Assembly: GCF_009914755.1 (NCBI RefSeq)
Contig: NC_060932.1
Length of the DNA stretch: 64,000 bases
From: the human T2T-CHM13v2.0 reference genome, Homo sapiens
Strand: one strand, 5' to 3'
Shown: piece after piece, positions 1 to 64,000 of the stretch
Position numbering within the stretch: the stretch's first letter is position 1
Layout of the letters: each line of letters begins with the position of its first letter
Program-made: the position numbers and the translations under genes
The notes under the pieces: generated by a model
The model's input: the letters and a program-made list of their open reading frames with translations, nothing else
Databases searched by the model: none
What the model was told of the DNA's origin: nothing

Positions 1-486
1 CCTCTGATTGAAGCTTACCAGCCTATAGAGTAGATGAAACACAAAATCTTCTAACTGAGAAGCTCACTGGAGACCACCCGGGCTACTGTTTCTCAAACTG
101 GGATTTGGAGACTCCAAAGAATTGATAGACCATTCTTGGGGGGATCTAGGGCTTGTCCTAGGAGACTTTATGTTTTCCCTTTCCATTTTGATGTCTCTTG
201 ATTTCAGGGTCCATGTTTGCATTTCTGTTTAAAATCACATCGAGGCCGAATGAACTCTTAAAGTCACAGCATTTAACTTTTAATCTAGTTTCTGAAACTG
301 TGGTGTGGGAATCCCTGAGGGTTATTCAGATCGCTGGGGACAGTAACTGGGGACGCAACATCTAGCAAGACACTTTATTTTCTGTGCTCATATTTTAATG
401 GGGTACAGGTAGAAAAAAAAGAAAGTAAATGAAACAAAATAATTATGAGTTGTAGTAATGCTATGAAGGAAACAGTGATCAACATT

Positions 487-683
487 GTTTTTTATTATTA
501 TACTTTAAGTTTTAGGGCACATGTGCACAACGTGCAGGTTAGTTACGTATGTATACATGTGCCATGTTGGTGTGCTGCACCCATTAACTCGTCATTTAGT
601 ATTAGGTATATCTCCTAATGCTATCCCTCCCCCCTGCCCCCACCCTGCAACAGTCCCCGGTGTGTGATGTTCCTCTTCCTGTG
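487..683 (-). mobile_element. L1PA 3' end fragment
   Basis: L1PA 3' UTR sequence; flanking repeat TCAACATT at 479-486 and 684-691. Confidence 0.9.
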
Positions 684-2408
684 TCAACATTTTTAAATGG
701 GACTCTTTCGGAGAGGGTGGGGAAGACGGGTCTTTGAGGTGAAATTTAGGCTGAAACCTAAAGGATAGAGAGAAGCGATCCCTGTGGGAGGGAGTGTGTT
801 CCAGGCAGAGGGAACAGTGCAAGCAGAGGTCCTGAGGGAGTCTCACCTTTGGTTTATCCAGGAGTGGAAGCTCCTTGAAAGCTGAAGCATTGCAAAACAC
901 AGGGTTATAGTTGCTTATGGCAGAAGGAGGCCCTTCATACCTCTATCTGCTTTTTATCATCTGAGTTGAGGCCATCCTGCTCAAGCCACCACCATTTCTT
1001 ACCTCGGCCACTGCCAGACCTCCTCTGTGGCCTCCCAGGCTCCCCTCTGGTCCTCACCAGTCCATCCTGCTCAGAGGAGCTAGGGTGATCTTTTAAGGAC
1101 ACCTGCTTTTCTTAAGCTAAAGAGCAGAATCCCTTCACCTGACCCCAGAAGGCTGAGGCTTCAGTGAGCTGTGATCGTGCCCTCACACTCCAGCCTGGGC
1201 GATAGAGTGAGACGCTGTCTCAAAAATAAAATAAAATATAGCAAAATCCTTAACATATCCAACAAAACCCCATATGCTCCTATCCAATCTTACACTGGGA
1301 CCATTGCCTCCTGTTCTTGCCTGCTTCAGCCACTCAACTTCTCTTTATTCCACAAGCATCTCAAGCTCCCTCTCGCCATGGGGCCTTTGCACTTGTTTCC
1401 CCTCCCTGGAAGGCTCTTGCCCACAGCCCCGTGCCCAGAAAACACTACTCACCCTTCAGACCTCAATTGCGGTGTCACTGCTCGTGGACACCCTCTCTGT
1501 GCCTCAGACTAGGGTCCGCCCATTTGATACGCTCTATCAGCAAGCTCTGTTTTTCCCCCATGGGACGTATCACATTTGTAATCATAGTTTTTTTGACTAC
1601 TGTTTTTGCTTAACTGTTGTCCTTTCCACTAGACTGTGAGTTTCTCAAGATAAAAAACCATGTCTCTATGATACTGTATTCCTGACCCAAAGGAATTGCT
1701 TAGTCAATTTTAGGTGAATAAATAAACAAACAAGCAAGCCACCCTGTCCAGATCAAATCAACTCATGTCAATTTAACAAAGCTTTGAGTGCCTGCCACTG
1801 GGTGTCACTGTGCTGGTGAGTGAGGAACGTGCCTGCCATCACTCTGCTCTTGTACACAGGAGCGAATTAGGAACTGATCCCATTCAATACCAAATTTGAT
1901 GCTCCTTCTGATACACAATGTATTCTTGGTGCTCTGGTATTCTAGGACAGTGGCTTCCAGAATTTTTTCCCAAAAAGCCACAGTAAAAAAATGCACCTTA
2001 TATCAGGATCCTGTACACATATGTGCACATACACAAGTATATATGTGTATCTGTGTGTATATGTAATATATATACTAAAGTAAAAATTTCAAAAAAGTAA
2101 TACTATGTGTGCTATGCTTAAATATTTTTATCCATTTTCTATTACATATTTTAATAATATTATTGCTGTATTCCTCATATTTGCTATGTCAACTTAAGCC
2201 CTTGGCACAGTGAGACTCAATAACATGAAAAAAAGAAGAAGAAAAGAAAAGTCAAATCCACCCAGGCACAAGATCCTCCAATGCAATGGTCTCTAAACAT
2301 TTTTTTATTATGTACCCATATCAATTTTTAAAATAAACACACCGTCTATATTTCATTACACTAATATACAAACATGCCTGTGTATTATGAAAATATACAA
2401 AATAAAAA

Positions 2409-2720
<312 letters not shown>

Positions 2721-2978
2721 TACACAAAATAGAAATGTAAAGTTTGAGATAAACGTTTAAAAAAGAGTTTTTAAAAATAGTTTTCATATTCTTTGGAGGT
2801 CCAAAACATTTTGTTCTCACTTATTAAAGAATGCTTAAGGAAAACAAATCTCAGTGTCCCACTTAACAATGCAGTGAGACATTCAGTTTATGTTTGATGT
2901 GTGATCTTAATTGCTTTCATATGAAACATGACTCAGAAAGATTTTCTGGTTCCATAGATGTGCTTCACGGCATGCTGA

Positions 2979-3302
<324 letters not shown>

Positions 3303-3309
3303 AGGACAT

Positions 3310-3460
3310 TCATTTATTTATTTATTTTATTATTTTTATTTTTATTATATTTTAAGTTCTGTGGTGCATTTGCAGAACGTGCAGTTTTGTTACATAGGAA
3401 TACACGTGCCATGGTGGTTTGCTGCACCCATCAACCCGTCATCTACGTTAGGTATTTTTT
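3310..3460 (-). mobile_element. L1PA 3' end fragment
   Basis: TTAAGTTCTG...GCAGTTTTGTTACATAGG, L1 3' terminus. Confidence 0.8.
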
Positions 3461-4118
3461 AATGCCACCATTAACTAGGCAGTCATCTCTATTGAAATTA
3501 CACTTTTAAATGTCTGTCCTCCCTGAGATTGATCAATTATTCTTGCAAATACAAAGGTATTGTATTTGTATATTTCATGAAACAAGTTTAAAACCCATTT
3601 AAACGGTTAATTTGGAAGATTTCTACACAGATTAGAAAATTTGGGTTCCATGGTTTTTAATGTATGTAGATGTGAGATAAATGTTCACATATAAATAATA
3701 TGTTATAAATAACATAATTAGAGATCTTTTAATGAAAAGTCGTATAATGATGAAAGCATTTTCAATCATCCATTTTTAAGATATTATCTTTTCTTCACCT
3801 GTATTTGATCTAATCTGGTTCATTCAATTCAATTTAGGATTTTTTCCCCACAGCTACCCCTTCATATCGTTTCCTATAAGCTTTAGGTCTTTCTTTGAAA
3901 TAAGCATATGTAGTTTGTTATCTGATTTGTTAATATCAAATCTCAAGTATTAAGGCTTTTTAATGTTTTGATATAATTTAGAAGTTCTTTAGAATAGATG
4001 GTTTTCATTAGGTGACATTCCTAGAATTATTGTCATAAGTTATTATAAATGTGGTAACATATTTTACTTAAAGGGTGCACATCTATTACAAAGACTGTTT
4101 GCGTTAAATAAAAGGTCA

Positions 4119-4420
<302 letters not shown>

Positions 4421-4477
4421 GAGAGAGGCGGAGAGAATAAAAGTTTTAAGTTGGAGAACATAATGTGTAAAAAAAAA

Positions 4478-4762
<285 letters not shown>

Positions 4763-4809
4763 TGTAAAAATATTTAAATTAGCTAATCAACTAAAAACAA
4801 AATCATTCC

Positions 4810-5125
4810 TGGAGGGAGAGAGGGTTGAATAGGCAGAACACAGGATTTTTAGAGCAGTGAAACTACTCTATGTGATACAACAATGGCAGATAAATGTCAT
4901 CATGCATTGTCCAAACCCAGAGGATGTGCAACACCAAGAGTAAACACAAATGTAAACTATGAACTTTGAGTGACAATGATGTCTCAATATAGGCTCATTG
5001 ATTGTAACAAATGTGCCACCCTGGTGAGGGATGTCTATGGTGAGAGAGGTTATGTATCTGTGGGGACTGGGGTTATAAATAAGAATGCTCTGTACTTTTC
5101 CCTCAAAACCGCTCTAAAAAATAGT
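4810..5125 (+). mobile_element. L1M (L1MC/MD-like) 3' fragment
   Basis: Resembles mammalian L1 3' UTR (GTAAACTATG...TGTAACAAATGTGCCAC). Confidence 0.65.
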
Positions 5126-5254
5126 CTATTAAAATAATTTTTTAAAATCATTTCTCATTCATTGTTTAAAACATCTCTTTTAGCCTAAGGGGACAGATTT
5201 AGTGTGTCTGATACTACATAGGATAGCAGAGTCTAGTAATTAAGAGTAAACTCT

Positions 5255-5550
5255 TGCCCGGGTGTGGTGGCTCACGCCTGTAAGCCCAACACTTTGAGAG
5301 ACCGAGGCAGGCAGATCGCTTGAGTGTCGGAGTTCGAGACCAGCCTAGGCAACATGCCAAGACCAATCTCTACAAAAAATAAAATATTAGCCGGGTGTGA
5401 TGGTGCATACCTGTAGTCCCAGCACCACAGGCGGCTGAACTGACAGGATCACTTGAGCCTGGGAGGTCAAAGCTGTAGTGAGCCTTAATCATGCCACTGC
5501 ACTCGAGCTTGGGCAACAGAGCAAGAAACTGTCTCAAAAAAAAAAAAAAG
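5255..5550 (+). mobile_element. AluJ inserted in a MIR (~5225-5750)
   Basis: Alu with TSD AGTAAACTCT; MIR core GTGACCTTGGACAAATTACTTAAC follows. Confidence 0.88.
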
Positions 5551-5754
5551 TAAACTCTGTAGCCAGATCCCAGTGCTACCAGTTGTCAGCCAGGTGACCT
5601 TGGACAAATTACTTAACATCTCCTTGCCTCAGGTTTTTCCATCTGTTAACATGAGGATGATAATAATAACCTCTGTCTCAAGAGGTAGCTTTGGGGATTA
5701 AATGAGTTAAAGTACATAGTGCACAAGGAATGCTCATTACGTGTACCTATCCTA

Positions 5755-7308
<1,554 letters not shown>

Positions 7309-8118
7309 TAGTTGTTTCTAAAAAAATTTTGCTGGGCCAGGCACAGTGGTGCATGCCTGTAGTCCCAGCTACTTGGGAAGCTGAGGATCACTTGAGCCCA
7401 GGAGTTCTAGTCCAGCCTGGGTAACATAGAGAGACCCCATCTCTTAAAAAATACTTGTTAGGCAGCACATTTCTGAAATTCAAGAAAGGTCAGCAAATTT
7501 GGAACATGTGCCCTTTTGTAAACAGAAGAGTAGATGAGTTGATTATAAATGGGACATCTCTTCTGCATACATTCTACAAGTTAACCAGAGGGCTATGTGG
7601 TATAAAAGATGTTTGTGGTCACAGCCTAGCTCAGGCTAGAGTGTTGCAGAGACCATCCCAAATCCTCCAGGCTGGGCTCAAGGCTTCTCTAAACCCTTCT
7701 TTGTTGCAAAATCCCATCTTTTCATGCTTCATTGGTGACATGTGGCCATCTGCCACATAGAACAAGTGAGAGTACTAGTTCCATATCTTTATTAAATAAC
7801 CATTTTTCTTTTGTACAAAGAATAAATAGAAATTCTGATATTTTTCTTCTCATACTTCCGTCACTCACCCCTCTTTGGAAACCACTGCATAACAGAGCTA
7901 AGGGGAGGATAAACTAATGTGCCTGAAATTTTACTTTAGTCTTCAGCCTATAAGAGATCACTATCTTTTTTCCCATTTTCACCTAGTTTCACAGCAAATT
8001 TACCTACGGGGGGAAAGGTATTATTATTCTTAACATGAAACCACAATATTTATAAGAAAGAAATTGTGAACTTTAAAGTGTAAAGATAAGGGAACACTGG
8101 AATGGCAAGCCTGCCTAA

Positions 8119-8334
<216 letters not shown>

Positions 8335-8400
8335 TGAAGGTTGTTGAAAATAGGATAACCAGACATAAGCTTAAATAGATTGTCCTGTCTGCATTCACAG

Positions 8401-8524
8401 CTCACAAATACAGTGCACACGGTAGAACGAGGCATTTTGAATCAGCTACACGTACAACTAATGGAGCTCAGAAGCTGTCAAGGATATAAGCAGTGCAACC
8501 CAAGACCTAAGAATCTTGATGTTG
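8401..8524 (+). CDS. SULF1: SULF1 coding exon
   Basis: Follows a 90-nt GT-AG intron; encodes [41 protein letters not shown]+G; donor G|GTAAGG; ends in phase 1. Confidence 0.97.
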
Positions 8525-9732
8525 GTAAGGAAAAAAATACTATTTTTTCTATTTTACCTGGAAAATTCTTTGTGTTACTGAGCTTTCTGCCTTGGAAACA
8601 TTTAATTGCACAGAAACATATAATTCAAGATACTTAGAGGAGACACTTTCCAGGCAATTCTAAATACAATTTGATCTCTAAGTTTAGCTCTGGTGTACTA
8701 ATGAAAAGCTTAATCCACCAAAAGATTTGGTGAGCATTTCCTTCCAATATCTCCCACAGGTCTATTCTATTAGTAAACCTTGATTCCTGATAGAAGCATC
8801 TGTTGGAAGATGACACGAAAGCGTTAGGTATTTGTTTGTTATTGCTGTCAACAGTCTGAAGATATACTCTGAGTAAACCAGGATATTCTCTTTTTTTAAG
8901 AGAACTTTGATGGAAAGACACAATGCTCTATTTCTGCTGTCCCAGTTTGGAGTTCCCCCAGTTGGATCCCTGCCTATGACACTGAATTAGATTTCTTTTG
9001 CCAGTATTTTTCGTCTGAAACTAGAGATATTGGAGCAGTTCATTAACTTGGGATCTAAAAATATAAGAGGATCTGAATGGAATCAGCCAGATGTTCCTTC
9101 CCAGCTATGTGTGTTAAACTGGCTTATTTCTCCTTTGTTTCATGGAGATGCAGTTCTTTTCAGTGTCCGCCCCAGCTCTTTTCTGGTTAATGAAAATACT
9201 CATTTCCTCCTCATGATGTCTGCAGAAATGTAAATACCAGCTGTCCATACAAGGAAGGAGGAAGAACTAAAGCTGGCAAGGGCATGGACCTTGGCATGGC
9301 ATGCCAACTCCAGAAGGGTGAAGAGCTGGACTCACAGGCACTTGGGTGCAGTTTGCAGGAGCTTTTTGTGGTGCCGCTGGGTTTTCTCTGTGAGTCTGGT
9401 GCAGAGCCAGTGTCATCAACAGTAAAAGTGGGCAGCTTTCTGGGTCACATGCCTTGAAAGGGGTAGGGATTCCCATCCCAGAATGATCAATATCACCACC
9501 TGTCATCTCCTTTCCACTGCAGGGTCACAAAGGCTTTTGAGTTCTGGGAGTCCCCTAAGAAAATATAAATCCTCAGTTCTCAATCAACACCTCTCAATTA
9601 ACACTTAGTGGAATCAGTTGTCAGTCAAGAGCAGACTGTACTTGCAAAATAGGTCTTTTGGTCACTGACCCCACTCGGCTCAAATCTTTTCAAATATCCT
9701 GCTTATCTGTTGACCTTTTCCTCAAATCTTAC

Positions 9733-9881
9733 AAAAAAAAGAGAGAGAGAGAGGGAGGGAGGGAGAGAGAGAGAGAGGAAGGAAGAAAGGAAGGAAGAAA
9801 GAAGGAAGGAAGGAAGGAAAGAAAGAAAGAAAAAAAGAAAGAAAGAAAGAAAGAGAAAAGAAAGAGAGAGAGAGAGAAAGA
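9733..9881 (+). repeat. Pure purine microsatellite (GA/GGAA/GAAA)n
   Basis: About 150 nt with no pyrimidine on the + strand. Confidence 0.95.
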
Positions 9882-10477
9882 GCCTGCAAAGACTTGGAAT
9901 CTCAACCAACCATTAGAGGCACTAGAAATATTATACCCAGATATTTCTCCCCAAAAGAACATAGGACTTTTATTGGTGGTGACATAACAACTCTACTTAG
10001 TGAAATCTGATCGAGTCCCTTAATGGTGAAATGACACACTGGGTGGAGCCAGTTATGCTGTTTCACTTCAAGCCGTCCTCTCCACCTTCCAGACTATTCC
10101 TATGGGAGATGATTATTAGCCCGTTTTTTTCCAATGTTTTGTCTAAAAATAACCAAAATTTAACTTTTCCTGAGAATTACATGGACTTCTGGAAGTACTT
10201 TTCCCACTGCTTTTAAGTGGGCTCTCCTCCCTTTAACACCCACCCATTTTTTTCATATGAACTCTTATTTTTTTTTTTATCTTAAACCTTTTCATTCATA
10301 GCTTTCAATCTGCATTTTGAACCTAATAGGAAATCTCTGTTGGGCTTCAGCACTGTCTGTATTTAACACCATGTGTTTCTTTCTAGGATTTAGATGTTGT
10401 GCATGAAAAACTATATAGTGAATGGTTTTATAAGTTCTAAAGCTAACAGAAATTACTCTTGTATTTTCCTATATCAG

Positions 10478-10511
10478 GAAATAAAGATGGAGGAAGCTAT
10501 GACCTACACAG
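10478..10511 (+). CDS. SULF1: SULF1 34-nt penultimate microexon
   Basis: TCAG| acceptor, CAG|GTATTC donor; encodes (G)NKDGGSYDLH(R) and joins the flanking exons in the canonical frame. Confidence 0.95.
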
Positions 10512-11132
10512 GTATTCACACTTTTTTATTCTTCTCAACAGCTTCTTCCCCAATAATTGCATGATCCAGTGGTTTCAACTAATTTCTGTTTCTTACCGTG
10601 TTGCACAGAGCAAAGCTGGGGGTGCATGCTTGTTCTAACAGCATTCTCCACTATGTTTTGTCATTGATCACAGAACTGTCATTTTGCTTTTAAATCAGCT
10701 CACTGTCCCATCAAGATGTTCCAGAGCATTTACTCACTCCCATGCTTGTTTGCTTGTTGGATGATGCTTTTAAGCATGGAATGATGTGAAGGAAAAAAAA
10801 CAGAATGGCCTTTGGGAGCCCCGGGAAAGGGTGGGAGATTTATTTTCTTTGTGGTACTTACACATTGATTTGGTGGGGGAGCTTCATGAAAATGGGTTGG
10901 AGATTTTTATTAAATATAGCATCAAAGGCACAAAATGACTAATGAGAATTTTAAGAGCACTGTAAGGCCGAAGTTGAAGGAAACAAGGAATTTCTTTGTT
11001 GATGTTCATTCATTAACTTTGGTGGTGAAAAGCAGCAGCCGTAAGATTCTGAAAGCTCTGCAGAGAGGTGGTGAATAACGAGAAGGTGCTGGGAGTTGGG
11101 GACAGAGTACCGGGAGTCAAGACACTAGTAAA

Positions 11133-11440
11133 GGGCCACACACAGTGGCTCACACCTGTAATCCTAGCACTATGGGAGCCCAAGCGGGAGGATTGCTTGA
11201 GTCCAGGAGTTTGAGACTAGCTTGGGCAACAAAGTGAGATAAAAAAAAATTTTTAACTAGCCAGGTGTGGTGATGCACACCTGTAGTCCCAGCTACTCAG
11301 CTACTCAAGAAGCTGAGGCAGGAGGATCACTTGAGCCCAGGAGGTTGAGGCTGCAGTGAGCTATGATAGTGACACTGACCTCCAGCCTGAGGGACAGAGA
11401 GAGACCCTGTCTCTAAAAATAAATAAATAAATAAAAAAAT
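11133..11440 (+). mobile_element. AluJ
   Basis: Alu consensus with (TAAA)n tail; TSD-like AAGACACT. Confidence 0.88.
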
Positions 11441-11794
11441 AAAGACACTCAATAGTGTCAACACAGCACCAAGACAACACACAAACATTCCATAAACAAC
11501 CCTCAGCCCTGTCATTTTATGCCCCTCCAACCCTCATCCATCCCTCACTGTGCTCTGGAGGGGGGACGCACGCTCCTGATGGCCGTGTCACTTGGTCACC
11601 TGGCAATATTCGCCATTGCTAATTTTCTACTCTGAGCACAGACCTCAGGCAGGTCTGCCACCCGAAGCAGCTGGGCACTGTCCTTACCGCCTCTGCTGAG
11701 ACAAAACTGAGGCACAGACGTTACCAGTACCCTAGTTAATGTATCCACTTGGGAGAAAAACATCCGTCAAAGAAATGTGAACTTAATTGGTGCC

Positions 11795-11875
11795 ATCTAT
11801 ATTAATATCTTCTTTATCTATATTAATATCTTCTTTATCTATATTAATATCTTCTTCATCTGTATTAATATCTTT
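11795..11875. repeat. 21-bp minisatellite, about 3.9 copies
   Basis: Unit ATCTATATTAATATCTTCTTT. Confidence 0.95.
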
Positions 11876-14192
11876 AAAATTAACATCCCAAAGAATGTTG
11901 CTGTTCCTGGTACCCTGTTCGGCCCCTCTAACCTCCAGAGCTATGGTCTCAGATGCTTCCTTTTAGAGAGAAGGTCATTAGTCCACCAAGAAGCCAAATG
12001 ACAACAGGAAAGGTGATGGGAAGATGAAAACAAAGGAAGGTGGACTTTTGGGTATATGTTATAGCCATGTATGTATGTCTTCTTTTTTCTATTTTCTCTT
12101 GTTCTTCATCTTAACTGTCCTCAGTCTGCCCCACACCAACCCTGTGTCACTCCCAGCACACATAAGACAGAGCAGAAGACCCCATCCTTGAGCTGGTCTC
12201 CCCTGGGTATGGGCTGAGGTAACATCCCACACACCAGGACGATCTTCCCTGCCTCCCATCGGTCACATTAAGACATTTTCAAAGTGTAATATTATAAATG
12301 GACCTACCTCTAAATATTGACTTTACAGTTATTTTATGAGGCACTCAATTTATAGCTAAGGGTTTTTCAGTCTAGTGTCATGAAAGAGATAAAAGGGTGT
12401 TCACAGATTATTTAAGACATAAGGCTGGTCAGGGATGAGTCAGAGAGTCATTCTCCATGAAGTCACCCCTGGCCAACTTTGAAAGGAAGAATGTTTAACT
12501 GCACTTTGGGCGTAAATGACAAGCATCTGGGACCCTCCCCTTCCCTGATCCCTGCCACCACCACTCAATCGGCCAGATAATCAATTGTTTCTGAGGTCAC
12601 TTTCACATAATCTTGGCAACTTTAGTTGTTGAAAGCATGCATGCAGGGGCAACATGGTGTTACCTGTTGCTTTTTTTTTTCCCCTTCTAAGCTCCTTACC
12701 AGAGAGCAGATCTAAGGATACTGTGTAACTTGAAATAACCGGCATTTTCAGACTTTGCCATTTCATAGTCCATAGGGCAAGCCATCTTTCAGTGGATATC
12801 CACATGGTGGGCAGGAAATCTTGACATTGGTTTCTCAGAAAATATCTGCCTAGTCACACCTGGGAATTCACTAAACACCCAAATGCAGTGTTTGATGTGG
12901 CCTTACCTGCTCCTTGTATCTTATTGGATTGAATGAGAACAGATGCAAAACAAGTATGTACAGAAATGCCAGGAAAACTACTGTCTTCCAATGGGGTTCA
13001 ACAGTTCAAAGCCCTCCATTGATGGAGCCACTTAGGAGGTTTCAGTGTCTTAATTCTTTTAGATTTTGACAGTTTTAGAAAACTAAAAAAAAAAAAAACA
13101 AGTTTTTATCGTGAAATTTGATTACAAAAGATTTTGAGAGAAATGATAAGAACCAGATCTGAAGAATTTGAAATTTGAAAATTCAGCAGAGCATTTTTTT
13201 AAATGTATCTTGTACAAGATGAACTAAATAAATGTTTTTAAACTGACTTCTTTTTGGTGGATTTCAAAAGTTAACCTTCAGACTTATTTAGAGGGTTTTC
13301 ATAAAGCAAGTTTTTTTCTGTTGCTGCTCAATTTCTTTCTTTTCTTTTCTATCTTTTCTTTTCTCTTCCTTTTGCTGTTCCCTGTGTGTGAAGCAGGAGG
13401 GGCAGCTGAAATGCTTTGCATACTCACCCTGGTCATTTTCCAGTTAGGACAAGCTCAAAGGGAGAGCACAGCTCAGAAGGTGGCACTCATGACTCAGGAA
13501 ATAATTTGTGGCTCATTTGAAAGCAGCATCTTCTAAGTGTGTTGCAAAATAGAGAAAAATCAACAGGTTGTTGGGGTGTTTATTTTCCCCACTGCGTATG
13601 AAAGCTGGTGCTGCTGCCCTTTGATGGCCAAGAGGAGCTCCTGGCAGCCGTGGCCATGTGTCCCGGGGGTGTGTGGGGCAGGCGGTCAGTTCTTGGCAGC
13701 CTTCCTCTGGCAGGGCTGCTTCCTGATCCTTTGCTTCAAGCCTTCTGGGCTGTTAGACCACACAGAGCTCCACCCTCAGCAGCCACGCTGTAACCACATT
13801 GCTTTCACTGATTTTGACTCATCTCCCCCATAGTGACAGTGTGTGCCAAAGGTGGCTGTGGGTGACACAGCCGTGTGTTCGTGCTGTACGGCACTGTGGT
13901 CATGGGGGTGGACGCTGGAGCTCCTGATTAGTTTGAGTTCAAATCCCAGCCTCGCTGGTGGGCATGCTTAGAACAGACCCTGGCAGGGGCCAAGCCCCAG
14001 TAAGTGGTGGAGTCATTGGTAAAGGATAATGCTGAATGCAGGACATTTATATGGATGAAAGAGTATGGGGAAGGGAATTTCAGTGATATGAATTCCAAAG
14101 CGTGTTAGTATATTTTATAAGAAACAAAAAGGTATTCACCAGCACCACCAAACTCCATCATCAGTCACAGGCAACCAAGAATTGATCACTCT

Positions 14193-14447
14193 CCCAGAAC
14201 TTTGGGAGGCCGAGGCAGGCAGATCACGAGGTCAGGAGATCGAGACCATCCTGGCTAACACGGTGAAACCCCGTCTGTACTAAAAATACAAAAAAAAAAG
14301 AAAAATTAGCCGGGCATGGTGGCGGGAGGCTGAGGCAGGAGAATGGCGTGAACCCGGGAGGCGGAGCTTGCAGTGAGCCGAGATCACGCCACTGGACTCC
14401 TGCCTGAGTGACAGAGGGAGACGCCGTCTCAAAAAAAAAAAAAAAGA
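14193..14447 (+). mobile_element. AluY, 5'-truncated with an internal deletion
   Basis: AluY diagnostics; TSD AAGAATTGA(T/G)CACTC. Confidence 0.88.
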
Positions 14448-16572
14448 ATTGAGCACTCAAGTCCGTCTTCTAAACTGCCTGAACCTCTTGAGATGAGAAG
14501 AACAAAACAAACCTGCGCTGTCCTGATGTAGGTTACCCTAATGGAGCTTCCTGGGTTCTCCTCTCCCTGTCACATCTCAGGGACTCCACCTTATTTTAAA
14601 GCTGTCTTACTAGCACTGTTGGACTTTTCTGTTTCAGATGCTCAAACAAGAGATGGAGCAGGGGCAGGGTTTGGGGTTAAATGGGCTGGAGGTGAGATTG
14701 GCCCCCCTAAGGTGTTGAGGACACTTGGGGTGAAAGTCGTTAGGGTATATGTAGGTCAGAGCCAGGGCCGCTGCGTGCACAGAGGTGTGTCATGGAGCGG
14801 CCAGTAGGCACCAAAATCCAGCCAAAGCTCGGCCATGAGAGCTGGGTAGCGGCAGGGGTGACAACAGTGGCCACCCTGGTAAGGTTAAGGTCAGACTTGG
14901 GTTAGTCTAAGCTGTCAGAGGGTGTTCATCATTTTTCTTACCTTTCCAATAGTGACCCTATTCCAAAGGCCTTGTTTCTTGTGCCAGAGAAGAAACTAAA
15001 GTATAGCACGTGCAGAACTCCTTAAGATCCTCCCCAGGCTGCGGAATGAAATGTATCTTTAATCAGTTCCAATATATAGGGGGAAAATGTGCCCTCATTC
15101 ATCCATGCAACATATAAAGACAGAAAGAATCGAAACAACCACCTCTGTGCCAAACGCCGCCTTCACAGGGAGTGCAGTCTGGTGTTAGAATGCACGATGC
15201 AAAGTGCCTTGACCAGAAATATATGGCGTCATAAGAGCCAGGAGAGGGCCCCAACCCAACCCTGAGAAATCAAAGGAAGCTTTCCAAGGAGTTGGCATTT
15301 ATGCCGCATCCTGAAGGCAACAGTGCAGTGATCCAGACACAGGATGGAAAAGGAAGTCAGTCCAACCAGAAGGCAAGACTCGTGTGGGGACTTATGATCA
15401 GTTCCGTGACAGTGCAAGGGAAGGAGAAGAGAAGGATGAGCTGAAAAGGCAACCAGGGCCTATTTTATGGAGTGTGTTATATGGAGAATGATGATATGAT
15501 GTATCTTCCAAACAGGGATGTTTTGACCATGGGGGAGGAGTACTAAAAATAGTTAATTATTTATATTAATTATTATTTATATTAATTCTATATAAATATT
15601 GTTATGTATTTGTTTACCAATGAACTAGTCAGTAGATCTATAAAACAGTTGTATTTAAAACTATTTTCTAAGCTAAAATGTCAAAAATTCTGGACAAATG
15701 CCAAAATGAACAGGGTACCAGTACAGCAGATACAAACTGGGACCATCCCAGGCAAACGAAAAATGTGGTCACCCTAGTTACATGCTACATCAAAGGATGT
15801 AATCCCTGTCCTAAAAGCAATAGGCAGACATTCAAGAGTATTAAACTGGGAGAAATAATATGAGAGGATTTGGGCTGATCAGATTAGGTGGCATAAATAG
15901 TTATGAGAATAGTTTTGTGAGTCACATTGGTTTGTGGGTCAGTTCTGGCTCCATCACTTCCCAATTTGAGGACCAGTTGCTAACAGTATTACAACACTTA
16001 CTGTGGTCCAGCGCTCTTCTGAATGCTTTCGTATATTAATGTATGTAACCCTCTCGATAACTTTGTGAGGTCAGTACTATTATTATCCTCATTTTTTTTT
16101 TTTTTTAAGACGGAGTCTCACACTGTCGCCTGGGCTGGAGGGCCGTGGCACCATCTTGGCTCACTGCAACCTCCATCTCCCAGGTTCAAGCAATTCTCCT
16201 TGCCTCAGCCTCCCAGGTAGCTGGGATTACAGGTGCCTGCCACCACACCCAGCTTATTATCCCCATTTTACAGATGAGGAAATTAAGCCACAGAGTGACT
16301 AAATAACTTTCCCAAGATTACACAGCTGATAAATGGTGAAATTCAAACCCAGCGAGTCTGGTTCTAGCTGTGCTGTTCATCTCTATACTATACTGATTCT
16401 CTTGGACAATTTATTTAACTTCTTTTATTATGGCTGAATTTTCTCATCTTTAAAAAGGTGATAATACATACACATAATAATACACAAGGATTTCATGAGA
16501 TATTACCTGAAAAGTAAGCCCTGAATTCATATTATTGTATGACTGAAGTTTGATAATAAATTTGATTAGTGA

Positions 16573-16905
<333 letters not shown>

Positions 16906-17196
16906 GAGCCCTGGAATTTTGAAGGACATTTATCTTCACATTAATGGATGACAAAATTGCAGTTTTTAATGTCAATGCTATATTAATAAAGAGGAAAAGT
17001 TATGTGCATTTACCAATAAGTAGATATAATCAGCCATTAACCACACACAAGGTAGTCATCTATAAATGACATATATATTTATTTCTATTTTTAGACTATC
17101 TTTAGGGTTGAACATTAATTGGCTTTCATTTGTAAAATAAATAGCTATTCCTACAATTCATCCATAAAATTATGTAGGTTAGAAATTTATGGTCTT

Positions 17197-17581
<385 letters not shown>

Positions 17582-19630
17582 TTACTATGGCCAATTCTGA
17601 TTTTGGTGTCCTGCTAGTATCAAAAAGCCAATTTACAATTTGCTTTTGGATACTAGCAGGACGCCAAAATCAGAACCTCTGAAATTTCAAAGCCTAAATC
17701 AAATTCCATTTCAAGCTAAAACATATTATGTTTCAAGTAGCATGAAAATCACCCAAGATGAATACCAGTTTGGTCCAAATATTGGAAACCCTGTGCCTTC
17801 AGAAAAAAAAAAAAAACAAAGAGCTCAGCAAAACATGGAAGGGCTTAGGAGAAAGGAGCAGATGTATTAACGCAGATAGTCTGTTCGGGCTCTTCCCATT
17901 GTGAAGTTTAAATTAGTACCATTAGAAATGAGACTTGGAAGAGAATAGCTATATTAATTAAAATATCCTGCCAGATAGCAACAAGCAACAAACTACATAT
18001 AATGCTTTATGATTTTTCTGATCGACCCATTGCTTGCTTCTTGAAACTGTAGACACCTGGCCCGGTGAAATTCAATTTGCTACTGAGCACAGGTACCCAG
18101 AATCAGGTATAGATGATGCCATAATGGAGGGGTTCACACAACCCAGGGGAACGGCCAGAGAGGCTCTGTGGAGGGGATGAGAGCTCCTCTTGAAGGCTGA
18201 GAGCTGACTGGGCTAATGAGGCAGGGAAGTACATTCTAGAAATAAATACAAACACTGAGGAAGGAGAGAGCCTGGTACTTTCAGGACATTGCACTTGTTC
18301 CTGTGGCTGGTACAGAGGTGATGTGCCAAAGGGGAAGAGAAGAGGCCACAGAAGCTGCAGAAGTCAGCCTGTGTCTGCAGAAACAATCCCTTCTGCTTCT
18401 TATGACACCATCAGCACCTGTTAATTATAACACTGCTCCAGGTAGAGTTAAAATTCCATGCATGCATGATCTCTTAAATTACCCGTCTGTGGAATATAGC
18501 ATGATGTAATTCTGTGGTTAAGTTTTTAAAAGTAAGTAAGTGTCATCCAGAAAGAAATGTGACTTGGCTTGCGACCTGGGTATGTTCTTGAATTTGTCTT
18601 AATGGATTCACGGCTTTTCTGTTTCCGGGATTGGGGAATAATTATCTGTAATGTGAAATCATCTACATTTATTCTGAAAATTCACCTGTCAGAACAAGCC
18701 TATCTATACCTTTTCTCTCTGAATAAACAGCTTCCAAACGACCAAAGAAAAAGGTTTCCTTTTTTGAGCTGAAGACAGGCAGAAACCAGGAGACACATGG
18801 AAAATTTAAGTTCTAATGTCGAATAAATTTAACTTTCTATTTTGATATAACTTTACATTTACAGAAAGGTCGCAAGAATAATTTCAAGAACTGTTACCCC
18901 ATTTGCTTTATTGTTTTTTCTTGTTCTTTCACTCACTTTCTCCACACACCTTTTTTTTCTGAATCATTTGCAAGTAATTTGCAAACATCATTCCCCTTTA
19001 TATATAAATGCTTTAGGAGGTATTTCCGTAGAACAAAAACATTCTCTTACATAACTGTTATGCATTTATCAAAATCAAGCAATTTAACATTGTTACAAAG
19101 CAATTGTCAAATCTACATTTCATGTTCAAATGTTAACAATTGTCCCAATAATGCCATATTCATCATTTTTTGCTTTTCTGGCCTGGGATCCAATCCAGAA
19201 TCACACATTGCAGGAAACTCACCTCTTTTTAGAGTATTCTTTTATCTGGAACAGTTCCTCAACTTCTCATTATCAGTCATGATATTTTAAAGAGTGCATG
19301 CCAGTTATTTTGTAAAATGTCCCTCTGTTGGGGTTTGTCTGATGTTTCATCAGGATTGAATTGAAGCTGTGGATTTTTGTCAGGAATACCACATATTGTG
19401 CTCTCGGGATATCTTATCAGGAGCTGCATAACATCTTGGTGGTATTACCTTTGATTACTTGGCAAAGGTGGAGTTTGCTAGGTGAAGCCACTATAATTTT
19501 TTTCTTTTTTAATTAATAAGTAATTCATCTACCAGCTTTTAAGGCATTCACGATTCATTTCTGCCTGAATCATTTGTTGTTACCATGATGGTTGCAAATG
19601 ATGGTTTCTCCCACTCTGTAATTCCTCCTG

Positions 19631-19635
<5 letters not shown>

Positions 19636-19661
<26 letters not shown>

Positions 19662-21005
19662 TTGTCTGAGACACGGTCTTGCTCTGTCACCCAGGCTGGA
19701 GTACAGTGTTGCAATCTTGGCTTACTGCAGGCTTGACCCCCCAGGCTCAAGGGATCCTGCCACCTCAGCCTCCCAAGTAGCTGGGATTACAGGCGCATGC
19801 CACCACACTCAGCTAATTTTTAAAAATTTATTTTGTAGAGACAAGGTCTCACTATATTGCCCAGGCTAGTCTCAAACTCCTAGGCTCAAGCGATTCTCCC
19901 ATCTCTCAACCTCCCGAATTGCTGGGATTACAGTCATGAACCATCGTGCCTGGCTCCTCCTGCATTTCTTAGGTAGTATTGTACTGTAAAGAAGAGATTT
20001 CCCGGCCAGATATGGAGGCTCACACCTGTAATCCCAGCACTTTGGAAGGCTGAGGTGGGAGGAATACGTGCTTGAGCTCAGAAGTTCAAGACCGGCCTGA
20101 GCAGCATAGCAAGACCTTATCTCTACTAAAAATACAACATTCAAAAAATTAGCTGGGCTTAGTCCCAGCACCTGTTGTCCCAGTTACTCAGAGGCAGAGC
20201 TTGCAGTGAGCTGAGATAGCACCACTACATTCCAACCTGGATGACAGAGCCAGACCCTGTTTCAAAAATATGAAAGAAGAGATTTTCCTCCTCTCCTGCG
20301 TATTTATTTCTATCAGTATGGACTTAGATTCTCAGTTTATTCCATGGATATTCTCTTGCTATCATTATTTATTTTGATGATTAAAGTGTCTTAGATTGGC
20401 CACTGGTGTCCCTGCACCTGGATTCCGTGTACTTTTGAAGCATCCTCATCATTTTTTGACCACCTCGTTGCTTTCTGGCCTAAAAGCATGTTCCAGGTTC
20501 ATATGGCATTTTTGCCACTCCACATTTGGAAACAGCCATTTCTCCAAAGGGCCCCAGTTCCTTTTAAAGGGGAATGGCATTTGAACACCAAGATCTGGGT
20601 CTGAGGTGTATAAAATTGCTGCTGAGGTGTCTTGGCATATAGATCCTTTTGATGGATAGAGCTAAGAGACACACTGGCATCTATCAACATCTATTCTTTT
20701 TTTTCTTTTTTTTTTTTTTTTTTTTGAGACAGAGTTTTGCTCTGTCTCCCAAGCTGGAGTGCAGTGGCATGATCTTGGCTCACTGTAACCTCCACTTTCT
20801 GGGTTCAAGCCATTCTTCTGCCTCCCCTCCCGAGTAGCTGGGATTGCAGGCACCTGCCACCATGCCCAGCTAATTTTTGTATTTTTAGTAGAGACAGGGT
20901 TTCACCATGTTGGCCAGGCTGGTCTTGAACTCCTGACCTCAGGTGATCCGCCCACCTCAGCCTTCCAGAGTGCTAGGATTACAGGCATGAGCCACCGCGC
21001 CCAGC
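19636..21005. mobile_element. Three Alus: 19636-19952 (-), 20003-20270 (+), 20697-21005 (-)
   Basis: Alu consensus sequences with A or T tails. Confidence 0.88.
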
Positions 21006-21502
21006 CTCGACATCTATTGTTGTACCTACAGATATGTAGAGATATGTCTAATTGAGTGACCTAATGCTTCCAATATAATGTTACCCTGCTCCTGATTTCA
21101 ATTAAAATGCTTTTAGAGTTTCTCTATTAAATAAGAGGCAAGCTTTAGGACTGAGTTATATATACTTTTATCATGTTAAGGAAATAGCCATCAGTTCTTT
21201 TTTTTAGTGCTTTTATCTTTAATGAACGTTGAATTTGTCAAAAAGCTTTTTTTAGCATCTATGAAGATGCTCAGATAATTATTCTCTTTAGATCTATTAA
21301 ATTATTATTGTGTATTATATTAATAGATTTGGTAAGAATGAATCCTTTCATTCCTGAAATAAATTCCACTGGGTCATTGTGTGTTGCTTTCGTAATATTG
21401 AATTCTGTTCACTAATATTTTATTTAAGATTTTTGTATCATATTTTTAAATGATACCAATCTGTGATTTCCTTTTTGTTTTTACCAGCATTATCTCTTAG
21501 AT

Positions 21503-22020
21503 ATATTAGTTTCTTATTACTGCTGTAATAAATTACCACTGTGCCTTTAAAACAACACAAATTTATTCTCTTGTGTTTCTAGGGGTCAGAAATTCGAAAT
21601 GAATCTTACTGGGCTGAAATCTTCTGGGGGCTCGAGGCAAGAATGTCCTTGCTTTTCCAGTTTCTAGAGGCTGCCTGCATTCCTCATTCATGGTCTCTTC
21701 TGCCATCTTCAAATACAAAAATGTAGCCAATCTTCAAATCAGTCTCTCCCCCAACCCCCACCTTCCTCTGTTTTCTGGGGTCACATCTCGTTCTCTACCC
21801 CTCCTTCCTACCACCTCCCTTTCCCTTTATAAGGACTCTTGAGATCCCACTGGCCCCACCTGGATGCTCCAGGATACTCCCCCACCCCAATCTCAGGATC
21901 CATGACTTAGTCACATTTGCAGAGTCCCTTTGGCCAGGTAAAGGAACTTGTCCATAGTTTCCAGGAATTTGGATGTGGACATCTTTGCCGGGTGGAGTCC
22001 ACTATTCTGCCTATCACAGC
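21503..22020 (-). mobile_element. MLT1 (MaLR) LTR
   Basis: T.TATTAGTTTC..CTGCTGTAA.AAATTACCAC ... CTATTCTGCCTA.CACA. Confidence 0.8.
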
Positions 22021-22234
22021 TATCAATGTTATCCTTGCTTCGTGAAAAGAGTTTGGAAGTTTTCTTGAGTTATCTGCTCTAGAACAGTCTATTAGTATTC
22101 TCTTTTCATTGAAGATTTGGTAAACTTCTCCTGTGAAAGTCCACAGACCTGATGCATCTTTGCACAGTGGTTCTTTGGGCTTGCTTTTTCTTCTATGGAA
22201 ACTGTTCTATTTAAGCTTTCTATCTATATTGGGT

Positions 22235-22635
22235 TGTTAAATCAAGTTTAGCCTAAATCTGCCTCCTCACATATTTTAAGTTCAGCCTAAAGGTTTCTCT
22301 GTATATCGTGAACTATAACCTAAATAGAGTTGTATACAGACTGTAGCCTACTCTTGTGCCCATCCCTGAGTTTTGGCCCTTCAAAGGTGGCCAACTGCTC
22401 AAACTCTGTTCAAATAAGGCAAACACTGAGCTGTAACCAATCTGGCTGCTTCTGTACTTCACTTTTGTTTTCTGTCCGTCGCTTTTCTTTTTCTGTCCAT
22501 ACATCTTCTTCCACCACGCAGCTGCGTTGGAGTCTCTCAGTCTACTCTGGCTTGGGAGGCTGCCAGATTTGCAAATCGTTCTTTGCTCAATTAAACTCTG
22601 TTAAACTTAATTCAGCTGAGGTTTTTCTTTTAACA
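22235..22635 (+). mobile_element. MER57-like solo LTR
   Basis: TGTTAAA...TTTAACA termini, AGCCTAAA motifs, CCAAT box. Confidence 0.82.
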
Positions 22636-22732
22636 GCATCAATTTCGGCAAACTATTTTCCTGAGCAACTATGTTTCATCCAGGTTTTCAAATTTGTTCT
22701 CACTGAGGTCTGCAAAGTAGTCTCTTGTTTTT

Positions 22733-23012
22733 ATTTTTTTTTTAAGATGGGGTTTCCGTCTGTCACCCAGGCTGGAGTATAGTAGCAATCATGGCTCACT
22801 GCAGCCTCAGCCTCCTGGGTTCCAGTGATCCTCCCACCTCAGCCTTCTGAGTAGCTGGGATTACAGGCGTGTGCCACCACACTCAGCTAATTTTTAAATT
22901 TTTATTAGAGGTGAGTTCTTGCTATGGTGCCCAGGCTGCTGTTAAACTCCTGGGCTCACGCTATCCTCCCATCTCAGCCTCCCAGAGTGCTGGGATTACA
23001 GGCATGAGCCAC
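22733..23012 (-). mobile_element. AluJ
   Basis: Alu reverse complement. Confidence 0.85.
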
Positions 23013-23019
23013 ATCTCTT

Positions 23020-25100
23020 GTGTTTTTAATTTTGTATATTTCAACGATTTTTAAAATATTTACCAGTTTATTATAAAGGATATTATAAGAAATGCAAATA
23101 AATAGCCAGACAAAGAGGTACATAGGCTAAGGTCCAGATGGGTCCCAAACGCAGAAGCTTCTGTCCTTGAGTTCGAAGTGTGCTACCTTCACGGCATGTG
23201 GTTGCATTCACCAGCTGGAAATTTCTCTGAACCCTGTTATCGTTTAAGATTTTTAATGAGGTTCCATTACATAAGCATGATTGATTGCATCATTGGCCAT
23301 TGGTAGTTAACTCAATCTCCAGGCCCCTGTCCACTCCACAGAGGTCTGAGAGTCCCAACTCTCTAATCATGTGGAGGTCTTTCTGATGATCAGCCCAGCT
23401 CCCAACCTAGAGCTGTCTAGGGTACCCTAGCCATCTCCTCAGCATATAAAAGACACTCTTATCTCCCTGGAGATTGCAAGGGCGTTAGGATCTCTGTGAA
23501 CTGGGGGTAGACCAAATACATTTTTCTTATTATGCCCTAGTCCCCTGGCCATGAACCCCGTAGTGAGAAGATTATAAAAGTCAAAAGATATTGGCACATT
23601 CCTAGAATTGCATTCAGCCATCAATAATTAGTCCAGTCCATCATTCTGTCATATGAAAATACCTCCTAGGGCAAGGCCACTCAGGTTTGCCAGCTTCTGT
23701 TGGATCTTGCCAGGAGTGGCTTAGCAATATATGACCTCACCCTTTTAGGAGTCTGGTATAATGGAGCTAAGAGACAATGTCATCTCCTGTTCTGAGCCTT
23801 TTTCAAGCTGTTAATGTAATATTGGATTTCTCTCATGACTCATGACGTAACCCACTTATTCATTCCTTCAGCCTCAGTTACTATTCCTCCATCTCTCCAT
23901 TTATGACCAAAGTTTTCCACCTTCGGAAGAGACATTAGATTCAGCCACTGTGCTGCTCTAGGCTTCAGGCAGCAATACTAGTCTAGTATTATCACTAGAC
24001 TACCAATAATAGGCTAGCAAGTACCTCTTGCTCAGTCTGCTCCCATTCAAATAGAGTAAGTTTATATAGGTGCAGAACTAATGAACTGTTTTTAACCACC
24101 AGGCAGTATACCTGCATTCACTGTTAACCCCAGTTTTGCCAGATGGGGTGAAGGCACAACCTGCCCTATCAGGCCCTTAGGAATTCTGACATCGTTTTAA
24201 AGTATAATTAGGGTTTTTTGCTTAGGAAACATCCCTGCTTCCAACACCAGCAGTTGCATCTCTGCATCACGTATAAAAAAGAAAGTTGAAGTGCTGTGCA
24301 GAAGACTTGCATCATCACACCGGCATCCTCTCCTGCCCCCTCTCCTCTTATCCTCCTGCAAAGCAGAGAAATCTGTCCAGTGGGGGACACTCCCTTAGCC
24401 CCCTTATGTTGAGTGTGAAGGTATGTAAGCCAGCCTTCAATGCTTTTGTCTCCCCACATTTTAGACAGCAAATGTTTTAACTGCCCATTCCTTCCTGTTC
24501 TTATGGAACTGTTACTCTAAGGATAATGTGCACCATTATACGTCCATTTGATGTGAGCTATCTTTGCTCACTTTTGGACATTATGGGCTATAAAATGTGT
24601 CCTTTCATCTGAAGAAATGTAACTTGGTGGTCCAAATTAGTACAGTATTTTCCGTTCCTATCCTGTAATAATATTTTAAGCATTTGCATTGCATTTAAGT
24701 AGATGCAATGCTTAAAATGGGTCTACAAAACCCAGCCTGGGGTAAGTGTCTATTTCTGTTAAGACCCTGATCTATCCCGTCGGGGCTACTGGCATTGGTT
24801 GCTCCCATGTAATCCACTTACCAGCTATGCATGGGGTGCCTACCCCAGGGGAATCTGCCCCATAGCCATCTGCAGTCTCTGACTCTCTTTTTGGCATTAT
24901 ATGTCTGACAGTGCAAGAGGAATAGGTCCAGACTTAGCCCATCTCTGCATGGCTGCAGCACCACCCCCCATACCCACTCATTTTATGAGCCCCAGTGGCT
25001 ACCACAAGGGAGCACACCAAAAGGTCCACTTGATGGTGCCCGTAATACTCCAATACATATTCTTATTTACTCTTGCTCCCTTGTACTGATAACACCTATT
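23020..25100. mobile_element. MER21-like LTR with adjacent internal ERV remnant
   Basis: TTTACCAGTTTATTATAAAGGATATT...GACCAAATA.ATTTTTCTTATTAT motifs; degenerate non-LINE sequence follows. Confidence 0.55.
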
Positions 25101-25974
25101 GTGTTTCTATATATTTCTCATTGCATCTTCTATAATTTCTTCTTTATCAAGATAGTTGCTCTTTTGGTAATTGTCTTTGTACTTACACATTTTTATTGCC
25201 CTTAATCCCTGTTTTGTGTTTTTTCTTTTTTGGTATTTTTAATAGAGACAGGGTTTCACCATGCTGGTCAGGCTGGTCTTAAACTCCTGACCTCAAGTGA
25301 TTCACCTGCCTCATCCTCCCCAAACTACTGGGATTAGAGGCATGAGGCACCATGCCCGGTCTAAATCCCTGTTATCTTATTTAACCTTTCATTATCTCAT
25401 TAGACAGTTTTTAATGGCTTCTCTCACTCCCAGCTATTACCTGAATCATACTGAATGAGATTATTCTCTTTGGTCTGTGCTCCCTCTCACATTTTTAGTT
25501 GCATTATTTCTAGCGTGTCCTATAAAATGCATATATTATTTTTTCACACTTCTTCTACCTTTATTTTTATCCTAGATCTGATAAATCTATTAAATGTGCA
25601 CCCTCTATATTTTTGCTTCCATTTCCCCAGTGATTTCTTGGACAAACGAGTCACAGCCTCTGGAAGATTGCTGAAGAAGAGCTGATGCGCACAGTATCCC
25701 CTGCATTCTTGTGTGTTTCAAACTGTTCCTTTATAGCCTTGATACTTGAAGGAGATCTGGACTGGATATGAGATGCTAGGTTCATATTTGAATTTCTGAT
25801 TTCAGATGGCTTTTCCATCCTCATATGCTTGATTGAGAACATTTAATTCACACAGCACTGGTGTGTTGTGGTTTTCTGCACTTTATAGTTTATTTCGCCA
25901 GGAGCATTTTCTTAAGATGGTTTTTTAAATTCTTGTTTTCCACTTTATTTTTGTTGTTGTCGTTGTTGTTTATT

Positions 25975-26697
25975 TTATTTTTTTAAGTTCTGGGATACAT
26001 GTGCAGGATGCGCAGGTTTGTTACATAGGTAAATGTGTGCTATGGTGGTTTGCTGCACCTATCAACCCATCACCTAGGTATTAAGCCCAGCATGCATTAG
26101 CTAGTTTCCCTGATGCTCTCTTTCTCCCAACAACCCCACAACAAGCCCCAGTGTTAGATAGTTCCCCTTCCTGTGTCCATGTGTTCTCAATGTTCGGCTC
26201 CCACTTGTAAGTGAGAACATGCAGTGTTTGGTTTTCTGTTCTTGTGTTAGTTTGCTGAAGATAATGGCTTCCAGCTTCATCCATGTCCCTGAAAAGGAAA
26301 TGATCTCATTCCTTTTTATGGCTGCATAGTATTCCACGGTATATATGTACCACATTTTCTTTATCCAGTCTATCATTGATGGGCATTTGGTTTGATTCCA
26401 TGTCTTTGCTATTGTGAATAGTGCTGCAGTGAACATACACGTGCATATGTCTTTATAATAGAATGATTTATATTCCTTTGAGTACATATCCAGTAATGGG
26501 ATTGCTGGGTCAAATGGTATTTCTGGTTCTAAATCTTTGAGGAATCACCACACTGTCTTCCACAATGGTTGAACTAATTTATACTCCCACCAGCAGTGTG
26601 AAAGCGTTCCTACTTCTCTGCAACCTTGCCAGCATCTGTTGTTTCTTGACATTTTAATAATCACCATTCTGACTGGCATGAGATGGTATCTCATTGT
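25975..26697 (-). mobile_element. Older L1PA 3' fragment
   Basis: ORF2 C-terminal peptide (ORF 26101-26487) plus 3' UTR. Confidence 0.9.
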
Positions 26698-28158
26698 TCT
26701 ACTTTCTTTTATGGTAATTTGATATAGATTTAGGTTCTTTTATTTCATGGATTTATACTATTTACAACCCTCCTGGTTTAAGAGAATTCTTTTCTGTGAG
26801 TGTAACTAAGTATACTTCCTCTTTACCTTTTTATTTTATTATTATTTGGGAGTGAAAGTGAGAGAGGTTGTGTGTCTTCCAACTTTTCGTATCTCTTTTT
26901 TCTTGCAGGATCTGAAATTTCCCATCTTTTGCTTCCTCTTTGTTTTACCACCCAGTTTCCAATGGCTGTTTCTCCCTTCTCTCTTCCTTTGTGTCCTTTT
27001 CTGCCCTAAGCAATGCCTCCCAGACTGCTGCCTTCAATCGTGCACAGGCACAAGGCTGGGACTTAGGGGTCCCATCCTCATTGTCAGTGCTGTGGCTCAC
27101 CAGGAATCTTTACAGTATTTTATGCAAAAGATTGACGTTCTTTCCACCAACAGCCTCCAATCAATCTTTGACTCCACTGACACTTCCCTCTTCTCTCTTC
27201 CATACTGTTTTCCCAGAGCTTGTGGCCACAGTGTGACATTCAGCTCTGCTGGGATTTGGTGTCAACGTTTTTTATCTACACGTGATCTGAAGATTGTAGG
27301 ATTCTCTATCTTCTAGCTAGACCGAGGTTGTGGGTTTGGTATAGTTTTGCTTATTCTTCTTGCTGGTCTGTATGGCTTTATGGGTGGTCATTGCACTCAT
27401 CTAGGCCACCTCTTTCCAAATGGTACTTAGGCACAACTAGAGAACAAGTGTTATTTTCTGCAGGGCTACAGTCATCCTGGAGATGTAGAAAGATCTGAGA
27501 GAGAGAAAGCTGGTGCCTTCTTTGCATATGAGAAAGTCATTCAGTTATCTAAGGCACACATTTATCTAGGACATAGAACTTTCAGGGCAAAAACAACAAT
27601 CAAAGAAATAAATCCAGGCATTTGATTTGAAGAGCTTAATTGCATTCAGATTTGCTTTTATACTGAGTGTTAGGGAATATAAAATAAAAATATCATACTA
27701 AGCATTGCCTATTACATTCAAATACTTTCAAATTTGTCATTCACCCAGCAACCTTATAAGTAGTAATGATTTTATCATACAACTATTTCTACACTTGACA
27801 GATGAGGGAGCAAGACTCAGAGGGACTCACTCACATGCTCTTCTGGTTGCAAAGTTGATTTGAGTGGGGCCAGGAGTGAAACCCAAATCCCCTGGCTGAA
27901 AGGACCGTGCCATTTTCAGCACTAACCATGCTTAGTCATAGATGTTTTCACGAATGTGATCTTTTTTTTCCCCAATTTTCTGTTGTTTAATCACCTGTAA
28001 CCTAAGGCCACTCTGTGATAACAAATGACTAGGGGAAAATGCTTTTGAGTGTCATACTTCTCATTGATTAACTCTGTAAAAACAATGTAAGTTGCTTGTC
28101 CAGGTAAGTAGAAAGCCTTTTCTCCACTAATGATTCACCTTCTTCTCTCTTTTCACAG

Positions 28159-28189
28159 AGGACAGTTATGGGATGGATGGGAAGGTTAA
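28159..28189 (+). CDS. SULF1: SULF1 terminal exon, canonical coding part (R)GQLWDGWEG*
   Basis: Strong acceptor CTTCTCTCTTTTCACAG|; Sulf-family WDGWEG end; TAA at 28187-28189. Confidence 0.96.
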
Positions 28190-28976
28190 TCAGCCCCGTC
28201 TCACTGCAGACATCAACTGGCAAGGCCTAGAGGAGCTACACAGTGTGAATGAAAACATCTATGAGTACAGACAAAACTACAGACTTAGTCTGGTGGACTG
28301 GACTAATTACTTGAAGGATTTAGATAGAGTATTTGCACTGCTGAAGAGTCACTATGAGCAAAATAAAACAAATAAGACTCAAACTGCTCAAAGTGACGGG
28401 TTCTTGGTTGTCTCTGCTGAGCACGCTGTGTCAATGGAGATGGCCTCTGCTGACTCAGATGAAGACCCAAGGCATAAGGTTGGGAAAACACCTCATTTGA
28501 CCTTGCCAGCTGACCTTCAAACCCTGCATTTGAACCGACCAACATTAAGTCCAGAGAGTAAACTTGAATGGAATAACGACATTCCAGAAGTTAATCATTT
28601 GAATTCTGAACACTGGAGAAAAACCGAAAAATGGACGGGGCATGAAGAGACTAATCATCTGGAAACCGATTTCAGTGGCGATGGCATGACAGAGCTAGAG
28701 CTCGGGCCCAGCCCCAGGCTGCAGCCCATTCACAGGCACCCGAAAGAACTTCCCCAGTATGGTGGTCCTGGAAAGGACATTTTTGAAGATCAACTATATC
28801 TTCCTGTGCATTCCGATGGAATTTCAGTTCATCAGATGTTCACCATGGCCACCGCAGAACACCGAAGTAATTCCAGCATAGCGGGGAAGATGTTGACCAA
28901 GGTGGAGAAGAATCACGAAAAGGAGAAGTCACAGCACCTAGAAGGCAGCACCTCCTCTTCACTCTCCTCTGATTAG
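28159..28976 (+). CDS. SULF1: Alternative-frame SULF1 C-terminal extension (272 aa) reached by skipping the 34-nt exon
   Basis: G(8524)|AG GAC AGT TAT GGG ATG... reads EDSYG and then the 267-aa ORF 28173-28976, open to TAG; no repeat origin apparent. Confidence 0.7.
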
Positions 28977-30565
28977 ATGAAACTGTTACCTTACCCTAAA
29001 CACAGTATTTCTTTTTAACTTTTTTATTTGTAAACTAATAAAGGTAATCACAGCCACCAACATTCCAAGCTACCCTGGGTACCTTTGTGCAGTAGAAGCT
29101 AGTGAGCATGTGAGCAAGCGGTGTGCACACGGAGACTCATCGTTATAATTTACTATCTGCCAAGAGTAGAAAGAAAGGCTGGGGATATTTGGGTTGGCTT
29201 GGTTTTGATTTTTTGCTTGTTTGTTTGTTTTGTACTAAAACAGTATTATCTTTTGAATATCGTAGGGACATAAGTATATACATGTTATCCAATCAAGATG
29301 GCTAGAATGGTGCCTTTCTGAGTGTCTAAAACTTGACACCCCTGGTAAATCTTTCAACACACTTCCACTGCCTGCGTAATGAAGTTTTGATTCATTTTTA
29401 ACCACTGGAATTTTTCAATGCCGTCATTTTCAGTTAGATGATTTTGCACTTTGAGATTAAAATGCCATGTCTATTTGATTAGTCTTATTTTTTTATTTTT
29501 ACAGGCTTATCAGTCTCACTGTTGGCTGTCATTGTGACAAAGTCAAATAAACCCCCAAGGACGACACACAGTATGGATCACATATTGTTTGACATTAAGC
29601 TTTTGCCAGAAAATGTTGCATGTGTTTTACCTCGACTTGCTAAAATCGATTAGCAGAAAGGCATGGCTAATAATGTTGGTGGTGAAAATAAATAAATAAG
29701 TAAACAAAATGAAGATTGCCTGCTCTCTCTGTGCCTAGCCTCAAAGCGTTCATCATACATCATACCTTTAAGATTGCTATATTTTGGGTTATTTTCTTGA
29801 CAGGAGAAAAAGATCTAAAGATCTTTTATTTTCATCTTTTTTGGTTTTCTTGGCATGACTAAGAAGCTTAAATGTTGATAAAATATGACTAGTTTTGAAT
29901 TTACACCAAGAACTTCTCAATAAAAGAAAATCATGAATGCTCCACAATTTCAACATACCACAAGAGAAGTTAATTTCTTAACATTGTGTTCTATGATTAT
30001 TTGTAAGACCTTCACCAAGTTCTGATATCTTTTAAAGACATAGTTCAAAATTGCTTTTGAAAATCTGTATTCTTGAAAATATCCTTGTTGTGTATTAGGT
30101 TTTTAAATACCAGCTAAAGGATTACCTCACTGAGTCATCAGTACCCTCCTATTCAGCTCCCCAAGATGATGTGTTTTTGCTTACCCTAAGAGAGGTTTTC
30201 TTCTTATTTTTAGATAATTCAAGTGCTTAGATAAATTATGTTTTCTTTAAGTGTTTATGGTAAACTCTTTTAAAGAAAATTTAATATGTTATAGCTGAAT
30301 CTTTTTGGTAACTTTAAATCTTTATCATAGACTCTGTACATATGTTCAAATTAGCTGCTTGCCTGATGTGTGTATCATCGGTGGGATGACAGAACAAACA
30401 TATTTATGATCATGAATAATGTACTTTGTAAAAAGATTTCAAGTTATTAGGAAGCATACTCTGTTTTTTAATCATGTATAATATTCCATGATACTTTTAT
30501 AGAACAATTCTGGCTTCAGGAAAGTCTAGAAGCAATATTTCTTCAAATAAAAGGTGTTTAAACTT
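28190..30565 (+). other. SULF1: SULF1 3' UTR
   Basis: Repeat-free sequence after the stop, AT-rich beyond ~28976; several AATAAA, distal one at 30546-30551 followed by a T-rich element. Confidence 0.85.
30546..30551 (+). terminator. SULF1: SULF1 distal polyadenylation signal
   Basis: AATAAA with downstream TTTTTTCTGTTT. Confidence 0.75.
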
Positions 30566-33500
30566 TTTTCTGTTTCAGAGAAATGAACTTAACCAAGTTT
30601 TTGTGGTACACCCATTTCTTGCAAGTAAAATTGAGTCATGATCTCTATTTACATGATTGAATACTAACCAAACTTATAAAATGGAGCTGAAGTCAATGTG
30701 TTATAGAACGTTCTCAGATTAACAACTTCACCACAGATTTACCTCATTGCTGTCTTGAGGGAGGCAGCAGAGGCAGCGCCAAGGTAGCTTTCCCGGCAGG
30801 CAACCTAGATGGTCACAAAGGGCCAGCACTTGGTTTAATGCTCTGATGTCACCGCCTTGAAATCCTTAATAATTTTTTAACAAGGGGCCCCACATTTTCA
30901 TTTTCCACGGGGGCCCTGCAAATCAGGTCTGGGCAGAACCAAAAATGGTTCTGGGCAGTAAAATGGAATTTTTCAAAACCAAGAGAACAGACCCACTGAA
31001 GGCAGTGTCGGTTCTTCAGGAACCAGGAACTTGGGTGGAAACCTAAACACCCTTCAAGATCTCAAGTTTTTTGATACACAAATTCCATATGCTTCCTTCT
31101 GTCTGTTCCAAATCTCCTGAAGAAATTTAGCCTTCAGGTTGAGGGGCTAAAAATCTGTGAAATGTCCAGAGACCAGAAGGTTAAAAATAAATAAGAAGAA
31201 GAAAAAAAGAAAGCAAAGGGTCAGGGGACCTACCAATCCAACCCTTGGATAATTGAGGAAACCAAGTTTTCAAGAGAACATAGTCTAAGATAATAGCATT
31301 GTTGTCCAAAGGCGCATCTTGGTGCCTTGCTCCTTGTTCCTTTCTGTAAAATGTGCCTGAGTCAAATATTGCCATCCTGGAGAAAAATGCATCTTAGTTC
31401 CATTCAATAGCTGCATATGGAGTACCTACTATGTGGCAAGGACATGAGAGGGATTGCATGTCTCCCAGAGCTGTTTATCGGATCTTGAAAGGCCCTTAGA
31501 GATTGGCTGCCCAGCTAGCCTCATTTGATCTGCGAGGAAGCTGAGGCTCAGAAGAGCTGAGCGACTTCCCTAGACGTAAAAGAGGAAGAGATCTCTCAGA
31601 GGCCAGGCCTCTCTACTTTCTCCATTTAAATTCATATGCACATACACAAGTGTGTGGGGGGCACGCAAGCACGCACCCCCCCACACACATTCACACTTAC
31701 CAGAACGGGGAAGAGAGGGCATCGGGGGCCACATCTGCAAGGACTAGTGGAAAGAACTATGAACATGAAACTCAACAAGACCCAAGTTAACTTCAGACAC
31801 TATTTTTTACTATTTCTGTGAGTTTGGAAAAGTCACACAAACCTCTCTAAAACAGCTTCCTCAACTGTAAAATAAGAGATTTGGGTCAAGGATGGCAAAT
31901 ACATAGCATATGTGACTTCTTTTCCCAAAATATCCCCAGGGAAGACGTTGCTAATCCAATGGGACGCTTGTCCATTAAGCTAGAGCATTTGTGGCCTTAC
32001 AGGCCTTCTCAACACAGCCAACTACTTCTCCAGCCAGCTCTGCTGTTGAATAAGCATTGGTGTGCGAGACAAAAACCAACTGTCCCTACCCAAATGAGAT
32101 TATTTCTGAGACCCTCCTGGCCTTTTAAAAATAACCAAACAAACATATGATCGTCAGCATGTGCAGTTTTGGTACAGAGAGAAGGAATGAATATACTCCA
32201 TCCCTTTGCCAAATATATCTCAAAATGTTGGCTTTTTTTTAAAAAAAGTGTTTTAAATACTTGTTTTTCAGAGCTCGTTTAAAACCCTCCATTCCCCAAA
32301 TTAGTCCAATTCTGCCTGATATTTCTGAAATGTATTTAACAGAAAACAAAGACCTTCAGTTGATAATTAAATTAGGTATTCATTAAGCAATTAATACCTG
32401 ACTATGCCCTAACACCCGGGGCTTTTAGGCCCCCAGGATTCATAGAAGGGGCTGTGAAAGCTGCGATAGTCCCCAAGCCCCTTTCCCACCTCCTCCCTTT
32501 CCCACCTCCCAGCACATCCCACACTCACTGCCTGGGGAGTCTTCCACCACCTTGGCTCAGATCTCAGTCTCCTGCTCAGAGGCCTTCAGTGCTTCCTGAT
32601 GCCCTCCGTGTTCTGGACTCTAAGCCACAAGAAGCCCCAGCCTCCCACCCAGCTCCTGCTCCCGCCCTGCCTCACCTGTCTCTCAGCTGCTCCTGGGTTA
32701 GCGCCGCCTTCCCAAGCCGGAACTTTCACTTCTCTTTCCCCTCCTGTTTATAATATCTACCCCCAGCCCCACCTCAACCTGGAGAAATCTTGTCCATCCT
32801 TTAATTCCCATATCAGTTCAAAATTTACCTTTTCCTTTTGTGTTCACTTTCCTGGACTCATCGACCCCTGAAACTACTATCTCCCCTATTTGACACTCTC
32901 CTCCCGGTAAGCAAATGCTGATGTTGTACCAAGTCTGCGGCCAATGGAAGAAAAATCACTGGCCACACGTATCACCTCACCCTTCCCCACTGCTGACCAA
33001 GAAACTGACCCTCATGTGACCATCATTGGTTGTGGTCTAGTTAACTCACCTTTCTCTCAGTGGTGTTGTTGACACTGAGCACGTTGCCAGCACAGTACCT
33101 TGGGCCTTGTAGTGACCCCTCTGCTGTTTGAAGTAAGTAGAGAGAATGACTTTTAAAAATCAAATTTTCTCTGTTGAGACCACAGAATCCCTGAGCCCTC
33201 ACGTTGGGGGAAGCACTACAGAAAGATAGGGGACAAAGGAATCCGCACTACCTCACTCTTCAGCTGGCGAAGGTATTGCTTTCTGTCTGAATTTCCTGGT
33301 CCTCATATCAGTGGGCCTCCTTCTCGCACTCAGGTCCAGAATCTGCATCCACCACCGGGCTCCCCATTCCTTCCCTGACGTTTCCCCTTTCCAGCCCCAA
33401 CAGGGCGGATGACTCAGAGCTAGAGCGGAACCAACCCAACCTCTAGTAAGTTTCAGCAGGAGAGGGGTCATGGACCGACCCTGCCACCCTAATCTGTTTT

Positions 33501-33572
33501 CGCATCACTAAGAGCATCACCCCATCAAGCCCAAGAACCAGAAAACACTAGATTAGCATGTGTTTTCCAAAA

Positions 33573-33591
33573 TGACCACTAGGTGGTAGTC
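33573..33591 (+). promoter_or_regulatory. Candidate CTCF site between the two genes
   Basis: TGACCACTAGGTGGTAGTC resembles the CTCF core CCAC/TAGRKGGC. Confidence 0.45.
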
Positions 33592-34138
33592 TAGTTCAAC
33601 TAAAGACATCTTTGCTTGGCTCCAGGACCTACCCCTGCAAAGCAGCTACTTTGATTTCTAAAGTAGCAGCGCACCTCTCGGTGTTACCATTTTGACAAGA
33701 ATACAGCTAGAACAGCTTGATCCTTGGCAGACTTGCCCTTTCTTCAGTGCTTAGGATCTTAGCCATTCCAGCAGGCGAAAGAACAGTTTTTGCTTCTGAT
33801 TTATATTGGTATTTTAAATTGGAACTGCATCAAACTTTGACGTTTCAATTCAAAAGTGAGCACTGAATATCGATCTCCCTGCTTTCCAAAGTCTTTGTGC
33901 AATTAAAAATGTTTTTTGGCTCCCATACACTGAACCAACAGAGGTCATCTCTGCCTAGCTGGCAATTTTGCAAAGAAGAGCGGAACTAGATGCTTTTTAA
34001 CAGCTCTTAAAACACTGAGGTTGTACCAAGTCTGGTGCTAAAGCAAGGACGACAAGTGACCATATTCATAACCTTTCCCCCTCCTCATTTCTTAAAAAGA
34101 AACATTTTCTAATGTGCCTATTCAAAAAGCCCAATACC

Positions 34139-35269
34139 CAAGGACGTCATGTCTAAAACACCAAAAACAATGGCCACAAAAGCCAAAATTGACAAATGGG
34201 ATCTAATTGAACTAAAGAGCTTCTGCACAGCAAAAGAAACTACCATCAGAGTGAACAGACAACCTACAGAATGGGAGAAAATTTTTGCAATCTACTCATC
34301 TGACAAAGGGCTAATATCCAGAATCTATAATGAACTCAAACAAATTTACAAGAAAAAAACAAACAACCCCATCAACAAGTGGGCGAAGGATATGAACAGA
34401 CACTTCTCAAAAGAAGACATTTATGCAGCCAAAAGACACATGAAAAAATGCTCATCATCACTGGCCATCAGAGAAATGCAAATCAAAACCACAATGACAT
34501 ACCATCTCACACCAGTTAGAATGGCAATCATTAAAAAGTCAGGAAACAACAGGTGCTGGAGAGGATGTGGAGAAATAGGAACACTTTTACACTGTTGGTG
34601 GGACTGTAAACTAGTTCAACCATGGTGGAAGACAGTGTGGCGATTCCTCAGGGATCTAGAACTAGAAATACCATTTGACTCAGCCATCTCATTACTGGGT
34701 ATATACCCAAAGGATTATAAATCATGCTGCTATAAAGACACATGCACACGTATGTTTATTGCGGCACTATTCACAATAGCAAAGACTTGGAACCAACCCA
34801 AATGTCCGGCAATGATAGACTGGATTAAGAAAATGTGGCACATATACACCATGGAATACTATGCAGCCATAAAAAATGATGAGTTCATGTCCTTTGTAGG
34901 GACATGGATGAAGCTGGAAACCATCATTCTCAGCAAACTATCCCAAGGACAAAAAACCAAACACCGCATGTTCTCACTCATAGGTGGGAATTGAACAATG
35001 AGAACACATGGACACAGGAAGGGGAACATCAGACACCGGGGCCTGTTGTGGGGTGGGGGGAGGGGGGAGGGATAGCATTAGGAGATATACCTAATGTTAA
35101 ATGATGAATTAATGGGTGCAGCACACCAACATGGCACATGTATGCATATGTAACTAACCTGCACATTGTGCACATGTACCCTAAAACTTAAAGTATAATA
35201 AAAAATAAATAAATAAATAAATAAAAATAAAATGTTAAGAGAGAGAGAAAAAAATAAATAAATAAAAAT
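34139..35269 (+). mobile_element. 5'-truncated L1PA element
   Basis: ORF2 C-terminal 281 aa including the CCHC region; 3' UTR; TSD AAAAAGCCCAATACC at 34124-34138 and 35270-35284. Confidence 0.96.
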
Positions 35270-36941
35270 AAAAAGCCCAATACCGAACACAGATCTACCT
35301 ATATGCTGAAAGTGTGGGAAATTTAAGAAATTTAACAGAGATCCTTTTGCCTAACTCATGCACACATAATTGAGCAGAAGATGGTAGATTCAGGCAGGGA
35401 TTACTACTTGCTCTTTGCATAAACGGCTGCCTTGATGAATGTAGAAAGCGATGGGGGGAAGTCAACACTGACACCTATACTCCCCTCCCCCAATAACTCA
35501 TGTAGCTTAGGCCACTGCGACCCTTTAGGTGAGCAGTGGGATGAGGGAATGAAAAGTGGAAATCAGTTATGCTGCTTCCCACCTACAGAGTGCTCAAGGC
35601 AGGATTCTAAATATACTCACGTTGTGCTTCAGTCCATGAGTTATGACTCCCTTACCTCCTTCCACCTCTCACTCCAAAGTTTTAGATGCCAGTGTGTTTA
35701 GAAAACTCTGCCACTAGTCAGGAGAGACCTCTAGATCCAGGGTTTTTTTTCTCCCTAAGTGGATCTGTGCTCAAGTTCTTCTTCTTTCTAACTTAACTTT
35801 TAAGTTCAGGAGTACGTGTGCAAGTTTCTTACTCTTGTCTCAGAGCACTGGCTTCTGGGCCACTTTAACAATGAATGATTAGTTTGCTATTCAGTAGCAT
35901 ACTAGGAGACAGGAGGAAGGGAGATTTTCAGTGCTTTGTTGACCAAGTTTTGATATTCATGCCTTTAGAAATTATTCCAGTTTTTGGAATAATGAGTTGG
36001 ACTTCTTTGGAAATTATTCTTAACCTATCAAAGTCAACCATGTGGCAAAGAATTATACCCACTGAATTCTTACCATTTACTCCTCTATATTTTCAGGACC
36101 TCAGGCTCTTAGGCAGAGCCATGAGACTACTTAGGGCCAATGAAATGGGAGAATAGACACATGGCACTTCCAGGCTGAGAAAGAGAAAAGCTCTTTTGCC
36201 ATTCTCAGGGCATTTCCTTTCTTTGCCCCAGCAACCAATATTAACGATGAAAGTTCCAGGTGGTGCCACTTCAAGATGGTGGAGCCTCTGTCAGCCTGGA
36301 TCCCTGAAAGACTATGTGGAACAGAGCCATAATAGATATGTAAGTGAATGAGAAACAGACCTGTGTGTTATGAAGCCATTGAGATTTCAGGGTTAATATG
36401 TTATTTAAGTATAACTTAACAAATCACATTCAAGGTACATAGCTCTGTGTTCTGAAAGTCTGTTTTGAATTTCAATAGGTAAGTGATGAATTACTTAAAA
36501 TTATTCTCTTTGGAGACTCAATAAAAAAAAACATGCTATGGCTCTTTAAACTATACTCCTAAAACTTTACACATAGAACATTCTGCTTCAATGTAGAGTT
36601 AACAGTTAGGTAAGGAGTTAATGATGTAGGAGGGGTGGACAATCGCATTGGTCTCATTGCTTCATCCCTTCAAACAACAAAGTTCTAGAAACAATTTCAT
36701 TTCAGTCCAACACACTTTATTCATTTTTAACTTTTTTCTTAATTTTCAATAATCAAGTATTCAAGATGCTGTAAACCAAGATTAGTACATCGACAACAGA
36801 TTTCATTAAACACACGGAAATTATACATCTTTTAAATTACCTTAAAAAGTCTCCAAATGAATATCATTTTAAAAATCACAAAATCAAACTTCTTTATGCA
36901 ACAGTGCAAAACCTTTCATCACAAACATACCTCTACACAAA

Positions 36942-36969
36942 ACACACACACACACACACAAACACACAC
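36942..36969. repeat. (CA)n microsatellite in the SLCO5A1 3' UTR
   Basis: Read directly from the sequence. Confidence 0.9.
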
Positions 36970-39170
36970 TCCACTAAGAACCTAATGCCAGTTTAGTTGA
37001 CACAGTATTACATTTCCTTAAACAAAAGAGTCAGAGCCTGACCTGCCTGTTTCAGGATTCTAAATTAACATTTGGGGTTTGGGGTAGAGGTATGTATTTT
37101 AAGAAAAATGCCCACTATTTGGTACTACTCTTACCAATTATCAATTACCAATTGCCAATAATCGGTACTAGTCTTACCAATGATTCTTATTTTTCATTTC
37201 TAGATACAAACTTTAAACCTCTTTTGTTCACCCCTTTGGTTTAATGTGTCCCTGCAATTACTTTAGTTTCAATAATATTTTCTCCTTCAATTTTAACATG
37301 TAGTGATAGGATACCAGAAAAGGTAACACCTTCAAAACCCCAGTGTTAAAAATACCTTACATGGGTGTAATCTTTTTGGAGAAGAAATAAGAAAAGGTTA
37401 TCTGAAATATTTTTTCTACCTTTCTCTGAAATTATTTTTGGCATCTGATTATTCTTGCTAAAATAAATATCAAAAGCACTGAGTATTCCATAGAAAAGTA
37501 TCCCCCCTTTCACGCTTCATTTTTGCAGCATAGATGGAGTAACTGTTGAAATGAGAGTAATGGATGCTTGTTTTCTGGAAAATTCTTCAGATTTCCAAAC
37601 ACAAAGTACATGCAGCCACTTAGCAGTGAAATACTGTGAATTCAGTGGCGCTTTTTAGTGGTGAACATGCGTCATTAAATACTTTTTAGCACCAAGGCAT
37701 TTCTTTTAATGTTGCAAAAGCAAACACCTAGGGAGGGTTTTTTGTTTTCTGTTTTTTGTTGTTGTTGTTGTATTTGACCCTTCCTAGAGCTGAGTAAAAC
37801 TGAAGTCTTTAAAATAAAACCTCCTCAAACATACACAGATCTGATTCTAATGCAACAAGAAGTTTGGGACAGATACAGCCAGCAGCATCCCAAAAGATGA
37901 AGAAGAGAAAAAGACAAAAAGATAAAGTGCATGAGGCAACTACCTTTGCCTGCCAGCCGCAGCACTCTCTTATTATGGAAGAGAAAACACAAATGTGTGG
38001 AAAGGCTACCTACTGGTCTGTATAACAGAGAACTAGCAAACCTGCAGTTTAGGCAATTCTGGGATTATACAGTATTTTGGTATCTATCTGCTACTTAGAA
38101 TACTCAGTATGCACCTACATATCAATAGTTATATTCATGTGCTGTGTCATCTCTGATGTTTTAAGTACATACACGATCACAAAATATAATTGGCTACCAC
38201 CCGAGGCTTGGGCTTGCCTCCTGCTCCTGGGTGCACTAGGGAATTCCCATCAATGCTTCAGCTCCATCCAAACTCTAAAGTTTCTCTTTGGTACATGCAC
38301 GGTTTCTACAAAACAGGGCCAAAAAGACACTTTCTGGCTCCAAGTGCACCAAAGAGCGCAAGCTGGAATTGTGGACTGAAGAAGAATTTTCTTGGTGGTT
38401 GGTGAACATGGAGGACCACCATGACATCCATGAGGCCTTACTCCATGTAACTCCCCCTTCTCTGAAGGCTGACATTTCCAAGTGCATGCCACTAAAGGTA
38501 ACAATGTCACAGCGACTAAAGGGAACAATCGGGATCAGTGGTTTGATATGTATTTTATGTGTGTTCACTTAAAACCCTTATTAGGAATCTTAAAACTCAT
38601 ATTCATCAAAAAACTAATAGAGATGTTAATATTCTGAAAGAGGAAAATAAAAAAAAATACACTTGAAATCCCTAAAGCTCAGATTCAACAAATCTGAACT
38701 ACCTTTCTTCATAATGTTTCATTTCAGAAACTCTGCCGAGACCCGATGTTAACACGAAGACTAGATTTGTTCTGTATTAAATATGAACTATAAATAAATA
38801 TTTGAGGTATGTTATGACAAATAACTTTAATATAACACTTAGCTAAATAAATGTAAATTTACCTTGAAAATCTAGTTAAACATTAAATCTTGATATTTCC
38901 TACAGATGTTTCCTACAGTTTTTTTTATTTACACAAAAAAACCTCTCTACTCTTCATAAACGGTAATATATCAAAAAATTGAAATGCTTTAATCTCACGA
39001 TTTTATAGTCACCTTGCCTTTGTTAACCAAAAGCTATTGTATACATTGCGTAGTGTAAAAAATGAATAATGGAGTGAGAGAAATCTATGTCTGAATCCTG
39101 ACTTTACCATTCTGTATGATCCTAAATGAGTTATTTTACTTCTCTGAGTCTTGGTTTCATATGTTTTTTA

Positions 39171-39480
<310 letters not shown>

Positions 39481-42400
39481 AGAATCAAATCTTTGCAAGG
39501 TAATTAAGAGGATCAAAATGAATGATGATGTATATTAAGTGCTTGTCAAAATGCTCTACAAATCGTCAACACTCAACAAATGCTAATTTTTTTCCTCTCT
39601 GTTCCTCCTTTCTCTCCATCCCCAACACCTTGACTCTGAATTACTTTTGAATATTTTCAAGAATTAAATCCACCTATAAAGAATAAGGACTTAATGCTAA
39701 TGAAAATAACCAAAGAATGCGCTCCAACCACCCATCTTACCTCCTGGGAGTTTCTAAATTAATAGGATGAACTCAAGGATATTGTATTTGCATATTAAAG
39801 CTAAATAATATATGAATTTACAGTTTATAAAGGACAAGATGACCTTTTCCAAAACAAGTAATTTGAAGCCTAAGCTCATGGAGAGTCTTCATTAAAACTT
39901 CTAATAGGAGCTGTGACTATAAAGTAATGGGATCAATTTATTAAGAAACATATAAGACCCTATATATACAATTAAATGGTATCATCTACAAAACAGTCAC
40001 TTCAGTTGGCTATGTAATATTCCAGTGATGCTACCATAGCCCCAAGTATTTTGTGAACCACTCTTAATTGGTACATATTCCAAAGCTTTATTTTCTCATG
40101 ATTTTTACTACTTAGTCTACATTCACCAACAACACATTAATGAAATACCTGCTATTTATAAGGAGCAGATACTTGAGGAAGTACAATATTAACACTGTGG
40201 TGCACATTTCAGGCCCATTTCTTTGAGTTCTGGCCCAATCATCCCAAAGGATTTTATGGAGTGGCAGATGGTAATCAGGTAATATGACACCTGAAGATAC
40301 CTGGCACCTGATCAGTGATCGCCAAACTGGATGACTGTTCATGGCAGCAAAGGGAGTAAGGGGGCTCTCTAACTACTCCGTGCTGAGTCCAGCAATCTTA
40401 GCTACCAGAAAAAGTGCCAATCCCACCAAAATTCTCTCAATGCAGTATCTTAATGATCAGAAGAAAATTAAGAAAACACCACACCTCTCCAATCTACATA
40501 TCTTTAACTCCCACACCAAAGGAAAATTTCTCCTTTAAAGGATCAGAGCTCTCCCATAGAGGGTAAAGGGGAACCCTGAGGCCCCAAAGGAGACACTAGT
40601 TCAATCAGCAAGGTTTTCTTAATCAGCAAGATTTTTTGAATACTTCCAATATATGCCACATTGGCCAGAGTCTGACAATTACCAGTGCAATTACAGTCTT
40701 AACCAAGCAAGAATCCTCACCTCCCCGAGAGCCAAGCCCAGGAACCAGAGGGAAGTCCTTAGCCCCTGAGACCACTAGCTCCACCCCTTGTAGACATTGT
40801 TCAGTCTAACAGTGTTAACACAAACTGTATGCAACCAAGAGAACTGTTTGACCAATGTCATTCCTAGGAAGAGAGGGAAACAGCCTTATACCCAGGAGTA
40901 TTTGCACAATTCCACCTGTGCAGTCAAGCAAGGTTGGAGAGCAGAAGCCTGAATCATGGAACAGTCTGTCAATCACATCTCTTCTGGGGATAAGGGTAAA
41001 CCAGAAGAGAAAAACATTTCCCTAATTAGCCCTCCATGACCATAGGCTCCTTGGCAGAAAAAGTTCACAATTATATCAGCATTTGGCCCTTACACTCCCT
41101 GGCAGCCAGAACCCCTGAGCTAACTTGCTGTCAATCCGTTAGCGCTGTCAGGAAGCATCTATCTTAAGAGCCATGTAGAAAGCATTCTCTATGATGCTTA
41201 CTTCAAAGTGATGTGCTGGGAGGTACTGAAAAGAATGATGGGTAATGAACCCAAAGTGCATTTAGGAACAGAAAAATCCTCTCTCAGAATCACTGCCAGA
41301 AACTTACAGTAAGGGGGAATCAAAGGGTAGTGTAAAACGATTCTATCTCTGATAAAGTAGGGTTCTTTCGGATGGACTGGTTTATTTTACATAATTTTCA
41401 ACAATTACTTAAGATCATATTCTGTTCCAGAACACAGATCTCCCTCCTCCTGTATTCTAAGTGATTTTCATATCCCAGGCACAGATTTCCTGATATAAGT
41501 ATGCATTTTCAGGAGCAACCACAGCAATTTTCTGTCCAGAAAAAAAGAAAACCACACAGATTTGCCAGTGCTTTCAAGATGTAACTAAAATACTCAGGTG
41601 GGACTTTTCCCAGTGACTTTGTGGGCCCGTAGAGCTAAAGAAAATTTCTGCAACAATTTTCTTGGATGAGAAAGCTGTCATTTTCTTTCCCTGTTATGCA
41701 TTTCAAATTACAGTTTCTAGCCATATTGTTTAGCACACTAGTTTTAATGCTCCTTACAAAAGAATACTGGAGTTTATATTTAAGCTATCAGATTTGTGAT
41801 TCAGCAGCCTCTTTATCTTAGGATGGGGCAGGCAGACTGAAAGAGAATGTGTCCTACGACCTGAAGTAGCTGTTCCTTCTATCACACTATGCCTATGGTT
41901 CCTCTGAAGCATTTGAAAAACTCTACCTGATTTATAACTGCTATGGCTTAAAATGCTATCAACAGTACTGGATGGAAAGTTCAGCTTCCTCTTTTCAGAA
42001 ACATATCTGCTTTATTCCGTGAAAGTAAATGTAACATGCTGCACACACATTTTTCCAATCAAATTGCATAGTTGAGACAAATTCATTTGTGCTTTGTAGC
42101 AGAACTCACAGTAGGTGTTCATATCTAAAAACTTTGATTTGGAAATGCCAAGTCCTGGGCAAGCTCACCTTTGTTTGGAGTGTTAGTTAATGATATGCAC
42201 CGCCATTCCCCTTCCCATGGTTTTGCTAACCGTGTACCTCAGCCTGTACCGTAGGGGAGCATGAGCTTTGAATTAACACAACGGAAATGGGAACAAATCT
42301 AGCTGAACGTCTCCTTCTTGGAGAGAAGCGGGGAAAGGCTCTCAGTCTTGTTGAGGTATCCAGCCCTCAATGAATAGCGGCTGTGTATACTGAGTTTTGT

Positions 42401-42521
42401 TGGTTTGAGGATTGTGTCTGTAGAGGTTAAAAAAAAGAAAGAAAGAAAAGAAGGCACAGTTGTTTCTCAAGTCGCCATTTTCAATTCAACCAACAAAACT
42501 AAATTCTTCCATTTTCAAGCT

Positions 42522-42979
42522 TCAGGAGGGCGGCTCCAAGGCAGCGGGGCTCTCTTCCAGCCCCGGGTCCGCAGAGGAACTTATTGCTTCTGGGAAGGGC
42601 CCCGGGTAGGTCTGTGCTGCGCACTGGATCCCTTTTTGCAGGCCAGTCTCTTCGTGGAATTCTCCCTGGGTGCTGAAAGCTGGGCAAGATCTAGTCCGGG
42701 CATTGTCGGGGTGTCCCACTCTCTCACTCACGGTGCTCAGGGGAAATTCTCTCTGCCTCCGCCTCTGCAGTCCATCCTCCTTGTATTTTATGGAGTACCA
42801 GGCCAGAAAAATAAAAATAAACCCAACGAATTTGAGGCCGGCAGCCAAACCAAAATACACAAAACGAAACGACGTCACGTTGTACTCCCAGCAAGAACCC
42901 TGCACACCACATTCCTGTTGCCAGAGCATGCAGGTGGTGTCAATGACTGCTCCAAAGTAGATTGGAGTAGGAATGTATG
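42522..42979 (-). CDS. SLCO5A1: SLCO5A1 terminal coding exon
   Basis: (A)YIPTPIYFGAVIDTTCMLWQQECGVQGSCWEY...ALEPPS*; OATP C-terminal signature; TGA at 42524-42522. Confidence 0.97.
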
Positions 42980-44324
42980 CTAGAGGGGTGGAGAAGAAGA
43001 AAATACGAAGACTTAGCACATCTTCCAAGGGAAAACAGGTTTGTAAATTAGCAAGGTACTTGTGTGCTCTAAAACCAGTTGAGGGGAGGGATTTTCTTGT
43101 GTTACCAGATTTTTTTTAAGACGCATCATATTTTATCACAATATATTTATCATAAAAGCATTCACTATATGATAAACACTTAAAGTCGAGTTAGCCACCC
43201 AGAATGCGCTGTTGATTTTTAGGATCAAATCAACATGTTGTACCCTTTAAATATATACAATTGTATTTGTCAAGTATACCTCAATAAAGCTGAAAAAAGG
43301 GGTATTGCTAAAAATACAATTAGAGAATCCTTTTAATCTTAAAAATTGGATTTTGTCATTAAGTATTCAACAGGCTATACTAGAACCCTTTATTACCCAC
43401 CAAAATTCGATACGCTTAGTTCTTGTGGGTTGGGCTTTAGTCCTTGGATGCAGGAAAAGTACGAGAAAAGCAGCATCTCCTATGAGTCAGAAACCACATA
43501 ACATGGCAACTTTGTAAAAGCACTTATAAATCTAAGAAATTATATATATGAAGGAACTTTATTATGGCATAAATTTCATCTTTGAAGTTTGTGAAACATC
43601 TGAGATGAATAGTAGCTTCGTTGTCTGGGCTATGACATAGACATTTCCTTAATCCAATGAGAAAAAAAGTCTACCTAGTACATAGACTCCTGTGTCACAT
43701 GCTACTCCCTTTACCAAAATGTTCCCCCAACTCATTCACTTTGCAAATATCTATGCCCCCTTTAAATTCCTGACTTACTCAGATGCCATCATATTCTCAC
43801 TGCATTTTGGATCTACCTCCATTTTATTAACTATCACATAGCATTTTAAATGTTTACAAATTTGTCACTCCATAAGCTTCTTCAAGGCAGGGGCCACGCC
43901 TTTTATTCTTTGCATCCCAAAGACCTCAATAAAAATTTATGGAAGATAGCAATGGGAGGGAGGAGGGAGGAAGGAATAAAAGAGAGAAAGGAGGAAGGGA
44001 GCCAGGAAGACAGAAAGGAAGGCAGAGAGGATAGGCAGGCTGATAACCCAGGAAGCTGTGAGTGATACGTTTTAAATAAGTTGTTTTTATTTAAAATAAA
44101 GTCTATTGGTTTAATTTTAATATTATTAAAGTTTTTAAAACTCTTTTTCTGCTTCAGAATTTGGGGGGAAATGAAAATTGGCTTGTTGGCCCAACTAGAC
44201 TTTTTCACAATCCATAGAAGTTAAAATAAAGTTGAATTAAATAATAAATGTCTGAAATGTTCTCCCTCCACTTATTCTTGATGCTGTAGCATACATCTGT
44301 TGACTCACCTTTACCTCCAAATCA

Positions 44325-45129
<805 letters not shown>

Positions 45130-46262
45130 TAAGGCAGACTTCTTCACTATATCTAAGTGTGTCAGGATTTCCTTTAAACAGCATGTTTTTTAAAAAATGA
45201 TAGCCTCAGAGTCTTATTAGTACTGAAAAAAACAAGCCACTCATTAAATGGAACTAGAAGCATTTTCCTCCTGGGGCTTATTGAAAATGCTCATTCTTGG
45301 ACTGGGCCATCAACCACAACATATGACAAATGGAGAATGCCAGGGGATTCATGCTTCAGGGGGTCAGAAGATGCCCTTTTTAAACATTACCTCTTCAAAA
45401 CTGAAATAAGAAATTTGAATCAAAAAGCAATTTTTTTGTCTTGTAGACAATGACACTGATTACTGAGGAGAAAATAACAGCTGAAGGAAATGACAGACTG
45501 CCACTTGAGAAAAAGACATTATAAAAGGAAAAATAAGCTTGATGACAAAGACGTCAATTTAAAATACATTGAAACTGATCAAAGGAATGTTGTATGTTAC
45601 ATGCTTATTTCCCATTGTCTCAAGAACTCACAGAGGGATGTGGTGTTTGTAAAAATAAGACCTATGTTCCACCCGTACAAATGTACTCTGTGGTTTATCA
45701 CATGGACACAGCACTACTGAGCTTCTCTTGTTGATAAGTAAATACTTACAAGGCAGTCCCTATATGTCACTTTGGAGACCTTTCTTTTCCTTTTTAAAGT
45801 TTTTTCTTTTTCTCAGAAAACTTGATAGGTATACTCTTTGTTTAGTCCAATAAAATTACTGTAAAGAAGTGAGGCATTGAAAACTTCACAAATAAAGACC
45901 AATTTCTACTGCTTTCATAGTAAAAAGGCATAAAGGGGTCAAAATGCTAGGATTACAAATTCTTCACAAATTGCTTGATTTCCTATTTCTTACTGTGCAA
46001 AATTCTGGGGAATTTTGTCCAAGTTTATGTTCATAATGAAAAAGAAACTAACCTAACGTTGGTTTTGTTTTGTTTCATCAAACAACAGAACCTGTCAGCT
46101 TCTAGTTCAAATCAGAAAACAAGGAAGTTGTACCCTCACCACTAGCCTGTAAAATCTTATTCATGGTAATAAATGACATGACTTGCCATTTTTAAAGGAC
46201 AGTGAAAATTTGCCATCTGCAAAGAGGAACTAAGAGGTACACTTGGAAATTCAGGGACGTAC

Positions 46263-46327
46263 CAAGTGTTCGCAACAAAACAAACTGCATTCCCAGTGCA
46301 AAAGGTCTCTCCTCATCTTCTACGGAC
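46263..46327 (-). CDS. SLCO5A1: SLCO5A1 65-nt exon
   Basis: (R)SVEDEERPFALGMQFVLLRTL, a conserved OATP motif; TAG| acceptor and |GTACGT donor. Confidence 0.96.
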
Positions 46328-47686
46328 CTACAGTGAAGGGAAAGAAGGAAATGCATTTTAAATAGTAGCCCCAAGAAAATGAATGTCAAATCAAGTCGGC
46401 TTTGTGCAGAGCCAGGGACTAAAGATGCCATGCCAAAATATTTAATTCACTATTATTTACTAACAATAGCCACACAAGATTGCTGGTGGCTAAATCCCTG
46501 AATAAAGGTTTTCCCAATGTAGACATCAAAGAAACTCTGACTATCTCTAATTGTTTCTACAAAAATACTGGTAGAGGGTTAAAGGCTTTTGGCTGAAGAA
46601 GCTGGAATGCCTCTAACTGAGCTTCCAAAATCAGATCCATTTTTTTTTAATTATAGAATTTCATCTTAAATACTGCACGGTTTTTTTGTTTTTGTTTTTG
46701 TTTTTGTTTTTTTGCCTGTGTGCCTGCATCTTCCAGAGTGGTAGATGCATACATTGAAAATTACTCCAATAATTCTTCCAAAACAGGAAGAAAGAAGAGT
46801 AAAGAATAAAAGTATATTCAAAAAATGTATAGGAAACAAGTCAAAGATCAGAGGAAGCATAAGCCCTCCAACCACATCTTTTTTTCTTTTTTAAAAACTT
46901 ATACTCCAAGTTATTCCCATGTGACAGGAAGATTGGAGTCAACTGGTTCTGTAATTAGCAAAGATTAAAGGGCTCCTTTTCTGAAATTTTAGGTTAGAAG
47001 CCAACTGGCGATTTGCCATTTATGAACACCAAAAGAAAAAGTAGCCAATGGGTTATTTAACATCTCTTGAGGAATTAAAGTGCAAAGAATAAGATTATTT
47101 GAGTAAATTTATGAATGATTCATGTCTTTTTAATGCTGCAGTACCTTAACCTCTCCATCACATACCCATGAGAGTATGGTATATAATAGGAACTTTCCCA
47201 AGACCAGTGCCCTTGTCACCTTTTCCCCAATTTCTTTATTTCTCAGAGCAATTTGCAAAGTGCTGCACACAGGTTGTTATTCCATAAATATCTGCTGCTG
47301 GAAGAACTGAGTAAACAAACCAGTGGGCCTTTCATGCACTACTATCTGGCTGTCAAGGAACAGCTTTGCTGGGAAATGCCTGATTCAGCACCAAGTGGGA
47401 AGGAAGCCAGAATACATCTGGTGCAGCCAACTGCCCTTGCTAAGCAATGACATCTCAGCAGGTGCTTCCTGCAAGGTGCCCAGCATTGTGGCATCTGAGG
47501 AGCCTGGAGAAAGAGTAAGAACTGACTCCCTTTCTTCATTCCTTCCCTGCACTGCACCCCCTAATCCCCCCTAATCCCCTTCCCTGCACTGCACCCCCTA
47601 ATCTGGGCAGAAGCTGCCCAGACCCATGGGTGAGCTCTTCTGGCTTCACCACGCTGCCCAGTTCCTTTGTCCACTGCAGTCCTTAC

Positions 47687-48352
47687 TGTAAATATCAACA
47701 CACCGATGTGAATGTATCAGCGTGGCAGGCCTCCATAACAACTGTTTCAGTACAGACTGAGTGTTTAAGTTAAATATTAAAAGCCAGTGCCCTTATACAA
47801 ATGCTGGAATGTAACAAAAGTCCACCAAGAATTTTGCCTAAGTCTTTCCTGGGCCTTAAAGCACGACAAAATAATGAACAAATTCTTAACAGGATCCATT
47901 TAGGATTAAACAAGTTTTATTGGGGGTCTGAAAAAACTCCCTAGGCCTCCATAAACAGGTTTATTGGGGGTCTGAAGGAACTCCCCAAACCTCCGTGATT
48001 TAGCAGGAGACAAGATAAGGGTAATCACCCCAGCACCTGGACCCATTTAGATTAAGTAAACTTACTGAGGCTCCAGAAGAAGGTCTTCAAGATTCAGATC
48101 TTAGTTATAAATTAAAAGAAATTAATCACTTATGTCTTTAGATGAATGCACACTTACACGTAGACAGATAGCTTAGAATGTATATAAGCTCTAATAAACT
48201 TTGTAATTTTGAGTTGGTCTGGTGTTTATTTCCAGGCCTTCTCCCTGTAACTGGTTACAGAAATAAAAACCCTCTTCCTCCCCTGTTCATCTGTATCACG
48301 TTATTGCAGTGCAAAAAAATAGCAGCCCGACCATCATTTTGGTCCAGGAACA
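47687..48352 (+). mobile_element. ERV solo LTR (family uncertain)
   Basis: TATA-like box, AATAAA, ends GGTCCAGGAACA; internal tandem block AAACA.GTTT..TTGGGGGTCTGAA; left edge approximate. Confidence 0.7.
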
Positions 48353-49031
48353 CCAGTGCCAACATTTTTAATAGGACAAAAGTAGCTTCCATGTCCTCTT
48401 ATAAACAAAAAATCCAAACAAGATATGGCAAAGAAAGCACAGCCTGAAAAACTGAAAAAAAAAAAAAGGGAGAAATCACATTCCCCAATATGCCCTTTTC
48501 TTGACTCAACTCTGAAATTTTATATGATAGTAAAATTAATGAACTCAGCATTTCAAATTGCAGGCCCAGCATAAATCACCACTGATCCTGAAGGCAGTAA
48601 CTATCTATAAGGTTGAAGATAATAGCCTTTGCTGTATGCACGATTTAGCAACTTTCTCAAATTACTTCCTGCCCTCCTCTGGGGTCCAGCTTCTCACAGC
48701 TGACAGAGTGATGACTTTCAACTCCTGAAGGTGAACCTCGTAGGGCAGAGACTTCAGGAATCAAAAACATCAAAAGACGTTTCATTATACAGTAAGAATA
48801 TAACCCAACTGAATAAAGAACTTTCCAAAGTATGAAATGTTACAACCTTTCTTTCCCTTCCCAACAGGGAAAAATCCCTCCTAAGTTCACCAGGCAAATA
48901 TCTGAGCGCCCTCCTGCACATGCTAATTTTGCTTTGCTCTCTGATTTACCACATAAGCCCCTTGTCCTGGATTATGTGCTCTGGAAATTATAAGTACAGA
49001 ACCCACCCCAGAAGTTGAATGCTGTTCTCAC

Positions 49032-49273
49032 CTGAGTGTTACTATGATAGCTGATGGTTGGGCACATGCTGTGATGAAGGTGACTATGAAAAGAAAAACT
49101 AAGAATGGGATAAGAGTATTGCAGGTCCGTTTACATTTCCCAGACACAGCATAGCCGTTCTCATTGAGATAAGTCTTGACAATAACCACACGGAGCTGAC
49201 TTCGCTGTCCCACGGTGGGTGGAGTGATCACTTGGCGACTTTGGACACAGGTGCATTCTGTATAATTCCGTAT
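49032..49273 (-). CDS. SLCO5A1: SLCO5A1 exon (loop plus transmembrane helix)
   Basis: IRNYTECTCVQ...CKRTCNTLIPFLVFLFIVTFITACAQPSAIIVTLR; 242 nt, phases compatible with both neighbours. Confidence 0.96.
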
Positions 49274-49789
49274 CTAAGTGAGCAAAATAAAGATGAGTTG
49301 TGTGCCCCTCAAAAGCTAACTGTGGCATAAGAATATTAAGACAAAGTTAAGTAAAAGTACTCTAAAATAGCTCAAATATTTTTTCAAACACAAAATATTT
49401 CATTGAAAGTACCTTCCTCATTGGTAACAGTAAGGATCTCAAGTGTGTGTCTAACAGAATCAAAGTCTGCTGGTCAAAATTGTTTAAACCTAAACTTTTC
49501 TAAGAAGCTTTCAACATTCAATACCATTCACGTTCTGCAGGCTCATTTTTGTCATCATTATATTCTGCCTCCATTGCTGTTAACTCTTGGGCTCTCCAAT
49601 TAGAGAAGCCCCTCAAAAAACAGATCCAAACCTTATTTTTCTTTGTGCTCACAGAGCACCTAGCACAACTCTGGGCACACAGTGGGCCCTAAAGTAAACA
49701 TCTATTAAATGCAGAGAATTTATAGTGCAATCGTGATGACTTTAGCGCCAATAATAGTGAACATCTCATTGGTGTTCCGTTTTCTTTTC

Positions 49790-50393
49790 TTTTTCAACTT
49801 TTATTTTAGATGCAGGGAGTACATGTGCAGGTTTGTTACACGGGTCTATTGTGTGATGCTGAGGTTTGGTGTACAGATGATCCCATCACCCAAATCATGA
49901 GCATAGTTCCCAACAGGTAGTTTTTCACACCTCCCTCCCCATCTCCACCCTCTAGTAGTCTCCAGTGTCTATTGTTTCCATTTTTGTGTCCATGAGTACC
50001 CAATGTTTAGCTCCCACTTATAAGTGAGAACATGCGGTATTTGGTTTTCTAATCCTGCATTAATTCACTTAGGATAATGGCCTCCAGCTGCATCCATGTT
50101 GCTGCCAAGGTCATGATTTTATTCTTTTTTATGGCTGTGTAGTACTCCATGGTGTATATTATCACATTTTCTTTATGGAATTCATCACTGATGAGCACCT
50201 AGCTTGATTCCATGTCTTTACTATTGTGAACAGTGCTGCGATGAACATACAAGTGCATGTGTCTTTCTGGTAGAACAATTTGTTTTCTTTTGGATACATA
50301 CACAGGAATGAGATTGCTGGGTTGAGTGGTCGTTTTAAGTTCTTTGAGAAATCTCCAAACTGCTTTCCACGGTGTCTAAGTTAATATACATTC
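49790..50393 (-). mobile_element. Old L1PA/L1PB 3' fragment
   Basis: L1 3' UTR and ORF2-end motifs (CTCCCACTTATAAGTGAGAACATG). Confidence 0.85.
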
Positions 50394-50965
50394 TGGTGCT
50401 TCCATTTTTAAACATCTTTGAAGTCCCTTTAGTTAGCTGGTGCCCTACACCCTATAGAAGAGCAACCAGCTCCATGGATGTAACTTGGCTACTACAGCCC
50501 CCACCCAGTACTGCTCCTGGACTGTGACAGAGTCAGACTAAATGGACATCAGCTGGCCTTCATTGCAACCTTTGAATACTTGAAGCAGTCATAAGAAAAA
50601 GTATGAAGATGGGGCACTGTTTGGCTGTCATGCTCAAAAGACTGCTGGCATATTTTAAAGGATGAACACTCACTCTCAAGAAAGGACTTCGCCACCAAGA
50701 GAACAGATCTCACCCTTTCAACATGGCGACACAGTGGAGTTCACCAATTATATAATGGGGAACAAACAACAGGAATTCTCAATTTATCATTGCAGTTTAA
50801 AACTCAGACATCAAAAACAATATCCCCAAAACATTCAGTGGATGGTATAATCCCTTATCACCTGCACAGAACAAGCACATGCATTTTAACCTTTTAGTGA
50901 AAGCAACTTCGTACAATCTGTTCTTCACAAAGAATCAAACTGGGCTCAATAAGTAACTGTGTAGA

Positions 50966-51256
50966 GGCCGGGCACAGTGGCTCACACCTGTAATCCCAGC
51001 ACTTTGGAAGGCCAAGGCAGGCAGATCACCTGAGGTCGGGAGTTCGAAACCAGCCTGACCAACATGGAGAAACCCCGTCTCTACTAAAAATACAAAATTA
51101 GCCAGGCATGGTGGCACATGCCTATAATCCCAACTACTAGGGAGGCTGAGGCAGGAGAATCACTTCAACCTGGGAGGCGGAGGTTGAGGTGAGCCGAGAT
51201 CATGCCATTGCACTCCAGCCTGGGCAACAAGAGCAAAACTCCATCTCAAAAAAAAG
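50966..51256 (+). mobile_element. AluSp-like
   Basis: GACCAACATGGAGAAACCCC diagnostic. Confidence 0.88.
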
Positions 51257-51837
51257 AAACAGTAGAATATGAAAACCTTCTCCCACAGTATTACAGCCCA
51301 TTTATAATTTACAGGAAAGGGAATTCTCAAAATAGCCTATTCTTGAACTGTCAGAAATATCTTTACTTTGAAAGTTTTTTTTTAAGCCGGAACTGAACTG
51401 ATATAGTCTATGAAAAATGGCCATCACCCATCTTCACAGACTCCAGTCAGGGGAGGTGCTTTCCTATACTTTTTTATCAGCACCAAATGTGGTCATCTTG
51501 ACCTTCAAATCCATCACAAGGGCCCTGTCAGAGAAACAAATGGCAGGCCTAGAGCTCAACCTTATCAAGTTTCACTGACTTGGCGCAGAATATAAAGTAG
51601 GAGAAGGCTGATATGGAACAAAATCCCTGCACCCAAATGTTCCAGTCATCCCTGGAAAAAAAAATAATAGCAATGCATAATTTTCTTTCCTCTAGGTTTT
51701 CATCAGAGGTATTTTGTAGGTTACTTGGAGCCTCTTGAAAAGAAAGACTGAAGTCATTGTAGCTGCATAGGAATTTCATCACATCCTTGTCACAGGATGT
51801 TGGACTAACAGAAGAGGAACTTGTGAAATATACTCAC

Positions 51838-51997
51838 CCCAGTGCTAAGATTACCACTATTAACACAGCCAGCCAGACAAGGGTTAAAGTATGTAATTCC
51901 ATCTGATCCACAGACTGGCTCATACTCGTGTATTTTACAACCACAATTAACGTTGCAGCTTCCTGTCAGATTCCTATGGGGCATGGTGAGAGAAGGT
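51838..51997 (-). CDS. SLCO5A1: SLCO5A1 exon, Kazal-like extracellular domain
   Basis: AG/GT boundaries on the - strand; PSLTMPHRNLTGSCNVNCGCKIHEYEPVCGSDGITYFNPCLAGC contains the OATP Kazal motif. Confidence 0.96.
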
Positions 51998-53156
51998 CTA
52001 AGAGAGAAGAGAAGCAGATCATGAGCAACACTTACCAAAATAAAACTCATAGGAAAGGTCTTGAAATTAATAATTTGTCCATTTTAGAGAAAATATTCTT
52101 CCCATTGAATCAAAGCCATGATACCCAAAGTAGTCATCCTCAACAATTATTTTGTGACTTTAAAACAAAACATAAAGAAAAATGTTTCAACTTACTGGTA
52201 TTACAGATTCAATGCTTTTTATCAAATTACTGCCCCACATCAATTTCACCCTCCCTCTTGGTGCTATGAACCTGGTCTCAACATCTGGGCTCTGCAATTC
52301 CAACCCTAATATAACTACTCACTTACTGTAGGCGCCAGGCTCTACATCTTAACAAATCTGTACCTCAATTTCTTTATAAAATGGAGAAAATACTTTTTAG
52401 TATTGAATCAATAACATCACTGTGAGCACATGATCACTGTTAAAATCCATCTATCCCAGTTATTAATATACGTTCCTTCGACCAAAAACTTGTATTCTAG
52501 AATAAATTATCAAAGAAAGGCATTGGGGCTCTAGACAATCAAAATGAAGTATTTTCAAAGATGATTAGGAATCACATTGCTAGTTTGATTTAAACAACCA
52601 GAGAATAAAGATTAAGCAGTTCTTCACTCAGGATTGCCCCGGTGTGGATCCACAATCAAATATGGTGGGTTTCTTTTCTTGAGATCATGGTGTCTGATAC
52701 AAAGAAATGATACCATATGAAAGGCTTGAAGAAAATAAATTCAGGCAACAAATATAGAGGGAAGGAAAGGCAGGTAAGGATATAGGCCTGGGGAGAAGAG
52801 TGTAAACAAACAGCGGTGGAAGAGCAGAGGAGCACCTGGGGGATCCACAGGAAAAGGAAAGGCGCTCTGTACTGCTCGTACCCCATGACCGCTTTTGCTT
52901 TTGTGACCACCAGTTTTGTGTATCACTGATGAAATGTTGTTCCCAAGACTAGATGAGTTAGCAATAGCAGATCCTTCATCCAACCATCCATTTTTCCAGT
53001 ATCTACCCATTTAACAAATATTTTGGAATGTCTGTTACGTACCAGGTCTTATCTTTTTTGAAATAGATTTAGAGGGGGTGAAAGAACAGTTTTGTCATGT
53101 GGATATATTGTGTAGTAGCGAAGTTTGGGCTTTTAGTGAACCCATCACCTGACTGA

Positions 53157-53561
<405 letters not shown>

Positions 53562-53860
53562 TAGCCCATCCCAATCATGCGTGTTAATTGGTGTTTGTTC
53601 AAAGGTTTTTCTCCTGTGGCCTCTTTCAAACTTTGATAATGAGTCCTTAAATTTTAATGGGGGAAACAAATTCAAAACAATATTAAAGTCTTATCAAGAA
53701 ATCCTCCTAACAATGCAAAAGGCAAATAAATTCTGTTTTTCATTCATGTCGCTCCATAGAAAAAAAGTATGACAAGACTCTAATAATCATTACATTCACA
53801 AACTCCTAGTGTCATATCATCTTAAAGTTTGTATATACCTAAAAAAATATTATTCTAGAC

Positions 53861-54586
53861 TAGTGGGTCTCCACTGGGTCAATTTTGCCCCCCCAGGGGA
53901 CCTTTGGCAACGTCAGGAGACAATTTTAGTTCTCACAACTGAGGGGGTGCTACGGGCATCTAATGGGCCAGTAGTTCCTACTGAGGTAGGAGATCAGCGG
54001 GACCTGCTTTCTGAGCCCTGGTCACAACCCTGCTGATCAAAACAGGATGTAGCAAAGAAACTGGCCAAATCCAGGAGAACCAAGATGGCAACCAAAGCGA
54101 CCTCTAGTTGCTTTGCTAATTATATGCTAATTATAATACATTTGCATAAGACACTCCCACCACCACCATGGCAGTTTATAAATGATGCCATGGCAAATGG
54201 CCCAAAAGTTACCTTATATGGTTCTGGGAACTCTCTGCCCCTTTTCCAGAAAGTTTGTGAATAACCTGCCCCTTATTTTGTATATAATTAATAGTGGGTA
54301 TAAATATAGCCAGCCAGCAATCCACAAGTGCTTCTCTGGGCCACTCCACCTATGCTCTATGAAGGAGCCATTTTGCTGTACACTGCTTCTCTAATAAACT
54401 TGTTTTCTTTCACTGCCAGCTTGCTCTTGAATTCTTTCCTGTGCAAAGCCAAGAACTCCTCCTAGCTGAGACCCAATTTTGAGGTTTTGCCTGCATCACT
54501 ACAATGCACAGGAAGGCCCCCACCACCTCCCATTATAAGGAATTATCTGGCCCAAATGTCAATAGTGCTGAGGATGAGACACTCTG
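53861..54586. mobile_element. MER20 hAT element split by an LTR
   Basis: MER20-like ends; 8-bp TSD TTCTAGAC at 53853-53860 and 54587-54594. Confidence 0.85.
53982..54498 (+). mobile_element. ERV1 solo LTR (MER41-like)
   Basis: TG...CA ends, 4-bp TSD CTAC, TATAAA and AATAAA. Confidence 0.85.

Positions 54587-64000: not shown

What the first reader, a model, noticed from the sequence alone, without database searches (positions are those of the whole stretch)
28173..28976. The alternative tail looks like a secreted proteoglycan-type module
Seen: an acidic-flanked Ser-Gly, ETDF-SG-DGMTELE (Ser codon 28674-28676); tandem N-glycan sequons NKT-NKT (28362-28379) and NSS; four S-x-E motifs (SAE, SME, SDE, SPE); Tyr in acidic context (ENIYEY). 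An amphipathic helix-like block (DINWQGLEEL...DWTNYLKDLDRVFALLKSHY) precedes a disordered region, and there is no transmembrane segment. Established: acidic-flanked SG is the xylosyltransferase acceptor for glycosaminoglycan chains, S-x-E is the FAM20C motif, and Sulfs bind heparan sulfate through a basic hydrophilic domain. Inference: a polyanionic or GAG-bearing tail could autoinhibit Sulf-1 or release it from the cell surface, tuning its range.
Basis: inference. Interest (0 to 1): 0.75.

Follow-up and report, generated by a model that had tools for sequence, protein, structure and literature searches.

The report
Hidden proteoglycan-like tail of SULF1
Skipping one small exon of human SULF1 turns its annotated 3' untranslated region into a 272-amino-acid tail kept from sharks to humans, which likely carries long sugar chains that would loosen the enzyme from the cell surface; a common disease-linked 'non-coding' variant changes one predicted attachment site.

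Summary
The frame is real: skipping the 34-nt exon 22 swaps SULF1's last 21 residues for a 272-residue tail. It is already catalogued in human and mouse RNA-seq, with one mouse peptide (PMC7392665 tables), and found from sharks to primates. Conservation sorts the claims. Fish tails add more acidic Gly-Ser-Gly sites. Not kept: the S-x-E motifs and NSS. Best reading (0.5): a splice switch makes a glycosaminoglycan-bearing SULF1, like SULF2, probably released more from cells. No chain has been shown; autoinhibition is unsupported. New lead: published primers place rs6990375, the top hit of a breast-cancer survival GWAS (P=6e-9, not replicated in a small cohort) read as a microRNA-site variant, at 28950, where it changes Ser-Ala to Ser-Thr at the second site. 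The isoform is known; the proteoglycan and missense readings were not found in print.

The parts
8401..8524 (+). SULF1 exon 21; its donor joins exon 23 directly in the long isoform
   Evidence: annotation given; in-silico splice gives the 272-aa tail
10478..10511 (+). 34-nt exon 22, the switch: included = 21-aa short end, skipped = long tail; non-consensus donor
   Evidence: skipping supported by RNA-seq in human and mouse (PMC7392665 Table S1)
10400..10628 (+). Three RBFOX-type UGCAUG motifs (10400, 10558, 10623) and one QKI-type motif (10578) round exon 22; candidate regulators
   Evidence: 3 in 600 nt vs 0.15 per 300 nt expected; chosen among six motifs scanned, motif labels recalled, untested
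28159..28189 (+). Dual-coded start of exon 23 (short-form end and first ten residues of the tail); conservation here is not independent evidence
28159..28976 (+). Long-frame coding region, 272-aa acidic Cys-free tail, annotated as 3'UTR in the selected transcript
28191..28358 (+). Conserved N-block (tail residues 11-66), about as conserved as the heparan-sulfate-binding hydrophilic domain
   Evidence: 54-75% vs 63-86% identity from monkey to shark/opossum
28290..28391 (+). Predicted amphipathic helix (residues 44-77); partner unknown
   Evidence: pLDDT 85-95 over residues 41-70; moment 0.5; pattern in 84/89
28362..28379 (+). Tandem N-glycan sequons; some sequon in this zone in 54/64 species
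28572..28589 (+). Conserved short motif NNDIPE, function unknown
   Evidence: Asn 0.99, Pro 1.0
28671..28700 (+). Site B: F-S-G-[N/D]-G-x-x-E-L-E, candidate glycosaminoglycan attachment Ser at 28674-28676
   Evidence: SG in 85/89; mostly 3-5 acidic residues in the 11 upstream vs 1.85 expected
28732..28732 (+). rs3802278 (G>A): Arg>His in the long frame; window has A; poorly conserved column
   Evidence: extension primer of PMC4869662 maps to 28733-28747
28776..28805 (+). Conserved acidic motif DIFEDQxYLP with Tyr; candidate tyrosine-sulfation or binding motif (inference)
   Evidence: 0.83-0.92 at most columns
28941..28952 (+). Site D: E-G-S-[A/G], second candidate attachment Ser at 28947-28949
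   Evidence: 79/89; EGSA 68, EGSG 10, DGSA 1
28950..28950 (+). rs6990375 (G>A): Ala>Thr right after the site D Ser; window has the A (Thr) allele
   Evidence: published primers give a 227-bp amplicon 28852-29078; only G at 28950 yields the published 99+128 HhaI fragments

Best explanation
Skipping the 34-nt exon 22 shifts SULF1 into a second frame of its last exon and gives a vertebrate-wide long isoform whose acidic, mostly unstructured tail likely receives one or two glycosaminoglycan chains (probably chondroitin sulfate) at conserved Ser-Gly/Ser-Ala sites, which would compete with the enzyme's basic domain for cell-surface heparan sulfate and let it spread further. Shown: the frame, the splice event, conservation of tail, helix and both sites. 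Inferred: xylosylation, chain type, release from the surface. SULF1 would thus be a splice-switched, part-time proteoglycan, reaching by splicing what SULF2 has built into its hydrophilic domain.
For: Exon skip seen in human and mouse RNA-seq, one mouse brain peptide from the helix (PMC7392665 Tables S1, S2). Tail found in all jawed-vertebrate groups sampled, median 273 aa, net charge -11 to -34. Of 206 columns past residue 65 only 13 are 90% conserved (median 0.48); six of these are the core of sites B and D. Site D alternates Ser-Ala and Ser-Gly (68 and 10 of 89), the two acceptor types named in PMC10424144. A third acidic SG site is kept in birds 12/12, amphibians 8/8, sharks 7/7, ray-finned fish 8/8; 13 of 13 fish-like tails examined carry 1-3 Gly-Ser-Gly, mostly acid-flanked. 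Site B shares D-F-S-G with the proven SULF2 site; CS on engineered SULF1 raised the medium/cell ratio 4-8 fold (PMC13405426). Hydrophilic domain charge +31 vs tail -13 in the monkey orthologue.
Against: No glycopeptide or gel evidence for this tail in the papers searched. D-F-S-G without a dense upstream acidic cluster got no CS in SULF1, and about 2% in SULF2; human site B has 4 acidic residues in the 11 upstream (SULF2 6, the failing swap 2), site D mostly 2-3. Motifs alone over-predict proteoglycans (PMC8418075). Residues round site B (Asn, Glu) are conserved beyond what xylosylation should need, which suits a protein-binding motif. The third site is lost in primates, laurasiatheres and afrotheres; three whales lack site D; a Thr allele at about 30% frequency is tolerated in people. 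Protein evidence is one peptide with internal uncut sites. The species set was found by similarity to the tail, so losses cannot appear. Isoform share per tissue unknown.
Confidence: 0.5

Rival explanations
1. The tail is functional but unglycanated in mammals: it acts as a bare polyanion plus short binding motifs (helix, NNDIPE, FSGNG-ELE, DIFEDQxYLP) that sort, tether or cluster the enzyme.
For: The helix block is the largest conserved element; four short motifs are spaced along the tail; human site B has a thinner acidic cluster than the SULF2 sequon.
Against: Ser-Ala/Ser-Gly alternation at site D and repeated Gly-Ser-Gly gains in fish fit acceptor selection better than a fixed binding surface. 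No Pfam (best E 0.21) or PDB match for any motif.
Confidence: 0.3
2. The tail is cut off after secretion or in the Golgi and works as a separate granin-like acidic (glyco)peptide, leaving an enzyme that lacks the short end.
For: Acidic, Cys-free, unstructured with one amphipathic helix; several prohormones/granins are CS proteoglycans.
Against: No furin-type site in the human tail (only one Arg-Lys pair), none conserved in the alignment.
Confidence: 0.08
3. It is a generic frameshift tail that destabilises the protein and so lowers SULF1 output.
For: This is the rule reported for 3'UTR-encoded tails (PMC7392665).
Against: That rule concerns proline-rich, poorly conserved tails degraded by the proteasome; this tail has 5% Pro, enters the secretory path and keeps motifs across jawed vertebrates. 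I saw no stability data for Sulf1 in the parts read.
Confidence: 0.08
4. The frame is incidental: conserved 3'UTR RNA elements, with gene models that mis-call it as coding.
For: Most orthologue records are predicted models; no codon-level test was possible without orthologous DNA.
Against: About 270 open codons in 89 species with in-frame gaps and conservative changes; RNA-seq junction and a peptide.
Confidence: 0.03

Closest known systems
Human SULF2 as a CS/DS proteoglycan enzyme (Ser583; bioRxiv 2021.01.04.425218; PMC13405426)
   Same: Extracellular 6-O-endosulfatase with an acidic D-F-S-G site in a disordered region; chain changes activity and secretion.
   Different: SULF2's site is constitutive and inside the hydrophilic domain; 0 of 161 long Sulf-1 homologues has such a site in the core. 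Here the sites lie in an optional C-terminal tail set by splicing, have fewer upstream acids, and are unproven. Both papers call SULF1 chain-free; residue numbers indicate the standard form, and the preprint text has no 'splice' or 'splicing'.
Splicing-accessible coding 3'UTRs (Preussner 2020, PMC7392665)
   Same: SULF1 is a listed member: penultimate-exon skip, 21 to 272 aa, human and mouse.
   Different: Class is described as proline-rich, destabilising, often species-specific; this tail is low in Pro, secreted and conserved to sharks. No function for Sulf1 in the parts read. SULF2 is absent from the tables.
Part-time CS proteoglycans found by glycoproteomics (prohormones, granins; PMC8418075, PMC10424144)
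   Same: Acidic S-G/S-A sites in disordered regions of secreted proteins.
   Different: Those are defined by site-specific mass spectrometry; SULF1 was not named as one in the passages seen.

Membership tests
Proteoglycan (CS/DS/HS core protein) | Covalent glycosaminoglycan on Ser, shown by lyase shift or linkage glycopeptide | not testable with these tools
   No data found
Proteoglycan (CS/DS/HS core protein) | Ser followed by Gly or Ala | tested here: met
   Site B 85/89; site D 79/89, but the window's allele has Thr
Proteoglycan (CS/DS/HS core protein) | Acidic residues near the Ser, mainly upstream | tested here: inconclusive
   Site B 3-5 of 11 in 83/89 (expected 1.85); site D 2-3 in 66/84; below SULF2's 6
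Proteoglycan (CS/DS/HS core protein) | Site in a disordered region of a secreted protein | tested here: met
   Coil, pLDDT about 45-55 at both sites (low confidence is only a proxy for disorder); secretion follows from fusion to SULF1
SULF2-type CS sequon (PMC13405426) | Five acidic residues in positions -11 to -5 plus D-F-S-G | tested here: not met
   Human site B has D-F-S-G but 2 acidic residues in -11 to -5
Splicing-accessible coding 3'UTR | [quoted passage not shown] | tested here: met
Splicing-accessible coding 3'UTR | Proline-rich, destabilising tail (typical, not required) | tested here: not met
   5.2% Pro; stability untested
FAM20C substrate cluster | Enriched or conserved S-x-E | tested here: not met
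   P=0.20; 9-33 of 64 per site; single sites may still be phosphorylated

The most novel reading that the evidence does not exclude
SULF1 has a splice-switched proteoglycan form conserved across jawed vertebrates, and the common allele rs6990375-A acts not through microRNA binding but by turning Ser-Ala into Ser-Thr at its C-terminal attachment site, removing a chain and changing how far the enzyme spreads; this would explain the reported breast-cancer survival and reproductive associations.
Probability: 0.08. Interest if true: 0.85.

Novelty: new variant of a known kind. Interest (0 to 1): 0.62.

Why it matters
The field treats 'SULF2 carries a chain, SULF1 does not' as a main difference between the two enzymes, from constructs of the standard form. 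If the long isoform is glycanated, that contrast is isoform-dependent, and a 34-nt exon would set the range of an enzyme that edits heparan sulfate for Wnt, FGF and other signals, which could account for conflicting results. Independently of glycanation, two common SNPs studied as 3'UTR variants are amino-acid changes in a conserved coding frame, one of them a genome-wide significant hit; that is directly testable with two constructs.

Tried and rejected
Full-length AlphaFold model of the monkey long isoform failed (mean pLDDT 32), so nothing can be said on tail-core packing; no fold search was run on it. Two-copy complex prediction of residues 10-80 gave no answer; not used either way. Pfam: only a chance hit, E 0.21; PDB sequences: none at E 10. 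Atlas look-alike search gave no result. Search for full-length carriers of the divergent tail P0194 found none among 380 candidates (weak evidence). I first read those divergent tails as SULF2 from their first residues, then dropped that argument because alpaca Sulf-1 starts the same way. Rejected: a stand-alone protein from the Met at 28173 (no hydrophobic signal, all long homologues are fused to the sulfatase); S-x-E enrichment; NSS as a conserved sequon. Paper searches that found no study of the long isoform's function or glycanation: (listing of 9 papers naming rs6990375): the passages read in five of them do not treat it as missense. The library lacks most subscription journals; older fish and frog Sulf1 cloning papers may describe the long form (recalled, unchecked). 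bioRxiv supplements are closed; glycoproteomics supplements were not read and could list SULF1 peptides. No dN/dS, isoform fractions or population data could be computed.

Full report
Observation. Every motif named is at the stated place. In the human sequence alone the counts match shuffles: SG 1 vs 1.44, sequons P=0.45, S-x-E P=0.20, acid-flanked SG P=0.08.

What it is. Joining exon 21 to exon 23, without the 34-nt exon 22, replaces the last 21 residues with 272. Skipping exon 21 alone also enters this frame; skipping both does not. The event is published as a table row: PMC7392665 lists it for human and mouse as annotated and RNA-seq supported, as an orthologous pair, with one 19-residue peptide from the helix in one mouse brain lysate (I read passages, Results parts 1-2 of 3, matching supplement rows and part 1 of 2 of the supplement PDF). 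Methods list Sulf1 splice primers, but I saw no result. A search with the tail gave 100 hits, Sulf-1 models from primates to skates; a coelacanth query gave 143, 120 listed, adding lizards, sturgeons, gar and carps. The tail is thus at least as old as jawed vertebrates.

Which features are kept. I aligned one sequence per species: 63 of the 100 first hits and then 25 of the 65 new ones, chosen for spread (89 with human). Redundant isoforms were dropped; the set is ascertained by similarity to the tail. Helix pattern 84/89; AlphaFold gives a helix at 44-77 with pLDDT 85-95 at its core and coil beyond. Residues 11-66 are 54-75% identical from monkey to shark or opossum, close to the hydrophilic domain's 63-86%. 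Past residue 65 the median column conservation is 0.48 and 13 of 206 columns reach 0.9; six are the Ser-Gly-Asn of site B and Glu-Gly-Ser of site D. Site B SG 85/89 (misses: kangaroo rat, vole, Komodo dragon, caecilian). Site D 79/89, with Ala (69) or Gly (10) after the Ser; misses include three whales, pangolin and this window. A third acidic SG, in 49/89, is absent from primates, laurasiatheres and afrotheres. Thirteen fish-like unnamed tails all carry 1-3 Gly-Ser-Gly. The four S-x-E are in 26, 9, 33 and 30 of 64, NSS in 11; a sequon near NKT-NKT in 54. Species are related, so these counts are not independent events.

Mechanism. Xylosyltransferases choose Ser before Gly or Ala, near acids, in disordered regions (PMC10424144, passages). 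Conservation peaking on two such sites, with Ala/Gly exchange at one, is what selection for an acceptor would leave. SULF2 carries CS on a D-F-S-G site; CS put onto SULF1 raised its medium/cell ratio 4-8 fold and its activity (PMC13405426, preprint, parts 1-3 of 8). The other study found that removing SULF2's chain promotes activity and saw no chain on SULF1 in HEK293 (bioRxiv 2021.01.04.425218, abstract and passages). So release has support by analogy and autoinhibition is unsettled. Against: D-F-S-G without five upstream acids failed in SULF1; human site B has two in that zone and four in all 11 upstream positions, plus three downstream; site D is weaker. Motifs over-predict (PMC8418075, passages). 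I put a chain on at least one human site at about 0.6, and chain plus release at 0.5.

Variants. The window differs from the sequence in the paper's table at two codons. Published primers identify them: rs3802278 at 28732 (Arg>His) and rs6990375 at 28950 (Ala>Thr after the site D Ser); of two possible A-to-G changes in the 227-bp amplicon only 28950 gives the published 99+128 fragments (PMC4475770, PMC4869662, PMC3025876, passages and primer tables). rs6990375 was the top variant for ER-positive breast-cancer survival (P=6.35e-9), read as a 3'UTR microRNA variant (PMC6965101, passages). It did not replicate in 2,404 patients with 107 events (P=0.76, allele frequency 0.29; PMC8943134, passages and Table 1), and it is linked to rs3802278 (r2 0.87) and rs3087714. 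That it is missense in the long frame is shown; that this matters is a long shot.

Regulation. Exon 22 has a non-consensus donor and three UGCAUG motifs within 300 nt against 0.15 expected per 300 nt (one of six motifs scanned, labels recalled). This suggests tissue-regulated skipping; untested.

Verdict. Real, conserved, catalogued but apparently unstudied isoform. It works, most likely, like SULF2's chain-bearing region; membership among proteoglycans is untested, and it does not meet the strict SULF2 sequon. New variant of a known kind; interest 0.62.

Noticed in passing
proteins P0190, P0194, P0203: Divergent tails; P0190 and P0203 are 34-45% identical to all jawed-vertebrate Sulf-1 N-blocks alike (which are 46-93% among themselves): a paralogue (SULF2?) or jawless outgroup, which would date the dual frame earlier. 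Full-length carriers not found.
   Followed up: partly
window 8401-8524: Skipping exon 21 (124 nt) alone also reaches the long frame while deleting part of the C-terminal sulfatase region; a panda model has this form.
   Followed up: no
window 28245-28253 and 28191-28205: Two N-glycan sequons common in other vertebrates (44/64 and 22/64) are absent in human.
   Followed up: partly
whale orthologues P0030, P0038, P0042: The tail stops early and lacks site D in the three cetaceans aligned; several rodents have a degenerate helix.
   Followed up: no
window 58101-59489 (-) and 34113-34991 (+): The two longest open frames in the window read like LINE-1 ORF2 remnants inside masked repeats (label recalled).
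   Followed up: no
window 11894-12068: Annotated alternative exon; spliced in after exon 21 or 22 it gives an early stop.
   Followed up: no

What the first reader, a model, noticed from the sequence alone, without database searches (positions are those of the whole stretch)
28159..28976. Hidden 272-aa SULF1 C-terminal tail in the '3' UTR', reached by skipping a 34-nt microexon
Seen: an 804-nt ORF (28173-28976) of non-repeat sequence overlaps the canonical stop in another frame. Exon 8401-8524 ends in phase 1; joining it directly to the 28159 acceptor gives G|AG GAC AGT TAT GGG ATG, exactly in frame. ...[26 protein letters not shown] (21-aa tail) becomes ...KNLDV-EDSYGMDGKVNQPRL...LSSD* (272-aa tail). 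The ORF has no Cys and is E/D/S/H-rich; the sequence turns T-rich right after its stop. Established: a stop in the last exon escapes EJC-dependent NMD, and canonical Sulf-1 is 871 aa, so the long form would be about 1122 aa. Inference: a splice-controlled switch makes a little-studied long Sulf-1. Long isoforms may already exist as predicted models; I cannot check this.
Basis: partly seen in the sequence, partly recalled or inferred. Interest (0 to 1): 0.92.

Follow-up and report, generated by a model that had tools for sequence, protein, structure and literature searches.

The report
Known long-tailed SULF1 splice isoform
The open reading frame in the SULF1 "3' UTR" is a real alternative coding exon, kept from sharks to humans and reached by skipping a 34-base exon, but it is already annotated and listed in a 2020 survey, and only its function is still unknown.

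Summary
A 280-codon stop-to-stop frame (28134-28976, +) overlaps the canonical SULF1 stop. It opens at the last-exon acceptor and is read in frame when exon 8401-8524 joins 28159 directly. It is not chance: 0 of 2000 shuffles reach its length, and GC drops from 46% to 33% at its stop. The 272-aa tail is found at the C-terminus of Sulf-1 models of about 1120 aa in primates, rodents, marsupials, birds, reptiles, amphibians, coelacanth, ray-finned fishes and sharks. The junction and several motif islands are nearly invariant. Human SULF2 has no such frame.

The finding is not new. Preussner et al. 2020 (PMC7392665) list this human event and this 272-aa tail as annotated and RNA-seq-supported. They give RT-PCR primers for the mouse event and one mouse-brain peptide from the tail.

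What is unexplored is function. The tail is acidic, mostly Cys-free, matches no Pfam family or solved structure, and carries a conserved acidic Ser-Gly-x-Gly motif. I infer that it modulates the basic heparan-sulfate-binding domain. That inference is untested.

The parts
8401..8524 (+). SULF1 exon 21 of 23. It ends in phase 1 (...AAT CTT GAT GTT G), with donor TTG|GTAAGG.
   Evidence: hub annotation
10478..10511 (+). 34-nt penultimate cassette exon (34 = 3x11+1). Including it gives [12 protein letters not shown] and the short end. Its donor CAG|GTATTC departs from the consensus GTRAGT (consensus recalled) at +4 to +6.
   Evidence: Preussner Table S1 lists its length as 34
28159..28189 (+). Dual-coding start of the last exon. 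It is read as (R)GQLWDGWEG* in the short form and as (E)DSYGMDGKVN in the long form. The acceptor has a long pyrimidine tract.
28187..28189 (+). Canonical TAA stop of the 871-aa form.
28159..28976 (+). Coding part of the last exon in the long isoform: 272-aa tail (E + P0001) and TAG stop at 28974-28976.
28161..28343 (+). Most conserved part of the tail (aa 1-61): DSYGMDGK...W.GL..L...R...DW.NY.KD.D..FALL.
   Evidence: tree length 8.1 against 7.1 for the HD
28668..28700 (+). DFSGDGMTELE island. S172, G173, G175 and E178 are invariant in A2. It is an acidic Ser-Gly-x-Gly motif.
   Evidence: (SG kept in 55 of 58 sequences)
28941..28973 (+). C-terminal EGS(A/T)SS.LSSD motif. E261, G262 and S263 are invariant in A2.
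29037..29042 (+). AATAAA 61 nt after the long-frame stop. A possible proximal poly(A) signal; its use is not shown.

Best explanation
Window 28159-28976 is a true alternative coding region of SULF1.

Shown from the sequence:
- When the 34-nt penultimate exon (10478-10511) is skipped, exon 21 joins the last exon one base out of the canonical frame.
- The ribosome then passes the TAA at 28187-28189 and reads 272 residues to the TAG at 28974-28976.
- The stop lies in the last exon, so the mRNA should escape EJC-dependent decay. That last step rests on established knowledge, as restated in PMC7392665.

Shown from related sequences:
- The tail has been kept as protein at the C-terminus of Sulf-1 throughout jawed vertebrates.
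- It has a conserved module of about 60 aa at its start, faster-evolving acidic sequence with fixed short motifs, and a fixed EGS... end.

Inferred, not shown:
- The tail is mostly disordered.
- Being acidic (net -16 in human), it acts on the strongly basic hydrophilic domain (net +30 in P0004) to tune heparan-sulfate binding, surface retention or activity.
- It may do so after glycosaminoglycan addition at DFSGDG.
For: Sequence:
- Frame arithmetic and in-silico joins.
- 0 of 2000 shuffles reach the length; 3rd longest of 6887 frames.
- GC by codon position is 0.54/0.37/0.49, against a flat 0.33 in the UTR. The period-3 signal is 7.4, against 0.75 and 0.80 in two UTR windows.
- The frame opens 8 codons before the acceptor.

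Conservation:
- With the human tail as query, 100 of 1463 candidates hit at E 1.6e-164 to 1e-21. All carry Sulf-type Pfam domains.
- With the shark tail as query, 117 of 2196 hit. They include sturgeon, bichir, zebrafish, carp, catfish, squamates, caecilians and Xenopus.
- A tail profile gave 184 of 7996. The 120 listed are all Sulf-1-type.
- 58 of 59 full-length models show the tail directly behind exon 21.
- In 149 of 149 models with the YG.DG[KR] junction, the next two residues are [VA][NKS]. Those codons can carry the short frame's T-AA or T-AG stop.
- The ATG at 28173 is not conserved: T or K replaces M in P0018, P0059, P0064 and P0094.

Print (PMC7392665):
- Table S1 lists human SULF1 with this tail as Annotated YES and SupportedByRNASeq YES, and the mouse event likewise.
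- Methods give Sulf1 splicing-sensitive primers.
- Table S2 gives one proteotypic tail peptide in mouse brain lysate #2.

Function, indirect only:
- Net charge is -7 to -34 in 58 of 58 tails; 45 of 58 have no Cys; SG is kept at the DFSG.G site in 55 of 58.
- The HD has net +30.
Against: - I saw no human junction reads, ribosome footprints or peptides.
- Protein evidence is one peptide in one of two mouse lysates, from a custom-database search.
- The RT-PCR gel is in a PDF that I could not read.
- All cross-species sequences are computed gene models. Searching with the tail can return only species whose frame is open. Seven cetacean models end early, at 83% of the tail.
- The tail evolves fast: tree length 19.3 against 2.5 for the catalytic domain and 7.1 for the HD. 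It diverges 4-21 times faster than the core in pairwise comparisons.
- The period-3 measure is a weak discriminator, since a known SLCO5A1 coding exon scored only 1.25.
Disorder rests on a crude charge-hydropathy estimate.
- The functional proposal has no direct support.
Confidence: 0.9

Rival explanations
1. The exon is truly coding and conserved in vertebrates generally. In humans, however, the skipped transcript is a minor by-product of a weak microexon donor, and the long protein is too scarce to matter.
For: The microexon donor CAG|GTATTC is weak and the exon is only 34 nt, so some skipping is expected regardless of function. No human protein evidence was seen. The second acidic ..ESSG.. 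motif of non-mammals is lost in human. CHM13 differs from the GRCh38-derived tail at two residues, one of them inside the conserved EGSAS end.
Against: The human frame is intact over 272 codons. The tail is no more diverged in primates than in birds: gibbon-Aotus 'tail rest' is 84.9% identical and stork-crow 85.1%, with tail/core divergence ratios of 21 and 16. The event is RNA-seq-supported in human and mouse according to PMC7392665 Table S1.
Confidence: 0.15
2. The frame is open by chance or through non-coding (UTR) constraint, and skipping yields a tolerated frameshift product with no selected protein sequence.
For: PMC7392665 argues that many 3'UTR-encoded ends are proline-rich, destabilising and poorly conserved between orthologues.
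Against: 0 of 2000 shuffles reach the length. Protein-level homology extends to sharks at E 1e-21 to 1e-26. The C-terminal motif keeps its register across all clades. Proline is only 5.2%.
Confidence: 0.03
3. The ORF is an independent downstream cistron, translated from ATG 28173 on the canonical mRNA.
For: An ATG opens 804 nt of frame at 28173. Unnamed proteins of 269-279 aa that cover only the tail exist in the representative library (P0102, P0104, P0107, P0109).
Against: The residues before the ATG (EDSYG) are as conserved as those after it. The Met is replaced by T or K in several species. Named models join the tail to Sulf-1. The unnamed stand-alone entries carry no annotation and may be exon-wise gene calls.
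Confidence: 0.02

Closest known systems
[quoted passage not shown] 2020, Genome Biol 21:186, PMC7392665)
   Same: The mechanism is the same: a penultimate exon whose length is not divisible by 3, a new stop in the last exon, and no NMD. SULF1 is itself an entry in their human and mouse tables, and one of four mouse genes for which splicing PCR primers are given.
   Different: That class is described as proline- and PxxP-rich, destabilising and often poorly conserved between orthologues. The SULF1 tail has 5.2% Pro, is acidic, and is conserved to sharks and ray-finned fishes. It therefore looks like an old bona fide exon rather than a UTR recruited for coding. The paper does not discuss SULF1 in its main text beyond the primers (1 occurrence).
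Chondroitin/dermatan sulfate chain on the hydrophilic domain of HSulf-2 (PMC10721642, passages read)
   Same: It is a polyanionic appendage on a Sulf enzyme, attached at an SG dipeptide, and it slows desulfation. The long Sulf-1 tail is polyanionic and carries a conserved acidic SG.G site.
   Different: In Sulf-2 the chain sits in the HD and has been shown experimentally. In Sulf-1 the site is in a splice-dependent tail and nothing has been shown. That paper calls HSulf-1 'GAG-lacking', on the basis of the 871-aa form.
Short SULF1/SULF2 splice variants of the Dhoot laboratory (quail Sulf1B; human forms lacking exons 6, 7, 8 and 18)
   Same: They are alternative splicing of the same gene, with proposed opposite signalling effects (passages only).
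   Different: Those are shorter, internally deleted forms. In those papers 'full-length' means the short-ended protein, and none of the passages I read mentions a C-terminal extension.
Predicted 'extracellular sulfatase Sulf-1 isoform X1' models of about 1120 aa in public databases
   Same: They have the same junction and tail as the human frame, for example gibbon 94%, macaque 92% and Aotus 85% identity.
   Different: They are computed models without functional study. No human entry was named in my hit lists, because clusters at 90% identity show only one representative.

Membership tests
Splicing-accessible coding 3'UTR (Preussner class) | [quoted passage not shown] | tested here: met
   34 nt; stop at 28187-28189 in the last exon
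Splicing-accessible coding 3'UTR (Preussner class) | Skipping adds at least 20 new residues, at least 10 of them beyond the annotated stop | tested here: met
   272 new residues, 262 of them past the TAA
Splicing-accessible coding 3'UTR (Preussner class) | The skipping junction is seen in RNA-seq | not testable with these tools
   Reported as YES for human and mouse in Table S1 of PMC7392665. No reads were available here.
Splicing-accessible coding 3'UTR (Preussner class) | Typical, not defining: raised proline content and PxxP motifs | tested here: not met
   Pro 5.2%. The paper's own table gives 0.051, with nearly all the motif counts that I could see for this row equal to zero.
Extracellular sulfatase Sulf-1 orthologues | The tail sits on proteins with the Sulfatase (PF00884) and DUF3740 (PF12548) domains, named Sulf-1 | tested here: met
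   No hit named Sulf-2 appears among the 100, 117 and 120 rows listed.
Proteoglycan core protein (GAG attachment site) | Ser-Gly, ideally Ser-Gly-x-Gly, with acidic residues nearby (consensus recalled; the SG dipeptide is called canonical in PMC10721642) | tested here: met
   D-F-S-G-D-G-M-T-E-L-E; SG kept in 55 of 58 sequences; S, G, G and E invariant in A2
Proteoglycan core protein (GAG attachment site) | Xylose-linked glycosaminoglycan chain actually present | not testable with these tools
   Needs expression and chondroitinase/heparinase digestion
Any known protein domain family | Match to a Pfam model or to a solved structure | tested here: not met
   Pfam gave only NMT at E 0.21, 11.9 bits against a cut-off of 25. 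PDB gave 0 hits at E<=10 for the sequence and for the profile.

The most novel reading that the evidence does not exclude
The long form, not the 871-aa form, is the ancestral gnathostome Sulf-1 design. Its acidic tail acts as a built-in polyanion that folds back on the basic hydrophilic domain, or is itself glycanated at the invariant DFSG.G site (plus a second ..ESSG.. site in non-mammals). If so, inclusion of the 34-nt exon is a splice switch between a self-masked, diffusible enzyme and an unmasked, heparan-sulfate-bound one. That would make 'GAG-lacking' Sulf-1 a part-time proteoglycan, parallel to Sulf-2.
Probability: 0.15. Interest if true: 0.75.

Novelty: already known. Interest (0 to 1): 0.35.

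Why it matters
Work on Sulf-1 in development, cancer and fibrosis uses the 871-aa cDNA as 'full length'.

A second C-terminus adds about 30 kDa of conserved acidic sequence. It has been kept for the whole history of jawed vertebrates and has never been assayed. This means that antibodies, recombinant enzymes, knock-down designs and variant annotation all ignore part of the gene product. Variants in 28190-28976 are currently called 3'UTR variants.

It could also bear on the unexplained functional differences between Sulf-1 and Sulf-2. However, the existence of the isoform is not news. It is annotated and sits in a published catalogue.

Tried and rejected
- **Paralogue of the tail in the human genome.** Only the locus itself scored (E 2.4e-182). 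The next hits were E 0.29, 1.8 and 5.5. The chr20 hit (L002) is Alu-rich DNA about 2.2 Mb from SULF2 and is a chance match.
- **SULF2 long frame.** I located the SULF2 last exon. Its +1 frame closes after 34 codons. My first translation was one base off.
- **Reach beyond gnathostomes or into Sulf-2.** The profile search listed only the best 120 of 184 hits.
- **The 1.84-billion representative library.** It gave 40 hits (23 at E<=1e-10) but carries no names.
- **Structure prediction of the tail.** Closed on both tries.
- **ESM Atlas and earlier findings.** Both closed.
- **Domain and structure searches.** Pfam, PDB sequence and PDB profile searches found nothing for the tail. No Sulf structure is in the PDB copy, only distant sulfatases covering the catalytic domain.
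- **Rfam and tandem repeats.** Nothing.
- **Literature.** Searches for SULF1 with splice variant / C-terminal, alternative splicing / exon / isoform, penultimate exon, microexon (0 papers) and long isoform turned up only PMC7392665 for this event. The query did not force the gene name and was uninformative. SULF1 mentions in PMC5216415 and PMC10949708 concern other or unspecified events.
- **Relaxed constraint in primates.** Considered and dropped, because tail/core divergence ratios in primates match those in birds.

Full report
**Observation**

- Exon 8401-8524 ends ...AAT CTT GAT GTT G, in phase 1.
- The 34-nt exon 10478-10511 reads (G)GA AAT AAA GAT GGA GGA AGC TAT GAC CTA CAC AG.
- The last exon starts AGGACAGTTATGGG at 28159.
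- With the 34-nt exon, the frame gives GQLWDGWEG and stops at TAA 28187-28189.
- Without it, the frame is G|AG GAC AGT TAT GGG ATG... and runs to TAG 28974-28976.
- A coordinate-based in-silico join gives 21 residues after NLDV in the first case and 272 in the second.
- The stop-to-stop frame is 28134..28976, 280 codons. It opens only 8 codons upstream of the acceptor.

**Chance**

- Of 6887 stop-to-stop frames in the window, this one is the third longest. The two longer ones (58098-59489 minus, 34113-34994 plus) fall in intervals that the hub table lists as repeats.
- None of 2000 dinucleotide-preserving shuffles of the last exon reached 272 codons (mean longest 82.6, maximum 201).
- The other five frames of the same stretch carry 11 to 25 stops.
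- GC is 46.1% inside the frame and 32.8% in the rest of the exon.
- GC by codon position is 0.54/0.37/0.49, against a flat 0.33 in the UTR. A period-3 signal of 7.4 compares with 0.75 and 0.80 in two UTR windows. That measure is not a general test, since a known SLCO5A1 coding exon gave only 1.25.
- There is no tandem repeat and no Rfam match.

**What it is**

With the 271-residue translation (P0001) as query, and restricted to longer proteins, 100 of 1463 candidates scored E <= 1e-3, from 1.6e-164 to 1e-21. All carry Sulf-type Pfam domains. Where a name is given, it is Sulf-1, sulfatase 1, arylsulfatase or hypothetical protein. They include models of 1118-1127 aa, many labelled 'isoform X1' or carrying no isoform label at all. 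The species are primates, rodents, carnivores, ungulates, marsupials, turtles, a gharial, many birds, amphibians, coelacanth, sharks and rays.

A second search used the catshark tail (P0100 residues 821-1119). It gave 117 of 2196 candidates. It added squamates, caecilians, Xenopus, sturgeon, bichir, eel, shad, characins, catfish, carp and zebrafish.

A profile of ten tails gave 184 of 7996. The 120 listed are all of the Sulf-1 type, and the 64 weaker ones were not shown. No listed hit is named Sulf-2.

In an alignment of the 59 models of 1090 aa or more, 58 carry the tail directly behind the ...C.PR.K.L[DE]. end of exon 21. The junction EDSYGMDGK and the next 60 or so residues are close to invariant from shark to primate. 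The exception, P0075, is a low-quality model that mixes both frames.

In the 10-taxon tail alignment A2, the following are identical in all rows: G4, T15, L23, L26, E31, R37, D46, W47, K52, D53, D55, FALL 58-61, N139, P142, S172, G173, G175, E178, F208, Q211, YLP 213-215 and EGS 261-263. A reading frame that keeps its register and its last motif across this span is a protein-coding sequence.

**The overlap**

In all 149 models that have the YG.DG[KR] junction, the next two residues are V or A followed by N, K or S. Codons for these residues can spell T-AA or T-AG in the -1 register. This is what is needed for the short form's stop to persist in the other frame. It is an inference from protein sequences only, because I had no DNA of other vertebrates.

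The remaining 22 of 171 long models split as follows:
- 3 are frame chimeras (P0075, P0090, P0091).
- 2 are bichir models with a variant junction, again followed by AS.
- 17 are teleost models with a different junction (AEHSQPGTSTKVK...).

Human SULF2 ends GQLWEGWEG*, like the short SULF1 form. Its +1 frame closes after 34 codons. The short end is therefore at least as old as the SULF1/SULF2 split. The tail is specific to SULF1 as far as I could see. The human genome holds no other copy of the tail: the self hit scored E 2.4e-182, and the next hits scored 0.29, 1.8 and 5.5. The first of those lies in Alu-rich DNA far from SULF2.

**How constrained**

On one fixed tree of 57 full-length models, tree lengths were:

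| Region | Tree length |
|---|---|
| Catalytic domain | 2.5 |
| C-terminal domain | 2.3 |
| Hydrophilic domain (HD) | 7.1 |
| First 67 tail residues | 8.1 |
| Rest of the tail | 23.5 |

The start of the tail evolves like the HD. The remainder evolves about three times faster, with fixed islands. Tail/core divergence ratios are similar in primates (21 for gibbon-Aotus) and in birds (16 for stork-crow). I therefore see no sign of special decay in the human lineage.

Seven cetacean models stop early, at 83% of the tail, and lack the EGS end.

A caveat applies to all of this. The sequences are computed gene models, and a search with the tail can return only species in which the frame is open.

**Already in print**

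Preussner et al. 2020 (Genome Biol 21:186, PMC7392665) surveyed frameshifting skips of penultimate exons that extend the frame into the annotated 3'UTR. I read the abstract, section 5 and passages of the main text. I also searched the xlsx supplements and read the first part of Table S1.

- The Human sheet of Table S1 lists SULF1 ENST00000458141 with the exon triple ending in a 34-nt middle exon. It gives the old end [21 protein letters not shown], this 272-aa new end, Annotated YES, stop in the ultimate exon, and SupportedByRNASeq YES.
- The Mouse sheet has the orthologous row, also YES and YES. The LiftOver sheet pairs the two.
- Methods give splicing-sensitive RT-PCR primers for mouse Sulf1, one of four genes. 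The gel must be in Additional file 1, a PDF that I could not read.
- Table S2 lists one proteotypic peptide of the mouse tail, found in brain lysate #2 only.

The main text mentions Sulf1 only in that primer list.

Six further literature searches found no other paper on this event. One of them, for SULF1 with 'microexon', returned no papers. For most of the papers returned I judged from listings only. Passages from the SULF literature that I read treat the short-ended protein as full length, and deal only with shorter variants.

The phenomenon, the human event and the exact tail are thus already known and annotated. The depth of conservation and the motif content are, as far as these searches show, not discussed.

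**How it probably works**

Shown:
- The frame shift follows from skipping an exon of 3n+1 bases.
- The new stop is in the last exon.
- The microexon has a poor donor: CAG|GTATTC, against GTAAGG and GTAAGA at the two upstream exons. The last exon has a long pyrimidine tract.

Established knowledge, as stated in PMC7392665: such an mRNA is not a target of EJC-dependent decay.

Inferred:
- The tail matches no Pfam family. The best hit has E 0.21 and 11.9 bits against a cut-off of 25. There is no PDB match by sequence or by profile.
- A crude charge-hydropathy estimate puts the tail on the disordered side.
- The tail is acidic in 58 of 58 species (net -7 to -34; human -16) and Cys-free in 45 of 58. 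The hydrophilic domain that binds heparan sulfate has net +30 in P0004.
- The island [DE]FSG[ND]G.TE.E keeps its Ser-Gly in 55 of 58 sequences. The exceptions are P0013, P0197 and P0210. Most non-mammals have a second ..E[ED]ESSG.. motif that human lacks.
- Ser-Gly with acidic neighbours is the canonical glycosaminoglycan attachment signal. Sulf-2 carries such a chain on its HD, and removing the chain speeds desulfation, while Sulf-1 is called GAG-lacking (PMC10721642, passages).
- From this I propose that the tail tunes the HD's hold on heparan sulfate, either by its own charge or after glycanation, so that exon-22 inclusion sets enzyme range or rate.

Nothing here tests that proposal. No structure model could be made.

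**Verdict**

The feature is already known as an annotated isoform and a catalogue entry. It is atypical for its published class in being old, acidic and proline-poor. Interest is moderate. It lies in the unstudied function, not in the existence of the frame.

Noticed in passing
window 28731-28733 and 28950-28952: The CHM13 window reads His (CAC) and Thr (ACC) in the tail frame. At the same places the GRCh38-derived tail printed in PMC7392665 has Arg and Ala (..PIRRHP.., ..EGSASSS..). The second difference lies in the conserved EGSAS end. Both are currently counted as 3'UTR differences.
   Followed up: partly
proteins P0003, P0008, P0014, P0026, P0033, P0047: Sulf-1 models of about 905-922 aa from macaque, elephant, rabbit, pika, cattle and sheep carry the long tail. 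They start MASKKSMDLIM.. and lack about the first 203 residues, including the signal peptide and the catalytic CxPxR. This suggests an alternative first exon. These are predicted models only.
   Followed up: partly
proteins P0030, P0037, P0038, P0039, P0041, P0042, P0045: All seven cetacean models end ..SVHQ at 83% of the tail and lack the EGS C-terminal motif. This points to a shared early stop in whales and dolphins.
   Followed up: no
17 teleost models, e.g. P0186-P0194, P0198, P0199: Teleost long forms have AEHSQPGTSTKVK-type residues at the junction instead of EDSYGMDGKVN. The dual-coded segment may therefore not be kept there.
   Followed up: no
window 29037-29042: AATAAA lies 61 nt after the long-frame stop. 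Further AATAAA/ATTAAA signals are at 29456, 29546, 29687, 29919 and 30546.
   Followed up: no
window 10478-13246, 10478-10517 and 11894-12068: Other annotated exons would give alternative ends of 53, 23, 12 or 35 residues after NLDV. The 10517 and 8525 exon ends are not followed by GT.
   Followed up: partly
window 58098-59489 (-) and 34113-34994 (+): Open frames of 463 and 293 codons lie inside repeat-masked intervals. They are presumably remnants of transposon genes.
   Followed up: no
proteins P0075, P0090, P0091: Three database models (monk seal, sheep, Chinese hamster) read the short end [20 protein letters not shown] and then jump into the tail frame. These are annotation artefacts caused by the overlapping frames.
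   Followed up: no
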